DNA of 64,000 nucleotides from Nitrosopumilus sp. GTDB taxonomy: Archaea; Thermoproteota; Nitrososphaeria; Nitrososphaerales; Nitrosopumilaceae. The DNA lies in the NCBI GenBank assembly GCA_965207075.1, contig CBDBLO010000002.1:640001-704000 (forward strand), written 5' to 3'. The translations under genes and the position numbers were made by a program. Positions 1-64,000 of the stretch are shown one piece after another (the stretch's first letter is position 1; each line of letters opens with the position of its first letter). Below the pieces are notes generated by a model that saw only the letters and a list, made by a program, of their open reading frames with translations, was not told the DNA's origin and ran no database searches.

Positions 1-948
1 GGCGCGGTTTCGTATGCGCTGCTCGACGGCGCGGTGCCGTACGAAGCGCATCTCGCGGTTGAGCCCCCTCTTGTGGGAGCCGCGCCCCCTGCGGGTCATG
101 CTTGATACCTTGAGGTCCTCGAGCACGATCACGCCGGGTGCGTGGTCGTCGCACACGTGCTTGGCCGCGATGCACTCCGCGTACTGGCGGCGGCTTCTGG
201 TCTTCTGCAGGCGCCTGCGGAGCCGCGCGTGCAGCCTCCTGAGCCTGTTGGAGTGCTTGTTCATCTTGGACATCCTTGACTGCATTTTTTGGTATTCCGC
301 GCGGCCGTCCCTGAACGGCGCGGCCGTGTCGTAGGAGTCCTTTGCGATTGCACTTCCCCCGCGGTCCATGGTCACGACCACCGTGGGCTCTGCGACGCCG
401 CGGTCAACCCCCTTGACCGTCGCGTCCGCGGGCACGCCCCGCTGCGGCGGCATCCCGACGCGGCACGACACGTGCAGCACGTACCGGCCGCTCCGCGTCC
501 TGGTGAACTCGTACGATCTTGGTTCGTGCTCCATGACCTCGTTGGGTACGGCCGCGCGGACCGTTCCAAACGACGGCAGCATGATGCCGTACCTGTCGAC
601 TATGCGCGGCGCGAGCGCGCACCTCACGGAGATTGCGGAGTGCCGTTTCCTCGTGCGGTGCCTGAGGCCGCCGCGTCCGAACCTCGCTGCCAGTTTGTGC
701 GCGGTGCATGCGTCTTGGATGCCCGCACGCTGTATCCCCGCGGGAATGGCGCGCATCCACTCCTGTTCCCGGCGCATGGCCGTCAGCTCCTTGTACAGCC
801 CGTACTCGCTCACGGCATCGCCCGACATGATCCTCCCGACGGACCAGTTGTACGCGTGGCGCTGGGCGACGCGGTACGAGTCGATGAGGCGCACCTGGTC
901 GGCCGCCAGCGATATGGCGACCCGGTACTTGCGGTATGCATGCAACAC
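1..948 (-). CDS. tnpB: TnpB RNA-guided nuclease (IS200/IS605 family), 3' end runs off the window
   Basis: Manual translation from GTG 948 (frame absent from the ORF track): MLHAYRKYRVAISLAADQVRLIDSYRVAQRHAYNW, RuvC-I VKGVDRGV, RuvC-II VIVLEDLKVSSMTRR...GLNRE. Confidence 0.9.
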   Translation of the reverse strand, partial: MLHAYRKYRVAISLAADQVRLIDSYRVAQRHAYNWSVGRIMSGDAVSEYGLYKELTAMRREQEWMRAIPAGIQRAGIQDACTAHKLAARFGRGGLRHRTRKRHSAISVRCALAPRIVDRYGIMLPSFGTVRAAVPNEVMEHEPRSYEFTRTRSGRYVLHVSCRVGMPPQRGVPADATVKGVDRGVAEPTVVVTMDRGGSAIAKDSYDTAAPFRDGRAEYQKMQSRMSKMNKHSNRLRRLHARLRRRLQKTRSRRQYAECIAAKHVCDDHAPGVIVLEDLKVSSMTRRGRGSHKRGLNREMRFVRHRAVEQRIRNRA

Positions 949-1124
949 GTAACACGTAAGGTGATAATGTTATTATGCCTTGTTTCCAATGTGAGGGGCG
1001 CGCCGCCGTGTGGCTGCCGGCTGCATCCTGTCCGTTGGCCGGAGCATCAGTCCGGACATATCACGGATTGGAAGCGGAGCCGGTTCTCACAAGTCATAAT
1101 AGTGGCCGGCGCCCATGGCCGCGC

Positions 1125-1337
1125 GTGAAGATAAAGTGCCCCAAGTGCAGGGAGGATGCGGTACTCTCACCAGACTTTGCCAAGGTAAAGTGCGGCACGT
1201 GCGAGTTTGACATGAGTTATGGGGACTATGTAGAGTATGTCGCGCACAACGATCCCACATACTCTGACATACTGAGCGACTATGCCGGGGCCGCCGGCAA
1301 GGGGCAGTCGTCCGGCACCCTCGACGAGTGGGACTAG
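1125..1337 (+). CDS. small zinc-ribbon protein
   Basis: VKIKCPKC...VKCGTC, acidic tail; start inferred at GTG 1125. Confidence 0.7.
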   Translation: MKIKCPKCREDAVLSPDFAKVKCGTCEFDMSYGDYVEYVAHNDPTYSDILSDYAGAAGKGQSSGTLDEWD

Positions 1338-1381
1338 GCAGTAGGACTAGAGACTAAATACTGCAACGACAATCAGACACC

Positions 1382-2227
1382 GTGGAGTTTCTGCTAGAGA
1401 ACATACTCAATATGATAGGGTTTATCGTGGGACTGGCCATAGGCCTGATGTCGCTGATCGGATTCCGCAATACCGGCAGTCCGACGCTCTTTAGGCTCAC
1501 AATCGCGTTCTTTGCCATAAGCGCCGGGTTCCTGATCATATGGGTCGGCTACCTGGCCGCGGATTTTGTGACAAAGTCCGGCGACATAGAGAGGTGGGTG
1601 CAGACCACCGGCATAATAGTCCAGACGGTCGGGTATTTCTTCATCGCCTTTTCACACAGCATCAAGGCCTTTCTGCCAAAGTCAAGCTACTTTAGGTCGG
1701 TGGGCGTGGTGCCGCTGTTCCTGATATCGTCCGTGCAGATAGAACACATATTCAGATCCATCTCGTTCATACTCTTGGCATACGGGGCCATCGAGACCAT
1801 ACTGTCGTATCTGGAAACCCGCAACCGCGGGGCCATATCGGTGGCGTCGGGGCTGGCGCTCTTGGCGCTCGGCGAGTTTCTCGGATGGTACTCGTTTGTA
1901 TTTCCAGAGTCCATACTGTACACGACGTCCATATCGATAAAGATCGCCGGGCTTGTTGCCCTCTTCATACCCGTAAGCAGGCTGCCGCTCACGCGCATAA
2001 GGGTCGACGACGGCCTGGATGGCGAGGGGGATGAGTGGGAAGAGGAAGAGGGGGAGGAGGAGGAGGAGGGGAGAGAAGATGACGGCGCGCGCCGCGAGGA
2101 AGGCAGGGAGGACGGAGGCGCCGATACGCACGGGCGCGGGCAGGAGCCGGCGGCAGAGGAGGCGCGGTCCGCACCGGCGCCAGGCGGCGGAAGCCCCGGG
2201 CGCGTGGAGCCGAAGGACGGCAGATGA
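1382..2227 (+). CDS. multi-pass membrane protein with acidic low-complexity C-tail
   Basis: ~6-7 hydrophobic segments then E/G-rich tail. Confidence 0.8.
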   Translation: MEFLLENILNMIGFIVGLAIGLMSLIGFRNTGSPTLFRLTIAFFAISAGFLIIWVGYLAADFVTKSGDIERWVQTTGIIVQTVGYFFIAFSHSIKAFLPKSSYFRSVGVVPLFLISSVQIEHIFRSISFILLAYGAIETILSYLETRNRGAISVASGLALLALGEFLGWYSFVFPESILYTTSISIKIAGLVALFIPVSRLPLTRIRVDDGLDGEGDEWEEEEGEEEEEGREDDGARREEGREDGGADTHGRGQEPAAEEARSAPAPGGGSPGRVEPKDGR

Positions 2228-2339
2228 CGCGATCGCAGGCAGCGGGCACGCCGCATGCAGAGTTAGTCAAGATCTTTTTGCTCTTTGGTTTACCAGTCAA
2301 AATCAGTACTTTATCATACAAGATGCGCGTATCATATGC

Positions 2340-2627
2340 ATGGCAGGATACCGCACCCGCATGGAAATAATCGGAGACATACTGTCCACGACCAGGGACG
2401 ACTGCCAGGACGAGCAGGGGGCCACCGTAACATACCTCATTAAGAAAGCCAACGTCTCGTACCCCCGGCTGTCCGAGATACTGAGCATGCTAGTCAAGCA
2501 GGGACTCTTGGAGGTGGACAGGACAAAGAACTCCAGCAAGTACCGGATAAGCGAGAACGGAAGAGAGTTCCTCCTGGCATACAACACGTTCACGGAGTTT
2601 TCAAGCGACTACGGCCTGAACATATGA
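2340..2627 (+). CDS. winged-helix transcriptional regulator
   Basis: YRTRMEII.DIL...TYLIKKANVSYPRL...YRISENGREFL pattern of archaeal wHTH regulators. Confidence 0.85.
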   Translation: MAGYRTRMEIIGDILSTTRDDCQDEQGATVTYLIKKANVSYPRLSEILSMLVKQGLLEVDRTKNSSKYRISENGREFLLAYNTFTEFSSDYGLNI

Positions 2628-2668
2628 CGGCAGGCATGAGGCCGCCCGGCCAGAAGCGGGCTCCTCCG

Positions 2669-2866
2669 TCATGCCCGTGCAGGGTCACATACAGGGGGAG
2701 ACGCCGCCGGTGATTGTGGCGGCAGTTGTGGCGGCAAGGGTGGCGATGATGCCCGGCTGTATGGCAAGGGCTGCAACCCCGCCTCAAACTCGTCAAAGTC
2801 GTCCTCAAACTCGTCGTCAAAGTCGTCCTCGAACTCGGTGTCGCCGTAGTCGGTCGGGTCGGACAT
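2669..2866 (-). CDS. possible small acidic protein
   Basis: ORF with D/E-rich repeat EFEDDFDD and an AT-rich patch upstream; may be spurious. Confidence 0.3.
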   Translation of the reverse strand: MSDPTDYGDTEFEDDFDDEFEDDFDEFEAGLQPLPYSRASSPPLPPQLPPQSPAASPPVCDPARA

Positions 2867-2975
2867 GCGCGCCCCGCCGCGGCGGCCGAATTAAAGCTTT
2901 GACGCGTCCCTGCAAGGCACGGCCACCCGAACGCGGCCCTGTACAAAATATTAGATGCGCCGGCGCAGCGCATAC

Positions 2976-3620
2976 ATGACAGAGGGCACCGGCGGCGAGG
3001 GGGCCATGACCAGGGTGGCCTGCGACGGTGACGGGATTGCCGCTGCCGCACGGCTGGTCAGAAGCGGGGGGGTCGTAATATTCCCGACCGATACGGTATA
3101 CGGCATAGGATGCGACCCCTACAACGCCAGGGCGGTCCAGAGGATATACGACATAAAGTCGAGGGAGCGGACAAAGCCGCTGCCCGTACTGGTCGATTCC
3201 GCCAGGACCGCCGGCAGGATATCCGTAATGGATGACGAGACGGTCCGGCGCATGGCAAGCAGGTTCTGGCCGGGCCCCCTTACGATGATCCTCGACGTGC
3301 GTGACAGGCGGCTTGCCGAATCCCTGAACCTTGGCGGGCACGGGGACGGGATCGCCCTCCGGGTCCCCGCCCACAAGTGTACCCGTATGCTGCTTGGCTC
3401 CTGCCGTATGATTGCAGGCACCAGCGCCAACGTGTCCGGCGCGGGGTCGACCGGCGATCCGGACGCGTGCGCCGGCGCAATGAAGGGATACGACATGATC
3501 CTCGACGGCGGAGTCATACGTGACCCCGCAGAGTCCACCGTCGTGGACGCCAGGGGCGGGCGCGTCACCATGATAAGGGAGGGCGGCCGGCTGAGCATGC
3601 AGGAGCTGCTAGGGGCATGA
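2976..3620 (+). CDS. sua5: L-threonylcarbamoyladenylate synthase (Sua5/TsaC)
   Basis: FPTDTVYG, IKSRERTKPL, FWPGPLT, TSANVSG, STVVD motifs. Confidence 0.95.
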   Translation: MTEGTGGEGAMTRVACDGDGIAAAARLVRSGGVVIFPTDTVYGIGCDPYNARAVQRIYDIKSRERTKPLPVLVDSARTAGRISVMDDETVRRMASRFWPGPLTMILDVRDRRLAESLNLGGHGDGIALRVPAHKCTRMLLGSCRMIAGTSANVSGAGSTGDPDACAGAMKGYDMILDGGVIRDPAESTVVDARGGRVTMIREGGRLSMQELLGA

Positions 3621-4141
3621 ACCTGATCATAACGTGCGCGAGGCACACTGAGGAGGACGCGGCAGGCGAGCTTGCCAGAGTGCTGGAGTCGATGGGCGAC
3701 GACAGTCCCGACATTATGGTCACCCCCATGTCGGGGATCCTGACTGCCAGCACGGGGGTCGAGCCGGCGTCGGTCCCGGCCAAGTTCAGGGAGACGCTCG
3801 AGGACGAGCCGTGGTCGATAAGGTACTGCCTGAGGGTCATCCCGGTATTCGAGACCGTCAAGACAGACGTCGTGGAGATCGTTGGAGCGGCGACTGCGAT
3901 GGCCCTGCAAAAGATACCCGGGGATGCGACGTACAGGATCACGGTCGAAAAGCGCAACACGGGCGTCTCCGGAAGCGAGATAATATCCGGGATCGCCCGC
4001 GGCATCAGCAACCCAGTCTCACTTGAGCATGCCGACGCGACCGTGCTGGTAGAGGTACTGGGCGGGACCACCGGCATCTCCGTACTGCGCGACTCGGAGA
4101 TCTTTAGTGCAGAGAAGGTACGCCGCGGCATGAACGCGTGA
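3617..4141 (+). CDS. THUMP-domain RNA-binding protein
   Basis: YRITVEKR...VSLEHADATVLVEVLG; overlaps the sua5 stop. Confidence 0.9.
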   Translation: MNLIITCARHTEEDAAGELARVLESMGDDSPDIMVTPMSGILTASTGVEPASVPAKFRETLEDEPWSIRYCLRVIPVFETVKTDVVEIVGAATAMALQKIPGDATYRITVEKRNTGVSGSEIISGIARGISNPVSLEHADATVLVEVLGGTTGISVLRDSEIFSAEKVRRGMNA

Positions 4142-4215
4142 CTCACGCGGCGGAGGCGTTTAGCACCGCGGCATGAACGCGTGACTCACGCGGCGGAGGC
4201 GTTTAGCACCGCGGC
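4123..4215. repeat. 43-bp tandem duplication at the junction of convergent genes
   Basis: ccgcggcatgaacgcgtgactcacgcggcggaggcgtttagca at 4123 and 4166, then ccgcggc again. Confidence 0.95.
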
Positions 4216-4986
4216 GCGCTCTGCCAGGACGTCCTCAAGCGGCGTCTCAGACGGGGCCGAGTTTATAGTCCTCTTGGTGATGCGGAACTCTTTGCGCAGG
4301 AATCCCGCATTGTCTGCCGTGAACGGCTCGGTCAGAAGGGGCTCCAGTTCCCTGTACAGCGAGTCGAGCGCCCTTGCGGGCCCCATGGACACGACCAGAA
4401 AGGCGTCCGACGAGGAGGGCCTGATGCCTGCAGTCCTTATGGCGGCAGATATCTGCGTGGTGAGGGCAAACCGCATCAGGATGTCCGTCTCGACGCGGTT
4501 TGCAATCAGGATGCCCCTCTTGTCGGACTCTACTGACAGGGCCAGTATCTTTTGCGCGTGAGACCTGTTCAGTACGAACCTGGCGGACAGCGCCTGTATG
4601 CTCAGCCTTGGGTGGCGTCCGCGCAGATCATCGAGGAACGCGGAACCCGGCGGCCCCTCCGGCCGCACCGCCAGAACCTCCAGGCGCCTGCCCCCGATCT
4701 CAAACCGGACGCGCCCCCGGCCGCGGGCGCCCCCGTGTATCACCGGTATGACGCTGACCGTGTCGCCGCTTTTGGCAACAGAGTCCATGCCGTCGGCAGC
4801 AGAGGTGTCGATGCCGTTTATTGCGACAAGCGTGTTGCGCGGATCCAGTGCGGGGGCGCCCTCCACGCGCATGCCCTGCAGCACCTCAAAGATCCCGGTT
4901 ATCGTGATCTCGGATCTCTCTATGTGCACCCTGTCGGTGCCAAGCGACTTTTTTGCGCCGCCGACAAGCTCTACTGTAATCATCAT
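4186..4986 (-). CDS. cgi121: ThiS/MoaD ubiquitin-like domain fused to KEOPS subunit Cgi121
   Basis: N-terminal beta-grasp ending VSVIPVIHGG; C-terminal ETDILMRFALTTQISAAI Cgi121 motif. Confidence 0.85.
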   Translation of the reverse strand: MMITVELVGGAKKSLGTDRVHIERSEITITGIFEVLQGMRVEGAPALDPRNTLVAINGIDTSAADGMDSVAKSGDTVSVIPVIHGGARGRGRVRFEIGGRRLEVLAVRPEGPPGSAFLDDLRGRHPRLSIQALSARFVLNRSHAQKILALSVESDKRGILIANRVETDILMRFALTTQISAAIRTAGIRPSSSDAFLVVSMGPARALDSLYRELEPLLTEPFTADNAGFLRKEFRITKRTINSAPSETPLEDVLAERAAVLNASAA

Positions 4987-5024
4987 CCGTGGCCCGCCCG
5001 TGCAGGCCTTAAGACTGTATCAGA

Positions 5025-5498
5025 TCAGGCACTGCTTACGGCACTGTCGCTATCGCTTGCAGGCGGCGTGGTGGAATCCGCATCTGGTGCGGCTTCGACG
5101 TCTTTTGCGGCGGTATCGGTAGCATTGACAGCATCAGCATCAGCCGTGCCGGGTTCCTTGCCGTCGCCGTCATTCGCGCGTTCATCACCGCTGCCAGACG
5201 CGTCATCGCCCTGCTCGTCCTTTGCCGCGGCCGCCTTTGCCGCGGCAGCCTCCTCCTCGGCGACTCTCTGCGCCTCTTCCTCCTCGGCCCTCGCCCGCTC
5301 CTGCGCCTCTCGCGCCCTTGCTGCGCGGATCTCATTTTTGACCGTCTTTGTGATGTAGCCTGCAATCTCGTTCTTGAGTCCCTTTGAGCGTACGACGGAG
5401 ATGTAGTCAAGCGTCTTTTTGTTGTGGGCAAAATCTTCGCCGAACTCCGACCGGTGCTTCTCCAATACCTCGAGTGAGAGGCGTCTTACCCTGTCCAC
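5025..5498 (-). CDS. rps17e: 30S ribosomal protein S17e with acidic C-extension
   Basis: DFAHNKKTL...SKGLKNEIAGYIT. Confidence 0.92.
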   Translation of the reverse strand: MDRVRRLSLEVLEKHRSEFGEDFAHNKKTLDYISVVRSKGLKNEIAGYITKTVKNEIRAARAREAQERARAEEEEAQRVAEEEAAAAKAAAAKDEQGDDASGSGDERANDGDGKEPGTADADAVNATDTAAKDVEAAPDADSTTPPASDSDSAVSSA

Positions 5499-5719
5499 AA
5501 CGCCACATGCTGCGGGGGTATTTTATACCTATGAGTCTCGCCGTGCCGCCGCAAGCTGGCGCGTGGGCCGAACAGGTTGGCCGCGCCACTCTTGCCGTTG
5601 CCGTCTCTACCACCATATCGCCATCATTGCCGTCATCATTGCCGTCATCATTGCCGCCATCGCATGCGGCCCGGCACACTGCAGCCGGAGCAGTGCGCGT
5701 CGCACCGGCCTACGAAGGA

Positions 5720-6493
5720 TCATCCCGTCCCAAGATAGTTTGCAGAGTTTTTTGCAACCGCGTCCGCCACGGAGTCAAACGGCATGCGGCGCACCTCTGC
5801 TATAGTATGAAGCACGCTTGCAACAAAGCAGGGGTGCCCCGCCTTGAGCTCAAAGCATCTTGAGAACTGCACGGGCCCGTCCGTCTCCACCAGAATCCTG
5901 TCCATGTCGGACAGCTCGATCAGCCTCTGCTTGTCGTTTGCGTACGTGGCGACCGGCCCAAACGACACGTAAAAGCCCATGTCGCGCGCCCGCGCAAGCT
6001 GCCTCTTGCTGCCGTCAAACCAGTGAAGCGACGCGCGTTCCGCATCAAAGGAGGTCATGACGTCAAACACGCGCTCGAGGCTCTTTCTCGAGTGTATGGA
6101 GACGGGCTTTCTGAGCCGCGACGCCAGTTCCAGCATGTGCTCAAAGGCGCGCACCTGGCCCGGGGGTATCCTGCCGTCACTGGCGTAGGTGGGGTCGAGC
6201 CCGATCTCGCCTATCCCCGCTATGCGGTCGGCGTTCTGCTCGGCAAGAACCGCGGTGTCGCGCAGCGCATCCTCCATGCCGGGACCCGCGACGCGCTCGG
6301 GGTGTATCCCGACAAAGGGCAGGATGCAGGCGCCCATGCCGGATATCTCCAGCGTCCTGACCGAGTCTACGTAGTCCATGGACACGGCGCATGCGGTAAT
6401 ATCCAAGCGCTCCATATACGAGACCGTGTAATCCAGCTCGCCGGCATACTCGGCGTCTGACAGGTGGACGTGGGAGTCCACGTATCGCGCCAT
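5720..6493 (-). CDS. tatD: TatD family hydrolase
   Basis: DSHVH, GIHP, GEIGLD, IHSR, ILVETDGP. Confidence 0.95.
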   Translation of the reverse strand: MARYVDSHVHLSDAEYAGELDYTVSYMERLDITACAVSMDYVDSVRTLEISGMGACILPFVGIHPERVAGPGMEDALRDTAVLAEQNADRIAGIGEIGLDPTYASDGRIPPGQVRAFEHMLELASRLRKPVSIHSRKSLERVFDVMTSFDAERASLHWFDGSKRQLARARDMGFYVSFGPVATYANDKQRLIELSDMDRILVETDGPVQFSRCFELKAGHPCFVASVLHTIAEVRRMPFDSVADAVAKNSANYLGTG

Positions 6494-6585
6494 GCCTGTA
6501 CCGCAAAGTTGGTTTGTATAAATCGATTCAATGGTTGCATTTTTTTTGCCTAGTGTCTTTTTGAGCGGGACGCGCACGCGCGCGT

Positions 6586-6804
6586 ATGGCAAAGTCAGAG
6601 TTTGGCATCACCGTCATGTACAGAATCCTCAAAAAAGCGGGGGCCGCCCGGGTCAGCGACGAGTCGGCCGAGGAGCTTAGAAGAACCATAGAGGAGGTGG
6701 CAGACGGAATAGCAAAGGGCGCCGTAGAGATGGCGGGGCATGCAAACCGCCGGACCGTCAAGGGCGAGGACGTCAGGATGGCGACGCGCCACTACCGGAT
6801 ATAG
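6586..6804 (+). CDS. archaeal histone
   Basis: RILKKAGAARVS...AGHANRRTVKGEDV histone fold. Confidence 0.92.
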   Translation: MAKSEFGITVMYRILKKAGAARVSDESAEELRRTIEEVADGIAKGAVEMAGHANRRTVKGEDVRMATRHYRI

Positions 6805-6838
6805 CAAGGATTAATTGCTTGCGCGCCTCACGCACGCC

Positions 6839-6910
6839 GGTAAGGTGGCAGAACGGTTATGCGTGGGCCTGCAAAGCCTATACAAGGGGGTTCGACTCCC
6901 TCTCTTACCT
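6839..6910 (+). tRNA. tRNA-Cys(GCA)
   Basis: Cloverleaf: acceptor ggtaagg/tcttacc, anticodon loop ctGCAaa, T-loop ttcgact. Confidence 0.93.
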
Positions 6911-6918
6911 CGTAATTA

Positions 6919-7404
6919 TCAGGGGGTTATGATTATCGCGCCCTCCATCCAGGGGTGCAGCGTGCAGTAGTACTCGTACGTGCCCGGGGCCTTGAAGGAG
7001 AGCGTGTAGGAGTCGTACGGGTCCATGTACCCGCTATCAAAGGTGTTTGCCGGACTGTCGTACGTGCCGGCCGTCACTGTATGGAATGCAGAGTCCTCGT
7101 TTGTCCACGTTATGGGCTCCCCGGCAGGCGCCTCGTATACGGACGGCACGTAGCAGCCGTCGGTCTCCTCGCAGCCTGGCCGCGACACCTTTGTCGGCAT
7201 TGAGACATCCGTGCCGCGGCCATCCGAGTCCAGTACCTGCACGGCGCCGTCCACATGGGACGCGCCGCTGCCGCCGGCCCCCGTGCCGCCGCCGGAGGGA
7301 TCGGACTCGTCAATCGCGATTACCGCCACCACTGCCACCACCGAAACCGCAAGTACGGATGCCGCTATCGCGGCCACAACCATCAGCCGGATGCTGCCCT
7401 CCAC
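6919..7404 (-). CDS. membrane-anchored blue copper (plastocyanin/azurin-like) protein
   Basis: N-terminal TM segment; WTNEDSAFHTVT and YYCTLHPWM type-1 Cu ligands. Confidence 0.93.
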   Translation of the reverse strand: MEGSIRLMVVAAIAASVLAVSVVAVVAVIAIDESDPSGGGTGAGGSGASHVDGAVQVLDSDGRGTDVSMPTKVSRPGCEETDGCYVPSVYEAPAGEPITWTNEDSAFHTVTAGTYDSPANTFDSGYMDPYDSYTLSFKAPGTYEYYCTLHPWMEGAIIITP

Positions 7405-7545
7405 GCATCAGCGCGGCATGCAGGGTGCTAAATAGTTGAGTCCAAGGGCCGCGCATGCCCAGTCCGCCCCACGTACGGGCACGCGTCGTCATGGTGGAAC
7501 CCGCCTGAAAGATCGTTTTTATACAGATGCAAGATAGCGCGGCCG

Positions 7546-7713
7546 ATGGCAAGGGAGAAGACGTGCACCGTGTGCAAGGCATCGACCCAGCGTGAATTCT
7601 ATCCTATGAAGGAGTGGGACGTGGAGGGCCCGCTATGCGGCGACTGCTATTCAAAGAGGATACACGATCATTATCCCGGGGAGCACGTCAGGATCAACAA
7701 GGATCTTGACTAG
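7546..7713 (+). CDS. small zinc-finger protein (55 aa)
   Basis: Manual translation MAREKTCTVC...PMKEWDVEGPLCGDCYSKRI; TATA-like tttata upstream. Confidence 0.75.
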   Translation: MAREKTCTVCKASTQREFYPMKEWDVEGPLCGDCYSKRIHDHYPGEHVRINKDLD

Positions 7714-7774
7714 CCGCGTCTGCACCTGTTGCCGCCACTGCTGTTACCTATAGTCACCATCACCATCACCATCA

Positions 7775-8389
7775 TCATAATGATGATTCCTTGGAGTACT
7801 TGTGCGTGTACATGCAGTTCCATACGAGCGGGTCGCCCCGGACCGCTTCCTCGTCAGATTCGCTGATGAACCTAATGTCGGTCACTGTCTTTTTTCTGCG
7901 GGACAGCGTAACCTGGAACGTGACGAACTCCTTGCAGTCGCACACCTTGTAGAGGCACGCATCATTGTCGTTCTCGTCGTGATCACTTGCCTCGTGGCCG
8001 CACCTGCAGATCTCGCCCCCCTTGGACTCTTCAAGCGCCTTTTTCTTGTACACACCAAGCCGCAGGTATGCCTCGCCGTCGTGCCCCTTTTTGAAGCGCT
8101 CATAATTGTCCGATATCGGGAGATTCTTACAAAACGAGAGGTTAGAGGAGGGCCTCTGGGTCTGGGCGCCCATGATGAACCAGTAGGTGCCGTCGCCGTC
8201 GGACTCTACAAACCTGATCTTGATGGTGTGATCTAGCCACCAGTGTATGGTCTCTTGCCATATGTACAGTGACTGCTTTTGGTCCGCAATCAGCGGGGCC
8301 ACGTTCATCCGTAGGTCATAATACCGGTACGCAACGCCCTGTATGTCGTCAAACCACGGTATGGGCGAGAGGGGGGAGGGTGAAGACAC
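7775..8389 (-). CDS. hypothetical protein with C/H metal-binding motif
   Basis: CRCGHEASDH...CLYKVCDC; start uncertain. Confidence 0.7.
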   Translation of the reverse strand: MSSPSPLSPIPWFDDIQGVAYRYYDLRMNVAPLIADQKQSLYIWQETIHWWLDHTIKIRFVESDGDGTYWFIMGAQTQRPSSNLSFCKNLPISDNYERFKKGHDGEAYLRLGVYKKKALEESKGGEICRCGHEASDHDENDNDACLYKVCDCKEFVTFQVTLSRRKKTVTDIRFISESDEEAVRGDPLVWNCMYTHKYSKESSL

Positions 8390-8770
8390 GAGGAAAAAGT
8401 GGCACGTGCGATATTTATCTGATCGCAGGCAGTGCACGATCCGTGCCGGGGCCGGTGCCCACATCAGAACACTGCGCCGCGCGATCTTGATGACTTGGCA
8501 TGCTTGTGCGCCAGTAGTATCCGCAACGCGGAGGCAGCCATTCAATTCCCTCTGGCACCGCCCCTTCCCTCCTCCCCCCTCGTGGCGACGATGTGCGGAC
8601 GCATGGGCAGTTCGGTAGATGGCATGCCCGGATGTTTGACGGGTAAAGGAGGGGGGAAGGGTGGGAAGAGTAGGAGTGTTGAACGGTTCCCGTTGGGGGG
8701 CAATGTAGTATCCTCGCATATGATGACGTGGATAAGATATAGTTATAATGGAGTTATGTAATGGTGAAGC

Positions 8771-9052
8771 ATGGTAGCATACAGAACAAGCATGCAGATT
8801 GTAGCGGATCTACTGACCGTAACACAGGAATCTGGACGGGACGGCATCAAGACCACGTCCCTGCTGACAAAGGCCAACCTCTCGCACTCACGATTATCAA
8901 AGTTCATGAACAACCTGACCGGGGCCGGACTTGTAAACCGCATCGAATATGACGGCAGGAACACTTTCGTAATAACCCCCAAGGGCAGGCAGTATCTGGA
9001 GTCGTACGTAAAGTTCTCCAGCATTGCAGAGTCCTTCGGACTGGACCTGTAG
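8771..9052 (+). CDS. winged-helix transcriptional regulator
   Basis: YRTSMQIV.D.L...KANLSHSRL...ITPKGRQYL; similar to 2340-2627. Confidence 0.88.
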   Translation: MVAYRTSMQIVADLLTVTQESGRDGIKTTSLLTKANLSHSRLSKFMNNLTGAGLVNRIEYDGRNTFVITPKGRQYLESYVKFSSIAESFGLDL

Positions 9053-9177
9053 GCGGCTAGCCGTCTTTTTTCTCATTTTTTGCAAGCCTCCGGCGTGGTT
9101 TGCGCGCCGCCGCCGCCGCCGCCGCATGACGCCGTTACAGCAGGCACCAGGCAGCCGGCAGCGCGCGGCCAAGCCGC

Positions 9178-9411
9178 CTACTTTCTAGACTTTTTGCGCT
9201 TGTCCCTTGTAAGCTGCCGCTGCTTTCGCGTCTTGTACGAGTCATACAGGAATATCGCGACGATTCCGCCAATCGAGGCGTAAAAGAGACCCGGAAAGAA
9301 CCTGAGCTCGCCGGTGGTCGGGCTCACAAAGGAGATTGGAATCCCGACAAACATGAATATCAGAATCACGGTAAGGTACTTGTCCACGGTATGCGCACGC
9401 GGGAAAACCAT
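9178..9411 (-). CDS. small membrane protein
   Basis: Two TM segments, basic tail. Confidence 0.7.
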   Translation of the reverse strand: MVFPRAHTVDKYLTVILIFMFVGIPISFVSPTTGELRFFPGLFYASIGGIVAIFLYDSYKTRKQRQLTRDKRKKSRK

Positions 9412-9439
9412 ATATCTTTTTGATCCTCCACCACCTCAG

Positions 9440-9646
9440 ATGGCAAGGGGACTGGAGGTCGCGGGACTCGGGCTGGTGGCCGTAATGATACTGAGCTTTG
9501 TCGGGGCGCTCCGCCCCGCAGTCGATGCCGGAACGTCGTACGTGTTCTGGGGCTGCGCCGCCGGGGCTCTCGGCATAATCATATACAGAAAGATGAAGAA
9601 CAAAAAGGAAGGCGCAAAATCCCGGGGCGGCGAGGCCGGCGCCTGA
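9440..9646 (+). CDS. small membrane protein
   Basis: Two TM segments, basic tail; divergent from previous gene. Confidence 0.6.
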   Translation: MARGLEVAGLGLVAVMILSFVGALRPAVDAGTSYVFWGCAAGALGIIIYRKMKNKKEGAKSRGGEAGA

Positions 9647-10121
9647 CAGGCGACGCGCCAATTCCGCGGACCGCGTGACACCCTGCGGCGTGACGGGCAG
9701 GCGCGTTATTGATCATAATCATTATGATCATGGTGGTGGCCATGGTGGTGCAGCGATGCCGCGCCCCGTGCAGTGAACCCATGCCCGCGCCCTCTTCCGG
9801 CGCGGTCGCGCCGCCGCCACCGCCGCTACCCCGCGGTACAGGAGGCACCATCGCAGTGGCGCCGGCGATCCGTAGTGGTGGTGGTGGTGGTGGTGGTAGC
9901 AGCAGCGCCCGATTTGCTAGAAAATACCGACAGATCTATAAGGAAGGATCGGACTCCAAGAGTAGTCATGGGGACATCCGGTGAGGAGAGATGGTGGGAG
10001 GGCCTCGGCGAGGAACTCCAAGTCGACCTAGAGTCCCTCGACGAATCCGAGTCGCAGGCGCGGTGAGGCACCGCACGCCCGAGTTTCCAACCATCTGGGA
10101 GTTTTATCGGGATTAGTAGTA

Positions 10122-10198
10122 TGGAGCCTCGGACGGGATCTGAACCCGCGACCTAACGCTTACGAGGCGTTCGCTCTACCAGGCTGAGCTACCAAGGC
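10122..10198 (-). tRNA. tRNA-Thr(CGT)
   Basis: Reverse complement gccttggtagctcagcctggtagagc...ctCGTaa...ggttcagatccc...ggctcca. Confidence 0.93.
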
Positions 10199-10246
10199 AT
10201 GTGTGGCGGTCGTCATCAGAGTTAATAAAAAGTATCCCAAAGCGAT

Positions 10247-11590
10247 GTGGTGAAAAAGACGATCTCGGGGATCAGGGGGATTGTCGGAGACGACATTGGC
10301 ATCAGGGACGTAATCAAATTCTGCGGCAATTTTGCGGGCCTGTCGGGCGGCAGGTGCGTGACCGGCAGGGACACCAGGCCGTCGGGACCAATGATGGAGC
10401 GCGCAGCCCACGCGGGGCTGATGGAGGGAGGCGTGGACGTGTACGATATGGGCGTGGCGCCCACGCCCGTGGTGTTCCGGGAGGCAAGAAGGATCGGCGC
10501 CGGCGTGGTGGTAACGTCGTCGCACAATCCGCTGGAATGGAACGGGTTAAAGTTCGTCATAGGCGGCAGGGGGATAAACGAGTCGGAACTCCCGCTTATA
10601 ACGGGGACGCGCAGCCGCGGGGACGGCGCACAAGAGGGCGGCGACAGGGACGCCGTCGCCGCCGCGGCGGCTACGACGGAACCCGGAGTAAGGCGCAGCC
10701 ACGCGTCGTCGTACGTGGAGGAGGCAGCAGGGGTAATCGGGGAGATAGAGGGCAGTCCGCGGATTGCAGTGGACGTGGGCGGGGGCGCCGCCGCGCACGT
10801 GGCGCCTCGCCTGTACGAAAAGATCGGCTGCAGCGTCAGCGTGATAAACTCGGAGCCGCGCTCCAGGGGGCCCGACCCCACCACGGACGGCCTCGACGGC
10901 CTCGTGTCGCTGTCAAGGACAAAGGGCATCATAGGATTCGCGTTTGATCTTGACGGCGACAGGCTTGTCATCGTAGCCGACGGGGCGAAACAGACGCCCG
11001 ATGCGACACTGGGGCTTGGCATTGCGGGCGCGCTCGACATGGGATACGAAAGGTTTGTCCTGAGCGCAGACACCAGCCGGGGCGTGGAGAGGCTCATAGA
11101 GTCGCACGGGGGGGCCCACACGAGGGCAAAGGTCGGGGAGGCAAACGTAGTGGAGGAGATGGCAAAGGTCGGGGCCCAGGCCGGGGGCGAGGGGAGCAGC
11201 GGGGGCTTCATCCTGCCCGAGTTCAACCACTGCCGGGACGGCATACTGGCCGGGGGCGTGATAGCAAGAATGCTTCAGGAGGACGGCGGGGCGCGGTTCA
11301 GGGAGGTGATTGGCATGCTGGGCAGATACCACATAATCCGGACCAAGATGCCTGCGGGGGCAGGTATGCGGCAGCGCGACATGGTGGAGCGCGCCCTCAA
11401 GTGGCTGGAGTCGGAATGCTCCGAGGTCCAGAGGCTTGACGGCGTCAGGGGGGTGATAGACGATGACAGCTGGGTACTGGTGCGGGAGTCAAACACCGAG
11501 AACGCAGTCAGGCTGTCCGCAGAGTCCTATGACGCGACGAGGTGCGAGGCCGTGATCGGGGACGTGAGGCGCGTCATGGCGGGAGGATAA
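10247..11590 (+). CDS. phosphomannomutase/phosphoglucomutase family
   Basis: SSHNP phosphoserine motif, DLDGDR metal site, GEGSSGG. Confidence 0.93.
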   Translation: MVKKTISGIRGIVGDDIGIRDVIKFCGNFAGLSGGRCVTGRDTRPSGPMMERAAHAGLMEGGVDVYDMGVAPTPVVFREARRIGAGVVVTSSHNPLEWNGLKFVIGGRGINESELPLITGTRSRGDGAQEGGDRDAVAAAAATTEPGVRRSHASSYVEEAAGVIGEIEGSPRIAVDVGGGAAAHVAPRLYEKIGCSVSVINSEPRSRGPDPTTDGLDGLVSLSRTKGIIGFAFDLDGDRLVIVADGAKQTPDATLGLGIAGALDMGYERFVLSADTSRGVERLIESHGGAHTRAKVGEANVVEEMAKVGAQAGGEGSSGGFILPEFNHCRDGILAGGVIARMLQEDGGARFREVIGMLGRYHIIRTKMPAGAGMRQRDMVERALKWLESECSEVQRLDGVRGVIDDDSWVLVRESNTENAVRLSAESYDATRCEAVIGDVRRVMAGG

Positions 11591-11607
11591 GCCGGCAGGT
11601 GAGCGCA

Positions 11608-12648
11608 ATGGGCAGAGGGAAAAAGACGGCATCGCCACGCAGGGGCGGCACGGCGGCGGCAGCAGCAATAAGCGAGCGTGACGTGGCCGCGACAATGCGC
11701 CGGATGCTGGGAGGCGGCACGCCGGAGCCCGACGACGTCGGATATGCGCAGGTCGGCAAAAAGACCATGGTCATCAACACCGACACCTGGGTCCAGAGCA
11801 CGGACATGCCGCCGCGGATGACCCTGAGGCAGGCTGCAAGGAAGAGCGTCGTATCCTGCATAAGCGACCTGGCCGCCAAGGGGGCCAGGCCCAGGTTCGG
11901 GGCCATATCGGTCAACATACCAAAGGGCGCGACTCGCGGCGACATCAGGGGCATGGCAGGCGGGTTTGCAGACGCCGCGGGCGAATACAACGTCAGGATA
12001 GTGGCGGGGGACACCAACGCCGGGAGGGAGTTCGTCTTCAACGTGTGCATGGTCGGGGAGCACACCCTGAAGCAAAAGGTGGCCCGGGGGGGAGCAGGCC
12101 CGGGGGACGGGATATTCGTGACGGGCCCGTTCGGGTACACAGCGCTCGGGTTCAAGGTGCTCTTGGAGGGGCATGCCGGAAGCGGGGGCGCGGTCAGGAG
12201 GTCTGTGCGCTCGGTGCTGCATCCGGAGGCCAGGGCCGAGTTCGGGGCAAGATGCGCCAAGCACTTTACGTCCGCGATGGACTCAAGCGACGGGCTCGGG
12301 TTCACGCTCAACGAGATGGCAAGGCAGAGCGGCCGCACGTTTGAGGTGCACGGCGTCCCCGCCACAGTACAGCTTGAGAGGTACGCGCGTCAGAACGGGA
12401 TGAGTCTGGATAGCCTTGTGTTTTATGGCGGGGAAGAGTACGAGATAGTGTTCACGGCAACGGCGTCCGGCGCCAAGAGAATAGCCAGGGTTGCGGACAG
12501 GCTCGGGGTTCCTCTGATGAAGATCGGCACCGTAAAGGATTCAGGGTGGGACGGGAGGTGCCCCGTGTATGTGCGGCGCGGTGGAGGCGACGACGACGAC
12601 ACCCGCGTCAAGATAGAGGATTCCGGGTGGGAACACCTTGCATCCTGA
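11608..12648 (+). CDS. thiL: thiamine-monophosphate kinase
   Basis: SDLAAKGA, AGDT, AMDSSDGL, GGEEYEIVFT. Confidence 0.93.
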   Translation: MGRGKKTASPRRGGTAAAAAISERDVAATMRRMLGGGTPEPDDVGYAQVGKKTMVINTDTWVQSTDMPPRMTLRQAARKSVVSCISDLAAKGARPRFGAISVNIPKGATRGDIRGMAGGFADAAGEYNVRIVAGDTNAGREFVFNVCMVGEHTLKQKVARGGAGPGDGIFVTGPFGYTALGFKVLLEGHAGSGGAVRRSVRSVLHPEARAEFGARCAKHFTSAMDSSDGLGFTLNEMARQSGRTFEVHGVPATVQLERYARQNGMSLDSLVFYGGEEYEIVFTATASGAKRIARVADRLGVPLMKIGTVKDSGWDGRCPVYVRRGGGDDDDTRVKIEDSGWEHLAS

Positions 12649-12705
12649 TGGATGCGGCCCAGTGCGTGCAACCGCACGGATTGCATACGGGCCTGCGGTC
12701 GGGGG

Positions 12706-13032
12706 CTACTCGCCCCTCATGGGCGAGCCGCGCTCTACGCCGTCTGCAATCTCTATAATGACGCTTGCCGGAAGCAATGGAACGCACTCGTTCATCCATA
12801 TCTCGTCAAGCTTGATCAGGCGCCTCGCGTCGTCGACGGGTATCTCGTCAAGCGTCATGTCCGGGTAGGCGGAATGGATCGCGTAGCCCTGCCGCGCCAC
12901 GTCAGCGCACTTCTGCTCCAGGGGTGTCACGATGTTGTCCCCCACCGGTACCACGTGCTGCAGCGCTATGGAGCCGAATATGGCAGCCGCGACCGCCGTC
13001 CCGGCCACTGCAAGCAGCATTCCGCGTGCCAT
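12706..13032 (-). CDS. membrane-anchored hypothetical protein
   Basis: N-terminal TM segment, two Cys in helical domain. Confidence 0.6.
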   Translation of the reverse strand: MARGMLLAVAGTAVAAAIFGSIALQHVVPVGDNIVTPLEQKCADVARQGYAIHSAYPDMTLDEIPVDDARRLIKLDEIWMNECVPLLPASVIIEIADGVERGSPMRGE

Positions 13033-13137
13033 CGCGGCATATGGCAGCGACGCGTATTTGAAGCATCTGCGCACGCCTCTTGCGCACGGTGTATGCGCCG
13101 CACGGCCCGATGCGTAGTGTATTTTAAACCCCCATGA

Positions 13138-14034
13138 ATGGATGGGTTATTGCCAGATGGGGAAGGAGAGTACAAGGAAGCCGCTGACAAGGCCCCCGAG
13201 GAGAGTGCCGCGGAGGCCGAGCAGGACGTACCGCAGGCGGAAGGCGCCGGAGGGGACAAGGGCGCTGCGGCCGACGACGGTGGCAGGGATGACGGCGTGA
13301 ATGGCGACAACGACGGCGATGACAAAAGTAATCAGGGTAACGACGACAACGCTGGCGGCCAGTCCGGCCCTGACAACACCGCGGCAGAAGACTCTCCGGA
13401 CGAGACGGCCTCCGACGGGGACGGTGACAGTGATGACGAGGAGGCGAAGACAGTAGAGATCTCCACGTCAGACGCGCAGGCCCAGCTTGCAAAGCTGCGG
13501 ACGGCAACCGAGACGCGCGCCAAGGCCATCCAGGCCGATGCCGAGTCCTCAGAGAGCATGGTGGACGCGATAAAGGCCGAAGACGTGTCCCAGGCCCGTC
13601 GCAGGCAGCAGCAGGATGCTGATGCGGCGCAAGAGTCCGCAAGGCACGAGAATGAAAAGTGGGGGATAGCCCACATCTTTAGCAGCTACAACAACACGAT
13701 AATCCACATGACGGACCTGACGGGCGGGGAGACCGTTGCGATCAGCTCGGGCGGCATACACGTCAACGCCGACAGGTATGAGTCGTCGCCGTTTGCCGCA
13801 ATGAAGGCCGCAAACGCCGTAATCGAGTCTGCAAGGGCAAAGGGGTTTGTAGGATTTCACATCAGGGTGCGCGCGGTAGGCGGCGTGGGATCAAGGGTGC
13901 CGGGACCCGGGGCGCAGTCTGCAATCAGGGCGTTGGCAAGAGGCGGGTTCAAGATAGGCAGGATTGACGACGTGACGCCGATTCCGCACGACACCACCAG
14001 AAAAAAGGGCGGCAAGCGCGGCAGAAGAGTCTGA
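13138..14034 (+). CDS. rps11: 30S ribosomal protein S11 with long acidic N-extension
   Basis: [16 protein letters not shown]...[21 protein letters not shown]. Confidence 0.97.
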
Positions 14035-14160
14035 GCATTCGAGATCGACTGCAGCCCTTCAAGACAATTCCCACCAAGACCGCAGGTGCCACGCGTACGC
14101 GACATGGCATCATCCCCCTCCCGCAGTGACTATAATCCCCCGTGACGCAGCCGTGCGGCA

Positions 14161-14499
14161 TCAGCGTCCCCGCTCTGTCACCCTGACCTTTACGCTGCAG
14201 CTTCTTGACGCAAAATAGTCCGAGAGGAACATGGCAAAGCGCCTCGAGCGGTCCTTCTCCTTCTGATATTTGGCAAGCATGTCGGAGAACTCGGACTCGA
14301 TTCCGGCCTGGAGGTCTGGCTTTATCGACAGGACGAAGAACGTCCATCCAAAGTGCTCAGACGGCGGCCCCATCTCGTAGCCGTTGTACGCTCCCACCAG
14401 GCTCTCCATGTGGGAGAGGGCCATCTTGATTGCAAGCTTGTCGCCGGTATAGTCGTGCCCGGCAATCTCAAGCGAGACTCCCGCATCGTGCGCGCTCAA
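14161..14499 (-). CDS. hypothetical protein
   Basis: Globular-looking ORF co-oriented with rtcB and PDCD5 genes. Confidence 0.7.
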   Translation of the reverse strand: MSAHDAGVSLEIAGHDYTGDKLAIKMALSHMESLVGAYNGYEMGPPSEHFGWTFFVLSIKPDLQAGIESEFSDMLAKYQKEKDRSRRFAMFLSDYFASRSCSVKVRVTERGR

Positions 14500-14680
14500 C
14501 GTGCATGCGGCCCCCCGGCAGCAGCAGCAGCAGTAGCAGCAGCAGCAGTAGTGGCACCTAGATGCAGGCCAAGATTGGGATGGGCGCGATGTCCGCTACT
14601 GCCGCTACTACCGCCGCTGTTGCAACAGCGACAACAGTGTGCCATGACACTGCATGCGTCACGACGCATACGGCGGGGCG

Positions 14681-15148
14681 TCAGTTGGCGTCATCCTCCC
14701 CCGCAGCAGCAGCAGCAGCCGTGACGGTGCTGCCGCTTCTCACATTCTTCAGCCTGTCGGAGATGGAGACGAACTTTCCGTCCTTCTCTATCTTGATCGA
14801 CGTCCTGATCTTTACTGGGAGCCCAACCATGCGGAACACGGCCAGCAGCTGCCCCCCGTCAATCTTCTCTGGAATGTTCTCTGAGCGTATTATCTCTGCC
14901 AGCCTGCCCACTATCACCTTGGCCTCTGCCGGATACTGGGCCTCTGCGCCCTCGAGCACCTCGAGCCCCCTGAACCCGAGCGACGCCACCACCACGTCGC
15001 GCGCCGTTGCCGGCCCGCCACTCCCCTTTTCCGAACCGCCGGCCTTGCCCGCCTCCTCGCGCCCCTTTTTTGCGGAGATGTTCCTCTGCATCTCTGCCAG
15101 CCTCCTGGCCTTTAGCCTCTCAAGCTCCGCGTCGCCGCCCTCTGACAA
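14681..15148 (-). CDS. PDCD5-like DNA-binding protein
   Basis: DAELERLKARRLAEMQ N-terminus; directly downstream of rtcB. Confidence 0.8.
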   Translation of the reverse strand: MSEGGDAELERLKARRLAEMQRNISAKKGREEAGKAGGSEKGSGGPATARDVVVASLGFRGLEVLEGAEAQYPAEAKVIVGRLAEIIRSENIPEKIDGGQLLAVFRMVGLPVKIRTSIKIEKDGKFVSISDRLKNVRSGSTVTAAAAAAGEDDAN

Positions 15149-15152
15149 GCCA

Positions 15153-16607
15153 TCACCCCTTCATGACGCCCATGGGGACGAGCTTTGCGACCTTTGTCCC
15201 GATGCCGAGCGCGTGCGACACCTCCACCACGGCATCCACGTCCTTGTACGCCTCCGGCGTCTCCTCGACCACCCCGTCCCGCGTGAGCGACTTTATGAAT
15301 ATGCCCTTGCTGTTAAGCGACGCCCTGACCTGCTGCTCCGTATAGCTGCGGCGCGCCTTGGACCTTGACATCATGCGCCCCGCGCCGTGCGCCGTGGATC
15401 CAAAGCTCAGGCTCATTGCGTTTGGCTGCCCCAGAAGAATCCAGCTCGCGGTGCCCATTGAGCCGGGCACCAGCACCGGCTGCCCGATGTCCCTGTACCT
15501 GGCGGGGACCTCGCTGCGGTCCGCCGGAAACGCCCTGGTGGCCCCCTTGCGGTGCACCACCAGCCTGCGCCTCTCGCCGTCCACCTCGTGCTCCTCCACC
15601 TTTGCGATGTTGTGGGCCACGTCGTACACCAGCCGCATGCCCAGGTCGGTCTCGGACCGTGAAAAGACGCGCTCAAACGACTTGCGCGTCCAGTGGGTTA
15701 TCATCTGCCTGTTGCTCCACGCAAAGTTGAGCGCCGCAAACATCGCCCTGCGGTACGACTCGCCCTCCTCCGACGAGTTGGGGACGCACGCAAGCTCCCT
15801 GTCCGGCAGGGTTATGCCGTACTTTGGCATGCACCGCTCCGACACCCTCAGGTAGTCGCTGCATATCTGGTGCCCGAACCCGCGGGACCCGCAGTGGATC
15901 AGTATGGTTATGGAGCCCAGCCTTATCCCCATCCGCTCGGCCGCAACCTCGTCGTGTATCTCCGCCACCTTCTGGATCTCCAGAAAGTGGTTCCCGGAGC
16001 CCAGGCTGCCAAGCTGTGGGGCGCCCCTGCTCTTTGCCTTTTCGGAGACCGCGCCGGGGTCGGCGCCGCCTATGCGCCCGGACTCCTCGCAGGAGTCCGC
16101 GTCGTCCGTGGAGCCGTACCCGTTCTCCACCGCCCAGTCCACCCCCCTTACCATCACCTCGTCAAGCTCCGACTTTCTGAGCCGGACGGCGCCCTTTGAG
16201 CCGACGCCGGAGGGGATGGCGCCAAACAGGTCCGATACCACGTCCTTTATGCGCGGGCGCATCTGCGCCTCGTCAAGGTCCGTCCTCAGCAGCCTGACGC
16301 CGCAGTTGATGTCGTACCCGACGCCGCCGGGGCTGATCATGCCCTCGTCGGCGTCCATGGCCGCCACGCCGCCGACCGGGAACCCGTACCCCTCGTGCCC
16401 GTCGGGCAGCACCACCCCGTGCCCCACTATGCCCGGTATGGACGCCACGTTGCAGGCCTGCCTTATGGTGCGGTCGGTCATCATCTTGCCAAGCAGCGCG
16501 TCGTCGGCGTATATGCGGACGGGCGCGATGCGGCCGGACGACTCGTCGGGCTCTATCACGTACTGGTTCCTTCCGGTTTGCACCGGCCGTACTGCATGGT
16601 CTGGCAT
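15153..16607 (-). CDS. rtcB: tRNA-splicing ligase RtcB
   Basis: LPDGHEGYGFPVGG, GYDINCG, GSGNHF, HRKGAT, HGAGR, EETPEAYK. Confidence 0.97.
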   Translation of the reverse strand: MPDHAVRPVQTGRNQYVIEPDESSGRIAPVRIYADDALLGKMMTDRTIRQACNVASIPGIVGHGVVLPDGHEGYGFPVGGVAAMDADEGMISPGGVGYDINCGVRLLRTDLDEAQMRPRIKDVVSDLFGAIPSGVGSKGAVRLRKSELDEVMVRGVDWAVENGYGSTDDADSCEESGRIGGADPGAVSEKAKSRGAPQLGSLGSGNHFLEIQKVAEIHDEVAAERMGIRLGSITILIHCGSRGFGHQICSDYLRVSERCMPKYGITLPDRELACVPNSSEEGESYRRAMFAALNFAWSNRQMITHWTRKSFERVFSRSETDLGMRLVYDVAHNIAKVEEHEVDGERRRLVVHRKGATRAFPADRSEVPARYRDIGQPVLVPGSMGTASWILLGQPNAMSLSFGSTAHGAGRMMSRSKARRSYTEQQVRASLNSKGIFIKSLTRDGVVEETPEAYKDVDAVVEVSHALGIGTKVAKLVPMGVMKG

Positions 16608-16993
16608 TTGCCTGCAAAACGGGAAATGGCATTTTAAATCATAAGGTCGGCATGCCGGCCGGTCCCGGAGGCGCCTCACTCCTCCCCCCTTCTCTCCTCG
16701 TCCCCCGCGGGGCCGATAGGCGCGCTGTTGGCACGACGGCGCGCCCATCGTCGGGAAGACCGCCGGTTATTTCAGTCCCCGCATCACAGAATGCAGCCAA
16801 GGTGATTGGCAAGTTAACGGGGGTTATCTTCTTGTGGAAGTGTCGAAAGCTGAGGCCGGGCGGGTAAATCTTTGGGATCCAAGCAAGACTAGAAAGTGGT
16901 GTAACCCAGTCTGGGATTATGTACAAAGGAAGGCCAAGTGTGTTAGTTACGCGTGAGCTAAACCTTTAAAACTGTATATAAGTTTGGTATTGT

Positions 16994-17179
16994 ATGGCAT
17001 ATGATTACGATGCCTTGTTTGAAAAACTTGAACAAGCCAAGATTGACAGAGAGGAAGCCGTAAGAGAAGCTAAAGCTGCTGGCCGACAAGACATTGCCGA
17101 CATTTTGTCTGATGATGGTGATGTTAGTTTTGATGACACTATAAACAAGTGCAAAGCTGTGTTGAAAACTAATCCATAA
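16994..17179 (+). CDS. small helical 'YDY' protein, type A
   Basis: MAYDYDALFEKLEQAK...; TATA-like upstream; similar to 32516-32701. Confidence 0.8.
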   Translation: MAYDYDALFEKLEQAKIDREEAVREAKAAGRQDIADILSDDGDVSFDDTINKCKAVLKTNP

Positions 17180-17257
17180 CACCAAATGTTATTGCAAATG
17201 ATCCATACGCTGTGTAAATTAAGACAAAAGTACACACGAAAATATCAATAGTTAAAC

Positions 17258-17428
17258 TTACCGTAAGTTACGTAATTGGCGTAGCTTTTCTTCTTCCTTT
17301 GCCACCCTGTCTCGTAAAATATCGGCGACATCAAAACACCCGTGGTGTTCAACATCTATTATTTCTTCATGAAGCCACTCGACAAATTTTTCTTGTTTAG
17401 CAAGTTCTGTTTCGTAATCAAACGTCAT
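17258..17428 (-). CDS. small helical 'YDY' protein, type B (56 aa, below ORF-track cutoff)
   Basis: Manual translation MTFDYETELAKQEKFVEWLHEEIIDVEHHGCFDVADILRDRVAKEEEKLRQLRNLR; similar to 32693-32866. Confidence 0.82.
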   Translation of the reverse strand: MTFDYETELAKQEKFVEWLHEEIIDVEHHGCFDVADILRDRVAKEEEKLRQLRNLR

Positions 17429-17483
17429 TTTGTTCTGTCGGGGGTTGTTTTAATTCTATATATTTTTTTATGAAAGTGAGCTG

Positions 17484-18044
17484 ATGGGCGCACACCTCCA
17501 TAAAATCACCCTGCATGTCGGAGAAGGCTGGAGGACGGACGAGCTCTGCCTGAAAAAAGGTGAAACTGCAAGTATCCGCTTGCCATGCTCGGCTCCGAAA
17601 TCAGGTTCTGGCTGGCGCAGACGATGGCCACACACAAGGGACACAGCGACGTTACGCTCATGTTTACCAAGGCCAAGAAGGCAGTGGGGCAAGGTTCCCT
17701 CCAACCTCATATCTGGCGGAGCCTCCAACTTCGCGCATGCCCACAAAAAGCAGTACACGGCCAAGAATTTTTTACACAAGGATTCCGAGCACCATGGGCA
17801 CATCCACATGTCCGGGGACATGAACACCAACAACCAGGTGGAGTCCTTCGACGGGAACATCTTGGGGGCCAGGAAGAAAGTCGTCTGGGGCACCAAGAGG
17901 GATGATTCGGTCATACTGAAGGGATTGCAGATCCACCACAACTTCATCAGGTCGCACCTGGATCATGGGCTCAAGCAAGTGGAAGATGGTCATCCGGAAT
18001 GCCGTCAAATTCGCCAGCTTCTGACACTTTCCACGAGAAAATAG
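17484..18044 (+). pseudogene. IS6-like DDE transposase fragment (frameshifted)
   Basis: WRTDEL, RFWLAQ, NLISGGASNF, NNQVESFDG, LQIHHNFIRSH spread over frames. Confidence 0.8.
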
Positions 18045-18110
18045 CTCCCGTTAACTCACCAATTCCCAGACAAGAAAGGGTTTATTTTGAAACACGTGGT
18101 ACTCGACGCG

Positions 18111-19478
18111 ATGGCCATCCTCCCGATCGACGACGGACGGTACGGCACCGACGAGATGAAGGCCGTGTTCGGGGGCCAGAACAAGATAGACTGCCAGGTG
18201 TTGATAGAGGCCGCGGTCGCTTCGGCGCAGGGCGAGATCGGCATGATACCGAGGAGGGCGGCCTCGGCAATCAGGAGGGCCGCCAGGCCCGGAGCCATAT
18301 CTGCAAGGCGTGTGGCCGCGCTGGAGGCAAAGCGCGACCACGACACGGCCGCGCTGGTGGAGGCGCTGGGCCGGATATGCCCCGAGCACGCCAGGCCCTG
18401 GATCCACTACGGGCTTACAAGCAACGATCTGGTCGACACCAGCAACTCGATGCTGATGCGCGACGCCATGAACATCATGTATCCCAAGGCCGCCAAGCTG
18501 GCATCCGTGCTGGCGGACATGGCTGCAAGGTACGCGGACGTCCCGGCAGTCGGCAGGACCCACGGGCAGCACGCAAGCATAGTGTCGTTCGGGCTAAAGT
18601 TTGCAAACTGGGCGGCCGAGATGGCGGCCCACATGGATAGGATGGACGAGATGAAAGAAAGGGTACTGGTATGCAAGACGCTGGGGGTGGTCGGGACCGG
18701 CTCCCTGATGGGAAGGAGGGCGCCCGACGTGCAGAAGAGGGTGGCCCGTACGCTCGGACTGCACCCAATTGCTGTGGCAACCCAGATCGTACCGAGGGAG
18801 AGGTACGCCGAGTACGTGTTCGGGGCGGCGCTGATCGGGGCGACGCTCGAGAAAATTGCAGTCGAGATCAGAAACCTCCAGAGGACGGAGATAGGCGAAG
18901 TGGCCGAATCCTTCAGAAAGGGACAGATGGGAAGCAGCGCCGTCCCGGTAAAGCGCAACCCGATAAAGAGCGAGCGCATAACGTCCCTCGCCCGGATCCT
19001 AAAGGCCCAGGTCGGCATATCCATGGACAACATACCGCTGTGGCACGAGCGCGACCTGTCAAACTCTGCAAACGAGCGGTTTGTCATACCCACCGTATCC
19101 ATCCTCGCCGACGAGATGATGCGCACGATGCTGTGGGTGGTGCAGAACCTTAGCGTCGACACCGGCCGTATACGCGGCAACCTTGACGCCACGAAAGGCC
19201 AGATATTTGCAGAGTTCGTGCTGGAGGCCATGATAAGTAAGGGGGTGCCGCGAATCACGGCGTACGAAGCCGTGCAGAGGGTCGCATTCGAGGCGAACCG
19301 GACCGGCATGCCGTACGACGAGGCCATAAAGTCGGACAAAGCGACGTCGGCCGTACTGGACCCGCGGGAGGTGGACCGCATATTCGACCCCGCAAGGCAC
19401 CTGGGCGCGTCTGCCCGGATAATATCCGGCGTGGGCAGGATGGTGCGGGGCAGGGTCAGGCGGCGGGTCTCCTTCTGA
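18111..19478 (+). CDS. purB: adenylosuccinate lyase
   Basis: HYGLTSND, GRTHGQHA, GSSAVPVKRNP, WHERDLSNS. Confidence 0.96.
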   Translation: MAILPIDDGRYGTDEMKAVFGGQNKIDCQVLIEAAVASAQGEIGMIPRRAASAIRRAARPGAISARRVAALEAKRDHDTAALVEALGRICPEHARPWIHYGLTSNDLVDTSNSMLMRDAMNIMYPKAAKLASVLADMAARYADVPAVGRTHGQHASIVSFGLKFANWAAEMAAHMDRMDEMKERVLVCKTLGVVGTGSLMGRRAPDVQKRVARTLGLHPIAVATQIVPRERYAEYVFGAALIGATLEKIAVEIRNLQRTEIGEVAESFRKGQMGSSAVPVKRNPIKSERITSLARILKAQVGISMDNIPLWHERDLSNSANERFVIPTVSILADEMMRTMLWVVQNLSVDTGRIRGNLDATKGQIFAEFVLEAMISKGVPRITAYEAVQRVAFEANRTGMPYDEAIKSDKATSAVLDPREVDRIFDPARHLGASARIISGVGRMVRGRVRRRVSF

Positions 19479-20454
19479 TCCTGAGGACGGCCTTGTGTAT
19501 TCCGGATCCGTACTGCATGGCCTTTTTCCTCTTTTGGTAGGACGTGCGGGGCACGCCCACCGCGCTGGCAAGCCGTCTTATCACGTGCTTGCGGTACATG
19601 TCGCAGGGCCCCCGTATCTTTTCGGACAGCGGTATGCCGTACGCGGCCCTGCAGAACCCCTCGCTTAGGAGCGGCTGGAGCACGGACACGCCGCACGGGG
19701 ACGCTACCCTGTCGATTGCGCGCATCATGCGCAGCTCGTTGTCAAGCTTTTGGCGCATCAAGCCATAAATGACGTCCGCAGTGCTGCTGCTGGTTTGAGC
19801 GGGGCCGCATGTAACCGTGACGGCGTAATCCGTACTACTGGCACCGGCATGGGAGCTGCGGCCGTCGCTGGCCACGGCGCCACCGGCAGTAGCGCCACCG
19901 CCGCCACCGCCGCCACCGCCGCCACCGCCGCCACCGCCGCCACCGCCGCCACCGCCGCCACATTCACGTAGCGCGCGTCTGTACGCGTCATACCCGCAGA
20001 ACATCTCGTCGATCCCGTTTGCCGTCAGCACGACGTCAACCGGTATGGTGCGCGCCAGGCGACATATGTGGTAAAAGGCCACAGAATTCTCTATCCACGA
20101 GAGGTTGTCCGTGCGTATTACATCTCGCACCGACTCGTACACGTCGCCAAAGTCGGGCGTGTCCCCGATCGTCAGCGTGTGGTGGCATCCCCACATGTGC
20201 GGCATCTCCGACGCGACCACGCGGGCAAACTCCACGTCGTGTGACCCTTCAAACCCGACTGTCAACAGCACCACATCGTATCCCATCGCGTCGCATACGG
20301 TTGCAAGCAGCGTGCTGTCGACCCCACCTGAAAAGGCGACGCCTATGCGGCCGCCCGCGCCCTGTTTACCCAGAGCGTCGCGTACCGAGAGCTGCATGGC
20401 ATCGAGTATCGTACGGCATGCGTCATCCATGGCGCTGCTGTCGTACGTCATCAT
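19456..20454 (-). CDS. asparagine synthase C-terminal domain protein with poly-Gly insertion
   Basis: AFSGGVDS, NGIDEMFCGY, KKAMQYGSG; ~22 Gly encoded by a 9-bp repeat near 19895-19960. Confidence 0.88.
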   Translation of the reverse strand: MMTYDSSAMDDACRTILDAMQLSVRDALGKQGAGGRIGVAFSGGVDSTLLATVCDAMGYDVVLLTVGFEGSHDVEFARVVASEMPHMWGCHHTLTIGDTPDFGDVYESVRDVIRTDNLSWIENSVAFYHICRLARTIPVDVVLTANGIDEMFCGYDAYRRALRECGGGGGGGGGGGGGGGGGGGGGGATAGGAVASDGRSSHAGASSTDYAVTVTCGPAQTSSSTADVIYGLMRQKLDNELRMMRAIDRVASPCGVSVLQPLLSEGFCRAAYGIPLSEKIRGPCDMYRKHVIRRLASAVGVPRTSYQKRKKAMQYGSGIHKAVLRIRRRPAA

Positions 20455-20502
20455 GCGTCATGCATCAGCAATCCATTTAACTGTCATGCGACATGTGATG
20501 TC

Positions 20503-20787
20503 ATGCCGGCCGTGCTGTCCGAAGAAGAGGTAATGAGTGCGACAAGCGGCATGGCCGGGTGGGAGGTCGTCAACGGCAAGCTCCACAAGGAGTACCTGTT
20601 TGACACGTTCAACGCCGCGTTCGGATTTATGGCGAGGGCCGCCATGGAGATTGAAAAGGCAAACCACCATCCAGAATGGCTCAACGTATACAACAGGCTG
20701 ACCATAGACCTGACTACCCATGACGCGGGGGGCATCACGTCAAATGACATCAACCTGGCGAAGGCGCTTGACTCACTGCTTGCGTAG
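20503..20787 (+). CDS. phhB: pterin-4-alpha-carbinolamine dehydratase
   Basis: NHHPEWLNVYNR, LTTHDAGGIT. Confidence 0.95.
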   Translation: MPAVLSEEEVMSATSGMAGWEVVNGKLHKEYLFDTFNAAFGFMARAAMEIEKANHHPEWLNVYNRLTIDLTTHDAGGITSNDINLAKALDSLLA

Positions 20788-20919
20788 GACTGACGGTTTT
20801 TCAGGTGCCCGCGCCGGACCCTGTCGCGGATGGAAGTCCGTTGCACACTTCGGCTTTATGGCCGGATCGTGTTCTAGCGTCGCGGCCATCTGGCTTCCAA
20901 ACCGGCTCTTATTGTGGGC

Positions 20920-21154
20920 TTATTTTATCAGTCCGTTTTCGTAATCACTAGAAAATTCATCCCTAGCGATGTCAACGTCTGACAGTATGCCGTGTTGAGT
21001 TCCAATGCTCAGTATTTTATTTCCAGCAGGCACAGGTAAAGATACCTTCCTTTCTCAATGTGAGATGACTATCTTTTCTGCGGGTTATGGTAAATCCCTT
21101 TCTCTGCGGATACCTTGTCATTTGATTACCTGCCATCTTGGGTATTTTTGGCAT
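20920..21154 (-). pseudogene. hicA: HicA toxin, frameshifted
   Basis: Manual translation MPKIPKM...KGFTITRRKDSHLTL / VPAGNKILSIGTQHGIL; coupled to hicB. Confidence 0.75.
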
Positions 21155-21363
21155 TATCGCTCTACTATGAGCATGTTAAAATCTGTCGCACTTCTGAGCT
21201 CCTCGGCCGCAAGCTCCACTGCCTCTCGCATGCTCTCTACGACCTTACCAAATGTTTCACCTTGTGAGTTCGCATGCAACTCATCACATCTTCCGACGAA
21301 GATCCCGTCATCGTCCTTGGTTATCATGACTGAGTACGTCTTTTTTTGTACTGTAGCGCTCAT
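21154..21363 (-). CDS. hicB: HicB antitoxin
   Basis: YSVMITKDDDGIFVGRCDELHANSQGET...MREAVEL. Confidence 0.85.
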   Translation of the reverse strand: MSATVQKKTYSVMITKDDDGIFVGRCDELHANSQGETFGKVVESMREAVELAAEELRSATDFNMLIVER

Positions 21364-21659
21364 GGCGCCACTCCCCTCAAAAGCATTAAAAAGATTACGT
21401 ACCTTACATGCGTTCTCATGTATGGCCAAGGGCAAAAATTCGTGAGCAAGCACTTGCTCTGAATGAAACTTTTATTGATCGTGGTCAAGAGGATGGCCGC
21501 GGCGAACCTAACGTATTACAACTGGGAGAGCGCGCGGCATGTCGTGGTATGCGCGTAAGGATTCGACCTCTCCAATTGCGAATATGCACAACCATCCGGC
21601 TTGTTGACTATGCGCAGAAGATGTAACGGCCCAATGACGTACACGACCATGTACGACAC

Positions 21660-21926
21660 TTATCTGAATCTATAGGATCGTGCTCGTTTGTCAACTGTTA
21701 TCACACACCCTCATCAATCCATTTTGTAAATCCAGTATTGCCCTGTAATCGCCCACGCGCAGTCTGTGTAATGGCACACCGGATAGGCGCATCGTAGACG
21801 CGTATGGATCCAGTCTTGCGATCTCGTCGATGTGGTCCATTATGCGGGCTGCCATTTTTTGTCACTCTTGGCTATTCTCGCCAGGCTATTTTCAGCCTGT
21901 TTGGTATAAATGACATCCCACGCCAA
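21660..21926 (-). pseudogene. relE: RelE/ParE toxin, frameshifted
   Basis: Manual translation MAWDVIYTKQAENSL... / ...LHRLRVGDYRAILD. Confidence 0.78.
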
Positions 21927-21930
21927 TGCG

Positions 21931-22161
21931 TCACAGCCCTAGCTTTTTCCTCAGATCCGAACCGGATATGATTCTCCCCGCCCGGACGTCTTGCATCCCC
22001 CGTTCTACCGCTTTAAGCTCGTCGTCATTCAAGTGGCGATCCATGTCATAGACTGCTATCATTCTTTTTATGACATCCTCCAATGACTCCCTAGGGTGAT
22101 TCTTTCTATCTGAGATTAGCGTTTTTGTCTCGGCATCGATTCTCACGGTGGTTGCAGTCAT
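21931..22161 (-). CDS. antitoxin (RelB/CopG-like)
   Basis: TTVRIDAETK...ESLEDVIKR...RGMQDVRAGR; directly upstream of relE. Confidence 0.8.
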   Translation of the reverse strand: MTATTVRIDAETKTLISDRKNHPRESLEDVIKRMIAVYDMDRHLNDDELKAVERGMQDVRAGRIISGSDLRKKLGL

Positions 22162-22294
22162 GTTATGTATACCATTGTATATGGAAGTATATAATATTGC
22201 GCGGAGCGGATTCTAGCAAATGCGGTTGATGGGAGTTCATACGAATTGCAGAATGGGTCTGAGGATTCGAGATTATGAATCCACGTAGAAACGC

Positions 22295-22580
22295 GCATCG
22301 GCAACCCATTTAACTGTCATGCGGCACTGGATGTCATGCCGGCCGTGCTGTCCGGAGAAGTGATAATGGACGCGACAAGCGGCATGGCCGGGTGGGAGGT
22401 CGTCAACGACAAGCTCCACAAGGAGTACCTGTTTGACACGTTCAACGCCGCGTTCGGATTTATGGCGAGGGCCGCCATGGAGATTGAAAAGGCCAACCAC
22501 CATCCAAACGGCTCAACGTATACAACAGGCTGACCATAGACCTGACCACCCATAACGCGGGGGGCATCACGCCAAATGAA
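22295..22580 (+). pseudogene. phhB: second, frameshifted and truncated phhB copy including its upstream region
   Basis: Near-identical direct repeat of ~20462-20750; frameshift after NHHP. Confidence 0.92.
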
Positions 22581-22874
22581 ATCAAGATCAATCGATGTAA
22601 GGAGATTGATCTTGCAGGCGAGATACGTACGGAGATGCGGCATGACCTGCTAAAATGATTGCCCAGAACCCACATCTTCACCTCAGTACCATCGCTATCC
22701 CGTGAGGTTCACGTTAGTCCGAGGAATTCAGATTCTGATGCCATATTATAGCACTGTAATATAAAAACGTCTCGGATTGTGGAATCCGGGTGAAGGCGGT
22801 GGCCTGATGTTTGATCCTACAACCCTCCAGAACTTGTCCACACAGAGTCCTCAATCGTAGTTCTAGAGGAAGCG

Positions 22875-23066
22875 ATGAAAAATTACCGCAGGGACGTCAT
22901 AACAGTTATGCAGGGCGAACACTTTACCGCCAAGCCTATCAAGAGTATTCGGGCAGACCTAAAGTACATAACTGGTGTCTGCGATGCGACGAATCAGATG
23001 ATGGACTCATGTGAGAAGAGCGCGAATAAGAAGGACAAAGAGCCTGCCAAGGAGGCCGACGTCTGA
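22875..23066 (+). CDS. hypothetical protein, first gene of a coupled operon
   Basis: ORF whose TGA overlaps the next ATG. Confidence 0.5.
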   Translation: MKNYRRDVITVMQGEHFTAKPIKSIRADLKYITGVCDATNQMMDSCEKSANKKDKEPAKEADV

Positions 23067-23149
23067 TGTCTTGTTGTTCATACCCCAGCGTGTGCGAGCA
23101 CTGTCGCCATTGCCACAACTGCCTTAGTGTAACAGGAGGTATAGACTGA
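23066..23149 (+). CDS. 27-aa Cys-rich peptide
   Basis: MSCCSYPSVCEHCRHCHNCLSVTGGID; AGGAGG upstream; TGATG coupling at both ends. Confidence 0.5.
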   Translation: MSCCSYPSVCEHCRHCHNCLSVTGGID

Positions 23150-23697
23150 TGCCGCAAAAACGGAATCCTACAGGTATGTACAAGTTCAACAAAGAAGGGA
23201 AGGCAGAACGTTGGATAGTAAAGCCTGATGATCTCAGCCACCTGTGCATGTATCGGCCGATAAACGGGGCGTTAGAGTTCTGGTGTGGCAAGTGTGAGGA
23301 GAACGTAACACCTGAGTCCAAGGTCAAAACACGGGACGTATGGTGTCCCAAGTGCAAGGGTAGTATTGTAGTAAGGTGTGCTGAGAAGGCGACTATGGCC
23401 GACTGGATGGAAGAGCCTGACAATGGAGATAACTGCCTTGGTGCAACTGATCCGAACGCCCCAGAGTTCACCTTTGACTCGGATCATTCGATTCGGGACA
23501 TGACATTCTGGTGCTCAAACCGCGACTGTGTGCATTCGAATCATATAGATCCAGAACGCAAGAGGCGCAGTGAGAACCTGACAGTCATGCACACGGAGCC
23601 GTATGGTGCGATACACTGCCCGGCATGCGGCAACGATGCATTGTTTGTGGAGCTGTCGCCCAAGCTGGAAAAGGAGGTATTCGGACGTGTCTCATGA
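23149..23697 (+). CDS. multi-zinc-finger protein
   Basis: CGKC, CPKC, CSNRDC, CPAC; AGGAGGT upstream. Confidence 0.75.
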   Translation: MPQKRNPTGMYKFNKEGKAERWIVKPDDLSHLCMYRPINGALEFWCGKCEENVTPESKVKTRDVWCPKCKGSIVVRCAEKATMADWMEEPDNGDNCLGATDPNAPEFTFDSDHSIRDMTFWCSNRDCVHSNHIDPERKRRSENLTVMHTEPYGAIHCPACGNDALFVELSPKLEKEVFGRVS

Positions 23698-23806
23698 TTT
23701 ACCGCCCACGTGTCCCAACTGCGACTGGCCCATAGAGGATTCTGACAACTCGTATTACGCAAAGCGCAACGAGGGCTATGTGCGGTACTGGTACGAATTC
23801 AGTTGA
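23687..23806 (+). CDS. small CxxC protein
   Basis: GTG start after AGGAGGT; TCPNCDW. Confidence 0.45.
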   Translation: MSHDLPPTCPNCDWPIEDSDNSYYAKRNEGYVRYWYEFS

Positions 23807-23832
23807 TGGACGTGCTTCCGCATGTAAGCGTC

Positions 23833-24147
23833 CTAGCCGCACCCTCTGCACTTGAGAACAATCTTCTTGTCGGGAGCATCATCATCCTCAAACCTCTTGT
23901 TCCAATACCGCGTCCTGTACCGCTTTACCCTGCGGTCAAACCGCGCCCAGAACTCCTTGTCGGTTGCTAGACGTTCATGATATGCATTGTACAAGGCGGG
24001 GGCCCACGACTGCATGTGGACGAGGGCCATGTCCAGGGGTATACTGTACCGTCTTAGGGTGGATCCAGCTAGAGTGAGAACGCGTAGGTTCATACACCGC
24101 GGGGGTGGAGTATGATCATGACAAAGACCAAGTTCACACCAGAACAA
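23833..24147 (-). CDS. hypothetical protein
   Basis: Basic ORF in an accessory islet; start uncertain. Confidence 0.45.
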   Translation of the reverse strand: MFWCELGLCHDHTPPPRCMNLRVLTLAGSTLRRYSIPLDMALVHMQSWAPALYNAYHERLATDKEFWARFDRRVKRYRTRYWNKRFEDDDAPDKKIVLKCRGCG

Positions 24148-24177
24148 CCACTAAGGTATAAAAATAAGTCATCAGCC

Positions 24178-24797
24178 GGTACTCCTGCGAATTCGTGATA
24201 TGTGAATTCACAGTACCTTATTGAGGACGTGGGGGAATGGTGTGTCAGGGGCGTAGTGTGAAGGGATGTTATTTATCAAGTAGGTTTTTCAGTGTGTTTG
24301 CTAGTTCTGTGAGCCTTGTTACGCGTGCCGCTGATTCAGCATGAGCTTCACGGGCAACTTTAAGTTCGTCCATGGTAATTCTGTACAGGCGGTCAATCTG
24401 TAGTCTTTCATCCCCTGTTAGCGTCATTTGTGAATATAGACGATATGTTTATTAAAATGTTATTATAACATACAGTATGAAAAACAAGGACCGTGTTAAA
24501 GAAATTGAAAATAATGCTGCTAGTCCAGTTGTGGCGGACATGGCGCGGCGGCTGAGAGAGGCTATTGAGTCCTGACCTGTCAAATTTAGGTACTACTGCA
24601 AATTCATGATATGTGTATGGCGGCAGTTAGAAATTGAAAAGCTAACGAGAAATGCCCTGTTGTGAAAAATGTCGGAAATTGATGGACTTGGCGGTGTTCT
24701 GGATGATCACCACGCGTGGACGTTGATAAGTCCTTAGTGCCTTGTATAGAATTTGTATATAAAGGCGGATTCTATATCACGAATTCGCAACAGTACG
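24178..24797. mobile_element. nested non-autonomous IS6-type end remnants
   Basis: GGTACTCCTGCGAATTCGTGATA (24178), GGTACTACTGCAAATTCATGATA (24589) and inverted TATCACGAATTCGCAACAGTAC ending ~24796; a copy of the 16802-type end with transposase tail at ~24630-24715. Confidence 0.7.
24269..24427 (-). CDS. small coiled-coil protein (52 aa)
   Basis: Manual translation MTLTGDERLQIDRLYRITMDELKVAREAHAESAARVTRLTELANTLKNLLDK. Confidence 0.5.
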   Translation of the reverse strand: MTLTGDERLQIDRLYRITMDELKVAREAHAESAARVTRLTELANTLKNLLDK

Positions 24798-25022
24798 CAA
24801 GATCATCATCTTATTATGCCAGTTTTGGGCAATAGTACTGCCGCACCTGGATCCCACGGGCTGACTGAGTCAGCGCCGTGGGCCCATTCGGGGGCGGTAT
24901 TTCTATCCATCTGGACATTTTGCGCTCCAGTCTCTTTTTTGAGCGCTCTCGTAAGATCCATTGAACCCGCCACGCGCGGCTCTAGACCGCGGTTTTTAAA
25001 CAAACAAATTGCATGTGCACTA

Positions 25023-26126
25023 TAGCTAGAAGCAAAAGTCCTTGAGGGATCAAACTTGTCAAACAGAAACAGATTTTGATCCCCCTGTATCACGCACGGC
25101 ATGGCAACAGTAGGACCGGAGGACCTGAGGAAAGCGTACAGGAAGGAAAGAGACCCACGGGTCAAGATCAGGATGGCTGCGGTAAACATGGTATGCATGA
25201 ACAACGAGAGCATACAGCATACGGCGGACTCGCTCATGCAGTGTCCCAACTGGGTCTCCATGTGGGTCGAACGCTTCAAGGAGGGCGGCATAGTCGCCCT
25301 CCGGGACCTCCCAAGGCCTGGCAGGCCGCCCAAGGTGGAGCGCAGTGAGATGGAACGTATAATGCGCGGGGCATCCGGGTCAAGGACCACCGCCACCGCG
25401 CTGCAGCAGGACATACGTCAAAAGACGGGAGCCTTGTTCCACATCACGTACGTCAGGAAGCTCATGCACAGGTACGGCCTGACCCCCAAGGCCGCCACCG
25501 CGATACACGTCAACCGCGCGGGCAGCAGGGCCGTGAACGCGTGGCGGTACCGCGCAAAAAGGCGCATTTCACGCCTGAAAACGGCCGGGTTTACGATACT
25601 GGCAGAGGACGAGTCCTTCTTCATCCATGACACCAAGTCCGGGCGCAAATACTGGTCCCCTGCGGGGACAAGGATAACCGTCCCGTACACTGGAAGCCAC
25701 AAAAAAGTGACGGTATACGGGGCCGTCACCGACGGCGGGAAGCGGTTCTTCAGGGTGTACGACACCGGGTTCAACACGGAGACGTTCATCCGGTACGTCG
25801 TGGAAATGAACAGGCGGTTCGGCAAAATAGTCGTGGTTCTGGACAAGGCGTCACCGCACTGCTCCAAGGCCCTGAAGCAGAGATTCGGGCGCGACAGGGA
25901 CGTCAGGTTCGTCTACCTGCCGCGCGGATCGCCGTACCTCAACATGATCGAGGAGTACTGGCGGCAGGCAAAGCACCGCCTGCTGGTATCAGAATACTAT
26001 CCGACGTTTTCCGACATGAGAAGGGCCGTATCCGAATACTTCAGGACATCGAGGCTCAGCCTTGACATGTACGCGTACCTTGACAGGTGGTCAGCACCAA
26101 TACTCAAGAACTTTTGATCTTAGCTA
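25023..26126 (+). mobile_element. IS630 family element, copy 1
   Basis: Imperfect TIRs tagctagaagcaaaagt / acttttgatcttagcta; TA duplication; matches 58687-59790. Confidence 0.95.
25101..26117 (+). CDS. IS630 transposase
   Basis: HTH, PRPGRPPK, DDE motifs AEDES / VLDKAS / NMIEEYW. Confidence 0.95.
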   Translation: MATVGPEDLRKAYRKERDPRVKIRMAAVNMVCMNNESIQHTADSLMQCPNWVSMWVERFKEGGIVALRDLPRPGRPPKVERSEMERIMRGASGSRTTATALQQDIRQKTGALFHITYVRKLMHRYGLTPKAATAIHVNRAGSRAVNAWRYRAKRRISRLKTAGFTILAEDESFFIHDTKSGRKYWSPAGTRITVPYTGSHKKVTVYGAVTDGGKRFFRVYDTGFNTETFIRYVVEMNRRFGKIVVVLDKASPHCSKALKQRFGRDRDVRFVYLPRGSPYLNMIEEYWRQAKHRLLVSEYYPTFSDMRRAVSEYFRTSRLSLDMYAYLDRWSAPILKNF

Positions 26127-26130
26127 TACA

Positions 26131-26316
26131 TTGTATATTATGTACATAGACGAATGTGGCACGGAGCGAACGTCGGATCAAACGCAGCATCTTCTCGTTT
26201 CAGTAGTGGTAATACATGAAAAAAACTTGCAGGATGTGTATGCGGTAGTTCGCAGCATACGTAACACAGTCTTTCCTGCTAGATTTGAGCATTCTGAGAT
26301 TCATGCCCAGAGCTGA
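26131..26316 (+). pseudogene. DUF3800-like gene, truncated
   Basis: MYIDECG...SEIH motif; cut by an IS6-type end at ~26309. Confidence 0.65.
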
Positions 26317-26420
26317 CAAGTTAACGGGAGATGTCTTCTCATGGTAAGCGTCGGGATCTGGCGGTTTGACGGCGTTCTGGATGACCGCCTTCCACCTGTT
26401 CGCTGTATCTGCTTGCGACT
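26309..26420 (-). mobile_element. IS6-type end with transposase C-terminal remnant
   Basis: agagctgacaagttaacggg... similar to the 18066 end; encodes NRWKAVIQNA. Confidence 0.7.
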
Positions 26421-26654
26421 CATGGGTCTCTTGATCGTACGTGATGCAACAGTCGCCCCCCATCATGCTCCGTACACGGAACACCCTGCTGATCGCAACC
26501 ATCTACTCCATACAAACTGGATTGCCAGATCCGTTTTACAAGTGTCAGAATCCCCGGATTCGTGCGCGATGCGCAGGATAGGTGAATGGTTGTTGTGTCT
26601 CTGAGAGCGGCCCGCTTATAGAATTTATAACGATCTCATGCGGGGCACGGTATT

Positions 26655-27563
26655 ATGGATTCGACGCCGCCTGCCGCATCACCATCGCCATCATCGACGC
26701 GCCCGCCGCGGCCGCCCCCCTCCGACCAGTCCCAGATACTCGACTCGGACTTTGTGTACGTGGACGGAAAGGGGAACACGATGAAGAGCAGGACGGAGCT
26801 TGCCGTGTCCCAGATGCTGGACTTTCTCGGCATTGCGTACGAGTACGGGCACGCCGTGGACCTGGGCGACGGCGAGGGCCGGACGGTACGGATCGACTTC
26901 AAGACCGACAGGGGCCTCATAGAGGTGATAGACGGCGAGGACGATCTTGCCAAGTATGAGATGGTGAGATCCCACCCCTCGACTGCGTCGTCCGGCACGC
27001 GTATCATGGCAATAGGGGGGGCCAGGAACGTGGCCCGCATAAGCGAGATTGGCGACGTCATATGCTATGACAACAAGGCGCCCCAGACGGGCTCGATATT
27101 CCTGGAGGATCCCTCGTTCTCGTTTGACTATGCACACATACTGCCCCTCGTCGAAAAGTGCTCCATACTGCACGGCCACACGTCGTCGGTGATGGTCGAG
27201 CTGGTCGGGCAGATGAAGGACAACCTGCTGGTCGACTTTGGGGTGGCAAAGGAGATCATAAGGGAGGCGGTGTCCGTGTTTGACCACAAGTTCTTCATAA
27301 ACGAGAAGTACGTGGCGGGGCGGGACGACGCACACTATACGGTGAGGTTCAACGGCCCGAGGGGCAGGTTCGACCTGCAGGTGCCAAAGGACACGACGTA
27401 CCTGCTAAGCGGAGAGGCGACCGTGGAGAACTTGGCGACGGAGCTGATCAGGCTGCTTGCGCCAAGGATGCCGCCAAACGTGGAGGCAGTCGGCGTCTAC
27501 ATATACGAGGGGTACAACAAGGGCTCCCACATCATAACAAAGATCAGGGACATTGCGCAATGA
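26655..27563 (+). CDS. QueD/PTPS-like protein with N-terminal nuclease-like domain
   Basis: FDYAH, KCSILHGH, VDFG, FDHK, TVENLA; N-terminal KSRTE...IDFK...IEV. Confidence 0.85.
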   Translation: MDSTPPAASPSPSSTRPPRPPPSDQSQILDSDFVYVDGKGNTMKSRTELAVSQMLDFLGIAYEYGHAVDLGDGEGRTVRIDFKTDRGLIEVIDGEDDLAKYEMVRSHPSTASSGTRIMAIGGARNVARISEIGDVICYDNKAPQTGSIFLEDPSFSFDYAHILPLVEKCSILHGHTSSVMVELVGQMKDNLLVDFGVAKEIIREAVSVFDHKFFINEKYVAGRDDAHYTVRFNGPRGRFDLQVPKDTTYLLSGEATVENLATELIRLLAPRMPPNVEAVGVYIYEGYNKGSHIITKIRDIAQ

Positions 27564-30061
27564 GCGGCGGTAATGACGGTGACGGGGGCGATGGCAGGAG
27601 GGCCCCCGCAATAACAGAAAAGGCCTGGAACCCTGGGCTTGAGTCTGAGATACGGAGAAAGTGGCAGCAAGAAGACACCTACAGGTTCACCATGCAGGAG
27701 AAGGGCCGCAACTATACTATCGACACGCCGCCCCCGTATCCGTCGGGCAGGCCCTGGCACATCGGGGCCGCGGCCCACTATTCGCAGATAGACATGATAG
27801 CCCGCACCGCCCGCATGTCGGGAAAAAACGTCTACTTTCCCATAGGGATAGACAGGAACGGACTGCCAGTCGAGATATACACGGAGAAAAAGCACAACAT
27901 CAGGATGCGGGAGACTGACCGCACCGAATTCCTGGAGATGTGCAGCGACTCGCTTGACGAGCTGGAGTCCGAGATGGTCCAGATAATGGACGGGCTGGGG
28001 CTCAGCGGCGACACGTCGGCCAGGTACCGCACCGACACGCCCCAGTACAGGGCGCTCACGCAGGCCACGTTCATCAAAATGTGGCGCAACGGGGACGTCT
28101 ACCTGGCAAACAGGCCCAACAACTACGACTGGGTGTCCGGCACCACCATAGCGGACGCGGAGATCGCGTACGTCGAGATGCCCGCAAAGCTCGTACACAT
28201 GAGGTTCAAGCTCGAGGCCCCGCGGGAGGGCGGCAAGGACCACATCATAGTCGCGAGCACCAGGCCCGAGCTGCTGTGCGCCTGCAGGGCCGTGATAGTG
28301 AACGCCGACGACGAGAGGTACTCGGGGTGCGCGGGCCGGACCGTTACGGTGCCCGTTACGAACCAGAAGGTGCCCATACTGGAGCACCACTCGGCAAGGG
28401 CCGAGTTCGGGTCGGGCGCCGTGATGGTGTGCAGCTATGGTGACCAGAACGACGTGGCGCTGTTCCGGGAGCTGGGGCTCGAGGAGGTGGCCGCCATAGG
28501 CCTCGACGGCCGCATGGCCGATGCCGCGGGCCCCTACGCGGGCCTCAGGCCAAAGCAGGCGAGGGCCAAGATCATCGAGGACATGCAAGAGTCCGGAGAC
28601 ATCATCAGCAGGGTGGAGGAGATCACGCACCGCACCCCGGTGGCGGAGAGGAGCAGGAACCCCATAGAGATAATCCCGATGGAGGAGTACTACATGAAGC
28701 AGATGGACTACACGGACAGGATCAGGGAGATGGCAGAGAAGATAACCTTCCATCCCCCCATGCACAAGCAGGTCCTGTTCAACTGGCTCGAGTCCATAAG
28801 CATGGACTGGCCCATATCGAGGCGCCGCTACTACGGCACCGAGATTCCTGCATGGCGCTGCCAAAAGTGCGGCGACACGTACGTGCCGGAGCCCGGAAGG
28901 TACTACAGGCCCTGGACTGAGGAGTGTCCCGCCCGGGAGTGCCCCAAGTGCGGGGCGTCGGACTTTGCAGGAGAGGAGCGCACGTTTGACACGTGGATGG
29001 ACTCGAGCATATCGCCGCTGTTCATATGCGGGTACGCGGGCGGCGGGGCGGACGGTGAGGTAGCCGACGGGGCTAACGACAGGTTCGAGAGGCTGTATCC
29101 GGCCTCCATCAGGCCCCAGGCAAAGGACATAGTCAGGACCTGGCTGTACTATACGCTGCTGCGGTGCGACAAGATGACCGGCACGGCGCCCTGGTCGGAG
29201 GCGTGGATAATGGGGTACGGGCTTGACGAGCACGGGCTGAAGATGAGCAAGAGCAAGGGCAACGCGATAGACCCTCTCCCGGTGATAGAGAGGCTCGGGG
29301 CCGACACGTTCCGGTTTTGGAACGCAAGCGAGGTGAACCACGGGTACGACTTTAGGTGCAGCGAGCAGAAGATAGAGTCGGCAAAAAAGTTCCTCAGCAA
29401 GTTGTGGAACGTCTCCCGGTTCCTGTCATCATTCGAGGTCCCGGACGGGGGGGGCGGTAGCGCGGACCTGCTGGTGCAGGACAAGCCGGCGCGCGGCAGC
29501 CTGCAGGACGCGGACCGGTGGATACTCGGGGAGCTTGACGCGCTGGTAGAGCGGTGCCGCAGGGGGTATTCGGAGTACAACTTTTTCACCCCCGCCATCG
29601 CGGTCAGGGAGTTTACGTGGAACGTGTTTGCCGCGCACTATATCGAGATGGTGAAGGGGAGGGCGTACGGGGAAGGCTTCTCTGAGGGGGAGCGGCGGGC
29701 GGCCGTGCGGACGCTTCACGCAGTGTTGCACGCCATACTGAGGCTGCTTGCTCCCATCACGCCGTTCATCACGGAGTACCTGTGGCAGAGGATGTACGCC
29801 GCGCCGGGCGGCAAGAGCATACACCGCGAGGCGCTGCCCGGCCGCGCGCCCGCATCGGACAGCGGCCATGGCGCGGGCGGCCCCGACGGCGGTGACGACG
29901 CTACCACCAGGGCGATAACAGAGTTCAACTCCATGGTGTGGAACAGGAAAAAGTCCGAGAACCTGTCGCTAAAGGACGGGATTGCACTGGAGATTCCGGA
30001 CGCCCTAAAGCCGTTTGAGAGGGACCTGAGGGCGATGCACAACATAACAAACAGTGGCTAG
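27560..30061 (+). CDS. valS: valine--tRNA ligase
   Basis: DTPPPYPSG.WHIG, WPISRRRYYG, FDTWMDSS, KMSKS. Confidence 0.96.
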   Translation: MSGGNDGDGGDGRRAPAITEKAWNPGLESEIRRKWQQEDTYRFTMQEKGRNYTIDTPPPYPSGRPWHIGAAAHYSQIDMIARTARMSGKNVYFPIGIDRNGLPVEIYTEKKHNIRMRETDRTEFLEMCSDSLDELESEMVQIMDGLGLSGDTSARYRTDTPQYRALTQATFIKMWRNGDVYLANRPNNYDWVSGTTIADAEIAYVEMPAKLVHMRFKLEAPREGGKDHIIVASTRPELLCACRAVIVNADDERYSGCAGRTVTVPVTNQKVPILEHHSARAEFGSGAVMVCSYGDQNDVALFRELGLEEVAAIGLDGRMADAAGPYAGLRPKQARAKIIEDMQESGDIISRVEEITHRTPVAERSRNPIEIIPMEEYYMKQMDYTDRIREMAEKITFHPPMHKQVLFNWLESISMDWPISRRRYYGTEIPAWRCQKCGDTYVPEPGRYYRPWTEECPARECPKCGASDFAGEERTFDTWMDSSISPLFICGYAGGGADGEVADGANDRFERLYPASIRPQAKDIVRTWLYYTLLRCDKMTGTAPWSEAWIMGYGLDEHGLKMSKSKGNAIDPLPVIERLGADTFRFWNASEVNHGYDFRCSEQKIESAKKFLSKLWNVSRFLSSFEVPDGGGGSADLLVQDKPARGSLQDADRWILGELDALVERCRRGYSEYNFFTPAIAVREFTWNVFAAHYIEMVKGRAYGEGFSEGERRAAVRTLHAVLHAILRLLAPITPFITEYLWQRMYAAPGGKSIHREALPGRAPASDSGHGAGGPDGGDDATTRAITEFNSMVWNRKKSENLSLKDGIALEIPDALKPFERDLRAMHNITNSG

Positions 30062-30828
30062 CCGCGCCTTTTGCGCCGCACCGCGTCCACAAAGTACTTG
30101 TGCACGGCAAGGTCGCCGGACAGCTCCGGGTGGAACGCCGTGCCGATTATGTCGCCCTTGCGGACCGCTACTATTCTGCGCCGCGGGCCGCTGCCGCCGG
30201 CATCGGGGGCCGCGTCACCGTTATCACCACCACCACCACCATCAGCATCAACGCCACCACTACTGTCGCCCACGCCGGGCGGCAGCTCGCAGAGCGCCTC
30301 CACGTCAGGCCCCGTCCCGCATACGACGGGGGCCCGGATAAAGACGCCCTTGAAGTTTGATATCGAAAGCGGCCTGATGTCCAGCTTGGCCTCAAAGGAC
30401 TGGCGCTGGCGCCCAAAGGCGTTGCGCTGCACCTCGACGTCGAGCACCCCTAGGAGCGGCTGTCCGTCAAGCCTTCCGACCGTACGGTCGTCGGCGGACC
30501 TTGCAAGCAGGATCAGCCCTGCGCATATGCCCAGGACAGGCATGCCGTCGCCGCTGACCCTTTCACGTATGGCGTCAAGCACGCCGCCTGCAGCGGAGAG
30601 CCTGCCGATGGTGGTGCTCTCGCCGCCCGGAATCACGAGCCCGTCGAGCCTTGATATCTCGTCGGCGGTCTTTACCTGCAGCACGGCGTCGTCCTCAAAG
30701 CCGCGCGGCGCCTTTAGCGCGCTTGATATGGCGGCCACGTTCTCTGCCACGTCGCCCTGTACGGACAGCACCCCTATGCGGACGCCTTTTCTGCCGCTAC
30801 CGCTGCTACTGCCGCCGCCATCGCTCAT
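30058..30828 (-). CDS. pdxT: PLP synthase glutaminase subunit
   Basis: PGGESTT, GICAG, RNAFGRQ, FIRAP, FHPEL. Confidence 0.96.
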
Positions 30829-31793
30829 GCCGATGCCCCCCTCTCCTGCATGCGCAAGTCAAGCGTCTTTACGTCCAGCCCCAGCATGGACTGCCTCTCG
30901 TCGATCATCTTCTGCGCCTCGCATACCACGTCGGGATCGTCCCAGTACGTGGTCGCCATGACTATGGACCGCGCCCGCTCGGCCGCGTCGTCGGAGCTGA
31001 ATATGCCGGACCCGACGAATATCCCGTCGCATCCCAGCGACATCAGATACGCCGCGTCCGCTGGGGTGGCGATGCCGCCGGCCGCAAAGTTTACGACCGG
31101 CAGCCTTCCCAGCTTTGCAGTCTGGTCTAGAATGTCGTACGAGACGCGGAACTCCCTGGCCAGCCTTATCATGTCCTGCCTGTCCCCGGAGTCCCTGACC
31201 GCCCTTATGGCGCGCATCTCGTCGTTGAGCTTCTTGATGTGCGTGACAGCCTCGGCCACGTTGCCTGTCCCCGGCTCGCCCTTTGTGCGTATCATGGCCG
31301 CGCCCTCTTCTATGCGCCTGAGGGCCTCGGCAAGCGATCGCGCCCCGTTTACAAACGGCGTGGTAAAGTCCCACTTCCATATGTGGTGGGACTCGTCGGC
31401 GGGAGTTAGCACTTCAGACTCGTCGACCATGTCGACGTTGCAGGATGCCAGCACCCGGGCCTCGGCCACGTGCCCTATCCTGCACTTTGCCATCACGGGT
31501 ATCGTAACGGAGTCCATGATCTCCTCTATGATCTTGATGCTTGCCGTGCGGGCGACCCCGCCTGCGCGCCTGACGTCGGAGGGCAGCTTGTCAAGCACCA
31601 TGACCGACACGGCGCCCGCCTCCTCTGCGATTCTGGCCTGCTCCGTGTTGGTCACGTCCATGACGACCCCGTTTTTGAGCATGTGTGCGAACCCCCGCTT
31701 CAGCCTGGCGGTGCCCCGCATGGAATCGGCAGAGCCGGACTTGTCGCGGACGACCCCGGCCGCGTCGCCGCGCTGCCCCGACAGTGATATCAT
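30825..31793 (-). CDS. pdxS: PLP synthase lyase subunit
   Basis: [38 protein letters not shown]. Confidence 0.97.
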
Positions 31794-32062
31794 ACGTGGG
31801 TCGACGCCTCAGGCTATTTTATCTATTTGCTATGGTTCCCGTGCATTATCTGGCGGCGGCTCCAACCCCCTTGAGATACGATCCGCTTCCTGCTGGCGTG
31901 CAAACCCCGGTGATTGTAGTCTGTGCCCAAAAACAGGCCGGGCCGTTAAGACGAATCGGAAGCCTTCTCATAGGGGTGCCTGTGTCCCAACCGGGCCATC
32001 GCCCGACAATGCAGAGGCCGGCCTTGGTTAATTTTAATAACAAAGACATCCTATCCAAAACA

Positions 32063-32230
32063 ATGACCACCGAGCAGAGTGAGGATGAAGAGATAAAGGA
32101 ACTAAAGTCCATCGCAGAAAAGGCGATAAAAGAAAACAGGGCTGTCTTTCAGCGACTGTCCGAAATCTGATGTGCGGGGGAATAACGGAGCAGGGCCTTG
32201 TGGCGCTGCACGACGTAGTTTGGCCTAAAA
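32063..32230 (+). pseudogene. small antitoxin-like ORF plus possible Doc-like toxin remnant
   Basis: MTTEQSEDEEIKELKSIAEKAIKENRAVFQRLSEI coupled by TGATG to ...ITEQGLVALHDVV. Confidence 0.4.
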
Positions 32231-32515
32231 ACGGGGCGCGCAGTCAAGACGCAACGGAGGCCTGCCGTGCTTCGTGCTCTCTGCGGCAGCTACAACGCGT
32301 GGTTCATGGCAGGCACCGTGCCGGCACGGCGCCATAACGTAACGGCTGGGGAGATGCTCACCACGCAGCGGCAGATCAAAGGCGCACTTTTGCTCCTTGC
32401 AGTACTCGTCGATCATAGGCAGGTATCAAAACCGTCGCCGTCCGAGTTAGCGTGAATACATTTGGGAGGATTGGAATTAGATAAAATTTAAAAAGATTAC
32501 CATGTATCTAATGCT

Positions 32516-32701
32516 ATGGAATACGACTACGACAGCACCATAAAGAAGTTCGAACAATTCAAAGCTGAAGAGGAGCGCCTGTTAAAGCGTGCCATCGCCA
32601 ACGGCCACGACAACTTGGCCGAATCAGTGAGGAAGTCAATAAGAGAGTATGAGGAATCAATAGCAGAGTGTACTAAGATACGCGACAAGCAGTCAGCGTA
32701 A
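32516..32701 (+). CDS. small helical 'YDY' protein, type A
   Basis: MEYDYDSTIKKFEQFK...; similar to 16994-17179. Confidence 0.8.
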   Translation: MEYDYDSTIKKFEQFKAEEERLLKRAIANGHDNLAESVRKSIREYEESIAECTKIRDKQSA

Positions 32702-32866
32702 GGCACGCAGATCTTCCAGCTCCTTTTCAGCATTCTCAAGGTTGGTTTTCACCACTTTTTCTACATCAGGGCAGCCGTGCTGCTGTGCCGATATTTGGGC
32801 TTCCTTTAACCACTCGATGCGCCTTTCAACGGCCTTAAGATCAGATTCGTAATCATATGGTTTCAT
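32693..32866 (-). CDS. small helical 'YDY' protein, type B
   Basis: MKPYDYESDL...EWLKE...HGCPDV...LRALR; similar to 17258-17428. Confidence 0.82.
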   Translation of the reverse strand: MKPYDYESDLKAVERRIEWLKEAQISAQQHGCPDVEKVVKTNLENAEKELEDLRALR

Positions 32867-33290
32867 GGTTTTCATAATTGTTTGCATTTTTAAATCTTAG
32901 TCAGCCCAATAGTGTATTAATTCACGCGGCCCTTGTATCGGTAGGACGACCTCTCCGTAACGCTCCTGTTCTGCCTTCATTATGTGAGGACGACCCCAAT
33001 CGGCCCAGCCCGATGGGCCCTGAAAACACTCTGATGGTTTACGTGCGGATGCATATTCTGACGGAAACTGGATTCTAAAGACGCCGTCAGAATTGCCTAT
33101 CTGAAGTACTCTTGAGAGTCGGACCTCGACATCGGGGGGATCTACATAGGTGGATTTACTGAAGAACAGAGTGTTCAGTAAGGGCACGACGGAAACCTTC
33201 TCCATAGAGGCGCCTGCCGCAGCAGGCCGGGGTTATGGCGCAGGGATGATAGTCCTTACCGCGGTCCTCGCCCCGCTGTCACAACCGCCA

Positions 33291-33833
33291 TCACGGCTGC
33301 CGCCTCTGCAGGTCCTCTATGATTCCGTCGAGCACCGACTCCACCATGGTGATTATGGGCGGTATGAATCCGGACGTGACGTTCTGCTCCGGCCAGTGGA
33401 GCTGGTTGGTCCTGCCGTTGAGCGTCACCTTTACGTTTGACTTTTGGTATTCGGTCGCGTTCTCAAACACCGGAAACGACTCCGACGGGATGGAGATGAA
33501 CCCCGTCTCCTTTATGAGGGCCCTGATCTTTGCGAGCTTTGCGTCGTCAAGCTTGGACTTTATGTCGGGCCTGAGGTACCCCTGGTCGGAGACTGTATAC
33601 CTCACCTCGCCGTCGTTCTTTATGACCAGGATCTCCGTGTACTGCGAGCCCACCCGCTCCGTTATGCCGTGCGAGACCTTTTTGAGCTGGTGCTTTGTAT
33701 ACTCGATGTCTATCGTGTCAAAGGAGTGGGCTGCTGACACGGGTATCTCGTTTTTGGTCAGGAGGGGCACAGAGATGAGGAGCGCCATGACTACTGGAAT
33801 GGCGCCCAGAGCAAGATAGAACGGCCTTACCAT
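33291..33833 (-). CDS. membrane-anchored hypothetical protein
   Basis: N-terminal TM segment then soluble domain; start MVRPFYL. Confidence 0.75.
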   Translation of the reverse strand: MVRPFYLALGAIPVVMALLISVPLLTKNEIPVSAAHSFDTIDIEYTKHQLKKVSHGITERVGSQYTEILVIKNDGEVRYTVSDQGYLRPDIKSKLDDAKLAKIRALIKETGFISIPSESFPVFENATEYQKSNVKVTLNGRTNQLHWPEQNVTSGFIPPIITMVESVLDGIIEDLQRRQP

Positions 33834-34004
33834 GCGGTATGTACGCCGTGTCGTCAAATAAGTTTGATTCCCAGCGCTTTGGGGCATGGCACGGTCTCCT
33901 GTGGTGTCTTGGGACGCAGGATGACGGGCATGAACCTTCAATGGGCCTGGATCATACTGCTGCCTCATATAGCTTAAAATTCAAGCATGCAGACGTAATA
34001 TTGT

Positions 34005-34154
34005 GGGGTCGTAGCCTAGCCTGGTAGGGCGACAGTATCTACACAGATCACCGCTAAGGGCTCCAGAGGTAAACTAAGCAAACTGACTCACGGATGATGT
34101 AAGTTTGGAGCTGTAGTGACCCGTAGGTCGCCGGTTCGATTCCGGTCGGCCCCA
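34005..34154 (+). tRNA. tRNA-Trp(CCA) with two introns (28/29 and 37/38)
   Basis: Acceptor ggggtcg/cggcccc; removing agtatc...gctaa and aggtaa...tagtg restores acggg-ctCCAga-cccgt. Confidence 0.85.
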
Positions 34155-34254
34155 CGTCCCCTTAACAGCGCGGTCACACTGACCGCGCGCGGCATGCACC
34201 GTGACGGCGCCCCCTCAGTAGCCCGTACGGTTCGTAACCGCATCGGAACCAAGA

Positions 34255-36546
34255 TCACGCGTCCTGCCCGTCCCGCCCGCGCTTGAGCACGTTGAGGGCG
34301 GAGCCCGCCTTGAACCATTCTATCTGGAGCTCGTTGTACGAGTGCGCCAGTTGTATGTCCTCCGACTCGCCGTCCGCGTGCGTTATCGTGCATGCCACGG
34401 GCCTGCCGGGCTCCATGTGCGACAGCCCGTGCAGGCTTATCCGGTCGTCCTCCCGTATGCGGTCATAGTCCGCGGTGTCCGCAAAGGTCAGGGCCAGCAC
34501 CCCCTGCTTTTTGAGGTTGGTCTCGTGTATGCGGGCAAGGCTTCTTGCAATGACCGCCGCGCATCCCAGGTAGCGCGGCGTCATTGCTGCGTGCTCCCTG
34601 CTGCTGCCCTCGCCGTAGTTGTGGTCCCCCACTATGACCCACTTCATGCGCTGCTCCTTGTACTGCCTTGCGATGGCCGCGAACTGCTCCGTCTTGCCGG
34701 TCAGCGCGTTCTTTCCGGAGCCCACCTCCCCCGTGAACGCGTTTACGGCGCCAAGCAGCAGGTTGTCGCTCAGCCTGTCAAGGTGGCCCCTCAGCGACAG
34801 CCACGCGCCGGCAGGTGAGATGTGGTCGGTGGTGCACTTGCCGCGGGCCTTTGCCATTACGGGTATCTCCTCGTAGTCCTGGCCGTCCCACGGCTCGAAT
34901 GGCTCCAGTCTCTGCAGCCTGCCGCTGTCCGGGTCTATCGCGACCCTTATACTCTCAGCATCCACTGCCGCGGGCGGCTCCACGTACACCGAGTCGGTGC
35001 CCGCGAACCCCCGGGGCGGCACCTCGGGCGCAGGCGGGGGCGGCTCGAGCACGTGCCTCGTGCCGTCTGCAGATACAAGCTCGTCCCTCGTGGGGTCAAA
35101 CGAGAGGCGGCCCCCGAGCGCCAGAGCTATGATCATCTCGGGGCTGCCGATAAAGTTCAAAGTCGAGCGCCTGCCGTCGTTGCGGCCGGGAAAGTTGCGG
35201 TTGAACGTCGTTACTATGGTGTTCTCGGCGCCGGGCTCAAGCTCGGGCCTGTTCCACTGCCCTATGCAGGGCCCGCAGGCGTTTGCAAGGACGGTCGCGC
35301 CTATGCCCCGCAGCGACTCCATCTGCCCGTCGCGCTCTATAGTGGCCCGTATCTGCTCGGAGCCCGGAGTTACGAGCAGCGGCGCCTTTGATGCTATGCC
35401 GAGCCTGCTTGCCTGCTCTGCCAGGCTGGCTGCGCGTGACATGTCCTCGTAGGACGAGTTGGTGCAGCTGCCGATCAGCGCCACGGAGATCTCGTCCGTG
35501 TACGAGTTTGACTCCACGTCCCTGGCAAGCCCCGAGATGGGCCTTGCCAGGTCCGGCGTGTGCGGCCCCACGATGTGGGGCTCCAGCTCGGAGAGGTTGA
35601 TCTCTATCACCTGGTCAAAGTACTTTTCGGGGTCGGCCTCGACTTCCGGATCGGCCGCGAGCAGTTCGTCCGCGTGCTTGTCTGCCAGATCCGCAATCTC
35701 GGCGCGCCCGGTCATCCTCAGGTACGCCGACATCCTCTTGTCGTACGGGAACACGGAGCAGGTCGCGCCTATCTCCGCGCCCATGTTCGTGATTGTCGCC
35801 TTGCCCGTGCAGCTTATCGATGAGGCGCCCTCCCCAAAGTACTCTACTATCGAGTTGGTGCCGCCGGATACAGTCAGGGTCTCGGCCACCTTTAGTATGA
35901 CGTCCTTGGGGGCCGCCCATCCGCGCAGGGAGCCGGTGAGCCTGACCCCGATCATCTTCGGATACAGCAGCTCCCACGGGCTTCCGGCCATAACCTCGGC
36001 TGCGTCAAGCCCTCCGACCCCGACTGCCACCATGCCGAGGCCGCCTGCGTTCGGGGTGTGGGAGTCGGTGCCTATCATCAGCCCGCCCGGGAACGCATAG
36101 TTCTCTAGAACCACCTGGTGGATTATGCCGGCGCCCGGCTTCCAGAACCCGCACCCGTACCTGGCAGCTGCGGTGCGCAGAAACTCGAAGACCTCGTTGT
36201 TCTTGCCAAGCGACGTCTTCATGTCCTCCTCGCCGCCGGACTCGGCCCGTATCAGGTGGTCGCAGTGGACCGTCGTGGGTATCGCGACGCGGCCCAGCCC
36301 GGTCTGCATGAACTGCAGCATCACCATCTGCCCCGTGACATCCTGCAGGGCGACCCTGTCGGGCCTCAGAAACACATAGTCTTTGCCCCTTGCGATGGGT
36401 GCGGACGGCGCGCAGTCGAGGTGCCCTGCAAGTATCTTCTCGGCCAGGGTCAGCGGCCCTGCGCCTGCCTTGCTGCGGTATTCCTCCAGCCTCTCGGACA
36501 TTGCGCCGTATGTGTCGCGCACCATCTCAAGCGTGGTCTTGCTCAT
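34255..36546 (-). CDS. acn: aconitate hydratase
   Basis: QDVTGQ, HCDH, GTDSHT, GSCTNSS, NACGPCIG, TTDHISPAG, GSSREHA. Confidence 0.96.
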   Translation of the reverse strand: MSKTTLEMVRDTYGAMSERLEEYRSKAGAGPLTLAEKILAGHLDCAPSAPIARGKDYVFLRPDRVALQDVTGQMVMLQFMQTGLGRVAIPTTVHCDHLIRAESGGEEDMKTSLGKNNEVFEFLRTAAARYGCGFWKPGAGIIHQVVLENYAFPGGLMIGTDSHTPNAGGLGMVAVGVGGLDAAEVMAGSPWELLYPKMIGVRLTGSLRGWAAPKDVILKVAETLTVSGGTNSIVEYFGEGASSISCTGKATITNMGAEIGATCSVFPYDKRMSAYLRMTGRAEIADLADKHADELLAADPEVEADPEKYFDQVIEINLSELEPHIVGPHTPDLARPISGLARDVESNSYTDEISVALIGSCTNSSYEDMSRAASLAEQASRLGIASKAPLLVTPGSEQIRATIERDGQMESLRGIGATVLANACGPCIGQWNRPELEPGAENTIVTTFNRNFPGRNDGRRSTLNFIGSPEMIIALALGGRLSFDPTRDELVSADGTRHVLEPPPPAPEVPPRGFAGTDSVYVEPPAAVDAESIRVAIDPDSGRLQRLEPFEPWDGQDYEEIPVMAKARGKCTTDHISPAGAWLSLRGHLDRLSDNLLLGAVNAFTGEVGSGKNALTGKTEQFAAIARQYKEQRMKWVIVGDHNYGEGSSREHAAMTPRYLGCAAVIARSLARIHETNLKKQGVLALTFADTADYDRIREDDRISLHGLSHMEPGRPVACTITHADGESEDIQLAHSYNELQIEWFKAGSALNVLKRGRDGQDA

Positions 36547-36741
36547 TGTTGTTACGATCCTGACGGGGGCCGGCCCGAATTTAACTCTAGACTGCGCCGT
36601 TGCTGGGACGGCGGTGCCATGCCGCAGGCGCCGACGCGGCGCCCTGCCGCCGCCGCCCTCCAAAAATACAATTATAAGCAAAAAGCAGCTATATAGGGCG
36701 TTGTCAGCCGTCCTCAGCACCGCCGCAGGGAGCCGCGCATA

Positions 36742-37377
36742 ATGGTCAACAAGGGCTTTCCAAAGTTCGGCATGTCGCAGGCAGGCGCGTTCGTGGCGGC
36801 CCTCAAGAACTACAACCTGCCGGACTTTATACTCGCGATGATAGCAAAGGAGTGCAAGTCCGACCTCTTGGAGCGCGGCAGGATAGACGACCGCCTGCAG
36901 AGCATGAACGACGATGCGCTCTCGATGCTCCACAGGATATTCGTAGAGTGCGAGGAGGACGAGGCCGGCAAGTACGCCCAGTACAGGTTCTACGCGTTCG
37001 TCTCAAGCGTGTACCACAAGTGCACCGTGCTGGTCAACGAGACCATCCCCGGCGCGTCGGGCAAGAACCACCGCGTTCAGGTCGCCGTCAAGAACGCGGG
37101 GGGCGTGTATATTGCGGTCGCCACGAACAAGGCCACCGGCAACCCCGTGGGCGCAAAGGACACGGAGAGGTTCTATAAAGTGGTCGACGACATAAAGAGC
37201 GGCGAGCAGGGGACGATGCTTACTGACGCCATATACGGATCCTCCACCGGGTTCAAGAGGGACGCCACCAAGGAGCTTGCGAGGCTCAACGGCCAGAGGC
37301 CGGACGACCCGGAGAACAGGCTGGAGTTCAAGGCGGCAAACTTTGAGAATACGATATACTCTGTGACAAAGTGCTGA
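36742..37377 (+). CDS. hypothetical protein
   Basis: Globular ORF with host-like GC codon pattern. Confidence 0.8.
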   Translation: MVNKGFPKFGMSQAGAFVAALKNYNLPDFILAMIAKECKSDLLERGRIDDRLQSMNDDALSMLHRIFVECEEDEAGKYAQYRFYAFVSSVYHKCTVLVNETIPGASGKNHRVQVAVKNAGGVYIAVATNKATGNPVGAKDTERFYKVVDDIKSGEQGTMLTDAIYGSSTGFKRDATKELARLNGQRPDDPENRLEFKAANFENTIYSVTKC

Positions 37378-37974
37378 TCAGCTCGATTCTTCGAGCGCGG
37401 ATGCATCCACGACAAGAAACGACGGCCTCCCCTCCGTAACCTCGTGCGAGCCGTCGTACTGGACGAACTCCAGCTGCGAGAAGACGTGCTTGGTCCACAG
37501 GTCGTGCACGTCCTGTATGTGGCGCTTGTTGCCTTTCATGCGCAGCATCTCGTGCAGTATCTGGTGCGATACGACGGTGCAGTTCTTCTCCGCGAAGAAC
37601 AGGTCGGCGTCCTCCTCCTTGGAGATGTCCGCATCCTTGGGGGACTGCCAGTACGCCATGCCAAAGTTCTCGGCGTGGTACCCCTCGCACGTGCAGTCGG
37701 TCCAGATGGGCCTGAAATACGTGAGGTAAAAGTGGTATGTGTTTTTGCCGCGGTGCTCGTGGTCCCTGACGAGCGTGTGCATGTTGATGCGGTCAAGCAC
37801 GCCGCGGGAGTTTGCGACGAGCTCGTCGCATTTGATCTCGTATGAGATGCCGAACTTTTCGCGTATCCAGGAGCCGTAGAACGCGGCCATCCTCTGGACG
37901 TAGTTATAGTCGCGGCCCGAGGCGGCCCTGGCCTGCTCGTGCTTTGTGACGAATATGAAGTGGAGTACGGGCAT
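37378..37974 (-). CDS. hypothetical protein, possibly metallopeptidase-like
   Basis: SHQILHE motif, CTC. Confidence 0.75.
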   Translation of the reverse strand: MPVLHFIFVTKHEQARAASGRDYNYVQRMAAFYGSWIREKFGISYEIKCDELVANSRGVLDRINMHTLVRDHEHRGKNTYHFYLTYFRPIWTDCTCEGYHAENFGMAYWQSPKDADISKEEDADLFFAEKNCTVVSHQILHEMLRMKGNKRHIQDVHDLWTKHVFSQLEFVQYDGSHEVTEGRPSFLVVDASALEESS

Positions 37975-38089
37975 TGCGGATGCTGTGTTTGTGCGGGTTA
38001 TTGGTGTTGTTGTGCTGCCGCTTGTGAGCGGGTGCTCGCAGCCATCCGCGGCGGTATGTGGAAATGAGAAAAAGTCAGTGGTGCGCGGC

Positions 38090-38329
38090 TCACGTCTGGC
38101 CCTCGATGCCCATCAGGGTGAGCGTCGAGCGGATCTTTTCGATCTTCCTGATCTTCCAGGTGATCGTCTCCCTGAGCTTTTCGACCGTCTCGGACTCGAT
38201 CTTTGCCAGTATGTCGTACGCACCAAACGTGCCGTGAACCTCGATGACGCCCTCAAGCCCCTTCAGCTGGCTGATGATGTCCTCCTCGGAGCCCAGCTCA
38301 CAGTTTATCAAGACATACGCTGTTGCCAT
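38090..38329 (-). CDS. Lrp/AsnC ligand-binding domain protein
   Basis: AYVLIN...GTFGAYDILAKIE...IRSTLTL. Confidence 0.92.
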   Translation of the reverse strand: MATAYVLINCELGSEEDIISQLKGLEGVIEVHGTFGAYDILAKIESETVEKLRETITWKIRKIEKIRSTLTLMGIEGQT

Positions 38330-38440
38330 GGCAGCTGTCAATACGGGGCATATATCAACAGTTCGCGCGGCGTCTGCGGCCGGTACGGCGTGCGCGTAAG
38401 AGCCGCCAGGTACGGCCCGGGCCGCCTGCCCGGGGCAGCG

Positions 38441-38857
38441 TCAGGACTGCTCTGACATCCGGATTACCTCGTCCCACACGTCCTCGGGGACAGGCATTAC
38501 GGACAGGCGCGATATGCGCAGGAGGTCCCACTCCGCCATCTTCTTGTTCTGTTTGATCTCTGCCAGCGTGACGGGCCGCCTCAGCGGCTTTTTGTATTTC
38601 ACGTCCACCACCACAAACCTCTCGTCTGCCTCCTCGGGGTTTGGATACGGCTTTGACGTCACCTGCATGATCCCGACTGCCCTCTTCTCCTTGCCCGTGT
38701 GGTAGAACAGCACTTGGTCGCCGGGCCTCATGTCGCGGATGTGCTTGAGCGCCAGGTTGTTGTGGACCCCGTCCCACATGGTGGTGCGGTCGCGCCTCAG
38801 CTGCTCAAACGAGTAGGCGCTAGGTTCCTGCTTTGCAAGCCAACGGTTTGCCAACAT
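38441..38857 (-). CDS. EVE domain protein
   Basis: WLAKQEP, WDGVHN, DMRPGDQVLFYH, RLSVMPV. Confidence 0.93.
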   Translation of the reverse strand: MLANRWLAKQEPSAYSFEQLRRDRTTMWDGVHNNLALKHIRDMRPGDQVLFYHTGKEKRAVGIMQVTSKPYPNPEEADERFVVVDVKYKKPLRRPVTLAEIKQNKKMAEWDLLRISRLSVMPVPEDVWDEVIRMSEQS

Positions 38858-39231
38858 GTCGAGTGGCAGGGCCCCCGCTATATGGCTTGGGATTGTGCCC
38901 CGGTTCTGACTCGCGCGGGATCATCGGTGCTTTAGCCAAACCCTCACCAGGTTCTCTAACCGGGGGTCGCCCTCTGTGTAGCACGCCTGGGTGAACCGAA
39001 AGTCACTGGTATCGGTACGATCGCATCATCCCGGTCCGTCTGCGTGCCTGCTCTTGGGCAACATGCGTTGCACAGACGATCTAAAAAGGATTTAGAATGC
39101 GTTACTTCTTGTCTATAGGACATACCCGTCCAACATTTGTGATCTGGGAAGACTAAATGAATTTGATGAGTTCATACAGTCAAACTCCTACATTGGTTGA
39201 TTCCTAGTTCTATTGCGAATTCGTGATATAG

Positions 39232-39352
39232 TCATCGCTTCGGTATCCTCTGGTCGGTTGAGTTCAGGTAGAGTCTCGAGTTCTGGATGATCGTTTTCCA
39301 TTTGTTCGGGCTCTTGGTGGTGATGCCTGCGGCTTCTGCCAAGGTCTTGCGG
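39232..39352 (-). pseudogene. IS6-like transposase C-terminal remnant
   Basis: Manual translation RKTLAEAAGITTKSPNKWKTIIQNSRL. Confidence 0.75.
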
Positions 39353-39353
39353 A

Positions 39354-39545
39354 TCAGTCCCGACAAAAGCTTAAGAGAATAACGAGCTGTACCAAGACGC
39401 TACAATTCAGTTGATTTCCCGATTCTTTACGATTCTTGTACAGTATTCGAACTAGTGAGACTGTTCCTGAACCTGCCTTTCTCGGCCTCGACTCGACCCG
39501 CCGTATCACGTCAGCCTCAATGGTCACGGTGATCTTGTGCTTCAC
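39354..39545 (-). CDS. ribbon-helix-helix-like small protein, possibly truncated
   Basis: MKHKITVTIEADVIRRVES N-terminus. Confidence 0.45.
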   Translation of the reverse strand: MKHKITVTIEADVIRRVESRPRKAGSGTVSLVRILYKNRKESGNQLNCSVLVQLVILLSFCRD

Positions 39546-39611
39546 ACGACAAAGTATGGCAGCGTGGGATTAAAATAAGGTGTGGCAATTCGACATCCTC
39601 GTATAGGAAGA

Positions 39612-40382
39612 ATGAACATGGTGGACAAATCGCGCCTGCGCCGGAGGCTAGCCACATGGCTCAAGCGCCACAAGCATTTGTACTCTTTGTATTCCCACAG
39701 GTTCCGCTATGTGACGTCGCCGTGGCGCGCACTCCCAGACTGGTACATCCTAGGGGCCCCGAAGTGCGCCACCTCTTCGCTGTACTGGTATATGGTGCGG
39801 CACCCGGACATAGACCCCGGTATCACGAAAGAGCCCTCGTTCTACTATACGCGGTGGGAATACGGTGAGTACCACTACAGGTCCATGTTCCCGATGCGGA
39901 GGCGCGGAAGACTCACGGGTGATGCCAGCGCTAATTACCTGGCGCACCCGCTGCCCGTCGCCGAACGCGCGCATGAGATGACCCCGGATGCAAAACTCAT
40001 AGTGATGATGCGCGACCCGATGGATCGGGCATACTCCCACTACCACATGAAGCGCCGCCGCGGGGTGGAGACCGAGCCGACGTTCGAGCGCGCGCTGGAG
40101 CTTGAGGCGCAACGGCACGCCGTGTTCATGGGTGGTGACCTGAGGGACGACCCGTGGCACATGTACATGGGGCACGGGGACTATGAGCACCACATTGAGC
40201 GGTGGAAGAAATGGTTCCCGGACGACTCCATACTGGCCATAGACTTTGACGAGTTCATCATCGACCCGCATGCCGTGCTTGCAAGGGTGTGGGATCACAT
40301 AGGCGTCAAACAAGTGCGACTGCCAGACATGGAGCCGCGGAACGTGGGTAGGTACCCTCCGCGGCAATCGGCCAAGGATTGA
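39612..40382 (+). CDS. PAPS-dependent sulfotransferase
   Basis: GAPKCATSSL (5'-PSB), KEPSFY, RDPMDRAYSHY (3'-PB). Confidence 0.92.
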   Translation: MNMVDKSRLRRRLATWLKRHKHLYSLYSHRFRYVTSPWRALPDWYILGAPKCATSSLYWYMVRHPDIDPGITKEPSFYYTRWEYGEYHYRSMFPMRRRGRLTGDASANYLAHPLPVAERAHEMTPDAKLIVMMRDPMDRAYSHYHMKRRRGVETEPTFERALELEAQRHAVFMGGDLRDDPWHMYMGHGDYEHHIERWKKWFPDDSILAIDFDEFIIDPHAVLARVWDHIGVKQVRLPDMEPRNVGRYPPRQSAKD

Positions 40383-40419
40383 GAGTCACGAATTCGCAAC
40401 AGAATGCATGATACACCTA

Positions 40420-40580
40420 CGCTGTACACGTCGCGATGGAGCGACCCCTGGGGTTCTATGGGCCAAGCACCCTCGCAACAGAATGGGACAGTCCGAGCTG
40501 CTGTATGACTGGGCTGCGCGTCCTGATGATTCATGCAGCTTCCGTTTCATCAGAGACATCCGCAAGGGAGGTGAGAAGAA
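40420..40580 (+). ncRNA. putative IS110 bridge/seek RNA region
   Basis: Target matches GGTTCTAT (40452) and TCGCAACAGAA (40473); donor matches GTATG (40503) and TCATGCA (40531); ends approximate. Confidence 0.7.
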
Positions 40581-40583
40581 AGG

Positions 40584-41684
40584 ATGAAGATAAGCATTGG
40601 AATCGACATTGGAAAGAGAAAATGTGACTACTGCATAGTCAACGGAAGGGAAAGGATCTTGGAACGCGGGCAGTACTTTAACACACAGGCGGACGCAAAG
40701 CAGTGAGCGCGAACGATACTCGGCAAATGCAGCAGGACGGGAAGGTGCACGGCCGCGTGCGAGACTGCCGCGAACATGTGGATTACGACGGTGGATACGT
40801 TTGAGCGCGCCGGCATTGCAATCAAGCTTGCCAACGCGTACAGGATGGCGCTGATCAACAAGACCGGGAAGAAGACCGACAGGATAAACGCAGAGAAGAT
40901 AGCGCAGATACTCAGAATGGGCTCGATACCAGAGTGCTACGTGCCGCCGGTATACACGCGCGGCGTCAGGAACATGGTGCGGCAGCACGTGCGGTTGGCG
41001 CAGGCCAGGATCAGGGTGGTAAATCAGGTTCACAACCTGCTTGACGCGCACGGCAGGGCCGTGCACGCGGCCAACACGTACTCGCTCAAGGCGCTGTCCT
41101 ATCTGGACGCGCTCAGCCTTGGCGACGCGCCGGACGACTTTATGCTGAGGCAGTGCGTCAGAAGGATAAGGCACTACAAGCGAGATTACGGAGATTGACA
41201 AGCAGCTGGAGGCCGAAGCCACCCAAAACGAGGATGCAAGGCTGCTTGCCAGCATGACCGGCGTTGGGACGTACACGGCCATACTCTTGGCATCTGAGAT
41301 ATCCGAGATATCCGAGATATCAAGGTCTGAGACTCCCAAGCAGATGATCTCGTGGGCCGGATTCTGTCCGACCGTCAGGCAGTCGGACAAGGAGACGCGC
41401 CTTGGGAGGATAAAGAAGATGGGCCCGACAGCCTAGTCAACTGGGCGATGTGCGAGGCCGCCAACGTGGCAGTCAGGTACGACGCGAGAATGAAGGCCGC
41501 ATACGAGGCTACCAGCAGGAGGCACGCGGGCAAGCACATGCTTGAAATTGTCGTGATGGCCCACAAGATGGTTCCCATAATGTGGCACATGCTGAAAACC
41601 AGGATCTCCCTAGAGTCACGCAACGAGGATCTGTACAGCCGCAAGCTGGCCGGGATGCAAAAAAAGCACCAGAACAAGGACTAG
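40584..41684 (+). pseudogene. IS110 DEDD recombinase, inactivated
   Basis: IGIDIGK, ACET, KKTDRINA, TGVG, SWAGFCPTVRQS; in-frame TGA at 40704 and later frameshifts. Confidence 0.92.
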
Positions 41685-41859
41685 CCGTTGTGCGTGTACA
41701 TGTACGGACCAACCCTAGCGTCAGCTATAAACTACGCACTACCCACCCTAGGTGTGAGACGGACGCAAGATCGGAAAAATCCGGTTGGTACGCTCCGGTG
41801 CTATCATAGGCGTACCTGATTCCTTAAAAGTTAAATCAAGTCGGTGGTAAAATTTTTAC

Positions 41860-42942
41860 ATGTGCAGAAATACGCGGATTTTAATCGGTACCATTAGAAA
41901 CAGAATTTTTCACGCCCATAACCTCTCTGCGGCCCTTTCTAAGCTGGGAGTAGAATGCAAGGTAGTGCTGGACTCCGAAACATATGACGGATTTCCATAT
42001 CGCAAAACGTTCCAGACTCGACGCCGAATACACAAGCTCTTTGATGAGTTCAGACCCAGCGCCGTGATGGGCACCTATCCAAACCTCTTCTGCATAGCTA
42101 CACTCGACAGAAACATACCGCTGCTCTTACAACTGAGAGGGGATTATTGGTCGGAGATGAAGTGGCTGAGAGATACGATATGCCGAAGCCCACTGAAGAG
42201 ATCAGTACTGTACTTCAAGGATAGGATCGCCCGTAGATGTTTTGCAGAATCGGCCATGATTCTACCAGTATCCGACTACCTCAAAGGCATAGTGGATCAG
42301 AAGTATCCAGACAAGTCGACCACTATATACACTGGAATGAATCCCGACATATGGAACGGGGACAGTGCAAGTGCAGTAGGTGATGTGGGGATACGCGTGG
42401 ACATCAAACACCCCTGTGTAGGACTGTTGCAGAATGCCAATGTATGGGGCAAGGCACGCGAGATGCTAGTGCTACCCAAAGTGATGAAGGCTTTGCCACA
42501 TGTCACGTTTTACTGGGCGGGGGATGGCATGTACATGGATCGCGTACTCCCAGATCTTCTCAAGTGCGACAATTTTGTATGGCTTGGGAACTTGGACGGT
42601 CAGGACACCGTGCGTAAGTACCTTGCAGAGATAGACGTGTACGCTCTAGTCAGTGGCGCGGACATGCTCCCCAATTCAGTAAGGGAGGCGGAGCTCATGG
42701 AGAAGCCCGTGATAGCAACCAACGTAGGAGGCGTGTCCGAGGCTATGCAGGATGGAGTCACGGGCTACTTGGTCGAGAGTGGCAATGCCACCCAGATGAC
42801 GAGCAGAATTCATGATTTGTTGGACAACGAGAAAACATCTAGAAAAATGGGCCAAATGGGGAAGAAGTTAGTTGAGGAGAAGTTCAACTGGGACAGAATA
42901 GCCTCGGATTTCATCAAGGCAGTGACACCTGCACTAAGATAA
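41860..42942 (+). CDS. glycosyltransferase family 4
   Basis: DMLPNSVREA...KPVIATNVGGVSE...DGVTGYLV. Confidence 0.92.
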   Translation: MCRNTRILIGTIRNRIFHAHNLSAALSKLGVECKVVLDSETYDGFPYRKTFQTRRRIHKLFDEFRPSAVMGTYPNLFCIATLDRNIPLLLQLRGDYWSEMKWLRDTICRSPLKRSVLYFKDRIARRCFAESAMILPVSDYLKGIVDQKYPDKSTTIYTGMNPDIWNGDSASAVGDVGIRVDIKHPCVGLLQNANVWGKAREMLVLPKVMKALPHVTFYWAGDGMYMDRVLPDLLKCDNFVWLGNLDGQDTVRKYLAEIDVYALVSGADMLPNSVREAELMEKPVIATNVGGVSEAMQDGVTGYLVESGNATQMTSRIHDLLDNEKTSRKMGQMGKKLVEEKFNWDRIASDFIKAVTPALR

Positions 42943-42969
42943 GAGTCAACAGCCGCAAGAGTACGTCTC

Positions 42970-43048
42970 GTATGAGTTCACGTCTTCTTGTAATCGAGCA
43001 CAAATACTACGTTAAAGCTACCCTTTATCCATACGTGTGAATTCATAC
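42970..43048. mobile_element. 79-bp MITE
   Basis: TIRs GTATGAGTTCAC / GTGAATTCATAC; exact 9-bp flanking direct repeat GTACGTCTC (42961-42969, 43049-43057). Confidence 0.8.
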
Positions 43049-43188
43049 GTACGTCTCCAGAAATATCTATCTGCGATCAGAGCGTGTAAATTTGCGGTGG
43101 ACTGCGAATCCGGTTGTAGTCCACTGTCATACCCTGCGTTCAGGTATGCGACACTGTCCGTAGTTCGTTTGCATCTTACCCAAATCGC

Positions 43189-44463
43189 CTACAACCTGCC
43201 AGCTCTGCTCAGACGCACGCATTTTTCGGCGTACTCGTGGCCGAATCGCCTACAGGCATACCAGTACAACACCCGCTCTGCCAGAGGTGCCGGGACGTAT
43301 CTGATCGCTCGTTTTCCCGCCTGTTCTACAGCCATTCTGATCCGATTCCTGAACGTCCCGCGCCTAATGTGCGCAAGGCATTCAACGTATGATTCGCGCA
43401 GGTTTTTGTCGTCAATTTTTTCCAGAATGGATCGGCGCAAGGCGTCCGCGCTGAGCGATATGTCGGCGGCATTATTTGAAGATATGGATTGGCCGTGCAT
43501 GCGGTAGGCTCCAAGTATTCCGGGCACGGTCCATAGCCTGCAGCCGTGCAGCAAGCAGAGGCGCAGATACAGCTCGTGATCTATGGCATAGCGCAATTTT
43601 TCATCATACAATGCAAACCGGTCAAAAATTGAGCGGTGCCACAAACTTGCCGTTACGTTTACCGTGCAGCTGTGCAACAAGTACGTGCAAAGCTCAAATT
43701 GATCCGCGTCGTTCATGTCGATCTCTGTAAACGTTCCTATTTTTTGTCCTTTTTCGTCTATCAAGTCGTATGCAGAATAGAATATGTTGTTTTTGCCTCT
43801 GTCACCAAGCTGTTTTGCCGCGCGCACAAAGCTCTCCACAGCCTCAGGATACAGCACGTCGTCGGCGTCCAATCCTTTGTACCACTCGCCGGTCATGGCT
43901 TTGATGCCTGCATTGCGGGCGGATGCCCATCCACCGTTTGACTTCTGGATTGTAGTTATCCGATCCGCGTATCTTGCGAGCAACGAGGCCGTGTCGTCGG
44001 TGGAACCATCGTCCACCACTATGACCTCGACTAGTGGGTACGTCTGGTTCAGCGCCGATTCGATGGCCTGCGGCAGGTACCGCGCCGCGTTGTATGCGGG
44101 TATTATGATGGAGACTTTCCCCGCCGTGTATTTCCCATGCAGAGTTTCGTCTTGTCTATCGCGGTCGTCCGCGTGTTCCTTGCGAAGCGTGCTCGGAGTG
44201 AGACTGCCGCAACTTTTTCTCTCCACTGGCGCCGGAGTTTTGCCGCTTTGCCGCTCTCCGTTTTCTCTTTTCTCAGCTCTGTTTGCCGCATTGTCGATTT
44301 TATGGTTTCTATAAAACCCGCGGCTATTCTGTTCAGGCCTACTTTTTCTTTGACAAATTTTTTCCCCAACCGATCTGTCATTCTGGACATCTTCTCGTTG
44401 CCCAGCACGTCGGAGATCCTCTCTTTTAGTTGGTGCGTCTGGAAATTCTTCCACACTTTCCAT
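43189..44463 (-). CDS. glycosyltransferase family 2 with charged N-extension
   Basis: VSIIIPAYN, VVDDGSTD, ASARNAG, LDADD; start uncertain. Confidence 0.9.
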   Translation of the reverse strand: MESVEEFPDAPTKREDLRRAGQREDVQNDRSVGEKICQRKSRPEQNSRGFYRNHKIDNAANRAEKRENGERQSGKTPAPVERKSCGSLTPSTLRKEHADDRDRQDETLHGKYTAGKVSIIIPAYNAARYLPQAIESALNQTYPLVEVIVVDDGSTDDTASLLARYADRITTIQKSNGGWASARNAGIKAMTGEWYKGLDADDVLYPEAVESFVRAAKQLGDRGKNNIFYSAYDLIDEKGQKIGTFTEIDMNDADQFELCTYLLHSCTVNVTASLWHRSIFDRFALYDEKLRYAIDHELYLRLCLLHGCRLWTVPGILGAYRMHGQSISSNNAADISLSADALRRSILEKIDDKNLRESYVECLAHIRRGTFRNRIRMAVEQAGKRAIRYVPAPLAERVLYWYACRRFGHEYAEKCVRLSRAGRL

Positions 44464-44651
44464 TGGAAATTGCGGGTATTAAATCTACTTGATCAGATTA
44501 TTTCCGTTATACTACTTTGCTTCATGTCCCTCCTCTTTATAGCACGTTGTATGTCTCTAGGGTTTGGCAGAACCTGTTACCGCCACTGCTTAGGTCACTT
44601 CTGTCCAAGTCGTCTTCAGGCCCCATAGATGTCCCCGTCCCATCGCTAGGG

Positions 44652-45686
44652 TTACCGGGCAGGCGCCTCCTGCAAGGCGCGTGAGATCGCAGCCAATATG
44701 CCCGCGTCAAATTTCCGCGCGTCAAAAGCCCGGATGTGCCTGCGTATCTTTGGCAGGTAATCATCAAACCCCCCCTGCAGCGCAGTCTCCAGCTTGGATC
44801 GCGCGTCAGCAGCGTCCGAGAATCGGTACCGAAGCGCCGACCACGGCACCGTCTCACGGTGTCCCCACATGTCCGGCACGATTGGTATGCAGCCTGCCGC
44901 CATGGCCTCTACCGTTGCGATTCCAAAATCCTCTGGCGCCGCATGGAAATACACTTTGCTCTCCGTAAGTACGCCACGTTTTTCGGACTCTGTCACGTCA
45001 AAGTGGCATCTAGCGGACGGGAACGCCTGCCGTATCAGCCGCGCATACTGTGGAGAGGCTTTGGTTGACCCGACAATGTGAAACGATGCGGCGTCTCCGA
45101 CCACACGGGCCATAAACTCAATCATTTTCGGGCGCACGATACGCGAGAGCGTCACGACCTGCCTGCGGCCCGCGTTGTGGTCACCGGTCGCGGTATTGAT
45201 TGGAGGGTACACGACCTCCACATGGAATCCGGCAGGAAAACGGGCCGCGGTGAATTTGGAGTTTGCCAGCAGGTGCAGAGGCTTGTGCCGCCACATGTCA
45301 GCTTGGATTTTCGTGAGCAACGCGACACTGCAGCGCCACCTGAATGCTGCCGCCATGTACGACGGATTCACGAACCGGCGGCGCGTCCGCGAGTTCGAAA
45401 GACTCTCCGGCGTTGGTAACGCGTCCAAGAGCCCTTTATGATGTGTGTATACGACTGCTGGCTTGGGGCAGTCAGGCGCGGCGATCATGTTAGTGGGATA
45501 GAGCAGCAGGTCGCATTCCTTGGCGGCGCGGCGCGCCACCAGCGGCCATGTCAGCATGCCCAACGGTGACTCTGGGTACTGGCGTACGTCGTAGCCCGCG
45601 CTCTCAAGGGCCTGCACGGCGGCCTTGACCACCGTACCTATTCCACCCTTGGGGTTGATTCGCTGTAAGATTACACCGATTTTCAC
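44652..45686 (-). CDS. glycosyltransferase family 4
   Basis: EDFGIATVEAMAAGCIP. Confidence 0.9.
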   Translation of the reverse strand: MKIGVILQRINPKGGIGTVVKAAVQALESAGYDVRQYPESPLGMLTWPLVARRAAKECDLLLYPTNMIAAPDCPKPAVVYTHHKGLLDALPTPESLSNSRTRRRFVNPSYMAAAFRWRCSVALLTKIQADMWRHKPLHLLANSKFTAARFPAGFHVEVVYPPINTATGDHNAGRRQVVTLSRIVRPKMIEFMARVVGDAASFHIVGSTKASPQYARLIRQAFPSARCHFDVTESEKRGVLTESKVYFHAAPEDFGIATVEAMAAGCIPIVPDMWGHRETVPWSALRYRFSDAADARSKLETALQGGFDDYLPKIRRHIRAFDARKFDAGILAAISRALQEAPAR

Positions 45687-46053
45687 GTTTTATATCAAAA
45701 ATACGTTATTTTATATTTATACTAACCACGGATAGCATTACGACAACCATTCTCCCTTGTGCCTGTATTGAGTTCTAGGAGTTTGACATAACCGCTGACT
45801 CCGCATCTCAAAGTCCAAGCCCCGATTTTACAGCCCATTCTAGGTCACTAGGACTTGACAGTATAATACGTGGCATGGCATTATAAGTTTACTTAATTAT
45901 ATAATCTCCAAGTCGGTCAGTCGCGCAACCCCGTCTATGTTTCATTTTGTAGCCGAGAATATCTATCTGGAATTCAGGTCATACATCTAACTACAGTAGG
46001 CGTTAGCGAGCCGGCACACGCGGCAATGGATGTGCTGCAATTAACCCAAAAAA

Positions 46054-47295
46054 TCATTGCCGTCCTACATGGATAACAGTTATGTCGTCACGTTTCTGCA
46101 CATATCCGAACGGATCAATAACCACGCTGCTGCCCGGGTATTCAAATTGGGCAAACTGCTCGTGACGGACACCAACGAAGAATACGGACGGCTCAAAGTC
46201 TGGCGCCGCCCCGTCCACGTACGGATCCCACATGGTAACGGGAACCGGCTTCCGCCCCGTCGTCAGTTCGTTGTACAGCCTGACTGCCGGGCTGCCGACC
46301 GTAAGGTTGGTTTCAGGCTTGTACGACTTGCCAAGTATGACTTTTGGCAGGTTTTCGTACTTGAGCATCATGTCCGCAAACCACTCTATGTGGTGCTCCC
46401 TGACCCTCATGCCCTCAGTGTATACGTCGTTTGACAGGCTGTGGCGCTTTGCAAAGTCCGCAAGAGCGATGTTGTCCCGGGGATGGCACCCCCCGCCGTC
46501 TGGCATGCCGCCCCTCATGTACGACGGGCTGATGATTCTCTTCGTGCAGTCCGACAGCGCGTCTATCACGACGTCCACGTCCGCCCCCTGATCCTTCATT
46601 TTGTGGCACACCTCCATCAGGTTGTTTGCAAAGTTGATCTTCATCGTAATGAACGTGTTGTAATTGACCTTTGCCAGCTCGGCGTTGACTATGGCCATCT
46701 CATGGAATGGAGCATCTGTAATGGTCCGGTAAAACTCTTTTGCCTTCGCGACCGCGTACTCGTCATCGACTCCAAACAGTACTATCTCGGGGTTTAGAAA
46801 GTCCTCTACAGTTGTACCCATTGCGATAAAGAACGGGTTGTAGCACAGCTTGACATGCCTTGAGAGGAGCGGCTTTATTTCACGCTCGATGGTTCCGGGC
46901 AGGACAGTGCTGATTATCACCACGACGCGATCCTCGCCCAGCTGGTCAAGCTCGGCCGATATCGACCTGCACGCGTCCTTCAGGTACGTATAGTCAAAGT
47001 CGGCGGTGGTGTCTGGCAGCTTTGTGACTCCCTCGTACAGCGGATCATGCGGCGTCTGGACCGGCACGAACACGATCTCGGAGCGCCGTAGCACGTCCCG
47101 GAGCGGAACGACCTCCAGTCGGGTCTTGGCCAGCAGATTCTCCACGCGCTCCTCCATGTACGGTATGCTCTTCGTTCTTATGTAGTCCGATATGCGGGGG
47201 TCGATGTCATACCCAACCACGGAGTGCCCCTTGGATTCTATTGCCAGCGCCGATGGAAGGCCCAGTTTTCCAAGCCCCACAAACCCCACGTTCAT
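46054..47295 (-). CDS. UDP-glucose/GDP-mannose dehydrogenase family
   Basis: GLGKLG, VQTP, STVLPGT, GGGCHPRD. Confidence 0.92.
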   Translation of the reverse strand: MNVGFVGLGKLGLPSALAIESKGHSVVGYDIDPRISDYIRTKSIPYMEERVENLLAKTRLEVVPLRDVLRRSEIVFVPVQTPHDPLYEGVTKLPDTTADFDYTYLKDACRSISAELDQLGEDRVVVIISTVLPGTIEREIKPLLSRHVKLCYNPFFIAMGTTVEDFLNPEIVLFGVDDEYAVAKAKEFYRTITDAPFHEMAIVNAELAKVNYNTFITMKINFANNLMEVCHKMKDQGADVDVVIDALSDCTKRIISPSYMRGGMPDGGGCHPRDNIALADFAKRHSLSNDVYTEGMRVREHHIEWFADMMLKYENLPKVILGKSYKPETNLTVGSPAVRLYNELTTGRKPVPVTMWDPYVDGAAPDFEPSVFFVGVRHEQFAQFEYPGSSVVIDPFGYVQKRDDITVIHVGRQ

Positions 47296-47570
47296 TGCTC
47301 GGAGGGTTTGAAATGTCAATAAAAGGATAACCGCCAGTTGCAAGCGCAATGGTCTCGAGCGACGTTTGGGATTTTTATAAGACGCGCGGCCACGCATGGC
47401 ATGGTTTTACGAGGCAAGTTCTTCACGCAATGCGGCAGCGTGCATTCGAGTTTGAGCACTGGCATCCCGCGCCGTGAGCGCTGTTGCCAGCTCGGCTGCA
47501 CTGCCCTGTTCTGCACACCGACATTCGTGGAGGTGTGTATCCCCGATGCCCTGATCAGGGGATGATGTGA

Positions 47571-48551
47571 ATGAAGTTCAGTGTGGTAATCCCATTTAAG
47601 GACTCCCCACAGGAGCGCATATTTGCAGCAAAGTCGATCCCTGCGGCCATTGCACTCAAACCCGACGAGCTGGTGATAGGAGTGGACTCGCCCGCAAGCG
47701 AGGAACTTCTGGGGTTTGTAAAGGGGCTTGCAGAGCGCGAGTCGTTTGACGGACTGCGCGTGGTGGAGGTGTCGCGCTCTGCCGGCTGGAAATTCCATCT
47801 GGCCTGCGTCATATGGGAGTGCTATGCGGAATGTCATAACGATGCTATACTCTTATCCAACATTGACGTGGTGCTGAGGCCTGCCGTGCTGTCGGGACTT
47901 GAGCGCCTGCGGCAGGATGGCGCCGCGCTGGTCTGCTTTCCGGAGAAGATGCTCGTAGATGGCCCGCGGGCGGCGATCAAGTACATGTTCGTCAAGCGCT
48001 ACCTGCAGACGCACGATGCGCCCAGCGGCGTCTTCTGGGTGGACAGGCCCCAGATGCTAGAGGACGTCAAGTTGAGCAGGCTGAAGAGCATAGATAACGG
48101 CATCGACACGTGCATTATAACAACCATGATGGCAAATGAGGCGCACAAGTCCATATACGTGAGGGAGTTTGCGGCTGACAGCCTGGACATAACGAATCCA
48201 GATCTCCCATGGCGGCAGTTTCAGAAGGGCGTGTGGCTGTACGCGAGCCTTGAGCGCGTCCAGAAGGAGCGCCTTGAGCGCATACGGGACAGTCGTACGG
48301 CATGGAAGAGAAGGCTTATGGACAAGCTGCTTTACAGGTTTCCACGGGCCAGAATACTGCTGCTGTCCTTTGCAACACAGCGTCCGTGGATAGTGCGCGG
48401 GTATAGTTGGGCCCAAAAGCACGAGACGCACGCGGCCGTCACTGAGGCCAAAAGAATGACGTTTGATGAGTACGTCATGACGGGAACCAGACACATCAAG
48501 GATATAGATCAATGGAGCGAGCACGGCAGAACTGGCACCGGGTTCGGGTAA
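47571..48551 (+). CDS. glycosyltransferase (GT-A/GT2-like)
   Basis: FSVVIPF N-terminus, NID motif, cluster context. Confidence 0.7.
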   Translation: MKFSVVIPFKDSPQERIFAAKSIPAAIALKPDELVIGVDSPASEELLGFVKGLAERESFDGLRVVEVSRSAGWKFHLACVIWECYAECHNDAILLSNIDVVLRPAVLSGLERLRQDGAALVCFPEKMLVDGPRAAIKYMFVKRYLQTHDAPSGVFWVDRPQMLEDVKLSRLKSIDNGIDTCIITTMMANEAHKSIYVREFAADSLDITNPDLPWRQFQKGVWLYASLERVQKERLERIRDSRTAWKRRLMDKLLYRFPRARILLLSFATQRPWIVRGYSWAQKHETHAAVTEAKRMTFDEYVMTGTRHIKDIDQWSEHGRTGTGFG

Positions 48552-48959
48552 CCACAGTATGGTTCATGTGACTGTGACTGATGTGAGAGGGGGAGGGAAA
48601 CCGGAAACGGTTTGGCAAGGTGGTGGCAATTGCATGAAACGTCAGAATCCTGAACCGGTTCATATGAATCCGCGAAAAGGGGCAAAAGATCCCGTCGTAC
48701 GAGACCGCGCGGCGCATCCTACCAGTCAATCAAACTAGCGGTGCAGACATACCCGGCAGGCGCGCTGTCTTTTGGGTGACTACAAACCCCCCCAAACAGT
48801 CGTGTATGGTGGCCGATCCTGCATGCAACGGATCTGACAAACCCGTCGGGACTCGTAGGCAGGCCAAGCACAAATTTGGTACAACCCCCTGTACATGTAC
48901 TGTAAGCAAAGGGAAAGCCCATCACGTACATATAACACAAACCGAGGGCAAATCCAGAT

Positions 48960-50123
48960 ATGAGGGTGCTCATACCCGGTATAGACGGCTACATAGGATG
49001 GTCACTGGCCCAACACCTCCTTGCAAGGGGCGACACGGTGGCAGGCTTTGACAACCTCGCAAGAAGGAAGAACGTGGCCGAGATGGGCTCGCACTCGGCC
49101 ATACCCATACTGGAGTTTGAGGAGAGGTGCAGGATGCTGGCCGAAGAGTACGGCGATCGCGTGCATGCTGTACGGAAGGGCGACATGTGCGACTATGACT
49201 TTGTAGACGGGATGGTGTCGGGCTTTGAGCCTGACGCGGTGGTGCACCTGGCAGAGCAGCCCTCCGCGCCGTACAGCATGATAGATCATAGTCACAACAC
49301 GTACACCCAGCACAACAACGTCATCGGGACGCTGAACCTACTCCACTCGATCAGGGAGCACGCCCCGCGCGCCCACTTGGTCAAGCTGGGCACGATGGGC
49401 GAGTACGGGTACGACACCGGAATGGACATACCCGAGGGGTTCTTTGAGATGGAGTTTCGCGGAAAGAGGGCCAGGGTTCCCTATCCACGGATGGCTGGCA
49501 GCTGGTATCATTGGACCAAGGTGCACGACAGCAACAACATCATGTTCGCGTGCAAGCTGTGGGGGATCAGATCCACGGACATCATGCAGGGCATAGTATA
49601 CGGAACAAGGACGGATCAGATGAAGGACAAGAGACATGCAACGAGGTTTGACTTTGACGAGGCGTTCGGGACCGCTCTCAACCGGTTCTGCGCGCAGGCG
49701 GTGATTGGGCACCCACTCACGGTTCATGGAAAGGGCGGACAGACGAGAGGGTTTCTGGCCCTCAACGACTCTCTGCAGTGCATGACGCTGCTTCTGGACA
49801 ATCCCCCGGATCAGGGCCAGTACCGAGTAGTAAACCAGTTTGACGAGCAGTACAGCGTTCTGGAACTGGCAAACAAGGTGGCGCGGATCGGAGGCGACAT
49901 GGGTCTTGACGTTGCCATAAAGAGCAAGAACAACCCGCGCCGCGAGTCAGAATCCCACTACTACAAGGCAGATCACGACATACTGCTGTCGCTTGGATTT
50001 CGAGCGACGCGCCGCATCGACGACGAGATTCGCATCATGCTGCAGGATCTCGTCACGCACAGGGACAGGATTTTGGAGAAGAGGGACGTCATTGTGAAGA
50101 ATATCGCGTGGGACAAAAAGTGA
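48960..50123 (+). CDS. agl3: UDP-sulfoquinovose synthase (SQD1/Agl3)
   Basis: GIDGYIGW, AEQPSAPYSM, KLGTMGEYG, YHWTKVHDS, FGTALNRFC. Confidence 0.93.
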   Translation: MRVLIPGIDGYIGWSLAQHLLARGDTVAGFDNLARRKNVAEMGSHSAIPILEFEERCRMLAEEYGDRVHAVRKGDMCDYDFVDGMVSGFEPDAVVHLAEQPSAPYSMIDHSHNTYTQHNNVIGTLNLLHSIREHAPRAHLVKLGTMGEYGYDTGMDIPEGFFEMEFRGKRARVPYPRMAGSWYHWTKVHDSNNIMFACKLWGIRSTDIMQGIVYGTRTDQMKDKRHATRFDFDEAFGTALNRFCAQAVIGHPLTVHGKGGQTRGFLALNDSLQCMTLLLDNPPDQGQYRVVNQFDEQYSVLELANKVARIGGDMGLDVAIKSKNNPRRESESHYYKADHDILLSLGFRATRRIDDEIRIMLQDLVTHRDRILEKRDVIVKNIAWDKK

Positions 50124-50508
50124 GAGACGCGCAGGGGTTTGTATTGCGACGGGCCGCGGCCAAACCGTCCGGCATCCTATAAGGTTGCAGACGTCCAAAG
50201 TATTAGCAAGCCTGTATGTTTGCGCCGCAGGCAAGTCCCAAGGCCGGGCAGGGCCGGGCGTGGCACGCGCTCTTGCTGATGCGTACACTCTCACATGCAT
50301 ATTACCCCACCCGTACAGGAGCAGGCCCCACACGGGATTGCGCGACATTGCGTGGGCCGGAGGATACATGTGACCACCAGAAACCGTCATGCTTGCACTC
50401 GGGCCTGCGGCGGAAGCGGCGGTTTGTCACATGATCCGCTGCGGGAGTCCGTGCCGCGCGAGTTATAACCCGGCCGAGTCTGGGACATGCAGGGAGGCGC
50501 ACTGTTAG

Positions 50509-51423
50509 GTGAGATATTTGGTGACCGGCGGGGCCGGCTTTATTGGGAGCCATATAACAAGGGCCCTGCTTGACGCGGGACACTCGGTGCGGGTGCTGGA
50601 CAATCTCTATGCAGGCTCCACGGACAAGCTGCTTGGCGTTATGGACAAGATAGAGTTCATCAAGGCCGACATCCGGGATGTGGACTCCTTGGAGTCCGCC
50701 ATGGGCGGATGCGACGGCGTGTTCCACGAAGCGGCTCTCGTGTCGGTCCAGAGATCATTCGGCATGAAGGAGGAGTACCAAGACGTGAACGTGAACGGTA
50801 CGAGGAACGTTCTTGATGTGGCGGCAAAGCACAATGCTAGGGTTGTATATGCCAGCAGCGCTAGCGTGTACGGAAACGTCCGGCGCCTGCCCATGCGCGA
50901 GGAGGATGCGTCCCGCACGCCCGTAAACCCCTACGGCGCCACCAAGGCAGAGGCCGAGATCACGTCCCAGAGGTACATGACGGGCGGGGCTGGGGTTGTG
51001 GGCCTGCGCTACTTTAACGTGTATGGGAGGGGACAGACCAGCGCGTACGCGGGGGTGATAACCCAGTTTATGAGGAGGCTGAAAGAAGGCGAGCCGCCGA
51101 TAGTCAACGGGGACGGCCTCCAGTCGCGTGACTTTGTGTACGTGATGGACGTGGCGTCGGCCAACCTAGCTGCCATGGCCAGTGCCACGAGCGACGGTTT
51201 TTTCAACGTGGGGACGGGCAGGAGCACTACCATAAACGAGCTGGCACAGACCATGATTCGCGCCTACGGCGTGGATGTGGTTCCCGAGCATGCAGATCCG
51301 CTGGCAGGAGACGTGCGTGAGAGCAGGGCGGACACGTCTCTGACGGAGCGGTCCATACCGTGGAAGTACTCCACGGAATTAAAAGACGGCATAGAAAGTT
51401 TGGTCGGCTCTTCGTCTGCCTGA
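50509..51423 (+). CDS. NAD-dependent sugar epimerase/dehydratase
   Basis: TGGAGFIG, YGATK, RYFNVYG, RDFVYV. Confidence 0.93.
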   Translation: MRYLVTGGAGFIGSHITRALLDAGHSVRVLDNLYAGSTDKLLGVMDKIEFIKADIRDVDSLESAMGGCDGVFHEAALVSVQRSFGMKEEYQDVNVNGTRNVLDVAAKHNARVVYASSASVYGNVRRLPMREEDASRTPVNPYGATKAEAEITSQRYMTGGAGVVGLRYFNVYGRGQTSAYAGVITQFMRRLKEGEPPIVNGDGLQSRDFVYVMDVASANLAAMASATSDGFFNVGTGRSTTINELAQTMIRAYGVDVVPEHADPLAGDVRESRADTSLTERSIPWKYSTELKDGIESLVGSSSA

Positions 51424-51545
51424 AGGTTGCCCCACGTCTTTTCATTCTAGGCAAGGGGCAAACGGATACAGGGTTGTGCGCGCCGTACACGCTTCGCGCC
51501 TCAGGTATGCAAGCGTTTGATTGACAGCATACATCCCGCAGGCCA

Positions 51546-52598
51546 TCACAGCGATCTTACGGTCTTCACCAGCGCGTCGTAGGGATCCTCCATCGTGTCC
51601 AGGAACCTCTTCACCCTTGCCCGCCTCTTTTCAGCGTCCTCCGCAGCCACCCTCCTCACCGCCCCGGGTATCTTTCGCGGGTCGGTGCACCTCCTCACCA
51701 GTCCCTTCCTCACTAGGTACTTTTCGTCCGCGTTGGGTATGCCCTCGTACGATATGGTCGGCAGGCCCCTCATGGCGGCCTCCGACGTCATGGTGCCTCC
51801 CGACCCCACGAACACGTCCGTAACCGAGAATATCGACTCGCTGTCCACCACGCTGTCAAGCACCGTGGCCCTTCCGGCGAGCTCGCGCCTGATCTCCTTG
51901 ATCTGCTCCGTGTACCTTCCCAGCACGACCACGTTGTACTCGGGCAGCCCGTCTATCATGGCCCTTATCGCGCCGGCCGTGTCAAACGTCACGCCGCTCG
52001 CGTACGCCGCCTGGTTCTCGTACGGCCGGAACAGGACGGTCTTCTTGTTCTTTGCCAGCCGTATCCTGGGCCGGCGCGGGCTGCCCGACGAGTTTCTCAC
52101 GATCACGGACTCGTCCATCGCGTCATACTGCACGATGTCCGAGCGCGGTATACCAAACATTGCAAACCTGCTCTTCGGCATGTGCCTTGGTATCAGGAGC
52201 TTGTCCAGCAGCGGCACCGAGAGCCGCATCATGGCGGCGTAGTGCGCCACGTTGCTGAACGCCACGTGCCTGATCCCGAGCCCGAACGCCACCCTAGAGG
52301 CCTCCGGCGAGCAAAAGCTGACCGCAAGGTCAGGCCCGAACCTGTTGACCACTCCGGTCAGGTCCTCAACCCTCTGCGCGGACGCGCGCAACTTGCCGAT
52401 CAGGCTGCCGCCACCGTGTCTCCCCACCAGTTTCATGCGCATGCCGCGTACCTTGGCCAGTCCGACCGCCTCCCTGTAGTCCCTGGTGGTCAGCATGACT
52501 TGGTTTTTCTCCGACAGCCTCCTTACCATCGGCTCAAAGAACAGCACGTCCTTTGGCGTGATTATGTCAAACCACACCTTGATGCCCGATGTCTTCAA
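51546..52598 (-). CDS. DUF354 family protein
   Basis: VWFDIITPK, VGRHGG, SPEASRVAFGLG, GGTMTSEAA; start inferred. Confidence 0.85.
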   Translation of the reverse strand: MKTSGIKVWFDIITPKDVLFFEPMVRRLSEKNQVMLTTRDYREAVGLAKVRGMRMKLVGRHGGGSLIGKLRASAQRVEDLTGVVNRFGPDLAVSFCSPEASRVAFGLGIRHVAFSNVAHYAAMMRLSVPLLDKLLIPRHMPKSRFAMFGIPRSDIVQYDAMDESVIVRNSSGSPRRPRIRLAKNKKTVLFRPYENQAAYASGVTFDTAGAIRAMIDGLPEYNVVVLGRYTEQIKEIRRELAGRATVLDSVVDSESIFSVTDVFVGSGGTMTSEAAMRGLPTISYEGIPNADEKYLVRKGLVRRCTDPRKIPGAVRRVAAEDAEKRRARVKRFLDTMEDPYDALVKTVRSL

Positions 52599-53251
52599 CG
52601 AAAGGATCCTCCCTCCTTTTTGGCGCTGCGCCCCGTAAACTTCCACGCCAGCATGTTGGCACTGCTCTCGTCGGCCCTGCCTATGGTGTCGACTTTGTAT
52701 CCCCTCCCCTCCATGAACGGGGGGTACAGGTGCGAGAGGTGCTCCTCGTACGGGTTGCCGTACTCGGCCCCCTGCCTGTACACGCCGTAGGGACAGCCCA
52801 GGACCACCACCTTGGATGCCGCCTCTAGGTTCTCTAGCACTCCTCCGATCTCCGCCTCCCTCAGGTGCTCGGGGCCGTGCCAGAAGAACGACACGTCGAA
52901 CCTGCCCGGTATGCTCCCGGGATCCCGGATGTCCCCGTGCACGATCTCGAGCGCCGGCGTCCATCCGTCCGTGTCGGCCCTCAGGCAGTCCGCGTTCTCT
53001 CTGAAGGCCTCCAGTATGACTATCCTGTCGTATTCGGCCTTTTCGAACCAGTCCAAAAAGTACTGCCTCCTCTTGTTGGCCCCTATGTACAGGACAGATC
53101 GGTACGCGTCGCTCTCAAATATTTCAGCCAGGTTTTTTAGCATCTGCTCGCACTCGGCGGCCGGCGGTTGGCGCCTGTGCAGGCCAAAGTAGTGATCCGG
53201 CAGACTCTCGTGTGTCAATGCGTCACCCTTGCACGGGCTGGCACCACACAT
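52595..53251 (-). CDS. SAM-methyltransferase-like protein
   Basis: VLYIGA, HGDIR, FDVSFFWHGPEHL. Confidence 0.65.
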   Translation of the reverse strand: MCGASPCKGDALTHESLPDHYFGLHRRQPPAAECEQMLKNLAEIFESDAYRSVLYIGANKRRQYFLDWFEKAEYDRIVILEAFRENADCLRADTDGWTPALEIVHGDIRDPGSIPGRFDVSFFWHGPEHLREAEIGGVLENLEAASKVVVLGCPYGVYRQGAEYGNPYEEHLSHLYPPFMEGRGYKVDTIGRADESSANMLAWKFTGRSAKKEGGSFR

Positions 53252-53322
53252 GAGACGGGCGAGCCCCGCGGCAGTTTAAAGTGTTTGCCGCGAGTCAATT
53301 TTTGAACCACCTCGGTGTCGGG

Positions 53323-55821
53323 CTAGGGTGGCGTCACGGCCGACGTCCCGTTCTGGGATTCCGCATCATCGTCCGGCACGACATCGGGCCGCGCGGTTGT
53401 TGGCTCCTCGGACGGCGCAGTCGCGCCGACCGGATCCGCTATTGGAAGGACGCCGCCTTCGCTAGCGGGATTATACTCGTCATTCACCTCGTAGATGAAG
53501 ACGCCGATCATGGGGCCCGGGGACTCTGCTTCAAACGACGGCGAGGAGTACGCCAGCCTGAACGGCCCGTCCCCGTCGGCGGGATACTTGACGTCCTTTG
53601 CGTATATGGCGACTGCCCCCGGCACGTACGTCGGGAACTGCTGCGCGGGGTTGTTCGGGTTCACGTACGTGGCCAGGCTGAACGGGAACAGGTGGGCCAC
53701 CGCGGTGCTGTCCCAAAAGTATTCCGTGCCGCTCATCCCGTCCATGTGCAGGTACAGGTTGGGGTCGTGGCCGCCTATCCGTATGAACCACTGTTTTTTG
53801 GACTCGTCGCCGCCGTGCTGCAGCGAGTAGAGCGGGACGGGGGACTCGCTTTGCAGGAGCTGGCCCGCCACGAAGACCAGCACGTAGTCGGCGCCCAGGT
53901 CGCGCAGGTCGTGCCACGCGTCGTCGGGTGCGCTGATGAACATGTCTGCCAGCATCTCGATGCGCGTGTGGTTGCCGGTCCAGTTGTCCGCAAGCGACGC
54001 CCTTTCGCCGACCGTGCTTATCCAGTATCCGTAGTCCCACCAGGACGCGATGACGGCGTCGGGGTGTGTGCTGTTCTTTATCCACGCCAGCGCGTCGGTC
54101 CAGTCGTCTGTGGGCGTCCCGAACGACGCGCCACCCGTCAGTATGGTCGGCGGCGTGTCGGTGATCGTAAAGACGTCGGACGCGCCGCTTCCAGAGTATA
54201 TCAGGGGCAGGAGCAGCAGCGCCGTTATGCCTGCCACGTACGGCATGCTCAGGATGCCGGGAACCGGCCGCCTGCCGCCCTGGCGGCCGCCACCGCGGCG
54301 CGGCGGCGGTATGCGCACGGCGCGGTGCTGGGCGCGCGCGGACAGCGGCTTTGGACCGCCGGAGGTTCTGATCTGGGCCGTATCGCCCTGCGGCTTTGCC
54401 ACATCGTCAGACGGTTTGTTGCCGCCGCCCGTCTGGACGCGATCACCTCGAGCCGCATGGGATCCGGCCGCGTCATAATCACCGCCGTGCATTCCCGTGC
54501 CGCCCCTCCCAAGGAACTCCCGCGAGAGCATGCCAAGCCCTAGCGACGCCATTATAATGACGGACACTGCTGCAAACACCTCCAGCCGGACATACGACGA
54601 GCTGATGTACACGCCCGTCATGCCGATCATGAGTGCAAACGCGAGCATGTCAGGCCTGATGTAGACCCTGTCCTGCTTGTACCTTGCAAGCGCCCTTATG
54701 ACGAGCCATATTCCGATTCCCGCGAATATCATGAACACCGTATGGAACAGGAACGACTGCTGGAGGGTGGTGGTGGCGTGCTCGGCCACGGACTCGACGA
54801 GCGGAATCTCCGTCGTCATGAACGGGTTGAGCGCGTTGAGGTACCTGTAGCTTGGCAGGCCCACCGTATTGCTCTCGGCTAGTACTATGCCCCCTACTGG
54901 CAGCACCGCAAGCACGGCCGCCAAAAATATCAGCCCGTTCCGGGTCTTGTGCCGCGCGCTCTTTTTCTGTATGAATATGCAGGCGACGAGGAACCCTGCC
55001 GATACGGCCAGCGCGAGTATAGAGAAGGGCGTGGACGCGATGCCCCTCTCGAATAGGAGGGAGGTGGCCAACACAGACGCCGCGAAGAGCGGGACCGCCC
55101 ACAGCAGAAAGTTGTGGTCCCTGCGCAGAAACGGGAGCGCCAGGAACAGGACGCCTATCGTTATTATGAGAAACTGGTTTCCGCCCCATGCGGACACGGA
55201 CGAGGATACGAGGAGCCCCGCGGCTATCATCCTTGCCGCCGCCGTCCCCCTGCTAGCAGAGTACAGCCCGCTTACGAACAGGTATGCGGCCGTTATGCTC
55301 AGAAACAGCCCAAACGGCTCGGACTTGAACCACCCTATGGGGGATCTCACCAGTATGGGCAGCGACACGGAGTACAGCATGGCCGCGAAAAGCCCTGCCG
55401 AGGTGCCGCCCATGACGCGCACCAGCGCAAAGATGGACACCGCGGTCAGCGCCCCGAATATGGTCGGGAACAGTATGGTATAGTCGTACAGGGGCATGCC
55501 GCCGCCGAACATCTGGTACGTGACGGCGGCCGCCATGTGCAGGGCCACCTGTGACGAGGCGGATACGTCCCTGCCGTTGGGATACCAGCTCATGGTGTCA
55601 TGCCACTCGTAGTAGGCGGGTATGCCGTTCTCTACCATGTAGAGCGTTGCCCTGTAGTTGAAGAACGGGTCGAACTCGTTGAGCTCGAATCCGTACTGGG
55701 CCGGCTGGGCCCTTATCAGGAACGCGACGGCGACGGCCGCGGCAAGTATGGCTATGACCATCAGGTGCCTGTACCGGAGCGTGTGATTCCCCACGGATGC
55801 CAGTATTGTGTTGCCGTTCAA
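53323..55821 (-). CDS. aglB: oligosaccharyltransferase AglB (STT3)
   Basis: EFDPFFNYR, many TM segments, SVAEH, WWDYG, DESK. Confidence 0.93.
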   Translation of the reverse strand: MNGNTILASVGNHTLRYRHLMVIAILAAAVAVAFLIRAQPAQYGFELNEFDPFFNYRATLYMVENGIPAYYEWHDTMSWYPNGRDVSASSQVALHMAAAVTYQMFGGGMPLYDYTILFPTIFGALTAVSIFALVRVMGGTSAGLFAAMLYSVSLPILVRSPIGWFKSEPFGLFLSITAAYLFVSGLYSASRGTAAARMIAAGLLVSSSVSAWGGNQFLIITIGVLFLALPFLRRDHNFLLWAVPLFAASVLATSLLFERGIASTPFSILALAVSAGFLVACIFIQKKSARHKTRNGLIFLAAVLAVLPVGGIVLAESNTVGLPSYRYLNALNPFMTTEIPLVESVAEHATTTLQQSFLFHTVFMIFAGIGIWLVIRALARYKQDRVYIRPDMLAFALMIGMTGVYISSSYVRLEVFAAVSVIIMASLGLGMLSREFLGRGGTGMHGGDYDAAGSHAARGDRVQTGGGNKPSDDVAKPQGDTAQIRTSGGPKPLSARAQHRAVRIPPPRRGGGRQGGRRPVPGILSMPYVAGITALLLLPLIYSGSGASDVFTITDTPPTILTGGASFGTPTDDWTDALAWIKNSTHPDAVIASWWDYGYWISTVGERASLADNWTGNHTRIEMLADMFISAPDDAWHDLRDLGADYVLVFVAGQLLQSESPVPLYSLQHGGDESKKQWFIRIGGHDPNLYLHMDGMSGTEYFWDSTAVAHLFPFSLATYVNPNNPAQQFPTYVPGAVAIYAKDVKYPADGDGPFRLAYSSPSFEAESPGPMIGVFIYEVNDEYNPASEGGVLPIADPVGATAPSEEPTTARPDVVPDDDAESQNGTSAVTPP

Positions 55822-55917
55822 CGACTGACACGCTTACCGGTGCGAATATTACTTTTGTTATGTGTACAAGCGACAGGGCATGGTACCACTTTATACGATG
55901 TGTAATCAACACCGTGT

Positions 55918-56832
55918 ATGGCGCGGGGTTATCCCATACACGACGTGCGGAGGCGACTCATCGAGGCGCTGGGGGATGCGGACACCAAGGGGGGCATGTC
56001 CGGCGTGGAGCTGGCCAAAGCCCTTGGAATGAGCCGCACCACCGCATCCAAGTATCTCAGGATACTTGCAGCAGATGGCACCCTGGACCGGAGGGAGGTG
56101 GGCAACGTCACACTGTGGTCGCTGCGTCCCGGGCAGGAGTCCTTTGCGTTTCCAGACGATTACTTTAGGGCCGCGTCCGCATACATGGAGTGCATCAGGA
56201 ATGCGTCAGAGTCGGGGGCCGTGCAGGTGGTCCGCAACTGCATCAGGTCGGGGGCTTCCCCCGCGAGCTTGGTACTGGACGTGGTGCTGCCCGCGTCAGA
56301 CGCCATACACGACCTGTACGAGACGGGCAAGATCGGGACGGCCGAGCAGAATTACTTGGGCGGCATAATCTCACGCTCCCTGCATGCAATAGAGGGCCAC
56401 GGCGCGGGCGTGCGCGCAGGCCGGGAGAAGGGAAAGAGCGTGCTTGTGATCGCGGCCGATTCGCGCAGCGGGCCCGTGTCGCACGCGGCCTGCTCGATAT
56501 ACCGCTCCGGCGGGTGGACCGTCTTTGAGCTCGGGGACATGTCGGCGGCCGCCGGCGTGCTGTTTGACCTTGACTTTGAGAGGCTGGCCGGCAAGGTGTG
56601 GACTCCAAGGGACGGGCCGCTCGTAACTGCCGTATTCTCCAGCACGGCCGAGGGGCTGAACTTTTTTGCAGACAGCATATATCCCGTGTCCAGACGGTCA
56701 AGGCGCATGCACTTGCTGCTGTGCGGCCGCGGGCTGGCCGAGCCCGTGTCCGGCATGAAGTCGTGCGACTATTACATAGACGGGGATGTATCCAAGGTGA
56801 TCCAGATATCTGACGCTATATCTGCAAGGTGA
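55918..56832 (+). CDS. HTH regulator with B12-binding-like domain
   Basis: SGVELAKALGMSRTTASKYL; LYETGKIGTAEQ cap motif. Confidence 0.8.
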   Translation: MARGYPIHDVRRRLIEALGDADTKGGMSGVELAKALGMSRTTASKYLRILAADGTLDRREVGNVTLWSLRPGQESFAFPDDYFRAASAYMECIRNASESGAVQVVRNCIRSGASPASLVLDVVLPASDAIHDLYETGKIGTAEQNYLGGIISRSLHAIEGHGAGVRAGREKGKSVLVIAADSRSGPVSHAACSIYRSGGWTVFELGDMSAAAGVLFDLDFERLAGKVWTPRDGPLVTAVFSSTAEGLNFFADSIYPVSRRSRRMHLLLCGRGLAEPVSGMKSCDYYIDGDVSKVIQISDAISAR

Positions 56833-57110
56833 CCGCGTATCTAAAAACCGAAAGATGGGCCTGATTATGACATGAAGGTTCTTGTAGACGGTTTCAGGCC
56901 CAGAGCAGCCTAGAACCCCACGCAATCATGCATGGCCGCGCGAGTCACGGTTTGAACACAATCGCCACCGGTGTCACTCGACGAGGGCTCTTGGCATTCT
57001 GCTGTATGCCAAGCATGCCCAAACCACACGTCGCGATCATGTCTCGTTCTTATCTTGTAGAAGAACCGAAACGTCGTGATCTTTTTATGCCTATCACGGG
57101 TATTGCTGAC

Positions 57111-57599
57111 ATGAAAGCGGCTAGGAGGGGCTTTCGAACCCTGTTCTACTTTAGAACGGGATACGCCACATACCTAATCATACTGCTGGGGGCAGTCAAC
57201 GTCCTGACGTCCACCTACTTTCTGGCCATAGATGAGGTGCCGCTTATCAAGGAGATCTTTCCCACGTTTGAGATCTACGTCATAACGGCGGTGCTGGTGG
57301 CGATTCCCGTGGTTACGGTCGTCGGATACGCCCACTACAAGAGGATAGGCGCGCACTCTGCCGCCATGGCAATTAACATGCAGAACAACATATTCAACTA
57401 CAAGTTCCAGCCCGGGTTCACCCGGGAGGTGTTCGGGCCTGCCTACAAGATGATCCTGAGGTCCGTCCTCAAGCGCTCCATCTCCGAGAATCTTACAGAC
57501 GAGGAGATCGGAGAGATTGACCGACTCCGGGAGCGCCTCCGGCATCTGATCGATGGGGGGAGCGTGGGTTCGTATGCGAGGGGAGTGATAGACGATTGA
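57111..57599 (+). CDS. membrane protein (paralog 1)
   Basis: FYFRTGYATY...GAVNVLTSTYFLAID. Confidence 0.8.
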   Translation: MKAARRGFRTLFYFRTGYATYLIILLGAVNVLTSTYFLAIDEVPLIKEIFPTFEIYVITAVLVAIPVVTVVGYAHYKRIGAHSAAMAINMQNNIFNYKFQPGFTREVFGPAYKMILRSVLKRSISENLTDEEIGEIDRLRERLRHLIDGGSVGSYARGVIDD

Positions 57600-58153
57600 G
57601 CAAAGATGGCGGGAACGGCGCCGGCAGCGATGGCCTGCGCAGCAACGAGGTGCGCGACGGCAGCCACAGCTCCAAGCGGTCGGTGACCTTCCGCTCTTGG
57701 TTCTACTTCCGGACCGGATATTCGGAGTATTTTGTATTTATATTCGGCGCGGCCAACACACTCACCCTGACGTACTATCTGGCGGTGGACAACTATCCGG
57801 CCCTGCAGTCCGTATTCTCGAGCTTTACGCTGTACATTGCACTCGTAACCCTAGCTGGGTTCCCGATTCTGATACTGGCCGGCTACCTGCACATGCGCCG
57901 CACGAGCGCGTTCCGCTCCCAGGTCGAGATAAACGTCGAGAGCAATCCGTACATGTACAAGCTTCCGCCCGGCGTGCACCAGGAAGTGTTGGCGCCGCTG
58001 CTTTACGAGGTTCTGGGCGCGCTCAAAAAGGCCGACGCGGGGGAGAGGCTGACCCCCGACGAGGTCAAGGCCATGAGGAACCTGGACGAAAAGCTCGAGT
58101 TTCTGGCGGGCGGAGGCATACTGAGGAGGCCGGAGAACTTTGGCGGGCTGTAA
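57596..58153 (+). CDS. membrane protein (paralog 2)
   Basis: FYFRTGYSEY...GAANTLTLTYYLAVD. Confidence 0.8.
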   Translation: MSKDGGNGAGSDGLRSNEVRDGSHSSKRSVTFRSWFYFRTGYSEYFVFIFGAANTLTLTYYLAVDNYPALQSVFSSFTLYIALVTLAGFPILILAGYLHMRRTSAFRSQVEINVESNPYMYKLPPGVHQEVLAPLLYEVLGALKKADAGERLTPDEVKAMRNLDEKLEFLAGGGILRRPENFGGL

Positions 58154-58333
58154 CGGCAGCACCGGTAGCAACCGCAGCCTCAGAGTTAATTCTGTGGGCC
58201 AGTACATGGGGATGTAGATTCCCCCCGACATGGGGATAACGGGGCTTTTCAGGAGGCGGGGGAGGAGAGGTAGATACGACCGTGGACTTGTGACACGGGG
58301 AGAGAATCCGTCTTGGCGCCGTGCGTTGGGAGA

Positions 58334-60174
58334 TCACGGTGCCTTCCTGTTGCCCGATCGATACGCGTGGGAGTTGTTTGGTGCGATTGTGCCGACGTAC
58401 GGATCTATCACGTCTCTGAAGTCGTCCTCTCCGGGGAATAGCACCGTGCGCATGGCCGCAAACGCCTTGATCTCCGCGCCGGGGTATGCATCGTGGATCT
58501 TATGGTATGCTGCAAGGAATGTCGTCCCCCGCGTAACCACGTCGTCGATTAGCAGTATGCAGGGCGGCTCCGTAAACAGGTACCTCATTTCAAGGGAATC
58601 GCAGTGCTCTTTGACTGTCGGCCGCTGACCTTGGGCGCTAATGGATGCCTTTTGCATCGGTGCTGTGCGCAAAAGGCACGGCACTATAGCTAGAAGCAAA
58701 AGTCCTTGAGGGATCAAACTTGTCAAACAGAAACAGATTTTGATCCCCCTGTATCACGCACGGCATGGCAACAGTAGGACCGGAGGACCTGAGGAAAGCG
58801 TACAGGAAGGAAAGAGACCCACGGGTCAAGATCAGGATGGCTGCGGTAAACATGGTATGCATGAACAACGAGAGCATACAGCATACGGCGGACTCGCTCA
58901 TGCAGTGTCCCAACTGGGTCTCCATGTGGGTCGAACGCTTCAAGGAGGGCGGCATAGTCGCCCTCCGGGACCTCCCAAGGCCTGGCAGGCCGCCCAAGGT
59001 GGAGCGCAGTGAGATGGAACGTATAATGCGCGGGGCATCCGGGTCAAGGACCACCGCCACCGCGCTGCAGCAGGACATACGTCAAAAGACGGGAGCCTTG
59101 TTCCACATCACGTACGTCAGGAAGCTCATGCACAGGTACGGCCTGACCCCCAAGGCCGCCACCGCGATACACGTCAACCGCGCGGGCAGCAGGGCCGTGA
59201 ACGCGTGGCGGTACCGCGCAAAAAGGCGCATTTCACGCCTGAAAACGGCCGGGTTTACGATACTGGCAGAGGACGAGTCCTTCTTCATCCATGACACCAA
59301 GTCCGGGCGCAAATACTGGTCCCCTGCGGGGACAAGGATAACCGTCCCGTACACTGGAAGCCACAAAAAAGTGACGGTATACGGGGCCGTCACCGACGGC
59401 GGGAAGCGGTTCTTCAGGGTGTACGACACCGGGTTCAACACGGAGACGTTCATCCGGTACGTCGTGGAAATGAACAGGCGGTTCGGCAAAATAGTCGTGG
59501 TTCTGGACAAGGCGTCACCGCACTGCTCCAAGGCCCTGAAGCAGAGATTCGGGCGCGACAGGGACGTCAGGTTCGTCTACCTGCCGCGCGGATCGCCGTA
59601 CCTCAACATGATCGAGGAGTACTGGCGGCAGGCAAAGCACCGCCTGCTGGTATCAGAATACTATCCGACGTTTTCCGACATGAGAAGGGCCGTATCCGAA
59701 TACTTCAGGACATCGAGGCTCAGCCTTGACATGTACGCGTACCTTGACAGGTGGTCAGCACCAATACTCAAGAACTTTTGATCTTAGCTATACATCCTTC
59801 CCCAAACCCGCCATCTTTAGCTCGTTTGCCAGGACGTGCGGAACCCACAATGTGTCGGATCTGGTACGTTTGGAATCCGGAACTGGGACAAGAACGGTAT
59901 CTCTGGAAAAAAATTCGGAGAACGTACCAGAACCTGCACACTGCTTGGCAACGAGCTGGGCGAGGGAATACTGTCCACTCGGTGGGATCCGGTTCTGTTT
60001 TAATGCAATCATGTACTCGTGTGCCTGAGAAAGCTTGTCCGGATCTGTTCCCGCGTTCCCTTCATTCCACCGACGTTTTGGAAGATAGGATAACAGCGAG
60101 GCAAACTTAACGGCCGTTAATGGCATGCAGGACACCTTGCTTGTGGGGGATCTATGGGATGGAGGGTCATCCAA
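58334..60174 (-). pseudogene. phosphoribosyltransferase (ComF/ShosT-like) split by IS630
   Basis: Removing the IS and one TA restores ...GLGKDV-VPCLLRT... in frame; LVPVP and LLIDDVVTRGTT motifs. Confidence 0.88.
58687..59790 (+). mobile_element. IS630 family element, copy 2 (transposase 58765-59781)
   Basis: Same transposase and ends as copy 1; TA duplication. Confidence 0.95.
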
Positions 60175-60838
60175 ACACGTCTATCAGCTTGATGTTATGT
60201 GGCACAACGTCTAGTATGTCCTCGTAATTCTCAAGCGTGATTGCGCCGTAATCCTCCATCTCTTCCAGCCATTTCGGTCGCCGCCTTGCTACGGGCCCGC
60301 ACACAAACAGAGGCCTCTTCATCCTGATGGCCTCCCATCCCTGGTGTCTGGTTCCGCTGTCCTCGCCCGCCTCGACTATCACGCTGGCATCCGATATCAG
60401 CGCCATGGTACGGTTCCTCATGACAAAGTTTTTCTTGGTGACTGGGCGCTCGCCGGAAAACTGAGATACGACCAGATGGCGGTCTGCAATACGCGCCTGC
60501 AGATCCCGGTTTGACGCCGGATATGTAACGTTCAGCGGGGTACCAAGTACTGCCACAGTCCGGCCCCCATACTCGATGGTACTTTTGTGCGATGCGGCAT
60601 CTATCCCCGCGGCAAGGCCGCTTACCACGGTGGCGTCGTTGTCCACGAGCATCTTGGTTAGAGCTTGGGCTTCTTTGACACCCTCGCCGGTGGGGCGCCT
60701 TGTACCCACTACTGAGATCCTTGGTGGCGAGAGCGGGATGTCCATGGGCCCCTGCACGTAAACCCTGCCGGGAGAGTTCTTCTCTTCTGTCCCGTTGAGC
60801 GGCCTCCCGATCAAGTCTTCAATTGTAACTGTACGCAT
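60167..60838 (-). CDS. dprA: DprA/Smf-like protein (ShosA-like)
   Basis: VVGTR, VSGLAAGID, VLGTPL...YP, FVMRNR, VEAGEDSGT. Confidence 0.93.
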   Translation of the reverse strand: MRTVTIEDLIGRPLNGTEEKNSPGRVYVQGPMDIPLSPPRISVVGTRRPTGEGVKEAQALTKMLVDNDATVVSGLAAGIDAASHKSTIEYGGRTVAVLGTPLNVTYPASNRDLQARIADRHLVVSQFSGERPVTKKNFVMRNRTMALISDASVIVEAGEDSGTRHQGWEAIRMKRPLFVCGPVARRRPKWLEEMEDYGAITLENYEDILDVVPHNIKLIDVFG

Positions 60839-61560
60839 GTCTCTCTTTGGGACACATAATGTATTAAATTTTTGACAGCAGATTCCTGTGCATTATGGGG
60901 CATCTGCGCGTCATGTGACTGTGTTTGCTTTTTTCGTCCGTGTTTTGAGCGTAACGGTGAGGGACTGGGTGGAGGCGATGGAGCAAGGTGGAGGGACTGA
61001 CGAAACCGGCGCCAGGGCGCGTGCTGCGACGGATCGGGCGTTTTTTTTGCATCTTGCGCACGCCATGGGGGGATAGGTCCTATGTGGTGACGGATGCGGC
61101 CTGCCTGGCGCCAAATTTCCAATTTCCAGCCGCGTGTGCGGGATTTGTCTGCCGCATTGCTAGGGGGGCGCCACTGCTCAGGCGGCCCAACCCGTTCTGC
61201 AGCAGGGTGGGAGTGACGCCCCACGGGCTGGCAAGCGCCGGCGGGATCTGGCACTTGATGTCCGGCGGCAGGTTCCTGATCAGGCGCAAGGCGGCGCCCG
61301 CGTGAGGGCCCTGTCTGCCGGGCATGCTGGGCCTGTCGTCCGGTTCCGATTCCATCGTGGTCCGCCGTCTGGCAACTGCGGCCCCCCGTGGTGCGGCGCA
61401 AGAATCCCTGCTGCCGCAGGGCCGGCAGGCGGGCCCTGCCCTTGAAGGCGGCGGGCCGGCGCCTTGACAGGCGGCGGTGGCCTTCGATGGGCCGCCGGCA
61501 TCGTTCCCTGGGGGGATCGACGTCGTAGACGTTATTAACTAATTTTTTCATCAGGCGTAG

Positions 61561-63309
61561 TTGGTACAGTATACGTACAGTTTGGGCACGACTGCCCGCA
61601 TCCCGCTCACGCTCGTTGTCATCGTGGGGGGCGTCTGCGCTGCGCTCGCGCTGGTGCCGGCGGCCGCGCCCGCGGACGCGGCCGGCGCTGACGACTTTGT
61701 CACGGTGTGGAGGGCCACGGCATCCGACAAGGCTATAACGATACCGGTGGGCGGCTCCACCGACTCCTACGACGTGGACTGGGGCGACGGCAGCACCAAC
61801 TCCAGCGTGACGGGCGACATATCACACACGTACGACATGGCGGGCGACTACACAGTCCGGATCTCCGGCGACTTTACGCGTATAAAGCTGGCCGGCGACG
61901 CGGCAAACGCCGCGCAGCTGTACAGCATAGAGCAGTGGGGCGACATACGGTGGTCTTCCATGGAGGGGGCGTTCCTGAACGCCTCCAGCGTAAAGTACAA
62001 CGCGACGGACTCGCCAGACCTCTCCGGCGTGACCGACATGAGCCGCATGTTCTATGGCGCCGACAACTTCAACGGCGACCTCTCCGGGTGGAAGACGTCC
62101 GGCGTGACCGACATGAGCGGCATGTTCGCCGGCGCCGTGCTGTTCAACAGCGACCTCTCCGGGTGGGACACCTCCGGCGTCACCAACATGAGCGGCATGT
62201 TCCATAGCGCCTTCTCCTTCAACAGCGACCTCTCCGGGTGGAAGACGTCCGGCGTGACCGACATGAGCGGCATGTTCTACCACGCCTTCTCCTTCAACGG
62301 CGACCTCTCCGGGTGGAAGACGTCCGGCGTGACCGACATGAGCCACATGTTCTGGAGCGCCCGCGTCTTCAACGGCGACATCTCCGGGTGGGACACCTCC
62401 GGCGTGACCGACATGAGCGGCATGTTCGGCGACACCCGCGTCTTCAACGGAGACATCTCCGGGTGGGACGTCTCAAAGGTGACGGACATGACCAACATGT
62501 TCCATCAAGCCTCTGCCTTTTCGCAGAACCTGGGGCCCTGGTATATCACCCTCAACGACACGAGCGTGGGCGGGGACGGCTCCTACGCTGCGGCGATCAC
62601 GGCCCAGAACGCCGAGCTAAGGGAGCACGACCCGACGTACGGGCTAGCCGGCGCCGACGCATACCCGGACAACGCGAACTTTACAATATCCGGCGGCGTC
62701 CTGTCGCTGAACGAGGGCGCCCCTGCAAGGGACTCGTACACCGTGGGCGTCACCGCGACCGGATCATCCCTGTTCGGACAGGACAACGCGCGGGCCATTG
62801 AGATTGCCGGCCAGTCGAGCTCGCAGAACACGCCGCAGAACACGCCGCAGAACACGCCGCAGAACACGCCGCAGAACACGCCGCAGAACACGCCGCAGAA
62901 CACGCCGCAGAACACGCCGCAGAACACGCCGCCACCCCCGACGCCCAACTCCACGCCAGTGGCCGACGCGGGCGTCAACCAGACCGTAAACGAGGGCGCC
63001 ATCGTACAACTTAACGGCTCCCGCTCCTCCGATCCCGACGGCTCCGTCGTATCGTACGTTTGGACGGCCCCCGCGGACATAACCCTCGACAACGACACCG
63101 CTGCGGACACCTCCTTCACCGCGCCCGCAGTGACGTCGGACACCGACTACGCGTTCACGCTTACGGTCATGGACGACGACGGCGCCACGGCCACCACCGA
63201 GGTCTCCGTAACCGTCCGGGGCAGTGCACCACCGCCACCGCCGGACGTCTCCACCCAGGCTGCGACCACCCAGAAACCGTCGTCTGCCACCCCGAAGGTC
63301 TGCAGGTAG
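61561..63309 (+). CDS. surface protein with BspA/DUF285 repeats and a PKD-like domain
   Basis: Signal peptide, DFVTVW, VDWGDG, 25-aa repeats FNGDLSGWKTSGVTDMSGMF, PVADAG...GSRSSDPDG. Confidence 0.9.
   Translation: MVQYTYSLGTTARIPLTLVVIVGGVCAALALVPAAAPADAAGADDFVTVWRATASDKAITIPVGGSTDSYDVDWGDGSTNSSVTGDISHTYDMAGDYTVRISGDFTRIKLAGDAANAAQLYSIEQWGDIRWSSMEGAFLNASSVKYNATDSPDLSGVTDMSRMFYGADNFNGDLSGWKTSGVTDMSGMFAGAVLFNSDLSGWDTSGVTNMSGMFHSAFSFNSDLSGWKTSGVTDMSGMFYHAFSFNGDLSGWKTSGVTDMSHMFWSARVFNGDISGWDTSGVTDMSGMFGDTRVFNGDISGWDVSKVTDMTNMFHQASAFSQNLGPWYITLNDTSVGGDGSYAAAITAQNAELREHDPTYGLAGADAYPDNANFTISGGVLSLNEGAPARDSYTVGVTATGSSLFGQDNARAIEIAGQSSSQNTPQNTPQNTPQNTPQNTPQNTPQNTPQNTPQNTPPPPTPNSTPVADAGVNQTVNEGAIVQLNGSRSSDPDGSVVSYVWTAPADITLDNDTAADTSFTAPAVTSDTDYAFTLTVMDDDGATATTEVSVTVRGSAPPPPPDVSTQAATTQKPSSATPKVCR
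62017..62520 (+). repeat. 75-bp coding tandem repeats (DUF285), ~6-7 copies
   Basis: ctccggcgtgaccgacatgagc... recurring every 75 bp. Confidence 0.9.
62824..62931 (+). repeat. 9 x 12-bp perfect repeat encoding a QNTP linker
   Basis: (cagaacacgccg)9. Confidence 0.95.
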
Positions 63310-64000
63310 GCAGCGGCAGCAGAGGCCTCCGGCCTTGGCACCGTTCTCCCCCCCCACGTGCCGGGCCCGTGCATCTGACTTCTCAATCCATCCTTTGCAG
63401 GGTCCGAATCGGAAAGTGTAACTCGAACCCAGCCCTCGAGGCTAAATCTCACTCTTCCTTGAACCTGTGCGTTGGCAGGCATGCGTCGGACGGCAGAGTT
63501 CGGATCAGAAACCGGCCCGCGGAAGATGGGCATGGGTCCGATAAGATGTGAAGACTTTTGCCTGCTATTTCAGGCCAAAAAGACGTGGATCGTGTCTTGC
63601 AGGAGACTCATTCTGGGAACGCGTGCAACGCCGCACCTGATGCAGTCACCCATGGCGTGATGGCGGCCGGACAATAAAAGTTGCTCCAGGGCCGGCCTGC
63701 TTTCTAACAACTCTGCTGCACGAACGGTGACCTCGGTTCGCCGCACGTGTACTTTTACGCCCCACACGGAATACGTATGAGGCGGCCGCGGCCCTAACAT
63801 TCCCGGCAGTACTGATGCGCGCAAAGATTGCAGTCGCACGAGCTGTGCTTCTTCATGACATGACTGCTGCCCTAATAATAAAAGGCTCGGGTTTTAGCCT
63901 GTCTGACTCGGCATGATGGCCCGATTCACCCACAACATTCTATGGACTGGAGATTCGAGTCAGGCTGATTGTTTTGCTTGCCTCGTTAAACATTATTTCG

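Follow-up and report, generated by a model that had tools for sequence, protein, structure and literature searches.

The window, which is the whole stretch of 64,000 nucleotides that was analysed, comes from an ammonia-oxidising archaeon of the genus Nitrosopumilus and contains one mobile element inserted into the end of another. The outer or host element is an IS6-derived element of 1.2 kb that lacks a transposase, carries a sulfotransferase gene and is bounded by an 8-bp target duplication. Its right terminal inverted repeat (TIR) is interrupted by an IS110-family element, copy c1. The features of the host element are as follows.

39198..39205, no strand: left copy of the target-site duplication, TGATTCCT, by direct reading; identical to 41817-41824
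39206..39226, + strand: left TIR, AGTTCTATTGCGAATTCGTGA, by direct reading
39242..39349, + strand: remnant of an IS6 end, 82% identical to G000:C2:1024446-1024553
39582..40382, + strand: passenger gene for a sulfotransferase of 266 aa (Pfam Sulfotransfer_1, 50.4 bits, and Sulfotransfer_3, 46.9 bits, each above its cut-off)
40386..40402, - strand: the 17 inner nt of the split right TIR, TCACGAATTCGCAACAG in the top strand, by direct reading; the final 2 nt, AG, are the crossover core, placed by homology with the empty site of copy c2
41813..41816, - strand: tip of the split right TIR, which reads TACC (reverse complement GGTA), by direct reading
41817..41824, no strand: right copy of the target-site duplication, TGATTCCT, by direct reading

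On the right side, direct reading gives TCACGAATTCGCAACAGAA at 40386-40404, CC at 41815-16 and then TGATTCCT at 41817-24. An earlier note on this DNA had rejoined the two parts of the right TIR into a repeat that shares 19 of its 21 positions with the left TIR, and had recognised the 8 bp beyond it as the same 8 bp that precede the left TIR (TGATTCCT). Both readings are true to the sequence.

A target-site duplication of 8 bp is a trait of the IS6 family. The genome has a single DDE_Tnp_IS240 gene above the cut-off, the transposase ORF C2:1024436-1025368 (PF13610, 47.5 bits vs the 27-bit cut-off), whose best NCBIfam match, transpos_IS6, reaches 108.8 bits and lies below the 125-bit cut-off. 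The TIR GGTACTGGTGCAAATTCGG adjoins this ORF, and the left 110 bp of the host element are 82% identical to the end of this IS6 copy; the matching segment, G000:C2:1024446-1024553, lies within the 3′ end of the transposase gene. The 8-bp duplication, the left end that resembles the end of the DDE_Tnp_IS240 gene and the similar TIR support the view that the host element is derived from an IS6 element. Among its long ORFs, only that of the sulfotransferase matches a family; the host element codes no transposase of its own and is non-autonomous. The left TIR is one of 39 sites in the genome that lie within 5 mismatches of GGTACTGTTGCGAATTCGTGA. In the TIR-bounded elements C2:712458-714347 and C2:1104225-1107916, no transposase family was found among the long ORFs, and a DUF4344 protein was the only one identified. 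A search of 151 genomes did not find an uninterrupted homologue of the host element; the matches were only partial, to the sulfotransferase part (71%, in G100) and to the IS6-end part, and c1 is therefore without an empty site of its own.

The inserted element and its boundaries

The features of the inserted element are as follows.

40403..41812, + strand: IS110-family element, copy c1, 1410 bp; ends placed by homology with copies of known empty site and with 70 aligned left ends
40435..40550, + strand: bridge/seekRNA gene, match to model R1 (116.8 bits)
40449..40459, + strand: 5′ side of the target loop, TGGGGTTCTAT, which complements the top strand of the core and right flank
40473..40484, + strand: target loop, 3′ side, TCGCAACAG plus a constant AAT, of the same sense as the left flank; effective guide GCAACAG at 40475-40481
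40496..40540, + strand: donor loop with the stem AGCTGC/GCAGCT; 5′ side TGTATGACT at 40502-10, then a hairpin, then 3′ side TGATGATTCA at 40524-33
40584..41684, + strand: DEDD recombinase pseudogene with in-frame stops and two frameshifts
41726..41731, + strand: conserved, outward-facing TATA-like box, AGCTATAAA, ~86 nt from the right end, as read in c1
41805..41812, + strand: right-end tail CATAGG and core copy CG (AG expected), aligned with the right ends of c2, c3 and c4 and with the tails of 19 copies

The assignment to the IS110 family that the earlier note had made, and its statement that the recombinase of c1 is broken, both hold. The N-terminal piece of the c1 product matches DEDD_Tnp_IS110 weakly (20.3 bits, below the 29-bit cut-off). 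Copy c2, the DNA of which is 82% identical to that of c1, matches Transposase_20 (73.5 bits) and DEDD_Tnp_IS110 (51.8 bits), both above the cut-off, and an intact relative of 364 aa, L087, matches the NCBIfam model NF033542, 'IS110 family RNA-guided transposase', with 232 bits vs a cut-off of 140 bits. The closest solved structures are the transposases of ISCro4 and IS621. Intact ORFs are present in 32 of 75 copies, and the two copies L074 and L087 of genome G156 have ORFs of 364 aa. For the single in-frame TAG of c2 we considered a tRNA-Pyl and rejected it, as ARAGORN found none; the TAG is read as a nonsense mutation. A metagenome scan with the c2 protein returned one short contig (L034), which lacks the left flank.

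The boundaries of c1 are set by the empty sites of two relatives. For c2, an intact IS66-like copy reads GGTTAG|GTTCC, and the AG core is found at both junctions; for the L037 lineage, an intact IS5-family TIR reads TAGTCTGTTGCACAAC, and the core is TG. According to these empty sites, an element of this family starts with AA(T/C) and finishes with CATAGG followed by a 2-nt copy of the core; inverted repeats at the tips are absent, as is any target duplication past the short shared core. Because the empty sites put the element start at AAT, the insertion point of c1, determined by homology, lies 4 bp from the TIR tip, with CAG on its left and TACC on its right. The core copy at the right junction of c1 is CG instead of AG. 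The interval 40405-41814 and the distance of 2 bp from the tip, as originally read, are accordingly revised to 40403-41812 and 4 bp, and the rebuilt TIR becomes GGTACTGTTGCG, which is of the GGTACTG type, the commonest variant in the genome. TGAT was also considered as a 4-bp core repeat of c1 and was rejected, because it belongs to the conserved left end in all of the copies and neither c2 nor c3 has it in the right flank.

Both junctions of c1 are bridged by Logan contigs, the left one in runs of two studies with 0 differences (X1 record 1, X3 record 9) and the right one in X1 record 8 and X4 record 23, although some of these runs may come from the window's own sample; the junctions are thus not assembly artefacts, a possibility that had been raised against the first reading. 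Of the 19 copies for which the right end was located, 13 have a TATA-like hexamer at -87 to -89 relative to that end, and this box may be a promoter.

The guide RNA and its agreement with the flanks

A covariance model was built from 8 copies and used to search 151 genomes of the genus, and it matched ~100 copies in 23 of them. In the consensus structure of 75 aligned copies, 91.9% of the cells are paired, and 23 of the 30 pairs have changed on both sides; none of 500 shuffles reached these values, and slid controls were 29-58% paired. The single-sequence fold of the left end of c1 is not better than that of shuffled sequences (z = +1.12; 176 of 200 shuffles fold as well), and the structure therefore rests on the alignment. 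A scan of 38500-42500 against Rfam, with E up to 1, gave no match.

The left end had been proposed to hold a target-binding loop, with TCGCAACAGAA at 40473-83 and GGTTCTAT at 40452-59 as its guide strings. Both strings are present, the first of them at the guide position of the family, and the target-loop strings of c1 are GCAACAG and GGGGTTCT. The stem GACCCC...GGGACAGTC that was thought to enclose the loop is replaced in the alignment by a CCC/GGG pairing and a separate closing helix of 7 bp.

The guides of the first loop covary with both flanks, and on each side the agreement exceeds that of all 2000 permutations. In c1, the 3′-side guide equals the left flank (40394-40402) at 9 of 9 positions. 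Over 69 non-redundant copies, agreement between the 3′ side and the left flank averages 6.52 of 9 positions vs 3.68 ± 0.15 in permuted pairs (maximum 4.16 in 2000), and the 5′ side, taken as its reverse complement, agrees with the right flank of 18 copies at 3.94 of 6 positions vs 1.85 ± 0.31 (maximum 3.11 in 2000); because the copies are interrelated, these permutation figures overstate independence. The agreement with the left flank is 71-97% at positions -7 to -1 vs 14-23% at -8 and -9 in the same 69 copies. The right end was located, by the criteria used, in 19 of the 75 copies, and c1, c2 and c3 are not among these 19. The 5′-side guide of c1 predicts AG+AACC vs AG+TACC at the revised site, a match of 3 of 4 positions at the TIR tip. 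The 3′-side guide of c3 agrees with its flank at 5 of 9 positions, with a contiguous match at the last 3 nt only, and the 5′-side guide of c2 fits the right flank only at an offset of 2 nt. The right junction of c2 has 3 extra nt.

The donor loop of other lineages covaries with the element ends: its 3′ side agrees with the right-end tail at 5.79 of 6 positions, a value reached by 2 of 2000 permutations, and the match of its 5′ side to nt 2-6 of the left end was reached by none of 2000. In c1, the 5′ side can pair with nt 2-6 of the element (ATGCA) with one U-G wobble; the 3′ side, GATGATTCA, agrees with the element's own right-end tail at 1 of 6 positions by hand count, and the same is true of the other three lineage members that are available in full. 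GTATG and TCATGCA had been put forward as matches to the donor junction, which the present analysis does not support. After the revision of the boundaries, GTATG no longer falls across the circle junction, and TCATGCA is mostly conserved stem set against a conserved element end.

Targets across copies and genomes

The CAG|TACC-type junction of the c1 lineage occurs 7 times in 4 of the 151 genomes, with 0 control hits. At least four distinct flanks show use of the same position and orientation in an IS6-type TIR, namely that of c1, that of the shared locus of c3 and two from G096, and besides c1 there are at least four further insertions at this point of the TIR; c3 lies at CAG|TACG, and a fragment, c4, at ...|TACC. 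Sister lineages have been retargeted to IS66-like and IS5-family TIRs, and the IS5-family TIR motif is the target of several lineages in different genomes. Of 70 non-redundant copies, 24 have a left flank within the TIRs of three IS families, and the left flanks of the other 46 are not assignable to a TIR. The proposal that the element is aimed at IS6-type TIRs is thus upheld for the c1 lineage and does not extend to the whole family.

Discussion

We consider c1 very probably to be a dead IS110-family insertion sequence that a two-loop RNA of its left end guided into the right TIR of an IS6-type element, where recombination took place at an AG core 4 bp from the tip. The recombinase, when active, would have used an RNA from the left end of the element that has two internal loops. 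The second loop would recognise both ends of its own element in the circular, excised form, and the first loop of the c1 lineage appears to be written against the end-repeat of IS6-type elements, which would explain why c1 recombined into the right TIR of a transposase-less sulfotransferase carrier. The right TIR having been split by c1, the IS6 transposase should be stopped from using that end, and c1 may thus have acted as an immobiliser that blocks movement of the host element. Expression of the RNA and formation of the circle are expected under this model; a joined (circle) or empty-site form of c1 was not found in the public-run contigs examined, and the public runs listed as containing the c1 locus include no RNA run.

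A broader and rather doubtful extension of this model would be a genus-wide guild of RNA-guided hyperparasites, the guides of which change time and again to keep up with the TIRs of IS5, IS6 and IS66 elements and which would act as a heritable, sequence-programmed brake on mobile elements. It is likewise unlikely that TIR targeting is a selected anti-transposon function, either a host-benefiting brake or hyperparasitism, in which guides track TIR variants in an arms race. The TIRs of IS5, IS6 and IS66 elements have all been struck, the variants GGTTCT, GGTACT and GGTGCT are found in guides and in TIRs alike, and a split TIR should disable that end, judging by how DDE transposases use their ends. 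However, those copies of the c1 lineage that were seen whole or nearly whole are all decayed, and the TIR copies of the genome are mostly unoccupied (39 sites vs 3 occupied). Moreover, 'safe' sites that are present in many copies and travel horizontally account for the TIR habit without any benefit to the host.

The original boundaries are quite unlikely to be correct. They would give an element of 40405-41814 at a distance of 2 bp from the end of a GGTTCTGTTGCG TIR, with a perfect GGTTCT guide and with GTATG and TCATGCA reading the circle junction GGCGTA|TGCATGA. These ends also rebuild a TIR of 21 nt with the 8-bp duplication, the left TIR of the host element itself has T at position 4, GGTTCT variants occur elsewhere in the genome, and the 5′-side guide of c1 would match at 6 of 6 positions. 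However, both of the lineages with known empty sites start with AA(T/C) directly after the guide match, and boundaries of the 40405-41814 type, when applied to c2, predict TTAGAAGGTTCC vs the intact site TTAGGTTCC. In addition, the AAT that closes the 3′ side of the target loop is constant in nearly all of the 75 copies irrespective of the flank, c3 is followed by TACG and c4 by TACC, and GGTACTG is the commonest type of TIR. The uninterrupted end of the host element would read ...CAACAGAACC under the 2-bp reading and ...CAACAGTACC under the 4-bp reading.

We regard as improbable the view that c1 belongs to a generalist element for which the TIR was one incidental site among many, the copies in transposon ends having been retained since they are harmless there. 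Guides are reprogrammable, so any target is possible; one lineage (L100) is inserted in a microsatellite, and nearly two-thirds of the left flanks (46 of 70) have no TIR assignment. Yet the TIR is written out in the guide: in c1 the two agree at 9 of 9 positions, and in L099 the string GGGGTACTGT equals the TIR tip. The repeated use of one position and orientation in the IS6-type TIR, the share of copies in the TIRs of three IS families and the convergence of several lineages on the IS5-family motif also speak for targeting. As for the idea that the internal copy of the flank is a by-product of imprecise excision capture or gene conversion, c1 by itself cannot tell a guide from a captured duplicate, but the matching string is always found in one and the same loop of a conserved, covarying structure, at a depth of ~70 nt within the element. 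The match covers 7 nt and breaks off sharply at -8, and a second segment, which complements the opposite flank, goes with it; we give this idea almost no credence.

The layout of the element is a hybrid, in which the position of the guide RNA, upstream of the recombinase gene, is that of IS110 and the subterminal repeats and guide order are those of IS1111. Subterminal inverted repeats of ~7-17 bp, an IS1111 trait, are perfect over 10 of 10 positions in c2 (TGATAACCCC/GGGGTTATCA), match at ~22 of 25 in L037 and are imperfect, over 9-10 bp, in c1 (TGATACACC at 40409-40417 and GGTGCTATCA at 41797-41806). The segment complementary to the top strand is 5′ of that complementary to the bottom strand, as in the IS1111 rule described in PMC11187229. 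The RNA of IS1111 elements lies downstream of the recombinase gene, whereas here it is upstream of the ORF in 75 of 75 copies, 30-150 nt from the left end.

This locus is an archaeal (Nitrosopumilaceae) addition to the RNA-guided IS110/IS1111 recombinases, and the accepted working of RNA-guided IS systems is unchanged by it. Both guide RNAs and the targeting of TIRs have been described before in IS110/IS1111 elements, so that the archaeal family adds to a known kind. The ~100 natural copies, with variable guides on a constant scaffold, form a ready-made natural reprogramming series, and since the RNA has no Rfam match, the covariance model could be used to annotate such loci. The targeting of transposon ends, known from a few bacterial elements, recurs in archaea against three IS families.

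An element of this kind had been thought undescribed. For archaea this stands within the literature searched, in which nothing relevant was found on TIR targeting by IS110 elements of archaea or Thaumarchaeota, and the supplementary target lists of both 2024 papers (PMC11187229 and PMC11208160) may include the family. For bacteria it does not stand, as IS4321/IS5075 and IS1383 are reported to be TIR-targeting IS1111/IS110 elements, and ISEc21 also targets another IS. Like the bacterial TIR-targeting elements, the archaeal family consists of DEDD-recombinase insertion sequences with subterminal inverted repeats that occupy one fixed position and orientation in the TIR of another transposon. It differs from them in its archaeal host, in its IS6-type victims, with IS5 and IS66 TIRs in sister lineages, and in the guide RNA upstream of the recombinase gene.

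The IS1111-type seekRNA elements ISEc11, ISPa11 and ISKpn4 (Siddiquee et al., 2024; PMC11187229) share with our family the order of the guide segments, subterminal inverted repeats and the GLxPxxxxSG motif, which we also read in the recombinase studied here. Unlike these elements, as that paper presents them, the archaeal family has its non-coding region upstream of the gene; the same paper reports exceptions with an upstream non-coding region among IS1111-type elements, for example ISMtsp17. ISEc21 is similar in that it belongs to the RNA-guided IS110 family and is naturally directed at other insertion sequences, namely at conserved codons of IS3-family transposase genes (PMC11187229), and natural retargeting has been described in its relative ISMch6 (PMC11187229). 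As described there, ISEc21 differs in that its target lies within a transposase gene rather than a TIR and in that it has the IS110 guide order. The bridge RNA of IS621 (Durrant et al., 2024; PMC11208160) is also a left-end RNA with target and donor loops that reads both strands and uses a 2-nt core overlap; in this comparison, the AG core of the c1 family is CT on the other strand. Unlike in IS621, the 5′ side of which pairs with the bottom strand according to the description in PMC11208160, the order of the guide segments is reversed in the archaeal family, which also has long subterminal repeats (10-25 bp) and a recombinase of weak similarity to that of IS621 (36.9 bits).

Results

An inactivated IS110-type insert in a cargo element

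The right terminal inverted repeat (TIR) of an IS6-derived sulfotransferase carrier is split by a 1410-bp insert, here termed c1, whose reading frame resembles IS110-type recombinases and is disrupted by two frameshifts as well as stop codons. The host element comprises the following features, the gene being assigned by Pfam and the remainder by direct reading:

39198-39205 and 41817-41824: 8-bp duplication TGATTCCT flanking the element
39206-39226: left TIR AGTTCTATTGCGAATTCGTGA
39582-40382: sulfotransferase, the sole clear gene
from 40386: interrupted inverted copy of the TIR, right end of the element

Direct reading bears out every string listed in the earlier note, as well as its statement that the recombinase is inactivated. 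That note had also named an assembly artefact as a possible refutation. Logan contigs of public runs span both the left junction (X1 record 1 and X3 record 9, two studies, without difference) and the right junction (X1 record 8, X4 record 23), although some of these runs may represent the genome's own source sample. Therefore, the arrangement is not an assembly artefact.

The ORFs of the host element include no transposase gene, and the element is non-autonomous. The description "IS6-type cargo element" is fair because GGTACTGTTGCGAATTCGTGA occurs at 39 genome sites with at most five mismatches, and because a repeat similar to the host TIR, GGTACTGGTGCAAATTCGG, adjoins the only gene in the genome with an IS6-type DDE domain over the Pfam cut-off (DDE_Tnp_IS240, 47.5 bits vs. 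27), the end of which is 82% identical to window positions 39242-39349. The best NCBIfam match of this gene is transpos_IS6 (108.8 bits, under the 125-bit cut-off). Furthermore, other pairs of IS6-type repeats in the genome likewise bound ORFs without a transposase family, and one pair encloses a DUF4344 protein. The window holds three additional IS6-type repeats, at 24178-24198 (+), 24589-24609 (+) and 24777-24797 (-), which would delimit two short units (620 and 209 bp). Beyond the window, four overlapping "tRNA-???" calls by ARAGORN in 60-bp steps (contig C2 of this genome, G000:C2:712737-713009) are a tandem repeat inside a 1.9-kb repeat-bounded unit whose long ORFs have no Pfam family.

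Related copies and a two-loop guide RNA

The search for other copies suggested in the earlier note recovered three in the same genome and relatives in Nitrosopumilaceae/Thaumarchaeota MAGs. The full-length copy c2 is 82% identical, and its ORF, which carries Transposase_20 and DEDD_Tnp_IS110 (Pfam), has one in-frame TAG (codon 27); c3 has an internal deletion, and c4 is a right-end fragment, with smaller fragments besides. A 45-bp piece of the donor-loop region lies at G000:C2:539336-539380, and a weak RNA-model match on a small contig (G000:C1:22632-22749, 45.9 bits) has a guide that is decayed, and lacks a long ORF.

Eight left ends were aligned, yielding a two-loop consensus structure and the covariance model that the note had proposed. 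Approximately 100 matches were obtained in 23 of the 151 genus genomes searched (at most 16 per genome), and 70 loci were fetched, giving 75 aligned copies. An ORF of at least 330 aa is retained in 32 of the 75; the intact 364-aa ORF of locus L087 scores 232 bits with the NCBIfam model "IS110 family RNA-guided transposase" (cut-off 140). In the 75-copy alignment, 91.9% of cells are paired (29-58% in slid-partner controls) and both partners have changed in 23 of 30 pairs, with none of 500 shuffles equalling the alignment, figures biased in favour of the model to which the alignment was fitted. The structure thus co-varies. No Rfam family matches the guide RNA, and the single-sequence fold of the c1 RNA is not better than that of shuffled sequence.

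Covariation between guides and flanking DNA

In all copies, the first (target) loop presents two variable strings within a constant scaffold. A motif search placed the left end in 71 copies out of 75, with that of c2 set manually; exclusion of a duplicate and of one copy whose loop string was short left 69. The 9 nt ahead of the constant AAT on the 3′ side share 6.52 of 9 positions with the left flank, compared with 3.68 ± 0.15 (maximum 4.16) in 2000 permutations. For the right end, which the criteria applied located in 19 of the 75 copies (18 non-redundant, c1-c3 outside the set), the reverse-complemented 5′ side shares 3.94 of 6 positions with the 6 nt past the core (permuted 1.85 ± 0.31, maximum 3.11). 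Because the copies are kin, these permutation figures overstate independence; nevertheless, separate lineages have separate guides and separate flanks. Agreement is 71-97% at -7 to -1 and falls to 14-23% at -8 and -9; the 3′-side guide therefore spans 7 nt, two of which form the core, TG in the majority of copies but AG in the c1/c2 group. The c1 3′ side, TCGCAACAG, equals its flank at 9/9 positions, and the guide reading of the earlier note was right in substance. Covariation of the second (donor) loop with the element's own ends is weaker than that of the first loop. Locus L100 (G152:C1:~1053046) lies between (TTG)n and (TGTGGT)n microsatellites, which its guides spell at 9/9 and 5/6 positions.

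The insertion point of c1

The ends of the family are fixed by empty sites from two lineages. Copy c2 interrupts an IS66-like element at its right repeat, and the corresponding stretch in a second, intact copy reads GGTTAG|GTTCCGC. Four copies in one MAG (L037, L038, L040, L042) are set in TAGTCTGTTG|CACAAC, a sequence with 26 occurrences (1 control hit) whose inverted pairs, ~1.27 kb apart, enclose an IS5-family transposase gene (NF033579, 148.5 bits vs. 140); L037 and L042 occupy one IS5-family repeat and L038 the other. In both lineages, the element starts with AA(T/C)... immediately past the guide match and ends with CATAGG(+n) plus a core copy. By this homology, c1 occupies 40403-41812, its target was ...TCGCAAC-AG|TACC, and the uninterrupted host TIR read GGTACTGTTGCG, the genome's commonest type. 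The insertion thus lies 4 bp from the TIR tip, rather than the 2 bp proposed earlier, a solution that arose because the element's initial AA completes AGAACC by chance. Three features of c1 deviate from the ideal: its 5′ guide predicts AACC where the site is TACC, its right core copy is CG, and its donor loop fails on the 3′ side to match the right-end tail. The donor-junction matches reported earlier also need correcting. At c2, the right junction has three extra bases (GAG) relative to the empty site (L002 1480-1500, 2885-2915; G000:C2:~787010-788440), and the 5′-side guide fits the right flank only at a 2-nt offset.

Repeated targeting of IS6-type repeats

The c3 site reads ...GAATTCGCGACAG|...|TACG, and TACC directly follows the c4 right end. 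A junction pattern of repeat interior plus element start occurs seven times in 4 of the 151 genomes (0 control hits). Three of the seven are a single locus in three species: L003/L161 (G000:C2:~1309930), L157 (G152:C1:~1576930) and L160 (G112:C120:~3100). Because the outer flank is the same in all three, c3 is an old, inherited insertion. The guide strings at this locus have since drifted apart (CTGAGGCAG in L003/L161 and L160, CTGGGACAG in L157). The 5′ guide of the G152 copy, GGGGTACTGT, is identical to the TIR tip. The two G096 junctions have different outer flanks. The remaining G112 junction, L156 (G112:C4:~1900), joins an IS6-type repeat interior to the first 8-9 nt of an IS110-type left end, followed by unrelated sequence; it represents a relic left by truncation or else a coincidental match. 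Judged from the recurrence of c3, c4 and junction-pattern sites, the c1 lineage has struck the same TIR position at least four times in constant orientation, which agrees with the earlier proposal that it is aimed at IS6-type TIRs.

In the wider family, left-flank patterns of 70 non-redundant copies assign 20 to an IS5-family repeat (at two different positions), three to IS6-type repeats and one to an IS66-like repeat, with 46 unassigned. The IS5-type motif TAGYYTGTTKCAYAAC is abundant in G157, G163, G149, G160 and G002 (11-75 hits vs. 0-2 in the control), most strongly in G157 (75) and G163 (53), and occurs as full elements and miniature pairs, many inverted pairs being merely 64-140 bp apart. 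The IS6-aimed guide GCAACAG (c1, 40475-40481) and the IS5-aimed TCTGTTG (L037) read the same CTGTTGC motif, common to both repeat types, on opposite strands, and with respect to the repeat tip these lineages integrate in opposing orientations. In 13 of the 19 copies whose right end was located, a conserved, outward-facing box (AGCTATAAA / AGCTTTAAA) is present at a distance of 87-89 nt from that end; c1 (41720-41731) carries it as well, and it recurs at this position in L037, L055, L057, L074, L080, L084, L087 and others. This box looks like an archaeal TATA box, which could promote transcription of the guide RNA and recombinase only via the circle junction, or that of flanking DNA when integrated.

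Discussion

The c1 observation is real. The earlier note had considered such an element undescribed. In the literature searched, no archaeal case of a TIR-targeting IS110 came up; however, the end-repeat of another transposon is a known target of IS4321/IS5075 and IS1383, and ISEc21 targets IS3 transposase genes (PMC11187229). It is plausible, as a hypothesis, that the element may act as a brake on IS6-type elements. Bridge RNAs/seekRNAs of IS110/IS1111 elements are established (PMC11208160, PMC11187229). The Nitrosopumilus family resembles IS110/IS621 in that the RNA lies upstream of the gene, and resembles the IS1111 elements described in PMC11187229 in its guide order and subterminal repeats, a mixed layout of which the same paper mentions exceptional cases. 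The c1 family is therefore an archaeal addition to an already known kind of RNA-guided element.
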